A DNA stretch of 64,000 nucleotides from Podarcis liolepis. Its lineage: Eukaryota. The translations under genes and the position numbers were made by a program. Of the stretch, positions 1 through 64,000 are shown in pieces. Every line of letters starts with the position of its first letter. Position 1 is the first letter of the stretch. The notes beneath the pieces are model-generated. The model saw only the letters and a program-made list of their open reading frames with translations. It was not told the origin of the DNA and ran no database searches. The stretch is taken from NCBI GenBank assembly GCA_965112155.1, contig OZ218102.1. One strand, given 5' to 3'.

Positions 1-980
1 TCGCAGTCGTATTCTGCATTTAGTTTCAGAGCCAACAGTTCTCTGCTATCTGTGACTTGCTTCATCCACCTTGGATTATTAAATCATTCTGGCAATCAAG
101 CATATGGGATTTCCATGAATCACAAATATTGGAGTTGCAAGGAACCCTGAGTGTCAGCTAATCCAACCCCCTGCAGTTAGGAATCTCAATTATTTTAATA
201 GACAGAATCACAACTAGAAAGCTAGCTGAGTCAAATATGATCTGATAACTACTAGCTGACTTGGCTGCTTCTGCTCTGCATCTTCCTTCCCTCCATGTTC
301 ATCTCTGTGGTTCCATGGTAAGTTCCTCCTCCCTAACCGCCTTGTTCACCAGTATGCCTTTACCTGGCCATGCCTGTCATAGTTATGTAGAGTTCAGTTC
401 CCTCCTCCAGCGATCTGTGGAGCACATGGGGCATGCACAATATCCTCAGACCTCTTGGAATATGTTTATGAAAGTAATGGAAATGCTCCTATACTCCATT
501 TTATAGCTGCTTGTAACCCTGTAATACTGTACACAAATACAGTACATAATGCATTTCCAGTGCATTCTCTCCCTTGTCAAACACTCAGTAATTCAAAACA
601 ACAGCTATCCACATCACATTTGCAAATCCTTATTGTGAATCAATAGAGACTTAAGTATCAACACAAGTAATATCTACTTTGGTTCTATGGTGTATGTATA
701 CAAATTATGGTTTGCCTTGGTTTGGGTGAAATCGCAAATTATTGTTTGTTGACACCTTGGAGCTAAGAGAGATAATCAGAATTGTGGTGTGGTAATAAAG
801 CTCATAGTCACAAAGCCATCGTTCATAATTTGGCATGACAGCTGAACTAGCTCAGTACTTGCCTGCAGGGGGCATTGTGGAAAACACTGCTGCAAAGAAA
901 AAAATTACACTGGAAGGCAGCATTATGGATAATCCCCCCCCCCCCACTGTTTGTCTTTAAAAAAAATAAGGAGAGTTATT

Positions 981-1146
981 NNNNNNNNNNNNNNNNNNNN
1001 NNNNNNNNNNNNNNNNNNNNNNNNNNNNNNNNNNNNNNNNNNNNNNNNNNNNNNNNNNNNNNNNNNNNNNNNNNNNNNNNNNNNNNNNNNNNNNNNNNNN
1101 NNNNNNNNNNNNNNNNNNNNNNNNNNNNNNNNNNNNNNNNNNNNNN
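981..1146. other. Assembly gap (N run)
   Basis: Run of n characters. Confidence 0.99.
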
Positions 1147-3493
1147 GCAATTCTGTGGCAAGTTCCACTTAGACCTTTATAAAACTTTTAACTTTCCAAA
1201 GGGTCAGTTTAAGGTAATGTGAAAATGTAGGGAAATGCTGAAATGTGTGGAATCAAGAAATTTGCATTTGAAAGGGGGGTTGGTAGGAAGGGAGATGGTG
1301 GGGATTTAAGTGGATGTTTCAAGTTTCTGAGACGTGCTTCAGCTCACAGTGTGACACAGCATTTGGTGATGTCAAATGAATGAACTTGGCTGACTTGCTT
1401 GCTGGCAGATGGTAATATTGTCATATGCTTTTCACGTAGTCGTTTCTGAAACTTGAGTTGCAGGCAGTGAAACGCAACGAATTAAATTTTGTTTAATGTT
1501 TCAAGGAAATATGTTTGCTAATCTAGATTTGGCCAAGTACTGCTCTTCCTGAATGGGCCTGATCTAACTGTGCTTATTTTTTTAAATCTTCATTCTTCTG
1601 TGGCACATGTCCCCTCCATCTACTAACTGCATTTTAAACTTTACTGTTATTTTAAAGGATTTTTCTGCCTGATTGTTATGGTAACTTATGTGCATATTTA
1701 GTCAAAACTGCCCTGATTTTTGTTCTTGATAATATTTTATTCCTTGGAGATAAGTGAATGAACATTGTTCACAGTCCAATGGGACAAACAGTAGAGCATG
1801 TCCCTTAAATTAGCCCCCCCCCGTCCAGAATCAATTTCTTTAAGTGTAAGTATTTGAAAATAGCTCCATAACAAGAATTGTCTTGGAAAGCTTTTTCTGC
1901 TTTGTCATTGCTAGAAAGTAACAAATCTACACCTGGCGGCTTTTACTTTACAGTTTGTAACACTATAATTTTTAATCAGATTATATTTGTGCATGAAGAA
2001 GTGCTATACACAGTGTTAAGTGGCAACTCGGCGGATCAGACTGCACGATAATCACTTGCAGCTGCTGTGGCTCACTTCATCTCTTTCTTCATGACATCAG
2101 TGCAGCATTTTGTAAACTGGACAAGCTTCTTGACTTCATTAACTGCCTAATTGTTTTTCACTTCGTTCATCTCCCCCCCCCCTTCCCCCTCCAGTTTTTA
2201 GGTGAATAATATCAATGGTTTTTTGAGAGATTATACTCTTTCTTCCTCGGCTTGCTGAGAGCCTGCTAGGGAAATCTTGTGTTTATATAATGAGGGTCAT
2301 TGGACTGAGCAGAGAGAGCACATGGGAACTAATAAAGGCAATCTTTTGTACTTTGCTCCCACCAAATTAAAGAAAACAATGTACATGTGTACTTGCTTTG
2401 CAACAGTTTGGAATTGTGTTCCTTGTTAAATACCCTCATGGCAACCATTCAGATTTTTGAATCAAGGAAAATGGTTTTTGTTGTAACCAGTGACTCCAAA
2501 GAACTACAGTGCAACTAATAGCTGAATTGTATGCCTGAGACTATCAATTTCAGGACCTTGTATCTGAGTATAAGGCTGCAATTCTACAGTATACTTGCCT
2601 GATGAAATGTCCTGTTGAACTTTGTTTAGGATTACACTACATGCTTTTGATTTATCAACATACAAGGCTGTTTCTCAGGTGCAAATGCACACTTCAAAAT
2701 CCGCAAACAAGCAACAGCAAATTCTTTCGCAGCAAATATGTGTGCATATCTTTTAAAAAGCACTTTACAATCCCATACCGTATAGGCTAATTGCTGTTTA
2801 TGTATATAAATAGACATCTTAAACATGTTCGCTGAGATGTATGAACTGATGTGTATGTTACAGCTTTAAGCTGAGACTGTTGGCAACCGTTTTGTTGTGT
2901 TAATGTACTTCTGCCAAGCCCAGGCTTTCATTCTGACACTGAGAATTCCCAGGCTACTGCTATGGCTTCTGGGAAGTGGCTGACACTGACACAGAAACTC
3001 TCCATGCATAGGACCAGAATGATGAGATGGCTGGCATTACATAGCATAGCTACGGTTGGGGTCAGAAAAATGGCAGAGGCTGCTTTTTAAAGCACTTTGC
3101 ACAATAATCAGGATGTTATAGCAGAACTTGCTTTCAAGTGAGCAGCGTAGATACACAGCTCTGATGTCCATAAAGCATTTGTAGAATTCCCGAATTGATC
3201 CAGATCCTTGTGCACAGCAGTGAGTTGCATACAGAGTTCTATGCATGAGGTCCTTTCCTGCCAAGATAATAAAGCCACCATCTGTTTTCTCAGTGTTGAG
3301 GAGACTAGCTGAAACCAAAGTCCCCAAGCAGGTGATCAGAGTTGCCATATCTCTGCAAATATTAGATACTCCTTTTGCCACTGCAAAACCAAATTTTGCT
3401 ACATCACAATAACTTAAATATAATTGTGGCCAATGTTACTTGCTTTTCAAGTTTGTTTGGAGAATAATTGTATGCCCGAATTAACTCTTAAAG

Positions 3494-3946
3494 CAGGGGT
3501 TGGCAAAAAAATTTAGCCGCTGGCCGGTCCACTGTCCCTCAGATCTTGTGGCGGACAGGAGAAGCAGCTGCTGCCGCTGCTGCTTCTCATGGGTAGGCAG
3601 AGTGAGCTTGTCCGCTCTGCTCTCTGGCCCACAGGAGCACCAGGGCGGCGGCAGAAGATGAGTGGTGCGAAAGGGCTGGCTCTGGACTGCTTAAAATGGC
3701 GCTTAGCCAGCTCAGCCCAGCCCCCTTCCTCCTCTAGGCAGGGTGGGAAGAAGCCAGGAGGAGGGAGTGAGGCGCCGCTGCCACGGTGTGTGTGAGGAAG
3801 GGGGGGGGGAATGGAATGGCACAGAAAAAAAATGGCACAGCCCGAATGAACAGAATCTCCATGTCAATCCACGGACAGTCCGCAGGCTGGATCTTGAAAG
3901 CAAATGGACCTGATATGGCCTGCGGACCTTAGTTTGCTGACCCCTG
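3494..3946. mobile_element. Non-autonomous hAT DNA transposon
   Basis: TIRs CAGGGGTTGGCAAA / TTTGCTGACCCCTG; perfect 8-bp TSD TCTTAAAG (3486-3493, 3947-3954). Confidence 0.9.
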
Positions 3947-3960
3947 TCTTAAAGTAATTA

Positions 3961-4211
3961 CCATATTTTTTGCTCTATGACTCACTTTTTCCCTCCTAAA
4001 AAGTAAGGGGAAATGTGTGTGCGTCTTATGGAGCGAATGCAGGCTGCACAGCTATCCCAGGAGCCAGAAGAGGGATTGCTGCTTTCACTGCGCAGTGATC
4101 CCTTTTGCTCTTCTGGCTTCTGAGATTCAGAATATATTTTTTCTCGTTTTCCTCCTCCAAAAACTAGGTGCGTCTTGTGGTCTGGTGTGTCTTATAGAGC
4201 GAAAAATACGG
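3961..4211. mobile_element. Tc1/mariner-superfamily (pogo/Tc2-like) MITE
   Basis: TIRs CCATATTTTTTGCTCTAT / ATAGAGCGAAAAATACGG; TA on the left, TG on the right. Confidence 0.75.
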
Positions 4212-4233
4212 TGCATTAAAATATTACTTCACT

Positions 4234-4375
4234 GGGATAACTCAGTTGGTGGTGAGAGTCTTAATTTCAGGGTCCTGGGTTCAAGCCCCACCTTGGGCAA
4301 AAGAATCCTGCATTGCAGGGGGTTGGAAAAGATGCCCCTCGTGGTCCTTCCCAACTCTACAGTTTTATGATCCTT
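4234..4375 (+). mobile_element. tRNA-derived SINE with CR1-type 3' tail
   Basis: A/B-box-like head (AACTCAGTTGG...GGTTCAAGCCC) followed by GGGGTTGGA...CCAACTCTACAG tail; related fragments at about 115-185 (minus) and 34950-35035. Confidence 0.65.
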
Positions 4376-4703
4376 TGATAATATGTTTGGGAAGTATCTA
4401 AGGTGGAAGTCCTTTCCGTGCTCTGTTCTCTCATATTGTGTTGCGAGTGCGGTGTAGAACTAAAAAGTCACATTACCTCTTCTGTAAAGAAAAGAAGAGG
4501 GATCCTGCTAGTGTGGCTTGGAAAATAAGATTGCCATTCTTCAGAGTACAAATATGCATAGTGAAACCAAAGTACATTTGCATTTTATGTTTCTCAAAGT
4601 TTGAAATCTCGAATTTGAAGCAGCAGTGTACTGAGACGATTTCAGCATGCAGTGTCTCTTTTGTATCCTGGACATTTATAGTATATGTGTCTAATAATAA
4701 TAA

Positions 4704-4949
<246 letters not shown>

Positions 4950-5094
4950 TAGTGCAGGTTTTTTCTCTTGCTCTACAGATTTATGTTCTTATGTAACAGA
5001 AGATTACGGAAGTGTAAATGATTTGGATGCACCTATAGTTTCCATTTAAAAAAGGACTGTGATCCCCACCCCCATAATGGTGCTTAACTCAATA

Positions 5095-5328
5095 CAGTGG
5101 TACTTCTGGTTGTGAACGGGATCCGTTCCGGAGCTCCGGCCAAATCCCGAGGAATTTGCAACTGGAGGATCCCACTTCTGCGCATGCGCGTGGTGCAGTT
5201 CAGTGCTTCTGCGCATGTGCATGGCAAAACCCGGAAAAATACTTCTGGATTTGCCGTGTACGTATCCCGAAGGAGTCTGATCCTGAAGGATACGTAACCA
5301 GAGGTGAACGCAACTAGAGGTACCACTG
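5095..5328. mobile_element. Tc1/mariner (Tigger-like) MITE
   Basis: TA-CAGTGGTAC ... GTACCACTG-TA termini. Confidence 0.85.
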
Positions 5329-6070
5329 TACTAGATAGCCCTCTGACAGTGACACACACTTCAGGGAATGTGGCCAATTTTTCATTCTTGCAAAGTGTCA
5401 TGTACATGGACGGTGTGCTATGTATAAATGTTTCATTTCCTAGTATTGTGGTGGTAGTAGTAGTAAAATTTATTTATATCCTACCCTTAGTAGGGCTATG
5501 CTGCCCCATATCTTCTATTTGTGGTCTCTTGGCCCTGGATCAGGCCAATCTGCCCTGCTTGTATCAACCTGGGAACCTCCCACCCTGTCCTGGATCTGTC
5601 CCCAAAGCAAGTCAGGAGGTGCAGCTCAGGTGGAGGGTGGGGTTTGTGTGCCTCTGAATTTGTAATCTGGCTGCCATGGTTTAATCTTATATTGTAAAAA
5701 GCTGTGTACATCAGTTAGCCAATAATACAGCCTAAACAATTTTAACAAGATTTGCGGGGGGGGGGGCAGGGCGGGGGGAGAGCCAGCAAACTTGTCAAGA
5801 CGTGATGGGTTCCTCTCTGTTTGCTTCTAATTGAACAAAGCATGGAAAAATCACCGCAGATCTGAAGTTTCTTTCCATAAAAGGGTTTGTTAAATATCCT
5901 GTTTTTGAGCATTGGCTTCATAGGCCAACATCTTGACTCACAGTGTAACCATAAAAGCACTTTGGGGACCATATGTCTCCAAGTGTAATCTATATTATAA
6001 TTCGCTAAAAGTATTTGTAGCAGCAGAGCCAGGGAACCCAAAGATAGGATGGCTAGAGGAAGGAGTGGAC

Positions 6071-6093
6071 AGAAGAAGAAGAAGAAGAAGAAG
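6071..6093. repeat. (AGA)n microsatellite
   Basis: Tandem AGA units. Confidence 0.85.
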
Positions 6094-6474
6094 AAATGAT
6101 ATATGGAGAAGAATTCTGAGGGGAAATGACAAGCGAAATGGGCAGCTGAGAAAAGCCGTGCCTTTTTAAGTTCATCATTAGAACTTTAATGCACACCGTT
6201 TTTAGTGTCAGCAAGAATTGTTATAAATTACATTGATACTGTTTATTCCAAACATATTGAAATTTCACAACTGGCTGGTTGTGGTAGTAAATAGTAGTTA
6301 ATCAACTTGCCCTCTTTTTACCCACCCTTCACCATAAGGTTCCAGGACTAGTTAAAATGTGAAAATTAAATCTTAAAATTGGTTAAAACAATTTGCAAGC
6401 AAAAGAATAGGGTTAAAACAAGTTACGACTGAAAGAATATACCTTAAAAATATATTAGCACTGTTAGCAGCTTA

Positions 6475-6830
6475 AGGTAAAGGTAAAGGGACCCCTGACC
6501 ATTAGGTCCAGTCGTGACTGACTCTGGGGTTGCGGCGCTCATCTCGCTTTATTGGCCGAGGGAGCCGGCGTACAGCTTCCGGGTCATGTGGCCAGCATGA
6601 CTAAGCCGCTTCTGGCGAACCAGAGCAGCGCACGGAAATGCCGTTTACCTTCCCGCCAGAGCGGTACTTATTTATCTACTTGCACTTTGACTTGCTTTCG
6701 AACTGCTAGGTTGGCAGGAGCAGGGACCGAGCAACGGGAGCTCACCCCATCACGGGGATTCGAGCCGCCGACCTTCTGATCGGCAAGCCCTAGGCTCTGT
6801 GGTTTAACCCACAGCGCCACCTGCATCCCC
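6475..6830 (-). mobile_element. Full-length Sauria SINE
   Basis: Reverse complement of the copies at 29593 and 44098; (AAAGGT)n tail on the left; TSD TAGCAGCTTA (6465-6474, 6834-6843). Confidence 0.92.
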
Positions 6831-6922
6831 ACCTAGCAGCTTAGATGACATCAAATTAGCTTTTTTGAATGCGCTCTATTTACAGCAGGTTGAACTATTA
6901 AAGTATAGAACTGCAAATGTAG

Positions 6923-7156
<234 letters not shown>

Positions 7157-7344
7157 TGAAAACTGTGAAGGAAATCTAAGACATGATAATGCTAAATGTG
7201 GTTAATATCTTGCCAGTTATATTCTGCCCAGGGTATATGGTGGATGTGTGTTGTGTTGGTAACTTATTATTTTTAGCGTATGTTTGTTTAATCAGAATAC
7301 AGAGTTTGTGTAGCAGTATTTTTTAAAGAAAACAACTTCTAAGG

Positions 7345-7917
7345 CAGTGTTTCCCAAACGTTTTTGGGCAACGGCACACCTGTTTACTGAAAAAAAATCT
7401 CGCGGCACACCACCATTAAAGCCCCGCCCCGTGACGTCAGCGCGCAGCGTCACGCTGGGAGGGACGCACAAAAGTGAAAGTTTTTTCCCTCGGCAGCTTC
7501 TCGAAAGGCTTCTCTCAGCTGCGCTCACTCCGCCTCAGAGAGGATTTCCCCTCCGGTCCCATGCGTTCGTTTGGGGCATCGCATCGCTCCGGCTGCTCCC
7601 TCTCCCGCCGCGCAGGAGCGATACCTCTCTCTGGCTCTCCCTCCGCGCAGGCTGAGGGAGGGAGGGAGGGGCGCGTGTGACCCGTCTCTGCTGGGAGACC
7701 AAACCCAGCGAGGCAGAGTCGCGCGGAGGCGCCCAGGCAGCGCTGCCGGCTGCGAGGAGGAGCGCCAGGCAGCAGCAGGAGGCGCGGCCTCTCCTCGCCC
7801 CCGCCGCCCCGCCTCTCGCCGCCCGACTCGCCCGCCTCCCTCCAGGCATCTCGCGGCACACGAGGCAACGTCTCACGGCACACTCGTGTGCCGCGGAACA
7901 CCGGTTGGGAAACACTG
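7345..7917. mobile_element. Young CpG-rich non-autonomous hAT (Charlie-like) transposon
   Basis: TIRs CAGTGTTTCCCAA / TTGGGAAACACTG; perfect 8-bp TSD TTCTAAGG (7337-7344, 7918-7925). Confidence 0.93.
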
Positions 7918-8293
7918 TTCTAAGGAATACCTGATATCAGGTGAACCTACCAGTGGAAAGATGCATCCTGGTTGCTAGTAAAACATGAAGGGCAAATGAA
8001 GATTCCAGGGATTACTAGAAAATAAGATGGAAGCAGGAAAAGTGTATTGTAGGGTAGCGGGAAACAGCAGCACTTTAGGACTCTCAGGGTTCCTGTTCCC
8101 TAGTGTCCAGAGAAACCACTTATCAGTCACAGCCCCGACTTCACTCATTGGCTTAAAATGGTGACATATAAAAATGTAGAACACATTAAGGTTTACAACA
8201 AGAATAACTTAGTAGTCAATATTTTAGATTTTCAGAATCTTTCAATTTTGCTTTCTTTCAAATTGTTTTGACGCTTGCTTCTTTTTTGTTTAA

Positions 8294-8503
<210 letters not shown>

Positions 8504-9436
8504 TGAACACATTAGGGTATATGTTGTTTAGGTCCTTAGAGAAATAATTAAACTTCTGTTGCACAAAAAGAACCCCTACTGTAAGAGCTCTTCATGCTCA
8601 CCTAAAATGTTCGAATATATGTGGTCAAATTGTTCTGGTTTATGTTCTTTAGTATTGGATATTCAGAAAAGAGAAGTTCTGTGCCTGTTTTACTAGTCTG
8701 GCAAGAGTACCATTTTCAGTACAAATAGATTGTCAGGAATGATAAATCACAAAAAACCCAGACCTTTTTGCACTAGTGTGATTGTATTTTGCAAATACAA
8801 ACATGATTATTGAAACCTCAAAGCTATTTGGAACAAGGGATTTCCTGTAGCTTTCTTTACCCTTTGATAGTTGAAGCTTAAATATGCTACAGAGACACCC
8901 ATCCATGGGCAAATGGGTGGGGGCGCCTACTTGCCAATACCTGAAATTGCAGTAACATCAAGTGACTTGTTTTTGGCCAAGCAGTTTTTGAAATGAAACC
9001 ACGGCAGAAAAGTCGCAGTACCAGTTCCTGCAACCTCCCTTTTGACTTAGCCCTGTATTTACCTTCTCTGACAACTGATGTCCTATGACTTGGGGTTAGG
9101 GCAGGTGAGTGCGTGATTTGGCCAGAACTGCCTCACAGGCCAAATGAGGAGACCTTGTGGACCAGAGGTCCCCCCCCCCCATGGTGCTACATTTTCCATT
9201 GATACTGAACTAATTAATTATGGAGGTGAAATGTTCTGACTGATTTAAGAAAAAGAATGGTTAGTAGTCTTACTTCTGGTAAATCGTGCTGCCAGAATGC
9301 TTAACCACATGCAAGAGGAGAATGTATAATTCGGCCTGCTCTTGCAAAGTTGTTGTGCCAGGATGCTCTTTAGATTATGCTGCTGCTGCAGTCTCAAGCA
9401 GTGGGTTGACACAACTTGGCACAGAGTTTACCGTAA

Positions 9437-9691
<255 letters not shown>

Positions 9692-10365
9692 TGAACAAGC
9701 ACACAGTCTGCTTGGCTTAGACCTTGTATCAATGGTGGCTTCTTCATGGGAGTCAGTAGTTCTGATTCATTTATGAATCTGCCTCAGTTCAGCAGAGACA
9801 AAAAAAAAAAAAGCACTTTTAAGGGTATTTACAAGAAAGGGTTGCCTGCCAAAAGATGAAGGTAAATAAGTGATGTTTCTGTCCTAAAAGAAGGTTCTTT
9901 GTATGGTTTGGGCAATTTGTTTTTAGCATGGAAACGGAGTGCATTTTACCCTTATAATTAGTGCACATTCTGCCCTGATACTGCTTGGCATGTAAGTGCT
10001 TAACACAAGCATAACATGACTAATTCCTCACCCCCTTTTTTCAAAATCTGCATCATCCACTTTCCAACTGTACACACAACATTTTGTGTCTAACTACCCA
10101 CTGAAAACAACCTTGGACCATAGTATCAAATTACACATTTTTAAACTTATCTAAAATATATGTGAAATTAAGTATTTGTCTACTTAAAAGGGTATCTGTT
10201 TCAATATCTCTTGACGAAAATATGTCGTAGATGCTTTCTGACCCAGCGCTATGGTGAAACATGATTTTTTTCTCAGTGTGTGCATCTTTTACGCTGGGCA
10301 AACAAGAGGATTTTTGATGAAGACTAACTTAAGGTTACATGTTGCTTTCTTCACTTCTCTTTTAG

Positions 10366-10437
10366 TCCTCTAAAATAAAGAAAGGAAGTAAAGGTGATGT
10401 TTCTGCACTGAAGCCAACTCTAATGGCAGCTGTGCCG
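10366..10437 (+). CDS. ACSL3: ACSL3 coding exon (SSKIKKGSKGDVSALKPTLMAAVP)
   Basis: 72 bp; ttttag / gtaagt splice sites; in frame. Confidence 0.95.
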
Positions 10438-11543
10438 GTAAGTTGTGCATTTGAAGCCTGCCTTTTTCAAGAGTTACATATGATGAGATGATGATTTGAA
10501 GGTAGCTTAGTTAGTACCTTAGGATTTTCTCTACTGCCCACTTAAGCGGTTCCCATGTAATCCTTCATTCCACTATGGTTGGGTGAATTCATGTTTTCAA
10601 TAAACATTAATGATAAAACTAATCCTGCCAATTTATATTATTAATAAGTTGCTTAAAACATAGTATTAATATTTACTATGACATGTATCCTGACAATTAC
10701 ATGTGGAATAAAGCTTATTTTCCTCCTCTCTCCTCCTCAGTGCAGCCCCCCAAAAAGTGGTATGAGCGGATAGATTTGAGGGGGAAACAGTTAACGTTTG
10801 AAGTTGTTTTATGCCAAGCTTTCTGTTATGGTTCATGCTGTGTATCAAGGGTGGGGAACTGCTGGCCCACAGGCAAAACCTGGCATGCTAGGCCTCCCCA
10901 TTTGTCCCACCAGGCCATTTTTTAGGAAGCCATGTCCACCCACTCTAGACCTGAAGTTGTCCATGATGTTGGTAAGGATGGGGCTTCAGAGGAACAGTTG
11001 GGAGCTTAAAGTGAGCAGTGGATTGTTGTTTTTCTGGAGCTGATGGGTGGTGAGAGCATACCTTGCTGAAGGTGGGGGAAGCTGTTTCCATTCAGTTGAA
11101 ATAACTTCTCTCTCCCAGTGCTGCTCTTTGAACCTCCAAAAGCTGGCGGTTAAAGTGTTGCACCGTTTGAAAGCCCTTTCCCAAACAGTCCTACACTGCT
11201 CTTTAAAACCTCTGTGCAGCTCCTCAAACCTCTGAAGACTTCAGAAGAGTGCAGAATGGTTAGGGAAAGGGCTTTCAAACAGCCCTTTGTAGACAGCACA
11301 GCACTGCTCCTTATGGCCCTGTTTTAGGAGGTTTCAGGAGCTACGTGGAGCTGTTTGCAAAGGGCTTTTAAGAAGCCCTACACTGCGCTTTGAACTCCTG
11401 AAAACCAAAGCCCACCTGTCAAATTTGGCCTGCCCCCTCTAATGTTCTCTAATACTAATGCGCTCAGAGACCTGTGCAGTAAATCAAAATTTATCGCTTG
11501 TTGTTGGCTTGCTTTGATATGCCTAATTAATTTCTGTAACTAG

Positions 11544-11684
<141 letters not shown>

Positions 11685-12398
11685 TAGGTAACTGAGGGAG
11701 TGGTGTGCGTGTTTTTCCCCTTAAGGGGTGAAGATTTTACTCAGGGAGATGGACGGATGAAGAGCGGCCTGCATGGCTGAATCTGTCACGGAACCAGGAC
11801 ACTTTTGCTGGCTATTAGAAGACAGGGCTAGGTAGCAATACACAAATCTGGTAGTCTGGATGGGAGGATAGGTACCTTAATTAATGATCAAAACTAGTAC
11901 TTGGAATTGAGCCTGGAAATAAATTGAAGAGTATTGCCGTTGTTTTCTGAACGTCTTTGGGCATATTTATGTGGGAAAGCAGCATTCAAATTTAAATAGT
12001 AAAAATAGTAAGGTATTTAAAAGAAAGAAAAAAACATTTATATTACTCAGTTGCCTAGTCTGTATTGCCCAGTTTGTACTCCCTCTCATCTACCTTTGTT
12101 TATAAACTTACACACACTTTCTAGGAAGTACGGTAATTCCCATTGAAATCAGTGGGACTTGCTTCTCCATAAGCATGCATAGAATTCATTTTTTAAAAAT
12201 ATGATTCCTTTCCATAGAAAAACCATGCTCAAAGTGGCTAACTACAGGATCAGCTATAAATAATAAGCAAAACACATCAAAAAGTATACAAAATCGAACA
12301 GTTTCCACATAAATTGTGCCATATATGTTGCAGAACTTGCTATGTGCAGTGATTTCCGTGTCTTCTTTATTATTGATATTATTTTTATTGAGCAATAA

Positions 12399-12608
<210 letters not shown>

Positions 12609-12932
12609 TAGGTTGAGGTGCCCATCCAGGTGTAGAGATATAGTTAGGTGTTACCAGTAAAGTCATAGTACTTTACTCCAAAATCTCTCTGTAAATTTGA
12701 CATGCATTTTAATATGAATTTTCTTCTGTAATAAAGTATTTTTTAACTGCTGATTTGTCAGTCTTTTAGGTCAGCTTGTTTTTACACCTGACTTTTCTTG
12801 ACAATTATTAATGCCTAGTTTAGAGATTTTTATGATTTAAGTGGTATACAAATTCTATTAAATAAATAAAAACAAATGGTGCATGGGGTATTCAAAGAAA
12901 TATTTAGATGGTTTCTAAGCTGTACCTCTTGA

Positions 12933-13100
<168 letters not shown>

Positions 13101-13990
13101 TGAAACATTTTGTTTAAATAGAATAATGTGGCAGTGATCCAGTGAGCTCTTTATTAGCATGCTTCCAAAGGCTGGCTTGCTGGTGGCTGGACTAAAAGCA
13201 ACACCCTCCGATATTTCATAAACTACCTATGAGAGCAGAACTAGCCCTAACATCAGAGATCATTTACCAGCTCCCCCATGATGATATTTCCCCCCATTAG
13301 CTTTAAAAACAGCCAGTGGCACCTGATTTGGGTTGGAGATGTAGTCCTACATTTAATGACCCTTTTCCTTTGACTATTTCCAAGACTGTGAATAAGCCCA
13401 CTGAAACTCTTAGCAACAGGTGGAGGGGAGGAAACAGCGACGTCTCTGAGAGAGAAAATTTGGCTTGGGAGAACATGTGTTAGGAGCATAGTACCCCAAA
13501 CGCAGGGCCTCTCTGCCACACATTCTTCCATGCCTTATGTTCCACAGTGAAAAGCTTGAGGTCAAGAGGCAGGTTTCTTGTTTTCCCTCAGCCTCACTGC
13601 CAGCTGAATACCACCCATGATCTGGGTTCCATGCCATCTGAGGAAAGAGAGTTCTTAGCTAAATGCCTCTGCTCAGCTCACCCTTCCCTTTAAACCTCCC
13701 CCCCCGCAAGGTGCACTTTATCAATTAGCACAAGGTTTTGTTTGTGTCTTCTCAATGACATCTCAAAAAGTAGTAGTCGGTGGAGAGACAGCTTAGTCAG
13801 TTCATTGAGCAAAAAGAACAAAGGGTTAAACACAATCCTTTTTCCCTGTCTCTAATTACATTTCCTAATGCAAACTTATGATCTCTTGCTATTCTGCACA
13901 ATATCGTATTGCTGCCTCTCTCCCAGGTGTGAAGTGTTTTAAGTCTCCATAGAATTCCCCCTTAAATTGCCCACACATAGCTAGATACTG

Positions 13991-14171
13991 GTAGGTAGCC
14001 GTGTTGGCCTGACGCAGTAGAAATATATATATATAAAATAAAATTGTCCAGTAGCACCTTAGAGATCAACAAAGTTTGTGCTTGGTATAAGCTTTCTTGT
14101 GTATGCAAACTTCTTAGTTGGTCTCTAAGGTGCTACTGGACAAGTCATATTATTATTTTTATATATTTTTG
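13991..14171. mobile_element. Penelope-like element remnant: inverted pseudo-LTR fragments
   Basis: Similar to the 3' part of 25549-25923 in both orientations; 13-bp TSD TAGCTAGATACTG (13978-13990, 14172-14184). Confidence 0.8.
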
Positions 14172-15155
14172 TAGCTAGATACTGCTAGTCTTCCCCTATG
14201 AGTATGGATGCATTCCATAAGAAATAGGAATCCTGAATTTATGCTGGGAACAAATGATACATTGGTTTTCTAGCTGAACATCTTGTGTCAATTTTTCAAT
14301 AAATCACCTGTTGTGTTGTGCACAGAAATGTTGGAATAAATATTCTTAAAAGCAAGCGCAAGAAGATCAGCAATATTTATCAGCATATTTGTTCTATTTT
14401 CAGCAGTCTGGAGAAATAATCCAAGCACTATATATTTTTGTTTCTCTTTTAAATTATATTATAAAGTCTGCTAGATAAAGAAATATTAACGAAGAGAAAC
14501 ATACACAAGGACTTGCAATGCTTCAAAATGCTGGATTCACTAAAGTTCAGTGTAAACTGCATTTGATTTGTTTCCCTGCTTACTTTGAGCCTCATGATGG
14601 AAACTGTGAGTCATTGTTAATGAGATAAATGGTAGACAACTAGGTCTATAAAACTGGCACCCTAACAGCTGTGTGTTAGAGTGGATTGTTTGGATTCAGA
14701 TGTGGAAGACTTGGGCTCAAAATCTTGTTCTTAGGCGTTGCTTTCAGGGCCACCGCACATACTAACCTCTGTGTTGAGAAAAGTAATCTGCATATTGGAA
14801 GAGCACATGTTTTGCCCCATTGCATCATATATCCTTTTCCATTTTGCTAAGTATGTCTGAAGTGGCATATCATTTCATCTGATATCTAAATAAGCTGCAC
14901 AGTCAACTAATTACATCTCTAGACAGCTTTTGAAGTTCAAATTGATTCATTCGCATCCTGTGCTCCCTGAAATTGGCTTGTCTGGGTTCAGGAGACACCC
15001 CAGAACAGCACACAAGGGAGGAAAGGGGGATTGTTCTCTCTGGCAAGCTGTAATACTTGCGCTGTTAGAACATTCATCACAGTGCAACAGTGAATTCCAC
15101 CCAAAGTTCTCTTCCTCTGCACATCCTCAGTGGTTTGGGCATTGTAACATTCTGA

Positions 15156-15506
<351 letters not shown>

Positions 15507-15992
15507 TAATACTTGACTGAGCTAGACTATTGCAGAAATACCATTTCATGCCACAGACATGGTTTTTCTATGATTTATATGAGCATGTTCAAGATTTAAA
15601 TACATGTTGTGGGACTTTATGAAGTCACTAGACAAAAGGTTTAATGCAAGATCATTTTTTTTAAAAAGTCTAACCCGTGATTGATCTGTTGAAGGGCTTA
15701 AGCACATTAGCAGAAGTTAGCCACAGAAATCCAGTCTAGATCATTTAAATCTCAGATTCCCCTGAAGAGGGAGTGATTATGGAATTCTGTTAAGCTGGTC
15801 CTGAAGACCTTCGCTTCATTACTGTATTTTAGTTTTTACTATTATATTGATGATTAGGCTTTTGGTGTGAGGCAATGGATATCTTAAATGGTTTCATATT
15901 GTATGGGATTTGGATGGTTTTGTATATCTTTGTGAGCTGCTTTGTGGAGTGTGGTTCACAAAAGGCAGAATAGAAATCTGTTAAGTAAATAA

Positions 15993-16211
<219 letters not shown>

Positions 16212-16858
16212 TAAGACAGCCTGTGTAATCATGTGTTTGTGCTAGAGCAGTGTTTGCACCTAGAAACTTTTATATGCTTTTAGCTGAAAAGTTATCACAT
16301 GCCCTTTTGAATTTGCATAGACTTGATAGGAGAATAAATTCCTTCTGATCCATTCATCACCAGCTGGTGACTCAATGGCAAAGAAGAAGAAAATTTAAAG
16401 CTAGCTGTATTGTGACTTACTGTCCCAAAACATCCATATTTAATTGTCTTTGAAGGGAACTGCTAATAGGTTTTTGTCCCAAGACCAACTGCTGAATTGG
16501 TTTACAGAACTCCCATAAGCTTAGATCTTGGCTACATGTTACAGCTGTTCATACTGGAAGCAGATACTGGAATCCTGAAGCTCTCCTTCCTACATCTTGT
16601 CCTATCGGGCAAGGAGAAATGGAGTGTCTTCAAGCCCAGGCTCACCCATTGCTTTTCCCTGACCTCCTAGGAAGGAGGAAGGGTACCGAGCAAATGAAAA
16701 GAGTAGGAAATAGCTTTTTGCCTGACAGAGGTGTTTTGCTTTTGTTCATTTTAATCTAGTGTGTGCTGTGGAAAGTGCAGTTGCAAATCTTCATTGTTCC
16801 CCATCAACTCCTAGTGACACTTAACAAACAAGATTTAACTAATCAGTAAGATTTAACA

Positions 16859-17101
16859 TCCTGCCAACCTAGCAGTTCGAAAGCACCTCAAAGTGCAAGT
16901 AGATAAATAGATACCGCTCCGGTGGGAAGGTAAACGGCATTTCCATGCGCTGCTCTGGTTCGCCAGAAGCGGATTGGTCATGCTGGCCACATGACTCGGA
17001 AGCTGTACGCCGGCTCCCTTGGCCAATAAAGCGAGATGAGCGCCGCAACCCCAGAGTCGGTCACGACTGGACCTAATGGTCAGGGGTCCCCTTTACCCTT
17101 T
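16859..17101 (+). mobile_element. 5'-truncated Sauria SINE
   Basis: Matches the 3' two-thirds of the other copies; 12-bp TSD TAAGATTTAACA (16847-16858, 17102-17113). Confidence 0.9.
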
Positions 17102-17387
17102 TAAGATTTAACAATTGTCTCCTTGCCTGAAAAAAAAGTATTTCCTGCTCCTTTGGTTTCCCAGGGGCTCTATTGCTGAGGGTCTTTAAAGGTTTGTTCC
17201 TGTAATGTCAAACCATGGTTTTGGTTTTATGGCTGAGCAAGTCCGATACAATGGATTTACAGTGTAAACTTGCCATGGTATGTGTAAACTTGCCATGGGG
17301 TGCACACTGCAATAGTAACTCTTTGGCAAAAGTAACATGTGCTCCACTCTATACTTGGGCATAAGTTTAGGGCATAAGATCCATGTA

Positions 17388-17629
17388 CAGTGGTACCTTG
17401 GGTTAAGTACTTAATTCGTTCCGGAGGTCCGTTCTTAACCTGAAACTGTTCTTAACCTGAAGCACCACTTTAGCTAATGGGGCCTCCTGCTGCCGCCACG
17501 CCACCAGAGCACAATTCCTGTTCTTATCCTGAAGCAAAGTTCTTAATCTGAAGCACTATTTCTGGGTTAGTGGAGTCTGTAACCTGAAGTGTATGTAACT
17601 TCAAGTGTATGTAACCTGAGGTACCACTG
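17388..17629. mobile_element. Tc1/mariner (Tigger-like) MITE, CAGTGGTACCT family
   Basis: TA TSD and TIRs; same family as 30296, 35982, 39288 and 46489. Confidence 0.9.
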
Positions 17630-17637
17630 TATAGTAA

Positions 17638-17940
<303 letters not shown>

Positions 17941-18524
17941 TGATAGGATCTACTTGAAAATATTAGATTCTTTTTCATCACCATTAGTTGTTGAGGAATT
18001 GCTTAAAAAACAACAATTAAAAATTACAGTAGAGCTTCATCTGCTTTCTCACATCCTGTTTCCCACACTAGCCAACCACATGCTTCCAGGAAGTTCACAA
18101 CCAAGGCATTAAGGCAACAGCTCTTCCCTGCTATTGCTGTTCATATTCCCCATTCACATACTCATCTTCCATGAATGTGGCTAATCTCCTGTTGAAGACC
18201 GCTAAGCTCATGTCCATCACCACATCTCATTGCATGGGATTCCACAGATGAATGGTTCATTGTGTAAAATACCTCATTTGTCTGCCTTGACTTTGCTGCC
18301 CATTTCTTTTATTGGATGACACCAGCTTTAGTACAGTATTGTCAAAGCAGGAAGAACTTTCTGCACCCCATACCTCTGTGATTTCCATTCTTCTAAGCTA
18401 AACACCCAAAATGTTTTAGCCTTTCCTCAGAGGGGATGATGCTGCAATTCCTTGATCATTGTGGTTGACCTTTTTCTGCCCCTTTCCCAGCTCTGTGCTG
18501 TCCTCTTTGAAATACACTGTATAA

Positions 18525-18716
<192 letters not shown>

Positions 18717-21700
18717 TGGTTTTTTTTCTTGCACCACTTTGCTATGGTGAGCTCAGATCAAATAGGAAATACTTGAATCACACGTCTCATCACTTGGGAC
18801 CAACATTAAAAACATCTTTACTCACTCTCAGCTTATGCTGTTTCTTCTGATAATATCAGCGTCTTTAACTGGCAGGATTAGTAAAATGTTAAGGCAGAAA
18901 ATTGGTGTCTGTCTCCTTTTTCCCTCCCTTAGTTTTTTTCTGCTACCTTGTCAGTGAGTGGATTTTCCTAAATGTCCTTTTGGGCTAACCTGATTTTGAA
19001 GCCTCAAGTTTTTAAACCTGATTTATAAATCCTGTATAATGTTTCCATTCGTAACTTTTTGAAGTTTGGATATATAGAGGGAGAACTTGGCTATATACAA
19101 AATGATTAGTTTGGGGGCCTTTTTTACGTAAATATTTAAATATTAAAGAGGTATCAATGTGAAATTATGTACAATGAAATGACTTATTGGTGAAAATCAT
19201 TGTTGGCCAGAACACCAGATTATTTGTTGCTGTGCAATTGTTTTGTATAAAATTGCAAGAGAAATAGTCTGATATTCTGACTTATAAAGTAACAGCTGAA
19301 GTATGTGCCTGACAATTTCCTCCTACATATATATTTTATTTTTATCTGAAATAAGGAAAAATGGTCATGGCAAAGTGCTGTATATAAGCAGGCCTTCCTG
19401 CAAAACAAGGGTGAATGAGGCTTGAGTCATGCGAAGTATGTTCTAAGACAGCAGATGTGACACCTGTGAATAATCTGTTTAACAGACATAGTTCAATATT
19501 GAAAATATATTGAGGCCATTTTATAAAGAAATTGACTTGTTAAAACTAGTGACAACTCAGTTTTAAATGAATTGCATTCTGATTGACAATGTCCTTTACT
19601 AAGATGGGACTTTTATGTGTGTTGGTTTTTATCTGCTTTACAATTCAGGCTGTTTCTCTCTTTTTTATTATTATTATGTGCGTATAAATCAGCAGTTACA
19701 GTCCAGTTCAGGTCTAGCTGAAGCCCAAATGTTTTAAGAACACAGTCGATTGCGACGTTCTCCTGCACAAGCCTAGCCAAAATGGATTTGAATTGCGTGT
19801 GTGTGTAGGGGGTTTGCACAAGATAAATTCATGGTGGATTGTGCTGTTGGAGAACATTTTCAAATGTACTGATGGTGATTTGTTTACTATTGTCTGTCTC
19901 AGTGTCATGGGTGCTGATGGAAATGTCGTCTTTAATTATCCCATTGTTGGTACCTTACTCCTGTACGCAAGTTACTTGGGCATATAATTTGCTGTTTCGA
20001 AAGAAAACATTCTTCCAGATTAACTGTATTTGAGATAATAACCTTGAGTCCCTTTTTTTTTTGGTCATTGTTGTGCCCAAAATCTTCAGTTTGAAAGTGT
20101 GTTCCTTTGTGTGCTTCATTATAAGAACTACCATTGGGCTCCAGTCCACATGCTCTGGTGTGTGCACAGATAACTGTAGAAGCAGAACAGGACGGACTGC
20201 AGAATTGGGGAAAGCAGTGTGCAGGCAATGGCATGGGCATGCTGTGCTTTTCCTGACATTGAAGTGGTGGCACAGCCCCTGCTGATTCAGTTCTGTGTGG
20301 GCATCTGAGGGTTAACTGGAGTTCCAGATTATTATGATGTGTTGAGAAAGTTTTAAGTGCCACATAAGATCTCAGTCTGGAAAACCTTTCAATATTTGGT
20401 TCATCTACTTACCCCCCCCCCCCAGCAATATTACAAATATAATTGCTATGGTCTACTTGAGAATATAGAAGATGTAGAGTAATTGATATCCAATTGTGAC
20501 ATTCCACAAATGAGATTTCTCCTTCCTCTCCTCTTCCCTACAGCCCCCCTGTGCCCCCCCCCCAATTCTACTTGGTTGGGTGATCCTCTGGAGCAGGTTG
20601 GGGGCTGGGAATGTGGGGGGGGGGGCACATCTGCTGGTGCAACGGTTGATCTCTCCCATACACGAGTAAGTCTGATGTGTGGAAGAGGCTTTAATTTGAA
20701 AAGGTTTCTTTCCTCAAATTACAAAAACAGTGGCCTTGGACCTATATCTTGGCAGTAGGGCATTGGATATTCAGATTTTGGACACTATCTGGCCAGCATT
20801 AAGCACTTTAAAACCCATTGATGGAGAATGAAAGCTTGCTTCTCTCCCAGTGAAAACAATGGAGCTTACAAATGCTTAATTTTGGTTGAATCATGCCCAT
20901 CCTATACTTGAAAAAAACTGTGGCCACAGATTCTTAAAAAGCTTTAATTGGGGAGGCAAATTAACTATTGCATCTTAATTAGAAAAAAAAATACAGAATG
21001 TGTATAGAGTGATATGTTCTCCTAATATATGGAGTTCTATTGCAACGTGTCAGGTTGGTTTCTATAATTAAAATGAGTTGGCTCACTAATTGAAGCTACT
21101 ACTGTATTCCTTGGGAACTCAATTAATGCATTAGGATTTTGCATTTGGTTTATTCTTTTTATGTTATGAAATGAAATAGGCTGGTGGAATTATCTAAATC
21201 TGCCTTCCCCAACCTGCGGTTCACCTGATTTTCTGGACTACAACTCCCATCACCCCCCCCCCCCCAGCCAGCAGGGCCAGTATGGTCCAATAACGCCTGG
21301 AAGGCACAAGGTTGGGGCAGCCTGATCTAAGCTAAGATACAAGATCCCACAGCTGCAAATGAGTAATTGAAGTTCATTTTTTTAAATTTTCGAAATCACT
21401 TTGGATATCATTTTAAAAATTACGGTGTTTAGGTTGCCTTGGCCATGAAAACTTATTAGGAGAAAAATAAGGTAGATGGGTGTTAAAAATATTTCTTTCA
21501 TCTTGAATTGCTCAATTTCACATTTATCTAGTTCCTCTATTGTGCTTAAAACGTTACACACCTTCTTTAATAACAATTTGTGGGAATAGCATTTGTGACA
21601 CAATCCAGAACTAAATCCATTGTTCTATTGAAATCAGTAGACTGATCAGTCCATTGAGTCCAGTGGGTCTGCTCTGAGAATGACAAACGCTAGATACTGC

Positions 21701-23832
21701 CCTCTGTTTTTTAGAAACATTAGATGACACATTTCTGGTTGTATGGGTTCAACCTTGTCATTAAAACTGATGGATTTTTAAAATCATTGCTAACATACCT
21801 CTGAGAATTGTCACAAATTAGTTTTCTGAGCATCGCTGTGCTCTCTTTATTGGAGAAATGTTGTATATGACAGCTATTGTTTGCAGTGAAGATACCAAAT
21901 GGCCTAACATGTGGCTACATGGAATAGCTTATTATTTCCATTGAATGGTTTTCATGCTGGAGGGTTCTTTATGCTTTTTTAGATTCAGGTACTAAAGCAA
22001 AGAACCAAAGTGAAAAGACTATGGGCCATAAATAGTCTTTGATCACCAAAATTAAAGGAGTGGGTTTTTTGGGGTTTGTTTTCAGCTTGTTTTTTGGCAG
22101 TCTCTTTTCTATTTTCCTTGTTTGTGCTGCAGTATCTTCTAGGCTGTTGAACTGTGAGCATTCTTTTATCCCTCTGGCTGCATGCCATTGTGGCTTCTCT
22201 GTAGCAGGACCAGAAGTAAAAGTGAGCAGAGACAGTAGGCCTTCCTTAGCAACCAGACCTGGAAACGCGGTTGTGTAGCTTCAGAACCTTAAGAGCCTTG
22301 CCATTTTTAAAAAAGCCATTGCATGGCAAATGTGTTTAAACATCTTTTTGAAAAAGAAAAGAGCTGCAGAGGAGAAGTCCTTGAGCTTTGGCCTTCAAGC
22401 AGTTTTCTGCTTGCCTCTATCACCACTTTTCTACCCACACAGCAAAAAGATATTTTGAAAAGCAGTTGAGTGAAGCAGTCCTGAATTAAAGAAATGGGCT
22501 TGAGTGAGACAGGGTTCAGCAATTCCTCCCTCTGCTTAAGAGTACAGCTCCCATAGCTGCTTCCCCACATTTTCCAAAATAGTAGGGAGATTGTTATGTA
22601 GCTGTGTGCTACTTTAGCTTTGACCCACAGGAACATTTGGGACCATTCGCTTCCTGTCCCAGTGAAGAGATGTAGTTTTGAAAGATGGATTTCAGCAGTA
22701 AATGTGATTAAGACTTACTGCTGCCAAGGGGGATCTACCTTCCCATAGGATTCCACATTGCTGTGGGATCTGGTGAATAATGTGACTACCTGCATGTGAG
22801 TGATCCTGTGGATCTTGCCAGCTTAAAACCACATAGGTTCAAGCCACAAGAATGTGATTTCCACAGGACTGCAGATGTGGGAAGAGGTCCATAGTCATTC
22901 AAGATAGGAACTATGGGGAAACAGAATGAACTGTAAAAGTGCCACATTAAAAAAAAAAAGTTCAGGGTTTAAAAAATCAATACATTTTGCCCCAGATACT
23001 GCATGTATCCTTGAACAAGGAGAAGCAAAGCTTCATGTGGAAATGAATGTAAATGAAATTGCCCAAGCACTGCTTCCTGTCATTCATTTCACCAGGTCTT
23101 GTGATGGAGCCCCATGCAAACTCTATAGAAAAGAATAAAGCAGCAGTGATTGTACTCTTTTATGTCAGGAAACACTTTTTATGTGGTTTTACTGATGCTG
23201 CTGCTATTGCAGTTTACAATTAATACATCTATTTACCTCAAGGGGAAGCTGTCTTTTTAGCAGTAAAATAATTCGCTGAAGTTAAAGCTAAAAGCAGTGT
23301 GCAATTAAATCTCAAAATGAAGCCTACAAGTGTTCTCTGGGCTTTTGCTTTTTAGCAAAGATGAGAAAAATGTATAGAGTTGAAATAAAAAACTTCCTTG
23401 AGCCTATAATGCTTGAGAATTTATGCAGCAAATTCAGCAGAATAGAAATCCTTAGAAAATAACTGTTGGCTGCAAAATTCCACAAGCTGGGTTTTCTTTC
23501 TTCCTGCTTTAAGACTTCCACTTCACCCATTTGACTAATTTTTGAAATTTTTAAAGTAAATGTAATGTGTGTGTTCTGGGCTTGTATGAAAATTGTTTGC
23601 ATTTGTTGTCTTCTAAAGTGGCAAAAAGAGAGAACTGTTTTAAAAGGCTGTACACATATTAGACCAAGCTGAAAACATAACTGGATGACCAGTTGTTCAT
23701 TGTACTAATTGATTATTTAATGTAAATTCATTCATCTTGGTTGTTATTCTGAACTGCCTGAAAATGTGTCTATCATAACTTGAGTTATATTGTATGAATT
23801 ATTTATTTGTAATTGGACATTTACACTTCAAA

Positions 23833-23844
23833 AATAAAATTAAA
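23833..23844 (+). promoter_or_regulatory. Candidate distal ACSL3 polyadenylation signal (AATAAA + ATTAAA)
   Basis: Tandem hexamers after an AT-rich UTR-like tract, followed by a T/GT-rich stretch. Confidence 0.4.
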
Positions 23845-24006
23845 ATTGAGTTTCACAAGTTAATTTGCTTCCTGTTTTGTATTTTTCTAGAGAGTCACCC
23901 TGATGGGCCTTTAACCCTATTCCTTGCTTCATAGAATTAATGACAGTGCAAGCTTATATATTATATGCCTGCTCCATGGGAATTACCCCCAAGTAAGTGC
24001 ATATAC

Positions 24007-24860
24007 CAGGCTTTCTCAACCTTGGGTCCCTAGATGTCAAGACCCCGAGGCCTCCCTTTATGTTGAATAATAACACTTGGACATAGTATATTAGGGTAAA
24101 TGGGCAAATTTGGGCCACAACTTTATTGGTTACAGAATGTGAGCGGTATTGGATTAGGCATTGGCATTAAACTGACTATATCTGAATCCTGCCCACCATG
24201 CAGGTAGTCCAGTAAAGGTCAACCACCAATAGGGGGAGCCCTGTTGATGTACATCAACTAAGAGCTCCCCCAGGGTCCCCGATGGGGTCGTGACATGACC
24301 CTAGCCCCTACCCGGGCTTCAGACAAGATCCACACCCCCGGATCCCTTTAACGAAATACCCTTAAAATGGAGGGGCAGGTGATGGCCACACCTCCCCTCT
24401 CCCAAACCAGGTTTTACCAATGCCTAACCGCCAAACCTTCCAAAAGTTGTGACGATTGCTACGAGGTAGGCGAAAGCCAAATGGCCAGTACCAATTTGCC
24501 AAGTGGAAAAATTCCTACCAGGCCCCCTCAACAGGAGACCAACCGAGGTCCATAGCAAGGCCAATATGTCGAACGCTTGAAGGGAGGGCGGGAGATCTGC
24601 GGAAGCTGGAACGAGAAGGGAGATCCCTGGCCACGTGGCTGCTTAAAAGCACTAAGCCACGCCCTCCGGCCAGGGTCTCCCTAATGACACGGGGGCTTAG
24701 CAGGAGGCCACATGGCCTGTCCACAACACCACCCCACCTGGAAGTGGAGCGGCCTTGTTGGACTACCATTCCCATCATCCCTGACTGCTGCCCCTGCTGG
24801 CTCTGGATGATGGGAGTTGTAGTCCAACAACATCTGAGGACCCAAAGTTGAGAAAGCCTG
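24007..24860. mobile_element. Palindromic hAT MITE split by a 718-bp insertion
   Basis: TIRs CAGGCTTTCTCAAC / GTTGAGAAAGCCTG; the two halves rejoin into the CCAGATGTTGTTGGACTAC core seen intact at 47910-48047. Confidence 0.85.
24037..24754 (-). mobile_element. TSD-less insertion, probable DIRS/Ngaro-type terminal-repeat remnant
   Basis: Clean insertion with no TSD; minus-strand AATAAAGTTGTGGCC motif; GC-rich and structured. The family call is an inference. Confidence 0.5.
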
Positions 24861-25090
24861 GAATACTGTATATCATTGCAGCCAAACTCAGAATTGGGAA
24901 TGCCTTCTTCAGTTGGAAGAGGAAGCAGTGTCTGCAACCCAGGACTAAAACGCTCACTTCTTTGATGCCTTTATGATGCGCCTGTGCTCCATGCCCCCTG
25001 TTCCTGTGACCTAGTCTGTCTTATGTGAACAGCAGCATCAGCAGTGGAAGGGAGAAACTGAGGTGTGCCTTGAGGCATCCTTATCTTGTA

Positions 25091-25369
25091 CAGTGGTGCC
25101 CCGTAAGACGAATGCCTCGCAAGACGAAAAACTCGCTAGACGAAAGAGTTTTCCGTTTTTTGAGTCGTTCCGCAATACGAATTTCCCTATGGGCTTGCTT
25201 CGCAAGACAAAACGTCTTGCGAGTTCTTGCGAGTTTGTTTCCTTTTTCTTAAAGCCGCTAAGCCGTTAATAGCCGCTAAGCCGCTAATAGCTGTGCTTCG
25301 CAAGACGAAAAAAACGCAAGACGAAGAGACTCGTGGAACGGATTAATTTCGTCTTGCGAGGCACCACTG
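25091..25369. mobile_element. Tc1/mariner-type MITE, CAGTGGTGCC(C/T)CGCAAGACG family
   Basis: TA TSD, TIRs and repeated CGCAAGACGAA subterminal motifs; related to 29011 and 62591. Confidence 0.9.
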
Positions 25370-25548
25370 TATAAGCAACCAAGGGCCAGAAAAAGTTTGC
25401 TTTCAAAAGCAGCCCACCGTTCCAAATTCCTGTGAGCAATTGTGCATTTTTTGCATTTTCTTAAATGGCGAAGCGCAGTATTAGGTGGAGTTGTGTCGTG
25501 CTGTAGTCTCGCAACTCCTTGGACAGTGTTTAGTCCCCTTTGGGTTTC

Positions 25549-25923
25549 ATTACCAAACTTAAAACCATGGAGAGACCTGGTTTGAACAAAGACATTGGAT
25601 TCTTATTATACATGACTAAGCCATTTTTCACCTTCTCACCCCTTGCCTTTTCCTGTAAGACCTATTGCAGTTGTTAAGAGTCGTCAACAGGCTCATCTCA
25701 GCTATCTGCCAATCTCCCATTCCCACCACCCTTCTGAGTAATACCCCTCTCCACCTTCTCACTATATAGAAGGATCTGGCAACTTCTGTTTCAGTGTATC
25801 TGAAGAAGTGTGCATGCACACGAAAGCTCATACCAAGAACTAACTTAGTTGGTCTTTAAGGTGCTACTAGAAGGAATTTTTTTATTTTGACTATGGCAGA
25901 CCAACATGGCTACCTATCTGTAA
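25549..25923 (+). mobile_element. Penelope-like retroelement 3' fragment (end of GIY-YIG ORF plus pseudo-LTR)
   Basis: Starts with ITKLKTMERPGLNKDIGFL (GLN.D motif typical of PLE endonuclease C-termini), then a TATATA box and hammerhead core; 9-bp TSD TTGGGTTTC (25540-25548, 25924-25932). Confidence 0.8.
25796..25833 (+). ncRNA. Minimal type I hammerhead ribozyme motif
   Basis: GTAT-CTGAAGA-A-GTGTGCATGCACAC-GAAA-GC-TC-ATAC: both core boxes are intact, with stem I GTAT/ATAC, a palindromic stem II and a minimal stem III. Confidence 0.8.
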
Positions 25924-26519
25924 TTGGGTTTCTGGGAACATTTTGGCAAGAAATACAGAATGTGCATATTTCATGTGAAGAAGAAGAAATCTTGAGAATG
26001 TTACATAAATGCCAACACTGAAAATGCCAACACTGATGTAGAACAGATGGTCCAGCAGCTTTACTCTTTTATAGAGGGTTTGGTCCCATTGGAAATGGTG
26101 CTTATTTCCTGATTCTGATTCCACAGCACTTTCTGAGGTTTAGTATACACTGCCGGCAGAAGCTGGGGTGCTGTAATTGGACAGGAGTTGTCTGTTTAAA
26201 AGCCCTAGTGAACACACAGTGATTTGTACAAGCGGCTACATCGCTCCTAACATCATATTGCTCATTGATGCTTGGCTGAACTAGAAACACTTTCCATTGA
26301 ACTATAGTGCGTTTGAGGTAATACAAAGCTTTCTGCAGCATTTGATCTGCGTCTGTTCTTGCATGTCATTGCTTCTTGTAGCAGTTGCCAAATGATGCAC
26401 ATTAATTTTATTATATTCCATAACATTTATATACTGCTTGATTGTCAAAAAGAAAAGAAAAACCCTGTAGCAGTTTGTAGGTTTTACCTCTGTAGCCTCT
26501 CCCATAATAACCTGTAGTG

Positions 26520-26657
26520 CAGGTATAGGCAAACTTTGGGCCTCCAGATGTTTTGGGATTACAACTCCCATCATCCCTAGCTAACAGGACCAGTGGTCAG
26601 GGATGATGGGAGTTGTAGTCCCAAAACATCTGGAGGCCCAAAGTTTGCCTATTCCTG
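26520..26657. mobile_element. Palindromic hAT MITE
   Basis: Long inverted arms; 8-bp TSD CTGTAGTG/GTGTAGTG. Confidence 0.88.
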
Positions 26658-27855
26658 GTGTAGTGGGAGAGATTAATGAGTAGGGTCCTACTTTGGAGTT
26701 CTTGAAGAAGCAGAAGCCCCCTGAACTTCAGCAGTTGACCACAATTTTTCAATGAGAGAACCTAACTTGGGCTAGTTAAGGTTGTGCCTTCCATATGTTG
26801 TTGGTCTGCAAATCCTAGCAACGTGACTCAGCCTAGAGAATCATCTGGGATGATGAGATTCTGGAGGGGCACCACATTGACTATCCCAATCTAACTTCTG
26901 GGACTGTGATTGCAGAACTTGTACGTTGTGCCGTTTTAATAGGATTCATTCCGTCATAAACTGGCAAAGTTCCTCAAACGACCTTGACTCAATCTGACGT
27001 GGTTACTCCCACGCTGTCAATACTTTGGGGATTTCATTGCTTTCATCTGTTTGGTTCTTTTCCCTCTCTCACTTTCCTTAAAGAAAAAAGAACCCCTCCC
27101 CCCCCAAATATTCCAGCAGTTGTGAGCATAGCTTTCATACTTCCTCTGAAATAGCATACAAGCAACAGTGTAAAGTTTGTTGTGGACAGTCGAAGCTGAA
27201 CTTGCTGTGTGAGGCATAGGACTAGTGTTATTCTATCTGGACTGGTTACTGTTTTTGGACCCAAAAGTTCTGCGTTTCACCTTTGGAATCCTATACTACA
27301 GGGACCAGGATATCCAAAATACCTATCACTTGGGTCCAACATCTGAGACCCTGCTCCATGTTCCTCTGCCACGGGGGTGGTGGGTGAGCACACATGAGGC
27401 AGGGTCTTTTCAGTCTTGGTACTGCAACTCTTGCTTGACCTTCCAAGGAAGGTCTGCTTGGCATAATCAGTGCTGCCTTTTTTAGTGAATGGTGACTACT
27501 TGGCCGTTTAGGATGGCCTTGTGATAAAAATCAGACTGGTATTCTGCTGTTGTTGAGGCAATATGATTGTCTTAAATGGCATTGAGAGCGGGCTGGGTTT
27601 TTTATGCACTTTTTTATTTTTGGAAATGTTTTAACAATTCAATTTTTTCTTAGGAATGCTCTTGACTGTTGTTAATTTACTTGGGCATCCATTGAGATCC
27701 CCTGAACTAAGAAATACTGTAAATATGTAATCACTAGGGGCTACCACCACTGATCACTCTGCTCACCAACCCTTGCCACCTCTTCTGCTACCCTTATGCC
27801 CCACCTGATCAACACATACTCATTTAAGCTGACAGCACTGCAGATATTTGTACAT

Positions 27856-27986
27856 CAGGTGTGGGAAACCTTTGGCCCTCCAGATGCTGCTGAACTACAA
27901 TTCCCATTAGCTCCAGAAAGAATGACCAAGGATGCTGTGAGTTATTGTTGGGCAACATCTGGAGGGCCAAAGGTTCCCTACACCTG
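27856..27986. mobile_element. Palindromic hAT MITE (older)
   Basis: CAGGTGTGGGAAACCTTTGGCCCTCCAGATG ... CATCTGGAGGGCCAAAGGTTCCCTACACCTG. Confidence 0.8.
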
Positions 27987-29010
27987 AGGTAGAGGTTGCC
28001 TTCACATGTAGCAAAACCTGCTTAGGTCTGATACATCTATCTGTGAATCTTGCCATTGGATAAATTTGTAGAAAAGTTGCAGCTCATTTAAAAGAATGCA
28101 ACATTCTTTCTGTACAGTCCTAATTTCTTCAGCTATCTTCAGCTAGTGGGAAATCAAGTTAACCATCATCAATTTATTCCATTGATTTCAATGTAATGAA
28201 AGAATTCCTAACTTTGCCTGGGTTCAACCCAAAGCAATATTAATTTTAAATATAAGATTCCCCTACTCAGAAGGGTGTGCATTTTTCAATTTCACCAGCG
28301 ATTGGAGTAAAAGCTGTCTGAAATTCTCATTAGATTTCTGAACAGTGGAAAGCTGTGCACTGTGGCTAAACTTTCCATTCACGATTCAAAAGGCTCAGAT
28401 GAACAGGTCAGCTTGGACTGAACATTTTAACTTTTCCAAGATTGACCCTTGGACAAGAATTCTTCTTTATCCCAGCCACATATGTCGTGGAGGATCACAC
28501 ATTCGGAGGAAGACATGACTGATATTCTTATGCACTGTTTTAGACTCGGATGCATTTACTGTTGAAGTAACATTTTTGCAATTAATTTTGAGTGTTGCAA
28601 TGAAAGAAAGTAGATACAGAGTTGCCTGACACCAGACCATTTATTCTTGCACTCACCCAACTTTTCAAAAGCTCCAGAGAAAATTTCAGTTTGTGCTTTC
28701 CTCTGTGATCATCCAAGCAATAAAGTGGACTGCTTATTAATGCTCTTATAATGTTTAAAATAATTTTTTTTCTAATCTCATTTGATTGTTTTTCTTTTTT
28801 GCACCCTAAGAATATTGGCCGGGGGACTTCTGACTCTCCACATGGTTCTGACACTGTTGCAGAAGTATCTGGATGTCTCCCAGGCCAACTCCTTTTTAAA
28901 GCAAACTATGAGTCACTGGTTTCTAAGATGCTATTAATTGAGCAATCACATTTCTAACACAACTCTGAGCATTGGTTTGTATATATGAGTCATGCAAAGG
29001 AATCGTAATA

Positions 29011-29410
29011 CAGTGGTGCCTCGCAAGACAAAAAGAATCCGTTCCACGAGTCTCTTCATCTTGCGGTTTTTTCGTCTTGCGTAGCAAGCCCATTAGCGGC
29101 TTAGTGGATTAGCGCTATTAGCGGCTTAGCGGGCTTAGCGGATCAGCTGGTAAACGGCTTAGCGGATCAGCTGATAAGCGGCTTAGCGGATCAGCTGGTA
29201 AACGGCTTAGCAGATCAGCTGATAAGCGGCTTAGCGGCTTGGGAAAAAGGGGGGGGAGGAAAAAAACCCCCGCAGGAACTCGCAAGAAATTGTCGTCTTG
29301 TGAGGCAAGCCCATAGGAAATTCGTTTTGCGAAGCACCTCCAAAACGGAAAACCCTTTCGTGTAGCGGGTTTTCCGTCTTGCGAGGCATTCGTCTTGTGG
29401 GGCACCACTG
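29011..29410. mobile_element. CAGTGGTGCC-family MITE with an internal 24-bp tandem array
   Basis: TA TSD and TIRs; opposite orientation to the 25091 copy. Confidence 0.9.
29133..29228. repeat. Minisatellite, 4 x 24 bp (GCTTAGCGGATCAGCTGRTAARCG)
   Basis: Units start at 29133, 29157, 29181 and 29205. Confidence 0.92.
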
Positions 29411-29412
29411 TA

Positions 29413-29563
29413 CAATGGTACTTTGGTTCTCAAACTTCAATTGGAAGCTGCTGAAGACGCATCCGACATTTGTTTGCAAACCGGAACACTTACTTCTGGG
29501 TTTGCTGCATTCGGGAGCCGATTTATTCGACAACTAAACTGTTTGGGAGCCAAGGTACCACTG
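29413..29563. mobile_element. Tc1/mariner-type MITE (short)
   Basis: TA-CAATGGTACTTTGG ... CCAAGGTACCACTG-TA; shares its left TA with the preceding MITE. Confidence 0.8.
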
Positions 29564-29592
29564 TACATATTTACTCAGAAGTAAGTCCCCCT

Positions 29593-29940
29593 GACGCGGG
29601 TGGCGCTGTGGGTTAAACCACAGAGCCTAGGTCTTGCCGATCAGAAGGTTGGTGGTTCGAATCCCCATGATGGGGTGAGCTCTCGTTGCTTGGTCCCTGC
29701 TCCTGCCAACCTAGCAGTTCGAAAGCACGTCAAAGTACAAGTAGATAAATAGGTACCGGTCCGGTGGAAAGGTAAACGGCGTTTCCGTGCACTGCTCTGG
29801 TTTGCCAGAAGCGGCCTAGTCATGCTGGCCACATGACCCGGAAGCCGTATGCTGTCTCCCTCAGTCAATAAAACAAGATGAGTGCCACAACCCCAGAGTC
29901 GTCCACAACTGGACCTAATGGTCAGGGGTCCCTTTACCTT
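29593..29940 (+). mobile_element. Sauria SINE
   Basis: GACGCGGGTGGCGCTGTGG head, B box GGTTCGAATCC and CCTTTACCTT tail; TSD TAAGTCCCCCTGA. Confidence 0.92.
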
Positions 29941-30295
29941 TAAGTCCCCCTGAGTTCATTGTGTTCAGTTAACCAATCATGTGAATGGTGAAAACAGCAG
30001 GTTATTCTGTGGGAGGGTAATATAAATATTCTCACAGTAAATAGACGCATGAAATTGTTGTTTAGATAACACCAATAAATGAATACTTGTGTATGGCTGT
30101 TTTTGCAAGTCATGCATAAGAGAGCAATTTTATGGGGCGGGGGAGTGGGGAAGAATCCATGGGAGAGAGATCACAAGTCTAAAGTCCTGTTTGGCTTATA
30201 CAGGCAGCCCCTGGAAAAGAGGGTGGTGTTTTTCCCTTAAAAAAACAAAAACAGAAGAACAGTTCTGCTTGATCAGACCTGTGGCGCATCTAGTA

Positions 30296-30515
30296 CAGTG
30301 GTACCTTGGGTTACATATGCTTCAGGTTACATACGCTTCAGGTTACAGACTCCGCTAACCCAGAAATAGTGCTTCAGGTTAAGAACTTTGCTTCAGGATG
30401 AGAACAGAAATCGTGCTCTGGCAGCGCGGCGGCAGCAGCAGGAGGCCCCATTAGCAGTTTCAGGTTAAGTAAGGACCTCCAGAACAAATTAAGTACTTAA
30501 CCCGAGGTACCACTG
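30296..30515. mobile_element. CAGTGGTACCT-family MITE inserted in an older repeat fragment
   Basis: TA TSD and TIRs; the flanks rejoin as GATCAGACC...CATCTAGTA/CAGTATTCTGTTCTCATAGTGGCC. Confidence 0.88.
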
Positions 30516-32923
30516 TACAGTATTCTGTTCTCATAGTGGCCAGCCAGTTATGGAAACCTGCAAGCAACAGTACTCTCCCTACTTATATTCAGAGGTACAC
30601 TGCCTCTGAGAGTGAGCATAGCTACTGTGGCTAGTAGCCATAGCACACACATGCATGCACATGCTAACACACACACACACACACGAGCACATAGCATTGG
30701 CACTTGCTTTTTCCATATAAAAAATAACATTTATCCCCCCCCCCCCCGCCGCTTCTATTTATGTTTCACTGTGACTATATTGCCATGGCACATTCTGCAC
30801 CAAAGGGTGATTTAAATAAAAAATGAGTTCAATCAAAAATATTTATATGCTGCTTTTCTAGTCAAATCCTGTCCAAAGTAGCTTCCAACAATAAAAATTA
30901 CAAGTAGTATATTGAATAATCAATATTACAAAAAAGAAACTAAAAATAAAGCAGATCTAAACTCAACTTGTTAAAAGTCCTATGTTTATGCGTGTGCTTC
31001 AAAGGGTTTGCTATTTGAAATTCGCTGCACTTAAGCACAAATGAAATAACAAAACCGATATGTTTTGGAACTGTCTTTCATACAAAGTTACATCTCACAG
31101 GCTCATATGCTTTCCAGATGAAGAATATGAACCCTGCCTGGTTCCATCAGCTGGCTAGACCCAGCCTGGCTTCTCAAATGCATGAAGTTTGCCAAAAGAG
31201 TTTTCCATGATGATATCAGATGTCACTGCTGGAACTAGAACACTCTGTAGTTGTGAGCATCAATACTAGCTGTTTCTCCAAAACAAAGGCCAGCTGCCGC
31301 GGAAAAAACTCCTCTCAATAACTAGCTTGATGTCGGGTAGATCAGAGAACAAAACTCTTGCTGTATTTAAAGCAAAATCAGATTTCCCAGGGAGAAAAGA
31401 GGGATGTTTTATTAGAGGAAGTGATCAATAAAGAAATCATCATGAGTTTGGACTGACTGTTGATAAAGACTTCCCAGAGTAATAAACACAGTATCTCAGC
31501 AGCTTAAGCACATCATTTGGGCTGGTTTCCTGTAATACCTTTTCATGAGCATCTCAAACAGTAGATGCTTATATGTCTCAAGCCACAATCTCATTGTCAT
31601 TGTGGCTACTTGAGTTTCCAGAGATGAAGGTGGTTCAAGGATAAGGATGGGAAAAATCTGTCTATTTTGGTTCCTTTCCATTTTTCATTTGTCCACTCCT
31701 TAGTTTTCCACATTTCCACATCAGTGCCCTCATGAAAATTCATCAGAACCACACCCCAATCAGCTAATATACACTTTTTTGGTATGCAATTTTACCTAAT
31801 AAACCTATCATTGCAAAGCAATTTTCTGCAGTAAAAAGGTGTTTGTCATTTTCACAAATATTGGTATTTGTATTCACTCTTTAGTATGTGTATTTTTTAA
31901 AAAGACGTTATTTTATTATATTGCAAAGTGTGGAGAAATGCAAATTTCAAAGAATGGTTATGTTTCTGTCTGTGTATTGTTCTGGAAATTATAAATTAAG
32001 TAAGTTCATCTGTAATATTCAAGGAACACCCTAGTCTGCATATTTAAGGAACTACATAAACTGGTCCAGGGCAACCAGCATGAGAAATGGCAATCTCATC
32101 ACCATCGACATTATAGAAACATATAGCTTTGCTGTGTTGTTATAATTCAAATGAATTGCATTGTAATGTTTGTCTTCATTCTATGATCTGAGTTGGCTTG
32201 AGCAATCTCTTCTGGAATGAAAAGACAGTGTGAAAAATTTGATAGGCAGTCGAGTCCCATGGCAGACTGTGTGGGGCATCCCTTGTTTGAATGCATTCTC
32301 ATGTCAGGATCTCCATAAAAAAACACTGAAAGCAGCATTTCCAGGGAGGAAAATGAATGATGCTGTGGAAAATAAGTGGGAGGAAGAATTATGCACACAC
32401 ACACAAAAAACTGTGTCTTTATACTTAATGCAGAAACTGACTCATACAGGCATGTTTTCCTTCAAGTGGAACTGTAGGTAGGCAGCCGAGTTCCTAAATG
32501 TTCCTGCCGATATATTTTCCTGAAACATCAGCGTAATATCATTGCTAGTGATGTAACATCAGCACAGCAGCTGGTACGTCAAATCGCAAGTGTTTCTTTG
32601 CTGGCACAATGCGTCTCAGAACAGGACTGTAAGAGAATCGGAAGCAGAGCCAGCAGACCTGCTGCTGTGAAACTTCGTGCGTATTCAACATTGACTTCGT
32701 TCAAAGTCATACGTGCATAAAGGGGGGGGGGGATAAAGTATTGCATATCAGGGAATGGGGTGCAGGGGTGAAAGGAAAGGTGCTAAAGAGGGATTGGCCA
32801 TTCATTAAAAGTGTGATGGGGAGGGATTTTAAAGGACACTTTAGAAGTGTGGTATTCTTTGCCAACTTGCTTCCCAAACATGTTTGACAGTTATGGCTCC
32901 TCCACACAATCTATTCACGGAGC

Positions 32924-33071
32924 CAGTTACAGATAGGTAGCTGTGTTGGTCTGCCATAGTCAAAATAAAAAAATTCCTTCCAGTAGCACCTTAAAGAGCA
33001 ACTAAGTTACCAACTAAGTTACCAAGAGCTAACTTAGTTGGTCTTTAAGGTGCTACTGGAAGGAATTTTTT
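32924..33071. mobile_element. Penelope-like element remnant: inverted pseudo-LTR ends
   Basis: About 45-bp inverted arms matching 25841-25888; 12-bp TSD TATTCACGGAGC (32912-32923, 33072-33083). Confidence 0.82.
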
Positions 33072-34209
33072 TATTCACGGAGCATTCGTCTTGACTTGTT
33101 TGCACTATTTTTGTTTAGAGGCCACACGATGCCTAGTCTTTATTGAGCATTTGTTCTGATTTGTTTACAGGCTGGTTATAAAGCAATGAGCTGAGCATTC
33201 ATTCTGCATTCATAATGGTTTGCTTGTGGGGTATTTATGCCACACTTTTCACAACTTTGGATTCCAGAATATGATCCCATATAGTGTCCCCTCCCTCAAA
33301 TTACTATTTCATCCAGTGTAGTAAATAGAGTCACTTCAAGTGATGATCATTTTTTAAATTCAAAAAGTCTGTTTGTTTTTACCAAGAGTTAAATATGCCT
33401 TCTCAACGTCTCCAGAAGTTTCGCTCTTAATGACATCTTCAATATCTTTGCCAGTCTGCTAAAGTGCAATGATCAAATAAATCTTTAAAAAAGAGCTTTT
33501 CCTCGTCACTTTCGTAACTGCGAAAAAGGCCTGCTTTTTTTTAAAAAAGCAGATTTGAAGTACTAAGGTGACATAGCACCTTAGTCTACTTTAATTGGTC
33601 AATTTATGGGATGAGCTTGAATCCTTCCTGCAAAATACTGACAATCTGGAGGCACTCTTAGGAGTAACATGGTGGGATGGCATTTGCAGGAGCGTCTCGT
33701 CCTCCCAAAAAAACACCACCCCATTGTTGAGAATTCTACTCATAACCCCCCCCCAAAAAAAAACCTCATGTGGAAATTTGGAGAACCGTGAATTTAAGAC
33801 TAGAAAATGGAGAAAGCAAAATTGACATATTTGTCCAACTCTGCTTGAAATACCCTATTTCTCTTGTCACTGAAAACAGCAGGCAAGTAGAGCTTTCTGG
33901 GATGTGTACCCTTTGAATAAAGTGCCACAAATGTTTCTTTTTGCTGGCAAGCACCCTGAGTCCTTTAAAACACTTATATTTAAGCACTAGCCTGCTAGCC
34001 CCAGTGAAGGGCATGCAGGCAAGTGAGTGGGCTGTCAAAAGGATGAATGAAGTGCTCCATCTTTCCTCTAGGCCCAACATAGTAACCAGGTGGGCTGCCA
34101 GAGGAGGAAAGACTTCTCCACATCCAACAGAGATTTGGAGTGCGCTGCTTCAGGAGAGATGGACTCTCGGTCTCTCTTCTGATAGCCAACCCCCACCCCC
34201 AGCAGGATT

Positions 34210-34727
34210 AAACAACAACAACAACAACAATTATAATATTTTTTTATTTATACCTCACCCTTCTTGGTTCAAAAACCAGGCTCAGGGCGGCTAACAACAA
34301 ATTTAAAACACTTTAAAACACTTAATTATAAAAGCAGCATAAAATATAGTATAAAAACATGAATAACAATAAAATTCAAAAATCAATTAGATAATCCCCA
34401 GGGCTAGCTGGCTGAATTGGTCCTACTTGGGCCAGCGAGGAGGCCAGGGGAGTATTAGCTGTGGGGTCTCAGAGCAGGTAATCTTCATAAAAGGGGAGGG
34501 GGAAGGAAGAGAAGGGAAATAAAAGATTAGGCTGAATTCAAATTAAAGGCCTGGCACAATAGCTCTGTTTTACAGGTCCGATGGAAGGAGATTAAATCCT
34601 GAAGGGCCCTAGTCTCATGGGACAGAGCATTCCACCAGGTCGGAGCCATCACTGAAAAGGCCCTGGCCTTGGTGGAGGATAGTCTGACTTCCTTAGGGCC
34701 CAGGACCTCTAAATTATGGTTCTTCAT
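34210..34727 (-). mobile_element. L2-clade LINE 3' end
   Basis: Minus ORF RAFSVMAPTWWNAL...FHRTCKTELLCQAF, typical of L2 ORF2 C-termini, then 3' UTR and simple-repeat tail. Confidence 0.8.
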
Positions 34728-35981
34728 AGATTTTTGCAGGCTTGTAACTTTTTGGGGGGCTGGGGGGCGGGGAGGAGACTAATTTACAAGGCTTCTTTAA
34801 TGGCAGATGACAGCCAGATATTCACCTGTTGTAGCTTCCCCATCACTCCATCTCATGGCTTCCCAGTAGGGTAGCAATAAAACAGCTAGCACATTTGCAA
34901 AGCTAAGCATGGTCTGGTCTGGTTTCAAATTGGACGGGGGACCGAGTGCTGAGATTCCTGCATTGCAGGGGGTTGGACTAGATGGCCCTGAGGGTGCCTA
35001 CCAACTCTACAATTCTAAAAGTTTATGAATCTATGTCAGGAATAGCTTTGCCTGTCTAATTTCTGCCTTCCGTGCAACTACTAAAAGCCTAGGAGCCCTA
35101 GCTTTTAAGACATTTTAGGCAACAGTGTATTAGAAGGGTCTCACATTGCAGCTTCTATCAAAAAGAGGATGAGATGAAAAGGCAAGCTATATAATCAAAT
35201 CATCAGCCTGATGGAATTTCCAAATGTGTGTAGCCTGTTGTACATAATGCAGCTACTGTTTCATTTCACAGGCCTGTGAGCTACATTGCGCTTCAGGCCG
35301 TGATGTTCAAGAAGCCATGCTCTGATAATCATTTCCCTATCATCAGAATTCTTTTAGTGCCAGCCTTTCCTGGAATAAGCAATTTGCGGCCCCTTATCAT
35401 TGGTCTTTTCTTCTAAACCTGGAAGAGAAATGAAACGCACCTAAGAGGAACACGCCATCTCATTTATGTATAAGAAGGGAGGCAAATTATGGCAGTTCCA
35501 AAATCACTGTGCTATTGCAGTCTCTGCTGCAGCTGCTGATGAATTTCCATCACAAAGAAAACAGGGGAAACTCACTTATTTAACCCTTTCACATTATGCT
35601 CTTGTAGCTGCTGGTAGATTGACTAGAGCTTGACTGAGAACATCTTTTATAGTCTGACACATTATATAGGTGAATAATGAACTCAGGTTCTGAGTTCTGA
35701 CAGCTATGGGATTAAAACAGGAGAGAGAAGTATTGGTATGCTCAGAGGAATCCCAACGTTTCCAGAAGTAGGCAAAAGAATCTTTACGAAAATAAATCCG
35801 CAGGGGCAAAATGCCACAACAGCCCCCTAAGACTGAGCATATACAGTAGCCACAGAATACCAACCTTAGCTACCTCAGTTCTTTCCTGGAGCACAGCAGC
35901 TTGTTGGTCAAGTTAGTCTAGCTCATGAAGAGCAATAACTTGCCACAGCTGTGCTTGGTTTCCAGAGAGGAAGCCTATTTA

Positions 35982-36208
35982 CAGTGGTACCTTGAGTTAC
36001 AGATGCTTCAGGTTACAGACTCCACTAATCCAGAAACAGTACCTCTGGTTAAGAACTTTGCTTCAGGATGAGAACAGAAATCTGCACGACGGCGGCGTAG
36101 CGGCAGTGGGAGGCCCCATTAGCTAAAGTGGTACCTCAGGTTAAGAACAGTTTCAAGTTAAGTACGGACCTCTGGAATGAATTAAGTTCTTAACCTGAGG
36201 TACCACTG
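35982..36208. mobile_element. CAGTGGTACCT-family MITE
   Basis: TA TSD and TIRs. Confidence 0.9.
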
Positions 36209-38042
36209 TATTTGGCAGCCAGGGCTGCAAGTGGGTCACCGCCGCAAGACCAACCCCAAAAAAGAAGATACAAAAGGGACAAATCCCTTTGAGTTTCTCC
36301 TCCAGGATGTGACGAGAGTGAGGTGTTCACTGTGGGTGAGTGGCATTTGAAGAGCTTCCTCTTAGGTAAGAGATTGAAGCAGTTGGGCAGGGCAGGGGGA
36401 GATGTGTGTTATCTTGGCTTCCAAGTGAGAAGGGGAATGCTAGGGAGCCATACCTGTGTTGAATACATGAATGGAGTTCATCTAGTGTGATCGCTGCCTG
36501 TTTGGTAATTCTGCTATTTTATATTGTTCGGCTGATTTATTGTCTCTTTCTTTTGTATGCTTTTCACTGCTTTGGAGACATTTGGTCCAAGAAGTGGCAT
36601 ATAAATAAGCTATAACATTAACAGAACCCACTCCTGAGGGTCTTGTGGGGGTCAGCAAATGGAAAACCAGGAGTATGGAGAAGAGTCGAATGCAGTTTTA
36701 TGAAAGAAGGCAAAAATATCTGGCTGGAACACTGAACAAGATCATTCCAGAAGCCAGCATACTGATTGTAGGGCCCACTTGAAAACCTATATTGCCATTG
36801 CAAAATGGTTCATTCTTTCATTTCTTCATGTTTTCATTAATTTTAGAAGAGCAGGTGCAAAATACACCAGTCTCCTAGTTCCGCAGGAATTATTTCAAAG
36901 GCATGTCTTAGCTAAGCAACAGGCGTCCCCATCTAGTTTGTGTGAATTAGAACATCTTGCCACATCTTGAATCTAATATGCATGCAGCATCCAGATGTCT
37001 GATCTTCCAGAGCAATTTAATTTCCACAGCTGACTTTGCCCCCCTCCCCTGCACCTTTGCAGGTAGCTATGGCAACCAGCATTTCACCGCTGACATCTAA
37101 GCAGGCCACTGGTAACCATGATTCAAGACAATTATGACTACTGGTTGGTTTCTCCTTTTTGTGTGTGCACGTGGGGGAACATCTAAAGCATTCTGCATCC
37201 GTATCTTTGGGGAAAGAACGACTTCGTTTCAATCCTTGGTAAGTAGGATAGAGAATCTGTCAAGCACAGCCAAATCAACAGCACCTGTCCTTTGCTTGGC
37301 AGTGTGCAGATGGTGCCGCAGACCTGCCTGCACATCACTAGGTGATAGATGTGGTATTTTGTTCCTCCAAACAGCGTGCTCCTCTGTACTGTGTGTGGAA
37401 CCATATTTAGAAGAGCAACTCCTGTACAGAAACCTGTTACTTCTCACAGACTGACCAGGGCAAAGGATGGAAAACACTCTGCATGACACAGTTGCTAGAT
37501 TAATGACTGAGCTGGGATCCATCGTACATGTTTGCAGGGAAAGCATGGCACTGAACCCTGTGCGTGTTGACTTGAAAGTCCCACTGTGCTCAGTGGGGTA
37601 TATTTTTCCTAATAAGTGAAGGGGGATTGATTGTTAACCCACCCTGAGAATTGTAGCTCTGGGAGGAGGGGAATATGGTTTCCTAAAAACTCTCAGCACC
37701 CTTAACAAACTACAGCTCCCAGAATTCTTTGGGGCAAGTCGTGAGTGTTTAAAGTTGTATGATAGGGCTTTTTTGCAGCCAGAACTCACCGGAACTCAGT
37801 TCTGGCACCTCTCAGGTGAGCGCCATTGCCATTATTAGACAACAAGGGAGGTGTTCATACTGAGTTCTGGCACCCCTTTTTCTAGAAAAATAGCACTGAT
37901 GATAGTGCTTTAACAGTATGGTGTGGATATGGCCTTTATCCTTAAACTGGACTTCTACTGGGCAGCCCCTCAAACATGTGGCAGTTGCAAATAAAGGATT
38001 GTCCTCTGAGAGCCCTTCAAGTTGAGGGTTGTCCTTTGCAAA

Positions 38043-38043
<1 letters not shown>

Positions 38044-38098
<55 letters not shown>

Positions 38099-38165
38099 TT
38101 ATTTATACCCCGCCCATCTGGCTGGGTTTCCCCAGCCACTCTGGGCGGCTTCCAACAGAATATTA
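38044..38165 (-). repeat. (AAT)n microsatellite as the tail of a short LINE 3'-end fragment
   Basis: About 18 AAT units followed by TTTATTTATACCCCGCCC...GGGCGGCTT. Confidence 0.8.
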
Positions 38166-39133
38166 AAATATAATAGTAAGGCTCCATTGCCACACTACGG
38201 TGCTCTCAGCCTCTGTATTCAGAAGAACTAAGTATTCTTCATGCATGGAAGAGTCTGGCGGTGGCTGAGTTTGTTTGTTTGTTTTGGTAATTTCAGTATC
38301 TAAAGGCAGGAATGCATTTCATGGTGTTCTTCAGTTTTGAAAGAAACTGTGTGTATCTTTTAGGAATACTGATTGTAAACTCCTAAGGTTTTCAATATAA
38401 GGATGCCTTCATAAAGAATATTTGCCTTCTTGCACATATCATGTCAAAAAGATAAGACTGTTATGTCTGGAACAGAAGCAACAATGATATAACTGTTAGA
38501 TTTCCATAACTCTTTCCAAGCTAAACAGTCTTCTCAGATGTTCATAGTTTTCTTGAAATGTTCTTTGCCTGCCAGTTTTGGAACAGCCAAAGGAACCACA
38601 ATGCAGTTCCTCTCAAGGAGCATAAAGTCAACATTGACTCTGGTCACACTACTTTAGACAGAATTAGGGCAAAACAAATAAAACCAAGACAGATATAACA
38701 CTGTGTAAATTTTGTAAATTTTAATCTGGACACGTCCTCTTTGCTGACCAAAGTGCTAACGTCTTGTAAGGAAATCAGCTTGGGAAATGTAGCTTAATTC
38801 TATTTGCAGCTTATTTGCAGAGAAGCTGAGGTCTTGCAACAGGCCTTGCTTTGGCACAGAAGTGCATCTTAGAAACTTTACAAATATTCTGTTTTCCTGC
38901 TGCAGGGATGAGGGTTTGCAATGTATTGTTATTGTTATGTATTGTTATATTTTAGGCGGATATATATACCAACCTAGTGGCTCATAGACTCAAACTCTCA
39001 GGTCATTTCAACCCTTTGGGAGTCACCAGCAATATGTTGTGTCAGTTGCAGTGGCAAAGCTTCCTGTCTGAGTGCATTGTGTTATTTGCTCTTTCCTATG
39101 CTTCCATATCTGATGTGCACTTTATTCTCTCTG

Positions 39134-39267
39134 NNNNNNNNNNNNNNNNNNNNNNNNNNNNNNNNNNNNNNNNNNNNNNNNNNNNNNNNNNNNNNNNNNN
39201 NNNNNNNNNNNNNNNNNNNNNNNNNNNNNNNNNNNNNNNNNNNNNNNNNNNNNNNNNNNNNNNNNNN
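39134..39267. other. Assembly gap (N run)
   Basis: Run of n characters. Confidence 0.99.
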
Positions 39268-39287
39268 TTGTTACATTACAGCAGGTA

Positions 39288-39529
39288 CAGTGGTACCTCA
39301 GTTTACATACACTTCAGGTTACATATGCTTCAGGTTACAGACTCCGCTAACCCAGAAATAGTACCTTGGGTTAAGAACTTTGCTTCAGGATAAGAACAGA
39401 AATCGTGCTCCGGCAGCGCAGTGGCAGCGGGAGGCCCCATTAGCTAAAGTGGTGCTTCAGGTTAAGAACAGTTTCAGGTTAAGAACGGACCTCCAGAACG
39501 AATTAAGTACGTAACCCGAGGTACCACTG
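39288..39529. mobile_element. CAGTGGTACCT-family MITE
   Basis: TA TSD and TIRs. Confidence 0.9.
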
Positions 39530-41393
39530 TATTCTCATTGGCCACATGGGCTGGAGCTGGTGGGAGTCTGAGTCTAACAACTTTCCCCATCCCTATTTGA
39601 TATACACCTATCCTGCCTTTCAGCTGACGAGCAGCATACATAAAACCAAGGCAATCAATAATAGCTAATAAAACAACAAAAGTGACACAGTTAATCATGA
39701 TAAAAAGCAGCATTACAGGCAAGAATTGTTGAAATTCAGCAGAATATAAATCCAGCACTTTTAAGTAGCAGGAAAGGGTGGAATTTGCCCATTCCCCCAA
39801 ACTGTGATAATTTTATATACTGTGACATTTATCCTATAGCAGTTCTGGGATGTCATCTGTGCAGAGAATACAAGAGAAGCATTTAAAGGCACCATAAATC
39901 ATTAAGGATACATAGTAAATAGGTATTGCTGACAAGGCAAACTCCAAAAGGCTGTATTTCTGCCACATTAGTATTTTCTCTCTCTCTTCAAACTGCTGCT
40001 GTTATCAGATTCAAGAGTGCGCCTTAATTTAGGCTGAGCAACCGACAGCTAAAGTAGGCCCAAGTTGAAGCACTATTTTACCATTTCCTTTCCAATGACC
40101 TCCATGTTCTTAACAAGTGTGTGTGCATGTCGTGTGTATGCATATGGGAAGATTGAATGCCACCGACCATCTGAGTCACTTTCTCCAACTAGCTTAGTAT
40201 TGCCTTGACTGGCCATGGCTCTCTGGGGTTTCAGAAAGGGCTATTTTTCATCCCTCCCAAGAATGCTAGAGAAGGTGTAGCTAAATTGGTGCTGCCCAGA
40301 TGTTGCTGGATTGCAACCAGGGATTGTCAAATCTGTCCGTTTTCTGCCTCATTCATTCATTCATTCATTCATTCAAAAAGGACATCTTGAAAATCCAACA
40401 GCATTTGTGTGCTCACTGTGCCTAATATACACATTTTTGCAAAGCAATTTCCATTCATACAATGCATTTTTTGTATGTTACTTCTTCCCTAAATATATGC
40501 ATTTTTAGGCACACTTATACATGCATTTTTGTACACTTTACTTGGCAGGAGTAAAGTGCCATTATCCAAAGTTATTACTTGCATTGTAAAATTCAGAGCA
40601 GGGCAGATTTCAAAGGATGGCTGTGTTTCAGTCCTCATTGTTTTTTTTCAGAAAGTGTGAGTTAGACAGGTTTGCTTTTTAAATAGGAGCAGGTTAGAAT
40701 CTCTTCCTCATCCCACCATCCCTGAGCATCAGCCATGCTGGCTGGGACTGATGGAAGTTGCATCCCAATAACATCTGGATGGCATCACATTGAACCAGTG
40801 AACTTTTGTATGGAAAGGTTGCACTCTGCCATTAAGTCGCAGCCCTATATATTTCCTATATTATTGCAATGGCATACTGTACACTTCTTGGATTTGTTTT
40901 CTTGAAGAAACTTCTTTTAAGAATTGCATCATCTAAGCCCTCACTTTATTCCCTTTTCCTAGATTCTCTTACATGCTTCAGAAACCACTGACCCATGCAC
41001 AGCAAAAGGACCACACACATTTTTGGTACACCAGCTGTTCATTTGTTTACACTGAGTGTCTAACTGCATGTCATTAGAAGACAACTGGATATCACTTAAA
41101 TACCTAGAGGAGGAGCCCCAGCATTCCTCTGGATTAACAATAATCTTTATTAGTACTATTCCTCTTATTTAAATATACAAGTATTAATCATACCAAGTTG
41201 GTTGAAAATTTCAGCAAAAGTATTCTAGAAACATCCCCGTTTCCTTGATAATCTAAAGTTTTTACTTGCTTACTCACAACAGAATCTAGTTTTTAAAAAT
41301 ATGATGTTAATGTATCTTCATGTAGCAGATTTTATATATACAGGATGGTATACAAAGAGATTTTAAAAACTACAATGCAGTATGAAACACAGC

Positions 41394-42082
41394 AAGCTCA
41401 ACATCAAAAAAATGAAGATCATGGCCACTGGGCCAATCACCTCCTAGCAAATAGAAGGGGAAGAAATAGAGGCAGTGAGAGATTTTACTTTCTTGGGCTC
41501 CATGATCACTGCAGATGATGACAGCAGCCACAAAATTAAAAGATGCCTGCTTCTTGAGAGAAAAGCAATGACAAACCTAGACAGCATCTTAAAAAGCAGA
41601 GACATCACCTTGCCAACAAAGGTCCGTATAGTTAAAGCTATGGTTTTCCCAGTAGTGATGTATGGAAGTGAGAGCTGGACCATAAAGAAGGCTGATCACC
41701 GAAGAATTGATGCTTTTGAATTATGGTGCTGGAGGAGACTCTTGAGAGTCCCATGGACTGCAAGAAGATCAAACCTATCCATTCTTAAGGAAATCAGCCC
41801 TGAGTGCTCACTGGAAGGACAGATCGTGAAGCTGTGGCTCCAATACTTTGGCCACCTCATGAGAAGAGAAGACTCCCTGGAAAAGACCCTGATGTTGGGA
41901 AAGATTGAGGGCACAAGGAGAAGGGGACGACAGAGGACGAGATGGTTGGACAGTGTTCTCGAAGCTACCAGCATGAGTTTGACCAAACTGCGGGAGGCAG
42001 TGGAAGACAGGAGTGCCTGGCGTGCTCTGGTCCATGGGTTCACGAAGAGTCGGACACGACTAAATGACTAAACAACAACAAC
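41394..42082 (+). mobile_element. BovB (RTE clade) LINE, 5'-truncated
   Basis: ORF VKAMVFPVVMYGSESWTIKKA...RIDAFELWCWRRLLRVPWTARRSN...SRTRLND; (CAA)n tail; in-frame TAG at 41444. Confidence 0.95.
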
Positions 42083-42084
42083 TT

Positions 42085-42274
42085 CTTACGGTCATTCCAA
42101 GTCGTGACCGTGGCAAATACCAAAGTAGCTGGCGGGTTTGCTGCTGTTCACACATGCGCAGAAGTGGGCAATCACCGCTCATGCCTGCGCACAATGGCGC
42201 CTCTCCCAGCGACCCATTTTGACCTCCGGACGGACCTCCGGAATGGATTATGGTCGCAAATACAGGTTCCACTG
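42085..42274. mobile_element. Truncated Tc1/mariner-type MITE (right TIR only)
   Basis: Ends GGTTCCACTG-TA; internal GGACCTCCGGAATGGATTA as in related MITEs. Confidence 0.6.
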
Positions 42275-44097
42275 TATAATAACTGGGGCTGGCAGCACTT
42301 CCCCATTTCAGAATGAAATGAAAAAACACGTCTTCCACTTCTTTCATGCTCTGTGGACTATGGTCTTGATCCCATTGTCTACTTCTCTGAACTCTAGAAC
42401 ACGGACAGCTAACATGGGCTTGATGCAGCGCCACGAGCAATGTTTTCTTCCCCACAAATTTGGTCAGACGTGGAAAAAAGGAAAAAAAGATAGTGGGCAA
42501 AGTGCTTGCTCACCCCGTGATGCAAATCACCCCCTCCCTGATAATCAGAGCAGTCATTAGAGGAGTCGGTAGGGAGTGAGCCATGCAGATCAGCTGAGGA
42601 AGGGGGCGTGCATGCATGACTTGTATGTGTGTGTATGTGGGCCACCTCACAGCCTGATAGCCACACCCACTGCCAACACCCACCCACCCACCCACAAGTG
42701 TGTGTGCATGTGCGTGTAGAATGGAGAAACTTGAGAGTAACTGGATATGTGTTGGCACCAGTGAGCTCACCCACCCGGCAAGTAGTCACAGTTCAGAATC
42801 GTCCAGTCAGGGAGCTTGACAATAACTTTATCATTTATTTCTCAAACAGGAATTCAATTGCTGTAGGAAACTCCAGGCTCCACCCAGATGTAACTAAGTC
42901 CAGTGCCTCCTAGTGACTACCCTGTAGAACAACATTATCCATGCAATTCCTAGCGCATTTGTGTAGCCGCAGAGAAATCCAAGAGGCTGCATAGCGCCGC
43001 ATGAACAAGCTGCTCCCTTTCACATTAATTTTAAGCCAGGGAAAAATAATGTGCAGCGTTAAAAAAAAAAAAGAGAGGCTTCTTCACCAGTCATCCTAGG
43101 TCACTATGACCTTAATAGCATAGCAGCTGTTTCATTTCTACATGGATAGCAGATGCTGAGCTGCAGTTCAAATGTACCCTGCTTGGGTCTTCTTCCAGCA
43201 TAAGGCGACACACATTTCACACGCATATGTCTTATTTCTGCTGAATATTTTGGTTCGTGTTCACAGTATGTTGTTTTTGTTTTTGCAAGCAATATGACCG
43301 TCTCCATTAATGTCTAAGGCCTCTGCTGTCTTGAAGCATGAGTTTAGATGCTGAACAAATTTCTCAGGACACAAAGTTCTCTTTGACTCCCCCTCCCTTT
43401 TCCTTACGGTTCATTCATAGGCTGCATTTACACAGTGGTTTATTCCATTTCCCTAACTGTTAATTTCTGCATTATAGTTGAGCTTTCACCTGACATAAAA
43501 GCACTTCTGGAAAACTACCGGAATACACTACTTGTTTCGTGTTCATTTCCAGGTTGTTTGAATCCAGAAAAAAATCCATTTGCAGACTCTTTAACCTGGA
43601 AAGTAGCAGAAGTAAAGTGACAAAAGTTGGGGTTGTATACTGGCATACAGATATTTTCCGCTGTTTTCATATTAAATTCAATATGAAGCATTGTTTTTTC
43701 TTCCTTTTCCATTAATTTTTTTGAGTGTCAGCCAGCTTTCAGATACATTTTATTTCCCTTAGTTCTGTTTTTAACTATTTGAAACAATTTATCCCAACAA
43801 GTCTTTCCTACTAATGATTTGTGGACTGTTTTAAGTATTGCAACTCCTGCAGGTACACCAAAATGACACTGACAAACATGTAATGTGTGCTGATGAGGGA
43901 AAATGTTGCTTGCACATATATATTTTACAAACAAACATAATTACCGTACATACGCTATCTACTGGCTCTTGATCAATGACTTTCCATTTTTACCAGAATT
44001 TGCCCATTTTGCAAATAGCTTTTCTGCATTTATTAGGGGGAAGAATTCAGAATTCAGATGCTATGAATTTGGCTGGAGTAGGGCCGTGTTCGCGGAT

Positions 44098-44453
44098 GGG
44101 ACGCGGGTGGTGCTGTGGGTTAAACCACAGAGCCTAGGACTTGCTGATCAGAAGGTCGGCAGTTCGAATCCCCATGACGGGGTGAGCTCCCGTTGCTCGG
44201 TCCCTGCTCCTGCCAACCTAGCAGTTCAAAAGCACATCAAAGTGCAAGTAGATAAATAGGTACTGCTCTGGCGTGAAGGTAAACGGGGTTTCTGTGCGCT
44301 GCTCTGGTTCGCCAGAAGCGGCTTAGTCATGCTGGCCACATGACCCGGAAGCTGTACGCCGGCTCCCTTGGCCAATAAAGTGAGATGAGCGCTGCAACCC
44401 CAGAGTCGGTCACGACTGGACCTAATGGTCAGGAGTCCCTTTAGCTTTACCTT
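44098..44453 (+). mobile_element. Full-length Sauria SINE
   Basis: GGGACGCGGGTGG head; 13-bp TSD TAGGGCCGTGTTC (44079-44091, 44454-44466). Confidence 0.93.
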
Positions 44454-44519
44454 TAGGGCCGTGTTCACCTATAAATAGCTGCTTGTTCTGCTTTTGTGTT
44501 GATTGAAAGAAGCAGCCTA

Positions 44520-44902
44520 CAGTGGTACCTTAGTAGTTGAACGGCTTAATTCAGGCATCCCCAAACTCGGCCCTCCAGATGTTTTGGGACTACAACTCCC
44601 ATCATCCCTAGCTAACAGGACCAGTGGTCAGGGATGATGGGAATTGTAGCCCCAAAACTTCTGAAGGGCCGAGTTTGGGGATGCTTGGCTTAGATGAACA
44701 AATCGGCTCCTGAACGTGGCAAACCTGGAAGTGAGTGTTCTGGTTTGTGAACGTTTTTTGGAAGCCAAACATCCGATGCGGCATTCACTTGCGTGCAGGA
44801 AGCTCCTGCATCCAATCGGAAGCCGCGCCTTGGTTTTTGAACTGTTCCAGGAGTTGAACGGACTCCCAGAACAGATTAAATTTGAGAACCAAGGTACCAC
44901 TG
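44520..44902. mobile_element. Tc1/mariner-type MITE containing a nested hAT MITE (44552-44687)
   Basis: Outer TA-CAGTGGTACC...GGTACCACTG-TA; inner CAGGCATCCCCAAACT/AGTTTGGGGATGCTTG with a degenerate 8-bp TSD. Confidence 0.85.
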
Positions 44903-46488
44903 TATTATCATTTATTGTCAGTGTCAAATGGGAGAACAAAGTCCTGCAGAATGAATGAATCTGAACAAATTGATTTGCCCCAAGTGTGCCAAGTTCAGAT
45001 CTTTCAAGTGTCTCTGGCATATTACCTCTGGTATATATCTCTAAGTTACAATAATCTGCCACGAGGTATCCCAAACGGCATTCAACAAGTTGTTGAAGGA
45101 TGCTGGAGAATCTGTCTCATATGAGGATCAGTCTGAATCAAAATCCATCTGCCATTCTTTTTTGTCAGCTATCACCTGCCCTCAGATTCTCTGCCAATTT
45201 AAGACCTGTGCTGTTTTCTGCCAGTTGTTGCAATCTGTCAAACTATTAGTCTGACCAAAAATATTTTCGGTACAACAGTTGTTGTATAGTTTATTAAAGA
45301 GATGGATTGGTGGCCTCGTTCCATTTTCTGGAGTAGAGAGGTGCTCTAATATGCTTGAAAACAAAACAAAACAAAACCCTCAATGCTATTTGACTCCTCT
45401 TACAGATTGCAAGTTTGACTCAGGTGTAGACTACATGAAAAACCAATTGCATCAACACCAATTGCATCCTGTTGCTGTTTTTATTTTGATTATGTACATT
45501 GTGGTTTTATATTCTGATTTTATCCTGTGAACTGCCCTGAGACCTGCAGGTATTGGGCAATATATAAATTCAATAAATAAAATAAATAATAGATGTACTA
45601 CACGAATAGAGGACAAAACTGGGTTTTCCTGGTGTGCTGAACCTTGTTTATGGAACGCAGGCTCCAAACTGATTTATTTGCCAGGTCATATACATGTCCC
45701 TGGCAGGGCTCCAACTCCAGGACTCTGCAAGATTTCTCCTAGTCTCTGGGATGAGAGGGAGAAAAGAGCCTGGAGGACAGTGGTACACATTTAATTCACT
45801 GTTCAATGCAAGCCATTTGGGTTTAGTTAGAAGTGAGCAGACTTCCTGACTTCAGAGCATTTGACTTCCCTGCTGGTTAATTTCCTGATTTAAGCAAGAA
45901 ATAGTTTTCTTTGCTTTATTTGCACAGTGTCAGGTCATGAGAAAACTCCACCAAATCATTCTTTGCTAATGGAAGCGCTATGTTAAAATAATGGGAGCTC
46001 TTGCTCTCGCTCGGCTTGCTTCGTTGCTAGCAATGAGAGCCATGCTGCAAAGTTCAGAAAAGGGCAACCCAAATGACAGAGCTTTTGTAGTTTAGCAAAA
46101 AAAGTAAGAGGTGGCATGAGAGAAGTCTGAAATTATGCATGGCATGGAGAAAGGTCCCTCCCCCGGGAGGGGAGAGTGCCTTTGTGCTTGGGTCCTGCTT
46201 GTGAGTTTTCCACAGGCATCTTCTTGAGAAGATGGTGCTGCACTAGATGGGTCCTTGGCCTGATCCAAAGGCTCTTGTTGAGTTCTTAAAGAGCCCCAAC
46301 CTCTTCCACTTTCTGTTCATTTCAGATTGCTCCCCCCACCCCACAATTAGAAATTAGAAACTATTATTTTCAGAATCTTTCAGAACTAGCAAAACTGGAG
46401 AACGTGGAAGATGCTCATAGCCAAAATATTACCATTTGAATTCACTTCCTAGATGAGATGTAGCATTGTGTTCAGTGAAATTAAAATA

Positions 46489-46696
46489 CAGTGGTACCTC
46501 AGGTTAAGCACTTAATTCGTTCCAGAGGTCCGTACTTAACCTGAAACTGTTTTTAACCTGAAGCACCACTTTTGCTAATGGGGCCTCCTGCTGCTGCCGC
46601 GCCGCCTCATCCTGAAGCAAAGTTCTTAACCTGAAGCAATATTTCTGGGTTAGCAGAGTCTGTAACCTGAAGCATATGTAACCTGAGGTACCACTG
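46489..46696. mobile_element. CAGTGGTACCT-family MITE
   Basis: TA TSD and TIRs. Confidence 0.9.
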
Positions 46697-47909
46697 TATT
46701 GTACTTAATTTGCTTCCAAAACTGGGGGTTATAAGCATCTACTTCAGAGTTAATTCCCCAAAGCGTTCTGACTTGAAAAATTCTCAATCCCTTTGTGCCA
46801 GATTTATGTCTGAATATTCAGATACGACAATGCTAAAATGTAATTACGTAACTGTTCTCCCTTGCTTAGTGTATTGGTGTAAACAGGGGGAAAGTAATGT
46901 TTGAAGTTTCCCTAATGGGGGCATCTGCTGGGAAAGGGAGAAATAACCCCAAATTGAGCAAATGTCTACTCAACTTTTGGGTGATTTCATCTTTCTCCAG
47001 CAGCCCCTTGTTTGCCCCCCACATTAAATTTTTTTATTTAAACCAATTGAGGTCTCCTTATAGGACACAGTCCTCTTTTGGAGGCCTAAAAACAAGCAAT
47101 GGACACCACCGTTCATATAATACAATTTAATACAATATACAGAATTTTCAAACCACAAAATGTCAATAAGCCAGCAAGCTTCCCTGTAACTTGAGTTAAT
47201 CAACATTTAAAAATATTACTCATAAAAATGGCAAAAAATCAGCAATCTAAGCAATACTCCAAAAACAAAGGACAACAATCTTAATACAATCCTCTTTACC
47301 AAAAGCCAACTGGAATAGATGGGTCCTCAAAGCACATTATTCAAGAGATGCCCCTGATTCTCCATGGAGACTTTTTTGGGGGACACAGATGTCTGCAGTA
47401 GGGAGGCTGCAACAGGAAGCTCTCCTCCTGTGAAATTTCTTATGTTATCTCAGGATCCAAATAATTTCCCATATTTATCTTCATGCCTCTCTTTCCGTAA
47501 ATACCCAGTGCTAGAAAGTGGGGGAAATCCTAACGTCTACTCCCTTGTCCTCCTCCTGCCCTTCCTTTCACACTGATAATAAACAGATTGCTTCAGGGAA
47601 GGATAGTCACGGTTTGTATACACGCCACTCAGCTACATGCAGAGTGTTGTGGAGCCAGTGGGAATTGAATGGGAATCAGCATCTCATGCATCAAGAAAAG
47701 GGTTGATGTCATTAATCCTCTCTGACTCAGATAGAATCTGGCAGATACGCACAAGGACTATGCTCTTTTCCAAAGGGTTAATGCAGCATTTTTTTTTCTT
47801 CACAGAAGGCTGCAGGATTTAGCTGTTCAGCTCCCTGGGGAGAATAGTTGCTTTCAAGCAGGTTGTGTGGCGGCAGATGTATACCATCCTATTTCCTGTT
47901 CCCCTAGAC

Positions 47910-48047
47910 CAGCAGTTCTCAACCTGTGGGTCCCCAGATGTTGTTGGACTACAACTCCCATAATCCCTGAGCTCTGGCCTTGCTAGCTAGGGATGATGGG
48001 AGTTGTAGTCCAACAACACCTGTGGACCCACAGGTTGAGAACCGCTG
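47910..48047. mobile_element. Palindromic hAT MITE
   Basis: CAGCAGTTCTCAACC / GGTTGAGAACCGCTG; perfect TSD CCCTAGAC. Confidence 0.92.
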
Positions 48048-48614
48048 CCCTAGACAGACATTGGAATGCATAGATTTATGAGGCAGGGGGAGGGGAGGGC
48101 TGGCAGAAGGTTCAGCGGGTGCACCTTCCTTGTGGCAAGGGGTTGGTCTTGATCATCTTTCGGTTCTTTCCAGCACTATAATTCTAGGCTGCTAAGTTGC
48201 TCTGAAATACTTGCTGCTATTTCTCATATTCCCGTAGTAGAGGAAAGATGGAGAACTCCTGACTCACCCATATGACGTGTTGGGTTGTTATACACATGCA
48301 TCACAGGTGGAATTGAGACTCAGGAGGAGGCTTCCAGATAAGCAGGTCCCTTTGGCCACACAATGGAACTTAGCATCTCCTCACCTTTTGAGTCCACCCC
48401 CAGGCTCCCTAAGTATCTTCTCCAACCCTCAGGAGCAAATTTAGAGGAGAAGGAGGGGAAGTTGTGTAAATGTAAGAGCCATGCTCATCATTTCTCATTC
48501 TTTCATTTCATTTCATCCATTCCATTCCACTCCATTCCATTTGTATCGCGTACTTTCTCTAAGCATTCAGAGCAGTGTTTTAGCCTCATAGCAACCTGGT
48601 GAAGTAGGCTGCTA

Positions 48615-48696
48615 CAGTGGAACCTTGGTTATCGAACGCTTTGGAAGTCAAACGGTCTTCCGGAATAGATTACATTTGACTACCGAGCTTCCACTG
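48615..48696. mobile_element. 82-bp mini Tc1/mariner-type MITE
   Basis: TA-CAGTGGAA ... TTCCACTG-TA. Confidence 0.7.
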
Positions 48697-50952
48697 TACT
48701 AGGGTCTTGCTTTACATAGGACAGCTTTCTCTCTGAAGGGCTGTCTATCTGAAGGAGTCTTCTCTTTGAAGGGCTGCCTAGTCCAAGTCCTGTTTGTAGG
48801 CAATGAACCCTAAGAAGGGGCAGTGGAAGGGGCCCAGAGTTGCTCCTCCACAGTTAGCTCCTGGACAGCAAGCCGAGCCAACATAGTGAGAATTTTTATA
48901 CTTCTATTTGAATTATCTTAATTACTTCTAAATGTGCCTCTATCCATTCAAATCAGCAGATACAAATTCAGTGCAAAACTGCACCCCCCCCACCCAGGAG
49001 ATGCATTTTGTTATGTGTGAGTGGCACTCTAGTCAGAGAAATGAATTGTCTGAAGCCACTCGGTCATGTTCTTGACTGAGCAGGGATTCGAACAAAGGTT
49101 TCGGATCCAAGAATTTTCAGCCTCCCAACCCAGCAAGCTACCTATTGAAGCATAAGTTGGAGCAATATTTTGTTTTTGTATGGGACATTACTGACAAAGC
49201 ACAGATGGGATTGTTGTTTTGTTTTCTGTATGCCCTATCATATCAGGAATTATATGAATTGGAGGAGAGGCGACAGGAGGGAGAAATGAAATATTCCCAG
49301 CAGGTCTATAGCCACATGGATTAATACCAAAGAGTTCTCAGCATAGAAAATTACATGTGTTTTTCTTTCTTCTGGGTGTCTAGAAAAGCTATTGTAGCAA
49401 TTCCTTTGCCACCAGGGAGAAAGGCTTCTGTGTTTTTAGCTGCTTTCCAATTGCTATTTATTCAGAGATTAGCAGGGGAGTGGGACTGAATTTGGACCCA
49501 ACAATCTCCACAAAGTTGGAAAAAGCAAACTTTGGGTACTCATACTTAGTTTACAGATGATTATGCAAGTCTGTGGGGGATGTGAAATGCCAGATATGAT
49601 ATACTTAGGTCAACATTAGAAATAATATTACGAGATAAGGGACGGGTGGGTGACACACACACATACAGACTTGGCAAAGCAATGCTGCAGACGGATGATG
49701 TTGTATCAAATCCCCATGGATATTAATCCTACATCAACAACTCCTGGGCCATTGTATGGGAACGTGTGATGAGGGGAAAAGATCGTCATCTTAGACAACA
49801 AAGCCATGTTGATTTCAAATGATGGGAAGCCCATTATTCTAGTCTTTATGTCTCTGCATTAAAAAATAAATAAATTTGAAGATTGAAAGTTTTTGATTCT
49901 ATAATTACATGCTTGTTTAACCTTTAAAGAGCCAAGACTCAACTGGGAAATATCCAGGCTCTATCATCAAGGAGTCTTCAAAATCCAGTGAGAATTTGAA
50001 ATGCCCTTTCACATACACATCCCTGAAAGTTACGCAGTGGGGATGACATTTATGTTATACACAGAGAGCATGGCTGATTCAGGTCTATTTTCTCATCTTG
50101 GCCCTAGATCACTCTATTTGCTTCTGGGATAGATTACGTGATGTGTAATTTCAGTAAATAAAAAGGAAGATAGCAGGATGGCAGAGAATGGGTGGTTGCA
50201 CTTGCTTGGTGAAAACATAATGGAACATAAACAGCTGCCAAATTACCATCCAGATTTCACTTACTAAAATCTTTAATAGCTGCTTTTCTAACTAACTAAT
50301 TCTTCCACAGCAACTGACAATAAAAATGATACAACACCTAAAACAAGCCAAGTGAAAAGTAGGACAGAAAAGTATGCCATAACCCAAATACTTATGTTAA
50401 AGAAAGAAAGAAATGTTTTCACTTGCAACTATCTGGGTGGACTTTGCAGCTGTTTCCACACTAGCTGTGTGGTCTGGAATTGTCATATTTTGTTCAGTCA
50501 CTTCTTACAGAGAATCCTGACAACATGTTTGCTAGCCTATTACATGGCAACCTTTCTCTAGTCTTCTTCTCTCCGCCCCCCCCCAAACATGATTTGTGGC
50601 AGGAATGCAGTGCAATTGTATCAGCAGCCTATTCACAGTGTTAGAGCACTGAGATTTTTCAGGACTTCTGTGCCTTTCATTAAAAGCTTCTGCCTCATGT
50701 CTCTGCCCTTTTTATTACTTCCTGTTGAGGGCAGAAGCAGTTTAATGGAAGAAAAGCGTCTTAAATATCCTTTGAAGGGTCACTTCCATTACCTTTAATG
50801 GCAGTTGCTGTGATGGTGGTGGGGTCTGAGGAGGATACAATGTGGTTGGTGCTACATTTAACGGGGGAAGATTCTAGTGCATAGTACAAAGTTGCATTGC
50901 TGATGCCTTAATTGTCCTTAAAAAAAAGACCAGTGATGAATGAATGAAAATG

Positions 50953-50953
<1 letters not shown>

Positions 50954-50980
<27 letters not shown>
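50954..50980. repeat. (CA)n microsatellite
   Basis: Tandem CA units. Confidence 0.9.
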
Positions 50981-50983
<3 letters not shown>

Positions 50984-51109
50984 AGACACACAGTTTCTTC
51001 CTGGGCAAAGTGGATGAAAACCACATTGCTGGAAGCAATCAGAAACAGCTCCCCAAAAGCAGTAATATAGGATACTTGACATTCTGCCCACATGCTTCTC
51101 ATGGATGCC

Positions 51110-51728
51110 TGCCATAGACTGACTGGATGCAGAGCAGTGGTGGGAGGCACCAACTGGGGAACCCCCCAAGAGAAGAAGGCTCAGAGCTAGGAGATTGGTA
51201 GTGGGATGATGAGTGGTCAGAGGGAGAAGAGTGAGAAAACTGGGAGGAGGAGGAGTGCTGGAAGCTGAAGAGGTAACAAGGTTTAGTGAGCAGGAAGAGA
51301 CTGGGACAGAGAGCAGTCCAGAACCATAGGCAGAAGAGGAGGCTGGAGAGGAGAGGGAGGCCAAGAGGCAGAGATGAGTCCAGCTGGTGAGGAAGCCAGG
51401 CTGCCTCCCAGTCTTGGTGCGACCAGCTTTCCTGCCCCCTTGTCTTCCAGAACCCAAAGGGGTATGAAGAAGGAGGAGCAAAGACAGGCAAGACGATGGA
51501 GCCTCAGATTGCTTTGGAAGGAACTGGGGGAGAAGGAGACTTAGGGAGCTGTGGGAAAGTGGGGATCTTCAGTCCTCACAGCTACCTCATAGGGGCAAGA
51601 TCTACTGGGAAGAATTGCTGTGCTCTCTAGACCTGGCCTTCTGAGTTGTCTTGTTTCTTTCAACAGAGTCAACTTCACTGAAGCCATATGAGTTATAGCT
51701 GACTTGCTCCTGGCACTTGCTCCTGACA
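51110..51728. mobile_element. Solo LTR (619 bp)
   Basis: TGCCA...TGACA termini; 5-bp TSD ATGCC (51105-51109, 51729-51733); purine-rich interior. Confidence 0.75.
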
Positions 51729-52218
51729 ATGCCTTATTTTATCAGTTAAAGCCATTGCTATTAACCATCACCACAGCTGGCAAAGAAAAGACTGCAGTTT
51801 GAACGATTTACTACTTGCAGCAGCTATATTGTACTAATGCACCCAATTGAAGGATAGCGTCAGATGGATTGCTTAGGAAGCAATTGCAACATGAACCAAT
51901 GTGTCTCAGAACTCCAGCCAGACACTGTGAATGTTTGTATCTGGGAAGTACTATTCTAGCACATCCTGGAACTTTCCATTAGTGATGGGGCAAACACTGG
52001 AAGCAGAAGGATTTCACTAACTGAGCACACTTGAATATCTGTGAGCAGTGAGACAGTCCACCCTAAGTCAGTTAAGTCAAATTTCAAACTATTGTAAGGT
52101 TACCGTGCCTGCTGTAGCTGTAGAGACTAATACAGGAGTGACGTGTTTTTCTTGCAGTTGTGGCAGGTGAAGGTATCCAGCTGTGCTGCTGCAGATGTGA
52201 TCCTCCCAATGGTCATTC

Positions 52219-52663
52219 TGTTAGAATTCCTGCTCCATGATTGCAGTCATGGGATTGTTGTCTATCACATGACGGTGTATATTTTGACTCCACAGAATGG
52301 GAAGTGACGGAGACAGAATGTTTGTCTTACTGTGTTCTGTGAAGTGGGACTATTGTCCTTTGTTCTTTTCCTCTTTGCTGTCTGATGCTAGAGAGAGAGG
52401 GAGCCATGTTGCAGTGCTCCGTGTGTGTTTATATGTAAGTAAAGTAGATTAGCCAAAATGCTGAGTTGCTGAGGTCTGTTACGCAACTGGTAGACTCTGT
52501 GGATCCCTAAGTGTGCCGGTGTCTGTTGGCATCGGTCGCTGTGATGTTCGGGCAGAAGAAAGCTTTTGAAGCTCCCGAATGAAAGACCAGGAGGGAGAGA
52601 ACATGCCAGTCGGGCATGTGTCTCTGCCAGGGTCCTACTCGAGAGTAGGCTGAGCTCCTGACA
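52219..52663 (+). mobile_element. Solo LTR (445 bp)
   Basis: TGTTAG...CTGACA termini; 5-bp TSD CATTC (52214-52218, 52664-52668); AGTAAA polyA-like signal at about 52438. Confidence 0.8.
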
Positions 52664-53736
52664 CATTCATCATCTGGTCACTGCTCTGGATGCACAACCT
52701 ATCTGTCTCCAGGCACTGTGGTCGTCTGCAAGGCATTCCCACATAGTGGAGTTGATGTTGCCAGCCTTCATATCTTGTTTGCCTATGCAATGCACAGTCC
52801 GTCTGCCAACAGGCTTGGTGCCTGAAACCAGCTCCCTGTAGATCACATCCCTGGGGATCCTGCCACCTTCCAGAAGGACTTAGGCTTTCAACTATCATTT
52901 ATCACATTAGAAAACAAGAGTCTGCATCTTGCTGAAAAGAGTAAAATGGGTTTGACCTATTTGCAGAAGGAAGCGGCACGATTTGATTAGAGTTCAGAGT
53001 GCACTGCTGCCAGGCTTTAAACCACAATGCCATATAACTAGTTCCCCAGAGCAATTTCAAAGTCAGTCGGCAACAGGACATATGGATGTTGGGGAAATTG
53101 GATTCCATTAGCAAGCTTACCTAATTCACACTTCTGAAACAATATATGAGCTGAATCTGTGTACAAAAATGCACATACTAGAGGAAAGTGTGCATATAAA
53201 TACATATAATAGTGGATATACAGTAGCATACAAAAATTCATTATATTAGGCAAAATTGCTTTGCAAAAAAACAAGGAAAAATAGCACTAAAATGCTGGTG
53301 GATTTTCATGAATACTTTTTCTTTCAGTTACAAACTGATGTGGAAATGTGGAGAATTGAAATTAAGATAGGGAATTGAGAAACCTATATATACACCCCTA
53401 TATTTGACATATTCCTCCATCCCTACTTGAAGATGGCCATGAAAGGGATTTTCTACTGATTGCTCTTTCTCTTAACTGTATTGCCCTGTAAAGCTTCTTC
53501 CTCCATTGGCACAAAGCGACCATCGGTACAAATCACAGTTTCCACCACTGGAGTGTGAGTGCCTGAGTTGTGTTTGTGTCCACACTCTCTGGCACTGAGC
53601 TTTGTTTAGGAAAAGTTACTCAGCATCCCCAGCCTTTTTCATTTTCACAGAGGTGTCAGGAATCCAACCAGTTAAACCGCAAGCCTTTGAGTTCATGCAC
53701 TGACTCCAGCATGCAGCTATTGTAAACTCTTGGGAA

Positions 53737-53770
53737 TCACGTGATGAAACTTCTCTTCAGAGGCTATTAA
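53737..53770 (+). promoter_or_regulatory. Candidate KCNE4 core promoter (TCACGTGA E-box, TATTAA)
   Basis: Palindromic E-box at 53737-53744 and TATA-like TATTAA at 53765-53770, about 100 bp upstream of a strong splice donor. Confidence 0.4.
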
Positions 53771-53789
53771 TTCTGGCAGCGGACAGAGA

Positions 53790-53870
53790 AAGTTTCCAGA
53801 ACTCAGGAAACCGCTTCGTGAACAGTCTTCTTGGGAGCTTTGGGAAGCACAAAATTATTTGCAGACTCAC
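53790..53870 (+). other. KCNE4: Probable KCNE4 non-coding exon 1 (5' end uncertain)
   Basis: Consensus donor CAC|GTAAGT at 53870/53871, 1.4 kb above the acceptor at 55264; KCNE4 is known as a two-exon gene. Confidence 0.55.
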
Positions 53871-54643
53871 GTAAGTTGTTCAAGTCTCTTTTTCTTTGTT
53901 TCACTGCACTAGATATAATAGTGTTTTCTTATTATTACCTTGTGTAGAACAACACTGATAAGCTATGTATTCAGATTCTCAGAGCTTTGATGCATTAAGC
54001 TTGTCTGGATAGTAAGCCTTCCCCCAAAACTTTTTTTGCCTTCCAAGTTTATATATTTCTTGTATTTTAGAATGGCTTTTTCACCCTTTGTTCACATACT
54101 CTCGTTGTGGTGCTGTCTGCTGGATTATCTTCAGACAAAACCAAAATATTGCTCCGGTAGAAGCCCAAGTCTATGAAGCTCTATATATTTTTTTCAAAAG
54201 GAAAGGAAAACTGCCATATGATTATTATTATAAGAAATAGCATTTTGTACACTTTTTCTTAGTAAGACATGCAACAGCCCAGGGCAAGCATTATCCTCAT
54301 CTTGCAGAACTGAGAGTGGATGACTGATGCTGAGGAAACTCAATGGCTATGGTGACATTTGAACCAGAATCTTCTCAGCTCACACTCCCAGGCTGCGTAA
54401 ACACTATACCTTTAGAACACATTTGAAACACATGTTTCCCTCAGAGTATTCTGGGCACTGTAGTTCACCTCTCACAGAGTTCCTATTCCCAACAACCTTC
54501 AATCAACTGCAGTGGTCAGAATTCCTTGAGAGGAGAACTGTGCTTTAAAGGTACCATGTCTATGCAGCCACCAAACATGACACCAGCTCTCATAGAATTA
54601 GGGGACGGCAAGAGATGCACACTGCATAAAGGATAGACTACAC

Positions 54644-54800
54644 CTCAGGGGCACAACACTATGCTATTCATGCAGAAGATCCCAGGTTCAATCCCTGGGA
54701 TCTCCAATTATCAAGGAGCAGGCAGCAGGCACTGTGAGAGGCCAGAAAGCTGCTGCCGGACGGGGTGGATGTCATGGAGCTAGATGGAAACCTGGTGTAA
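54644..54800 (+). mobile_element. Degenerate tRNA-derived squamate SINE (Squam3-like)
   Basis: CATGCAGAAGATCCCAGGTTCAATCCC B-box region ... GAGCTAGATGGA. Confidence 0.55.
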
Positions 54801-55290
54801 AGTCATTGAGATGGACCTCCTCTAACCTTCCTTAAAATATTCCTAACTGATAAAACTGTTCTACTGTATTATTTCCAGCATAATAATATGATGGCCCTCT
54901 AGATATTGTTGAATTGCAACTCCTACCAGCCCCAACCACTATAGACAAAGGCTGGTATGATGGGAATTGTAATCCAGCAATATTTGGAGGGCCACCCTGT
55001 CTCCATCCCTGGTCCTGAATATTAGCTCCCACATCTGTAATAAAGGAATAAGAATGCTTGGCATCTTTCCTGGGCAGTTGCAAAGTATATAAAATACTGA
55101 TTATGATGATGGTGGTCGTTTGGCATTGTTCCTTTTCTTTTGAAAATAGATAGACCAAGGATTTCCCATTTGCAGCTATTTAGCTTTCTAAAAATGTTTG
55201 TATTTATTTTGTTTTCTGGGTTTTGATTTTTGGGTTTGATGTCCCGACCTATTTCCTCTTGCAGGTTCCTGGTTCCCCCACAGTGCTTTG

Positions 55291-55803
55291 ATGTTCACAA
55301 TGGATCATTTGAACATGACCCAGCCCATGCTTGCTGCTGAAAGCACAGGACCTGCTGCCTCCACTCTTGAGAAAGGCGGAGGGAACGGAAACGAATACTT
55401 CTATGTCCTGATCGTGATGTCCTTCTACGGCATCTTCCTGATGGGCATCATGCTGGGCTACATGAAGTCCAAGAGGAAGGAGAAGAAATCCAACTTGCTG
55501 CTGCTCTACAAGGATGAGGAGAGGGCATGGGGACAGGCTGTCAAGCCTCTGCCCACCATCTCGGGACTGAGGTCTGTCCAGATCCCCATGATGTTCAGCA
55601 TGCTGCAAGAGAGCATGGCACCGGCTCTCTCCTGCACCCTCTGCTCCATGGAAGGCAGCAGCGTGAGCGAGTCTTCCTTGACAGACGTTCACCTCACTAT
55701 TCAAGAGGAAGTGGCTGATGCCGAGCTGGGAGAAACAGGCGAAGTGGCTCTCCTCGATGACAGCAGTGAAGGTTCTTCGGAAAGCATCCACCAAAATTCC
55801 TAG
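55291..55803 (+). CDS. KCNE4: Potassium voltage-gated channel subfamily E regulatory subunit 4 (MiRP3), 170 aa
   Basis: [38 protein letters not shown] region, LLLL motif and C-terminal [13 protein letters not shown]; ttgcag acceptor at 55264; start ATG at 55291. Confidence 0.98.
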
Positions 55804-56820
55804 CGCTTGCAGGACCTGGAGACACAGCATCTTTCGAATGAGTAGAACTGAAGGAAAATCATTTCCCATTTTGCCTCCTGTCTCGATTTGTTGAGCACCA
55901 GTGATGGAAGGGGTGCTTGGAAGCAGGGAGGAGAGGCAGCAAGCAGAAAAACAACTGGGTAGGCATTTGTTGTGCATAGGAGAATAGTCTTGTTATTAAG
56001 GACAGGGAGGGATTTTTCTCTCCTGGAAAATGTGTTTGTGTGGCCTCTCTGTTTGCTTTAGAATGCTGCAAATATCTGGGAAGTAGCTGAGAAACATCAG
56101 GGATGTTTCGTGAATGAGCTGCCAGCCTCATGGATCTGGTCTTATGAGTGTTTCACCCCCATAAGCAAGTCTAAAAGAAAGAGTTTCTGTGGAAAATGTG
56201 GTCACCAAGGGCAGGGATAATGCAATACCAAACAAAGAGCTTTGCTTCAGCCAATGACTAAGCAGGAGCATAGTTTAATTCATTCTTGACTCTCAGATAT
56301 GTGCAGCTGTGTCAGAAGAAGTAGGTCCATGCGCAAGTATATCTGAACAAATATTTCTTTCAGAGTGTCCGTGAAAGAAATGCAGCTACATCCATCCATA
56401 TCAGCAGACCATGATCTCAATCCACGGGGATACTCAAACTCTTTTCATTTTAGTAGCATTTAGAGGGGGTGGGGTGGGGTAACACAATGAAACAGAGTGG
56501 GCACCATGGCGAAATTCTACAAAAACAGACACAGATCAGGCTAGGTCTGCATCATGATGCATGTATTTCTATGTCCTTATTTGCTGTAAGAATGTTTACC
56601 CCAATGGCTCCATTCAGCTATCATATGAAAAGCATGAATCAGAGCCCAAATCATATTTCAAGTTTCATAGCAGATGGGGGCAAATCATGGTTCAAATCTG
56701 CTTGCCTGCTTTTGTTTTCCATCTGTACAACACTCTTGTTCCAATGATTCAAGATACGGAACATGGCCTGTAACTGGCAATTTAGATTTCACACTGTAGC
56801 ACCATTATCACAAACCACTG

Positions 56821-56940
56821 GGCTGGATTCAGACTAAGTTAGTCATGCTTGAAATCAGTGGGAGTTAAGTTAGTAATGATAAACTTGTCCCACTGATTGT
56901 AATGGGAACAAAGCGTTACTGGCTTAGCCTGGATCCAACC
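56821..56940. mobile_element. Old palindromic MITE in the KCNE4 3' UTR
   Basis: GGCTGGATTCAGACTAAG / CTTAGCCTGGATCCAACC inverted ends; internal AATCAGTGGGA/TCCCACTGATT. Confidence 0.6.
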
Positions 56941-57878
56941 TTTTGTTTGCAAATGCCCTTCAAACTTAATTCCTGTTTCTCATTTGCTGGCTGTCTGCAA
57001 ACCACAGTTTGTAAGTTCAAATATCACGCTAAGCCATAGGTAAGCTTTTTAACCATAGTTTGGCACTGGTGTCTCTGCAGAACTGAACCACACTGTATGT
57101 TCATATTACAAATGCTTGAAACTTGCCAGTTAAACCTCTGCACAATTTTCATAGAGGGTTTCATAGCACTGGGGCAGAGGGGTTTTGCTTCCATCATGCA
57201 TTGCACTGGACAATAACGTCAGATCGGTCTCATAAGTCTGAGAACAGAAATGCTGCCAAAATGCCTCTCTGAGTTTTCTGAGCTAAATAGCTCCAGAACA
57301 TATTCATTGCCATGGGATACGGTGTGGGAAAACAGAGCATGAAAAGGGGACAGGCGCAAATGAGGCAAAGAGCTCTCATTTCCCACTCCCATCTGAAAGT
57401 CTCAGTTCCAAGTTCTGTATGAGTGGGGACAGACTAAATGGGACCTTCACCTCCTCTTTCTGATGTCACTGGGGATACTTTTGTTTGTGCAGAGACTTTG
57501 TTGCTCATTGACGAGTGGCTGCAGATCTCATTAAAGGCAATGGGAATATTTCATTGACTCGGCCGATCAACCCGCAAGCATGAATTCTGGGTTGCTTTAT
57601 TCCAAGAGGGACTGTTTTAAGTTTTCAAAGGAGCCAAATTACTTCTGGCATGTTGCCTGGAATCACTTGAATCCTGAAACTTTCCAACTCCGACTTTCGA
57701 GTTGTCATGTTTTTCCGTTGCTTTGTCCTCATTTCTTTGATTTCCGTACAAATCTACTTGTCACTCTCTCTTTGCTTCAAAAGACAATTGTGTATATACT
57801 TTGATACCAAGCTGTATATATTTGTCTTACATATTTAAGTTTAACTGTTCCTTTCTGACAAACACTAATTTTTATTTA

Positions 57879-57884
57879 AATAAA
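57879..57884 (+). promoter_or_regulatory. Probable KCNE4 polyadenylation signal
   Basis: AATAAA after an AU-rich tract with TGTA motifs, followed by a T/GT-rich element. Confidence 0.6.
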
Positions 57885-59360
57885 GCGATCACTCTTTTGT
57901 GAATTTTCTGCGGTGTGTGCTCAGTACTCCAATGGGGTCTCTGTGACTCAGGATTCCCTGGGGCAAATCTCACCTTTTCCATGAACTCTGCCTTGAGTAA
58001 GTTGCTGTGTCTCAAACTCAGTCCTCCCTTGCTTTCCCACCACTTCAATATGGAGCTAAGGTTGTTGTAAGGATTGCAACAGACCAGAATTACAGTGGCA
58101 TGACTTCAACATTAGCCAAATTTTTTCCTCCCCCATCTAGCCTGATAAAGAGTTCTGGGGGACTCAAAAGCTTGCACACAGTGTGTATTTTGAGCCAACA
58201 TACCTACTTTTATTTTGTGCAACAAGATAATGTTTCTGAAGCACTTGGTAGCACAGAACAAGGCAGTGGGCATTCTAGTTTATGGAAATTGTGGCTGAAA
58301 TTGCCACTGAAAGAAGTGAACAAACAGGTCTGCTTTTGATGGTAGGAGTGGGGAACCTTTTTCAGCTGAATGACTGCATTCCTTCACAGGGAACCTTTTG
58401 GGGGTTGCATTCCAGTGGTGGGCAGAGGAAAAAATGTGTGGGGCAGTACGAGATTTAAGGTGGTTCCCCTACACACGGTGCCAAGCCGAGCGGGCACAGA
58501 ACTGAGAAAATAACTGAGAAGATCCATTTGGGAGCACCAAATTCTCACAGGTGCCATATTACAAAAGATTACTAAAGTCTTCCCCTGTGTGGGTCAATGA
58601 ATAAGACTCTTACCTTTCTACAACAGGCTGCATCCCAGACATGCAAAATTCACTCTTTTTGCACGCATCTCTCTCTCTCTCCTCTCCATCGAGGCAAGAG
58701 GCATGATAATAGTTCAAGGACAGATTTTGGCCATGCAAAACACGAAGAGGCATAAAGCAGGGCTGAGAAGAGGGGAGGTCTGGAGTGGAGGAGGGCCAGG
58801 GGAGCATCTCAAAGGCCCGATAGACTAGGGGTGCTGCATTTGGCCACAGGACACAAGGTTCCCACCCCAGGCCTGGGGAGAGTCCTGAGGGCTGGATAAA
58901 AAGGCTCAGAGGGGGCTGAATTTGGACCATGGACCTGGACTTCCCTACCACTGCACTGCTACAAGTTTTCTTAACCTGAATGTGGAATGCCGTTCTGGTT
59001 GAGCATTTGGACTTGTATCTAATATACAACAAGATCCCCTTGAAAGTCTGTGGCGGCACTAGCGGTGATAATCCCAAGCAACTAGTTCCCAAATTGCCAC
59101 CCTAATATAACTGGGACATTGCTTCTCCTGGGATTAACGCTGTCTAATGTGAAAGATTACCTTACAGCTTTCCAGTGATGACATTCAAACGCTAAGAGCA
59201 TCAATATTGCCATCTTAGGACATAGCAGTGGTTGAGCCTGGAAGCTGCCAACCAACAATTAGCACTTGAGCAGCAGACTGAGCAGACACACAGGTCAACT
59301 GGTCACAATCTTCCTCACTATGTTATTCTATTTAAATTACAGTTTCTAAATTTGCCTCTA

Positions 59361-59441
59361 CTAACTTAGTTGGTCTTTAAGGTGCTACTGGAAGGAATTT
59401 TTTTATTTTGACTATGGCAGACCAACACGGCTACCTATCTG
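59361..59441 (+). mobile_element. 81-bp Penelope-like pseudo-LTR end
   Basis: Near-identical to 25840-25920; 13-bp TSD AAATTTGCCTCTA (59348-59360, 59442-59454). Confidence 0.85.
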
Positions 59442-61591
59442 AAATTTGCCTCTATATGCAAGATGAAGAAACTTATGGAAATCCATTCCTTCTTTTGTCC
59501 TCTATCTGGGTGATGCATATTTTCTTTTTGGGCTATCCTACTGCTGATGATGTAAGTGGAGGACATGTGACTGGGCTTGCCTTAGCTAAAGGACTGTTGG
59601 GCTGTCTTGGTACTCCTTTAAAGGCCCACTTGAATCAGTGGACTCTGAGTAGCAGGCTGCAGGGGATGGCAGGAGGAGAGTTAGGCTTCTGAGTGTGGCC
59701 TAGACAGGTCCGTAGGAAGCCAGTTAGAGACGACATAATTGCAAAACACCTCGCATATACATGCTGGTAGCATAATGGGTTTAAAGTGATTTAATTGGAT
59801 ACCAAGGGATTGGAAAGAAGCCTGTATGCACACTTTCTTGATTTCTGCAAGACAAAAGAACAGAGATGTGCTCTTTAGCACAATAAGTAATGAATATAAG
59901 AAAATTAGAAAAGTAATGGGGAAGGGGACCCCGTTGTAATAAAGTAGGTACAAGCAGCTGATGCAGATCAGAATCCCAGCAACCAGCTCCATTGATTAAA
60001 TACATAAATAAATGATAAATGAAATAAGACATTTTTAATATTCTCCCAGCTCAGTAACAGGAGAATTGCAATTTAACAGCCATGGCACAAAAGGAAAAAA
60101 GACTGGGAGGGCAGAGGGGGAAAAGCAAGCTCATGTATTACCTGAGAGCAAGCCCCACTGAGTTCAGTAGAACTTCTGTGTTGACATGGTTGCACCAGCA
60201 CTGTTAGTTACTATCTGTCTTGCGCTCCCTGTTTCAAATGGCTAAACTGTAGGATTTTAACCTTTTGGAAAGGGCTCCAAGGGTGCAGGATTGTAAATGA
60301 TGGCAGTAAAGCCTGGAAATGTAGGGCAAGCAGGGCAGAGAGCAGCGGCTTCACCAACTACCTTACAGACCAGACCAACGGCTCATCTAGCCAAATGTCC
60401 TGTTCTCACAGGGATCAGTCAGATTGTCTGTGGGGAAAACCCACAGGCAGGATTCATGCACAAGAACACTCATTAATGTATGCATTTTTTACAGTCTTTT
60501 TAAAACATACACCTTTTTGTATAGGTCTCTTTGGTCAGAAAATCACACTGCAAAATTCAGAGGTCAGTGAATTTTGAAGGATAGCTGTTTTAGTTTGTAT
60601 GTTGTTTCAGGAAATGCAAATTTCCCAATTAATACGCATTCCAAGCTGAATTTCTTCTTCAACCCTCCTGCAAGGGACACACAGCTTTGCTTGTACTGTG
60701 ATCCACTGGAAGATGTCAGGGCTGTGAAGGGAAAAGTGATGGCCCACTCCACGGCAAAACAATGGCTTTTGAGACTCGGGTAACCAAAATGTACCATCTG
60801 AAAATGTATGTTTCTCTAAGGTCTGCTCTTCTGACTCCCAACTGTGCATGGAGTCTTCAAACATTTCCATTCACTTTGATTTTGGGTTGTTATGCAATTA
60901 AGCTGGTGACCTTTAGCAACATTGGAACTAATATGAAATCAAAACAAACACTGAAGTTCAGCTTAACCTGATCCAGAAATTCTTGAAATATTTTCAACAA
61001 GGGACGTAAGCCAAAAACTATATAGTATATATGAATTAGCTGACAGGTCCACAATAAAATTCTCTCCAAGATCTAACATAGGCCTGATTTGCCCTGGCTA
61101 CATGCCGGGGTGAGCTGGGGGTGGGGCAGGGGGAATGCAAAATGTGCTGGACTTCCATAAAACATGTCTCATTTGCTTGGGAGAAATAGGCCTTGGCACA
61201 AATGCAATGCATGTTCACATCTGGCCAGAGTAAACATTAAAAAAACCCTCTTGCTTAACTTGACTAGTTAATTGGCAATGACATGGAAAGCAAAGTGGTT
61301 TCCTGGATGCCTGTTGACCTGAATATCACCCCTTACTGTCCACCCCCCTGCCCCCTGCCAGAATGAAGGCAGTTGTGGTACTCGGGGAAAGGGATGGCAA
61401 AACAACATGAGCCCAGCATAGACCTAGATTTCAATGAGGTGATAAATTTAGGTCTCTGGGGACAGACACTTCAGACTATAGGCAGGGACTCCTGTGATGG
61501 AATGCTCCTCCATGAGAAAAATATTCCTGTACATAGAAAATGACAATTTCAGGAAGAAGGCCAGGCTACAAAGCCTTCTGCCAGTCACCCA

Positions 61592-62223
61592 CAAGGTGTG
61601 ACCGGAAAGTTCGGTGAATGGTCACAGAAATGGGACAGCAAGAACATACAATCGGCATCGGAAACCCACAAAATGCTCACAATTGTGTACAGAGATGAAG
61701 CTGAAACTCAAAAACAGTGTATGAGTGGTTTAAGCATTCCGGTGAAGGGCGGCAAACAATCAAAGATGACCCTCAGTCTGGCAGACCGCCGACGAGCAGA
61801 ATGGCGGCACATGTTGACAGGGTTCATGAGTTATTGATGTGGGAGTGACGTTTGTCTGTCCAAATGATGGCAGAAGAATTGCATATTCTGCGTGAAATCG
61901 TTACTGAGGTTACTGAATTGTCCCACCCTCCATATTCTCCCCATCTAGCTCCACCGGACTTCTTTCTTTTTCCAAAACTGAACTCTGCCCTGAAAGGGCA
62001 CAGATTTCCCAACATTTCACACGTCCAAGCTGCTGTGACAAGGGAATTGAAAACAGTACGAAAAGCGAACTTCTCCAGAAGTTTCCAACAGTTCTATGAA
62101 CATTGTCAATGGTGCATTGCATCAGAGGGGGCCTACTTTGAAGGCCTGTAAAGTATGTATGTTGGAATATTTCTCGCTGTCCGATTTCTGTGACCATTCA
62201 CTGAACTTTCCAGTCACACCTTG
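61592..62223 (+). mobile_element. Internally deleted mariner transposon (transposase pseudogene)
   Basis: About 53-bp TIRs; N-terminal EWFKHSGEGRQTIKDDPQSGRP and C-terminal HPPYSPHLAPPDFFLFPKL...GAYFEG mariner motifs. Confidence 0.92.
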
Positions 62224-62590
62224 CAGTTTTCCACGCAGAAGAGATTTTTTGGGGTAGGAGGAGCATATGGTAATGGGACCCTCTCCCCACATCTACAGTC
62301 TGAAGTGGTAGAATTCAAGGGCAACTTTAGCACTGAAGGGTCTATGATGAACAAGGGAAGAAGTTAGATGAGGTCAGCTAGCACAGGATATACGGAACAA
62401 AATGTGGGAAAAGCAATCTTGATTAAATTGAGGGAAATTTCACTGACAGTATATTGCATGGATTGTATGTAACCTTGGTAAGACTTGCACAAATAATGCA
62501 ATGTACTGGAGATGGTGTAATCAAAGAAGGACATGCATACACATGTGGTGGAATTGTGCGAGCCAGTGGCAAGTTTTGGGGAAAGAAGTA

Positions 62591-62944
62591 CAGTGGTGCC
62601 CCGCAAGACGAATGCCTCGCAAGACAAAAAACTCGCTAGACGAAAGGGTTTTGCGGTTTTTGAGCTGCTTTGCAAGACGAATTTCCCTATGGGCTTGCTT
62701 CGCAAGACGAAAACGTCTTGCAAGTTTGTTTCCTATTTCTTAACACCGTTAATACAGTTGCGACTTGACTTCGAGGAGCAACTCATAGAACGTGGTGTGG
62801 TAGCCTTTTTTGAGGTTTTTGAAGACTTTGGTGATTTTTGAAGCTTTTCCAAAACTTTTCCAACACCGTGCTTCGCAAGACGAAAAATTCGCTAGACGAA
62901 AAAACTCGCGGAACGAATTAATTTCGTCTTGCGAGGCACCACTG
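62591..62944. mobile_element. CAGTGGTGCC-family MITE with a distinct interior
   Basis: TA TSD, TIRs and CGCAAGACGAA motifs. Confidence 0.9.
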
Positions 62945-64000
62945 TAATAACAAAACACCCACTATAGTTTTCAGCAATCTTGGCTTTATTAACAAATATG
63001 GAACAAAAAAAATGAGACAGGTAAATCCAAAGACATAATAGGCATTATGACACTAGCAGCTATAGTGAGAAATGCAGAGACAGTTGGCTCCTTAACCCTG
63101 GCTCACTGACATCAGGAATTATGGCAAAGAACCATTGCTGAAAAATTGACACACAAGATTTGCTTAGCCAAGGGTGTGGGTAATTTAGACTTTTACCTTG
63201 TGTTTGGCATGACACCATAACCTACTCAAATGGAAAAGGGTCTATAAACACCTTTCAAAAATCTCGTTTTTTTTAACTATGGAAGAGAGATTAAATGAGT
63301 GATAGCATTGAACACCAGTCTTTAAAATTAACTGGGCAAACCTGGGATGGGAGAAAAAAAGCAAAGACGAATATAGAACTTAAGATCCTTGATGGACTTT
63401 GCTGTGCGAACCTATAACCAATGACTTGTACTTATTTGTTCTGTTTTTTCTTTCATTTGTGTTCATTTTTATGCAGTGTTCGTTACTTAGCAAATAAATA
63501 AATGAAGGTGGTTCACATGAAATGATACATGACTGGATCTCCTACATCATCAACAGCAGCAGCTTTACCGGCCTGCCAAATCAGGTCAGGGCTGTGGTGC
63601 TTGAGGGTGCAACATAAACTCTTTCCCCTGTTCACAATTCCACATCTAATGCTGTTACTGGTCCCATGGGAAAACATACAGGTCTCTTCACACTAATGAA
63701 CGCAGAAGGGACATCCACTTATTTTGTCTGGCTTGGGATGGTGTAGTGAGTTGATCCTCTTCCGATAGCTAGCCTCTATGTGCATTGGGAGGGTTTAGGT
63801 GAGAGCAAACACCCCCCTTAGCTTTGTCCCTGTGCTCCTTTGAATCTTAACATCCTTTGTTGAGGAGACTAGCTATATGTTTCTGTATGCAGTTATTTTT
63901 TAAAAAAAATTCTACTGCAAATGCTAGATCAAGTGCTCTGGGCTTGCATGGAATAGTGTCCTTGAACAATTGTTAGTCGTAGAACGAATTATCAAACCAT

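Follow-up and report, generated by a model that had tools for sequence, protein, structure and literature searches.

A hammerhead motif lies in the same orientation as an acyl-CoA synthetase gene (which we take to be ACSL3), just past its end, in a 64-kb stretch of Podarcis liolepis DNA (hereafter the window), and its position raises the question of whether it is a self-cleaving RNA acting on transcripts of that gene or simply part of the mobile element in which it is embedded. The analyses described below indicate that the locus is very probably a standard minimal hammerhead ribozyme (min-HHR) of a Penelope-like element (PLE), carried by a recent, solo, truncated copy that is missing from four other samples and likely inert.

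Results

The motif at 25796-25833 and its predicted folding

The motif is organized as the initial annotation had described it, with a stem I formed by GTAT (25796-25799) and ATAC (25830-25833), the core CTGAAGA (25800-25806), a self-complementary stem II that is a perfect palindrome (25808-25821), GAAA (25822-25825), and the palindrome AGCT (25825-25828) followed by C17 at 25829, after which cleavage is predicted; TATATA (25763-25768), about 30 bp upstream of the hammerhead, was likewise confirmed in the sequence. An extra A at 25807, between positions 9 and 10.1, was missing from that annotation and is typical of PLE min-HHRs. The hammerhead core CUGANGA...GAAA...NUH is found at 25800-25806, 25822-25825 and 25827-25829, and the 10.1-11.1 pair is G25808-C25821. 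According to the part of PMC4209133 used here, the hallmarks of min-HHRs are the extra nucleotide after position 9, G10.1-C11.1, and palindromic positions 15.2/16.2; the motif shows these together with every other layout feature of PLE min-HHRs that can be read from a single sequence, and its identity as a minimal type I hammerhead of a PLE pseudo-LTR (pLTR) is upheld. The annotation had also described a 1-bp stem III within the palindrome: the palindrome is present, but the stem cannot close within a monomer because a 2-nt loop would be required. With palindromic 15.2/16.2 (AGCU, 25825-25828), an unclosable helix III, and a double hammerhead in which all pairs are standard, the motif has a design predicted to cleave as a dimer, as the annotation had proposed.

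One match to the motif was found in the 64-kb window and none in 100 shuffles, and a generic hammerhead scan of both strands returned the same motif as its sole match. The Infernal search against Rfam that had been suggested as a check gave no hammerhead model among 15 hits at E<=10 in 22000-30000; we infer that this likely reflects models expecting a helix III.

Folding predictions point to a weak monomer, in which stems I and II together reach -6.0 kcal/mol, compared with -5.5 kcal/mol for stem II alone (intramolecularly 5 bp with a CAUG loop). For RNAs starting at 25793-25796, the probability of stem I varies from 0 to 0.87 and depends strongly on the 3' boundary. With at least 16 nt of upstream sequence, the core is predicted to be paired (0.64-0.99) and stem I has a probability of at most 0.16 in all 25 contexts examined. 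The double hammerhead is predicted at -11.1 kcal/mol and the 14-bp stem-II duplex of two free motifs at -30.6 kcal/mol. We infer that the window hammerhead is likely inactive.

Table 1. Coordinates of the features discussed, in window positions
Feature	Position	Strand	Basis or remark
Acyl-CoA synthetase gene, last exon and 3' UTR (context, outside the element)	18555..23850	+	Exon translations, stranded RNA depth
Left target-site duplication	25540..25548	+	7 bp, or 9 with 2 bp common to the element
Solo 5'-truncated 3' end (pLTR and tail) of a Penelope-like retroelement	25549..25923	+	375 bp
GIY-YIG endonuclease domain, final ~19 codons, then a 5-bp deletion relative to the family	25549..25605	+	Translation, tblastn against the 910-aa ORF, alignment
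TATA-like box, likely element promoter (putative function)	25763..25769	+	Sequence; unchanged in covering copies
Predicted hairpin pairing upstream sequence with the CUGAAGA core in read-through RNA	25782..25809	+	ViennaRNA MFE, pair probabilities
Pile-up of copy 5' ends	25792..25799	+	42/102 sampled arms, 32/71 loci, DNA-run contig ends
Minimal type I hammerhead motif, PLE	25796..25833	+	Layout of the published consensus and turtle motif; predicted cut 25829/25830
PLE tail: opening of the ORF (start codon, first 10 codons)	25893..25923	+	MADQHGYLS, start of the 910-aa ORF
Right target-site duplication	25924..25932	+	Same 9 letters as 25540-25548

The window copy is a truncated PLE end

In order, the window copy contains the endonuclease tail, the 3' UTR and likely promoter with the TATA box, and the ribozyme, followed by the 10 codons that open the ORF (Table 1); of that ORF it retains only the two ends. 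The peptide encoded at 25549-25605, ITKLKTMERPGLNKDIGFL, is the stretch of ~19 residues that closes the endonuclease domain; the upstream peptide that the initial annotation called GIY-YIG-like is thus an endonuclease tail, but the GIY-YIG motif itself lies at residues 808-860 of the full ORF. The best genomic relatives, among the 40 best-scored candidates, are 97-98% identical to the window copy from 25547 to about 25923 and run on upstream into the GIY-YIG frame, and the window copy is therefore 5'-truncated. Its identity to the intact 3,008-bp unit of the family is 93%, and the TATA-like box shows no substitutions in the 30-31 copies that cover it.

A young, abundant element family

The exact 38-mer of the motif has 9,879 matches (4,999 + 4,880) in the 1.57-Gb genome, or about one exact copy per 159 kb, against none for a reversed control, and the segment downstream of the cut site has 16,938. 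Five tandem stretches, selected for paired hits and reached by walking upstream from relatives, contain intact units spaced 3,008 bp apart that are 99.9-100% identical and have open 926-codon frames in all five, the intact arrays carrying two or three ribozymes. From its first ATG, which corresponds to window position 25893 (64 nt past the predicted cut), the ORF encodes 910 residues with a reverse transcriptase (RT) and, at the C terminus, a GIY-YIG domain; at locus L097 these score 45.6 bits (RVT_1) and 25.2 bits (GIY-YIG), both above the Pfam cut-offs, and a PDB search with the ORF returned weak RT matches alone (best E 0.037). Residue 770 marks a CX4CX2C linker, CNKPRCQLC, which conforms to the CX2-5CxxC linker between RT and endonuclease (EN) given as the mark of Neptune and Nematis in the relevant part of PMC8557442. 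Two-armed loci account for 31 of the 71 sampled, with a one-sided tail in 29 of these 31, and the single RT plus C-terminal GIY-YIG ORF, partial tandems, inverted truncated arms, and one-sided tail are all those of EN+ PLEs. The element thus appears to be of the Neptune/Nematis type, an assignment to the pair and to neither clade alone.

Loci L097-L101 comprise intact multi-unit and inverted arrays that are 99.8-100% identical within and near-identical across loci on different contigs, which suggests that this subfamily is active currently or has been very recently. A C17-to-U variant forms a subfamily of its own. At one locus (L135, G000:C1 about 2,830,030-2,830,100), the ribozyme (about 25798-25832) has been deleted almost exactly and the flanks kept. 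Another locus (L050:131-2398, G000:C9 about 3,250,970-3,253,240) holds a 5'-truncated PLE copy inserted in frame within a LINE ORF2, and the resulting open frame of 756 codons comprises an APE-type endonuclease, part of the PLE RT, and GIY-YIG; this LINE-PLE frame is probably a chance fusion.

Copy ends and the RNA of the element

The ends of copies were collected from the first 100 listed of the 16,938 downstream-segment matches, which all lie within 4.6 Mb of the start of contig C1 and represent 71 loci, stubs starting after 25833 being left out by design. With a looser match (102 arms), 42 arms start at 25792-25799, 20 at 25800-25825, 4 at 25826-25833, and 36 upstream; with a stricter match, 39 of 100 arms start at 25792-25797. 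The most upstream start per locus falls at 25792-25799 in 32 of 71 loci and at or after 25823 in 2, and the four arms starting near the cut site correspond to three inversion junctions and one internal deletion. The same position stands out in four sequencing runs taken as DNA (the run kind is not on record), where 40-45 contigs per run have a loose 5' end at 25796 and the summed depth increases about threefold past 25800.

Because this pile sits about 31-33 nt past the TATA box, a transcription start is its likeliest reading, somewhat more probable than not. A stop of the RT induced by the 25782-25809 hairpin could also produce the pile, in keeping with the 32 of 42 ends that abut an inverted arm. 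A link to the splice-acceptor-like AG at 25793-25794 could be envisaged as well, but none of the 42 arms carries donor-side sense sequence upstream, the splice check having yielded one short sense match away from any splice junction. No description of the start site of this family was found in the open literature searched, Repbase/Dfam and subscription papers lying outside it, and both the family and its start site may have been described before.

The 3' ends fall into two groups, near 25883-25892 (47 of 100) and at 25918-25927 (41 of 100), though some of the short ends reflect ungapped extension over a run of Ts and are artefacts. Since 98 of the 102 sampled arms span the cut site, reaching at least 8 nt upstream of it, RNA that was uncut or re-ligated likely served as the template for the copies. 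Together, these data suggest that the ribozyme likely marks the start of the element's RNA, which would be copied without having been cut (or after re-ligation).

Conservation of the ribozyme region

Comparison of the window subfamily with the intact unit shows no change at the 40 positions of 25794-25833, 1 in 59 at 25834-25892, and 17 in 245 upstream; changes being near nil throughout 25794-25892, it is the whole 5' RNA region that is conserved and not the ribozyme alone. Preferential conservation of the core was also looked for among dead copies, which decay without clear preference: positions were changed in 5 of 954 cases in the core, 13 of 1,240 in stem II, and 15 of 1,082 upstream (8 of 985 once three subfamily sites are removed), counts that comprise few events. 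Within the genome, none of 95 variants was compensated at one stem II pair.

These observations bear on the possibility that this family has lost ribozyme function and retains the motif only within a conserved 5' RNA or promoter region. Both the extent of conservation over 25794-25892 as a whole, beyond the core, and the lack of compensatory change within the family speak for such a loss, as does the anole PLE, in which cleavage is reported in the part of PMC11167929 used here to be dispensable for insertion in vitro. On the other hand, the anole ribozyme, which needs the element protein, does cleave in its presence, with C3/G8 rescue (PMC11167929, same part), and the lizard motif has kept the core residues and shows, in a single comparison by eye with the turtle motif of PMC4209133 (in the portion used here), one compensatory pair each in helices I and II. 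We consider a loss of ribozyme function unlikely, although it would be compatible with the overall reading favored here, and both may hold.

A recent and probably polymorphic insertion

In all four DNA runs (organisms A, B, C, and D), contigs join 25539 to 25924 across an empty site, with 9 letters at the junction fitting both sides, and the depth at the empty site equals that of the flanks (82.6 in A, 36.2 in C, 20.1 in D, and 15.6 in B). No contig with a filled junction was found among the matches listed from the four runs. Organism A, the nearest match, has a single mismatch over 617 letters of the right flank and is therefore likely the species of the window or a very close one. The insertion is recent and likely polymorphic. 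A host-co-opted, gene-associated ribozyme was considered and rejected, the orthologous site being empty in the four runs from four organisms rather than fixed for the insertion.

A solo pLTR might also act as a small promoter, its TATA box driving, from about 25794, a short non-coding transcript into the flank. PLE pLTRs are known to hold promoters, and the TATA box and putative start are intact in the window copy, but the insertion is likely polymorphic and RNA reads of the family split evenly by strand (106 versus 111), as expected from passive transcription of many copies, in runs from organisms that may well lack the insertion and would then not reveal RNA started at the locus; we regard such promoter activity as very improbable.

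The acyl-CoA synthetase gene and read-through RNA

The last exons of the synthetase gene give clean translations. The polyA signals AATAAA (23833) and ATTAAA (23839) lie 1.96 kb upstream of the hammerhead, confirming its placement on the strand of the gene and about 2 kb past the polyA site. In stranded raw reads from organism B (run X24, of which about 12% was read), a related species whose DNA run has the empty site, sense RNA depth is 5.5-26.7 in all bins of 18400-23852, then 0.39, 0.17, and 0, and it is 0 in the unique bin 26149-26435; these values reflect steady-state and not nascent RNA. In two additional runs, contigs stop at 23826 and 23809. The drop in depth after 23852 and these contig ends support the distal polyA signal at 23833 and little stable read-through.

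It had been proposed that the window copy actively cuts read-through RNA of ACSL3, affecting termination or downstream transcription. The shared strand, the distance of 1.96 kb from the polyA signal, and catalytic residues that are all intact are in keeping with this idea, and nascent RNA may include the motif, since Pol II transcription normally continues beyond polyA sites. However, the insertion is absent in the four DNA runs, read-through RNA is near zero (in a related species and at steady state), and no second intact hammerhead motif was found in the 64-kb window to serve as a partner in cis. The core is predicted to be masked in all 25 read-through contexts, and free motifs are predicted to favor the stem-II duplex over the double hammerhead. 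By chance alone, a same-strand exact copy within 2 kb is expected at about 0.6% of gene ends given the 9,879 copies. No read-end piles were found at 25829/25830 among the places listed (4 of 7), but ordinary RNA sequencing is ill-suited to this purpose and the result is not evidence. A search among sequencing runs listed no RNA run as containing the motif, which likewise says nothing about its expression. Lacking a cis partner and predicted to misfold in read-through RNA, a solo copy would not meaningfully cut ACSL3 transcripts, and we give the proposal hardly any weight.

Other features of the window

Three other family stubs occur in the window, all without an intact core. The first (about 13986-14160) is older (about 73%) and two-armed; it belongs to a related subfamily, its ribozyme has decayed, and it is located upstream of the last exons of the synthetase gene, likely within an intron. 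The second (32923-33075; 33020) is a head-to-head stub without the ribozyme core, one arm of which begins at about element position 25831, close to the cut site, where an inversion junction carries a short duplicated sequence. The third (59360-59441) is an 82-bp stub that starts at element position 25839 and is flanked by a duplication of about 12 bp. The window also contains an intact 170-aa single-exon KCNE-family gene at 55291-55803 (Pfam ISK_Channel), presumably KCNE4, and a 189-aa ORF without a Pfam match at 41502-42071 that resembles the 3' end of an RTE/BovB-type LINE. Hairpin repeats at 24751-24834, 26547-26630, and 27854-27988 scored below threshold against Rfam mir-5408, MIR9486, and mir-1298; they are likely of MITE type and not microRNAs, because the first two collect RNA reads originating at many other loci.

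Discussion

The copy ends suggest a likely model in which transcription of tandem units would begin with the first bases of stem I, about 31 nt downstream of the TATA box, and reverse transcription would start at two internal positions, one immediately preceding the ORF and one immediately within it, yielding the short and the tailed 3' ends. Most copies would stem from RNA whose ribozyme is uncut (or re-ligated). Cleavage, for its part, would require two motifs pairing their AGCU palindromes in a double hammerhead, probably plus the element protein; in PMC4209133, as far as the part used here goes, single min-HHRs did not cleave and dimers were cleaved weakly.

A further and rather doubtful possibility is that the promoter-started 5' motif alone is the enzyme, cutting the motif 3 kb downstream as an asymmetric dimer and serving as a brake that diverts full-length copies to stub copies. 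Upstream bases would then mask the core in read-through RNA, leaving only the TATA-driven 5' motif able to act, and the cut would remove the 3' RT start, giving the stubs of ~100-130 bp beginning at the ribozyme that make up nearly half of the loci.

The single locus is of small importance, since some 10,000 identical copies exist, most of them dead. The family is of more use: young, homogeneous, and intact, it preserves the two ends of its RNA template across thousands of copies and offers a convenient system for distinguishing cleavage for translation, circle formation, or self-limitation from template preparation.

Several known systems invite comparison. Non-LTR retrozymes (bioRxiv 10.64898/2026.07.22.740005, in the part used here) share with the window copy a type I hammerhead related to those of PLE pLTRs, but they are non-coding tandem repeats with a ribozyme per unit, whereas the window copy is a solo remnant of a coding element. 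A retrozyme, which needs at least two consecutive non-coding ribozyme units, was accordingly rejected for this locus, where the window has a single motif and no tandem array. The EN+ PLEs of the Neptune/Nematis type (Craig et al. 2021, PMC8557442, in the sections relevant here) resemble the Podarcis element in their single RT plus C-terminal GIY-YIG ORF, CX2-5CxxC linker, partial tandems, inverted 5'-truncated arms, and one-sided tail of 30-40 bp; in contrast to them, the duplication flanking the window copy is clear, 7-9 bp long, and set in non-microsatellite DNA. In Anolis carolinensis, PAc (Poseidon_Ac; Frangieh et al. 2024, PMC11167929, in the part consulted) is likewise a lizard PLE with a pLTR hammerhead, with two internal RT start sites that give the tail and uncut RNA as the insertion template. 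It belongs, however, to the Penelope/Poseidon clade and has its start codon inside the ribozyme, unlike the Podarcis element, with its CX2-5CxxC linker and an ATG 64 nt downstream of the cut.

The closest likeness is to the min-HHR of the turtle Chrysemys picta bellii (Cervera and de la Pena 2014, PMC4209133, in the portion drawn on here), which has the same CUGAAGA core with an extra nucleotide, G10.1-C11.1, 4-bp helix I, GAAA-G-C-U palindromic helix III, and location in a pLTR. No lizard is among the rows of Fig. S3 examined in that paper. The Podarcis motif differs in that its helix II, a perfectly palindromic 14 nt, has a 4-nt loop, and in that position 17 is C. Its family is very homogeneous (9,879 identical copies), in contrast to the high variability reported for most genomes in that portion of PMC4209133, and it exists, as do the published PLE min-HHRs described there, as thousands of mostly solo copies. 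The window motif is a real and ordinary example of this known kind of PLE hammerhead.
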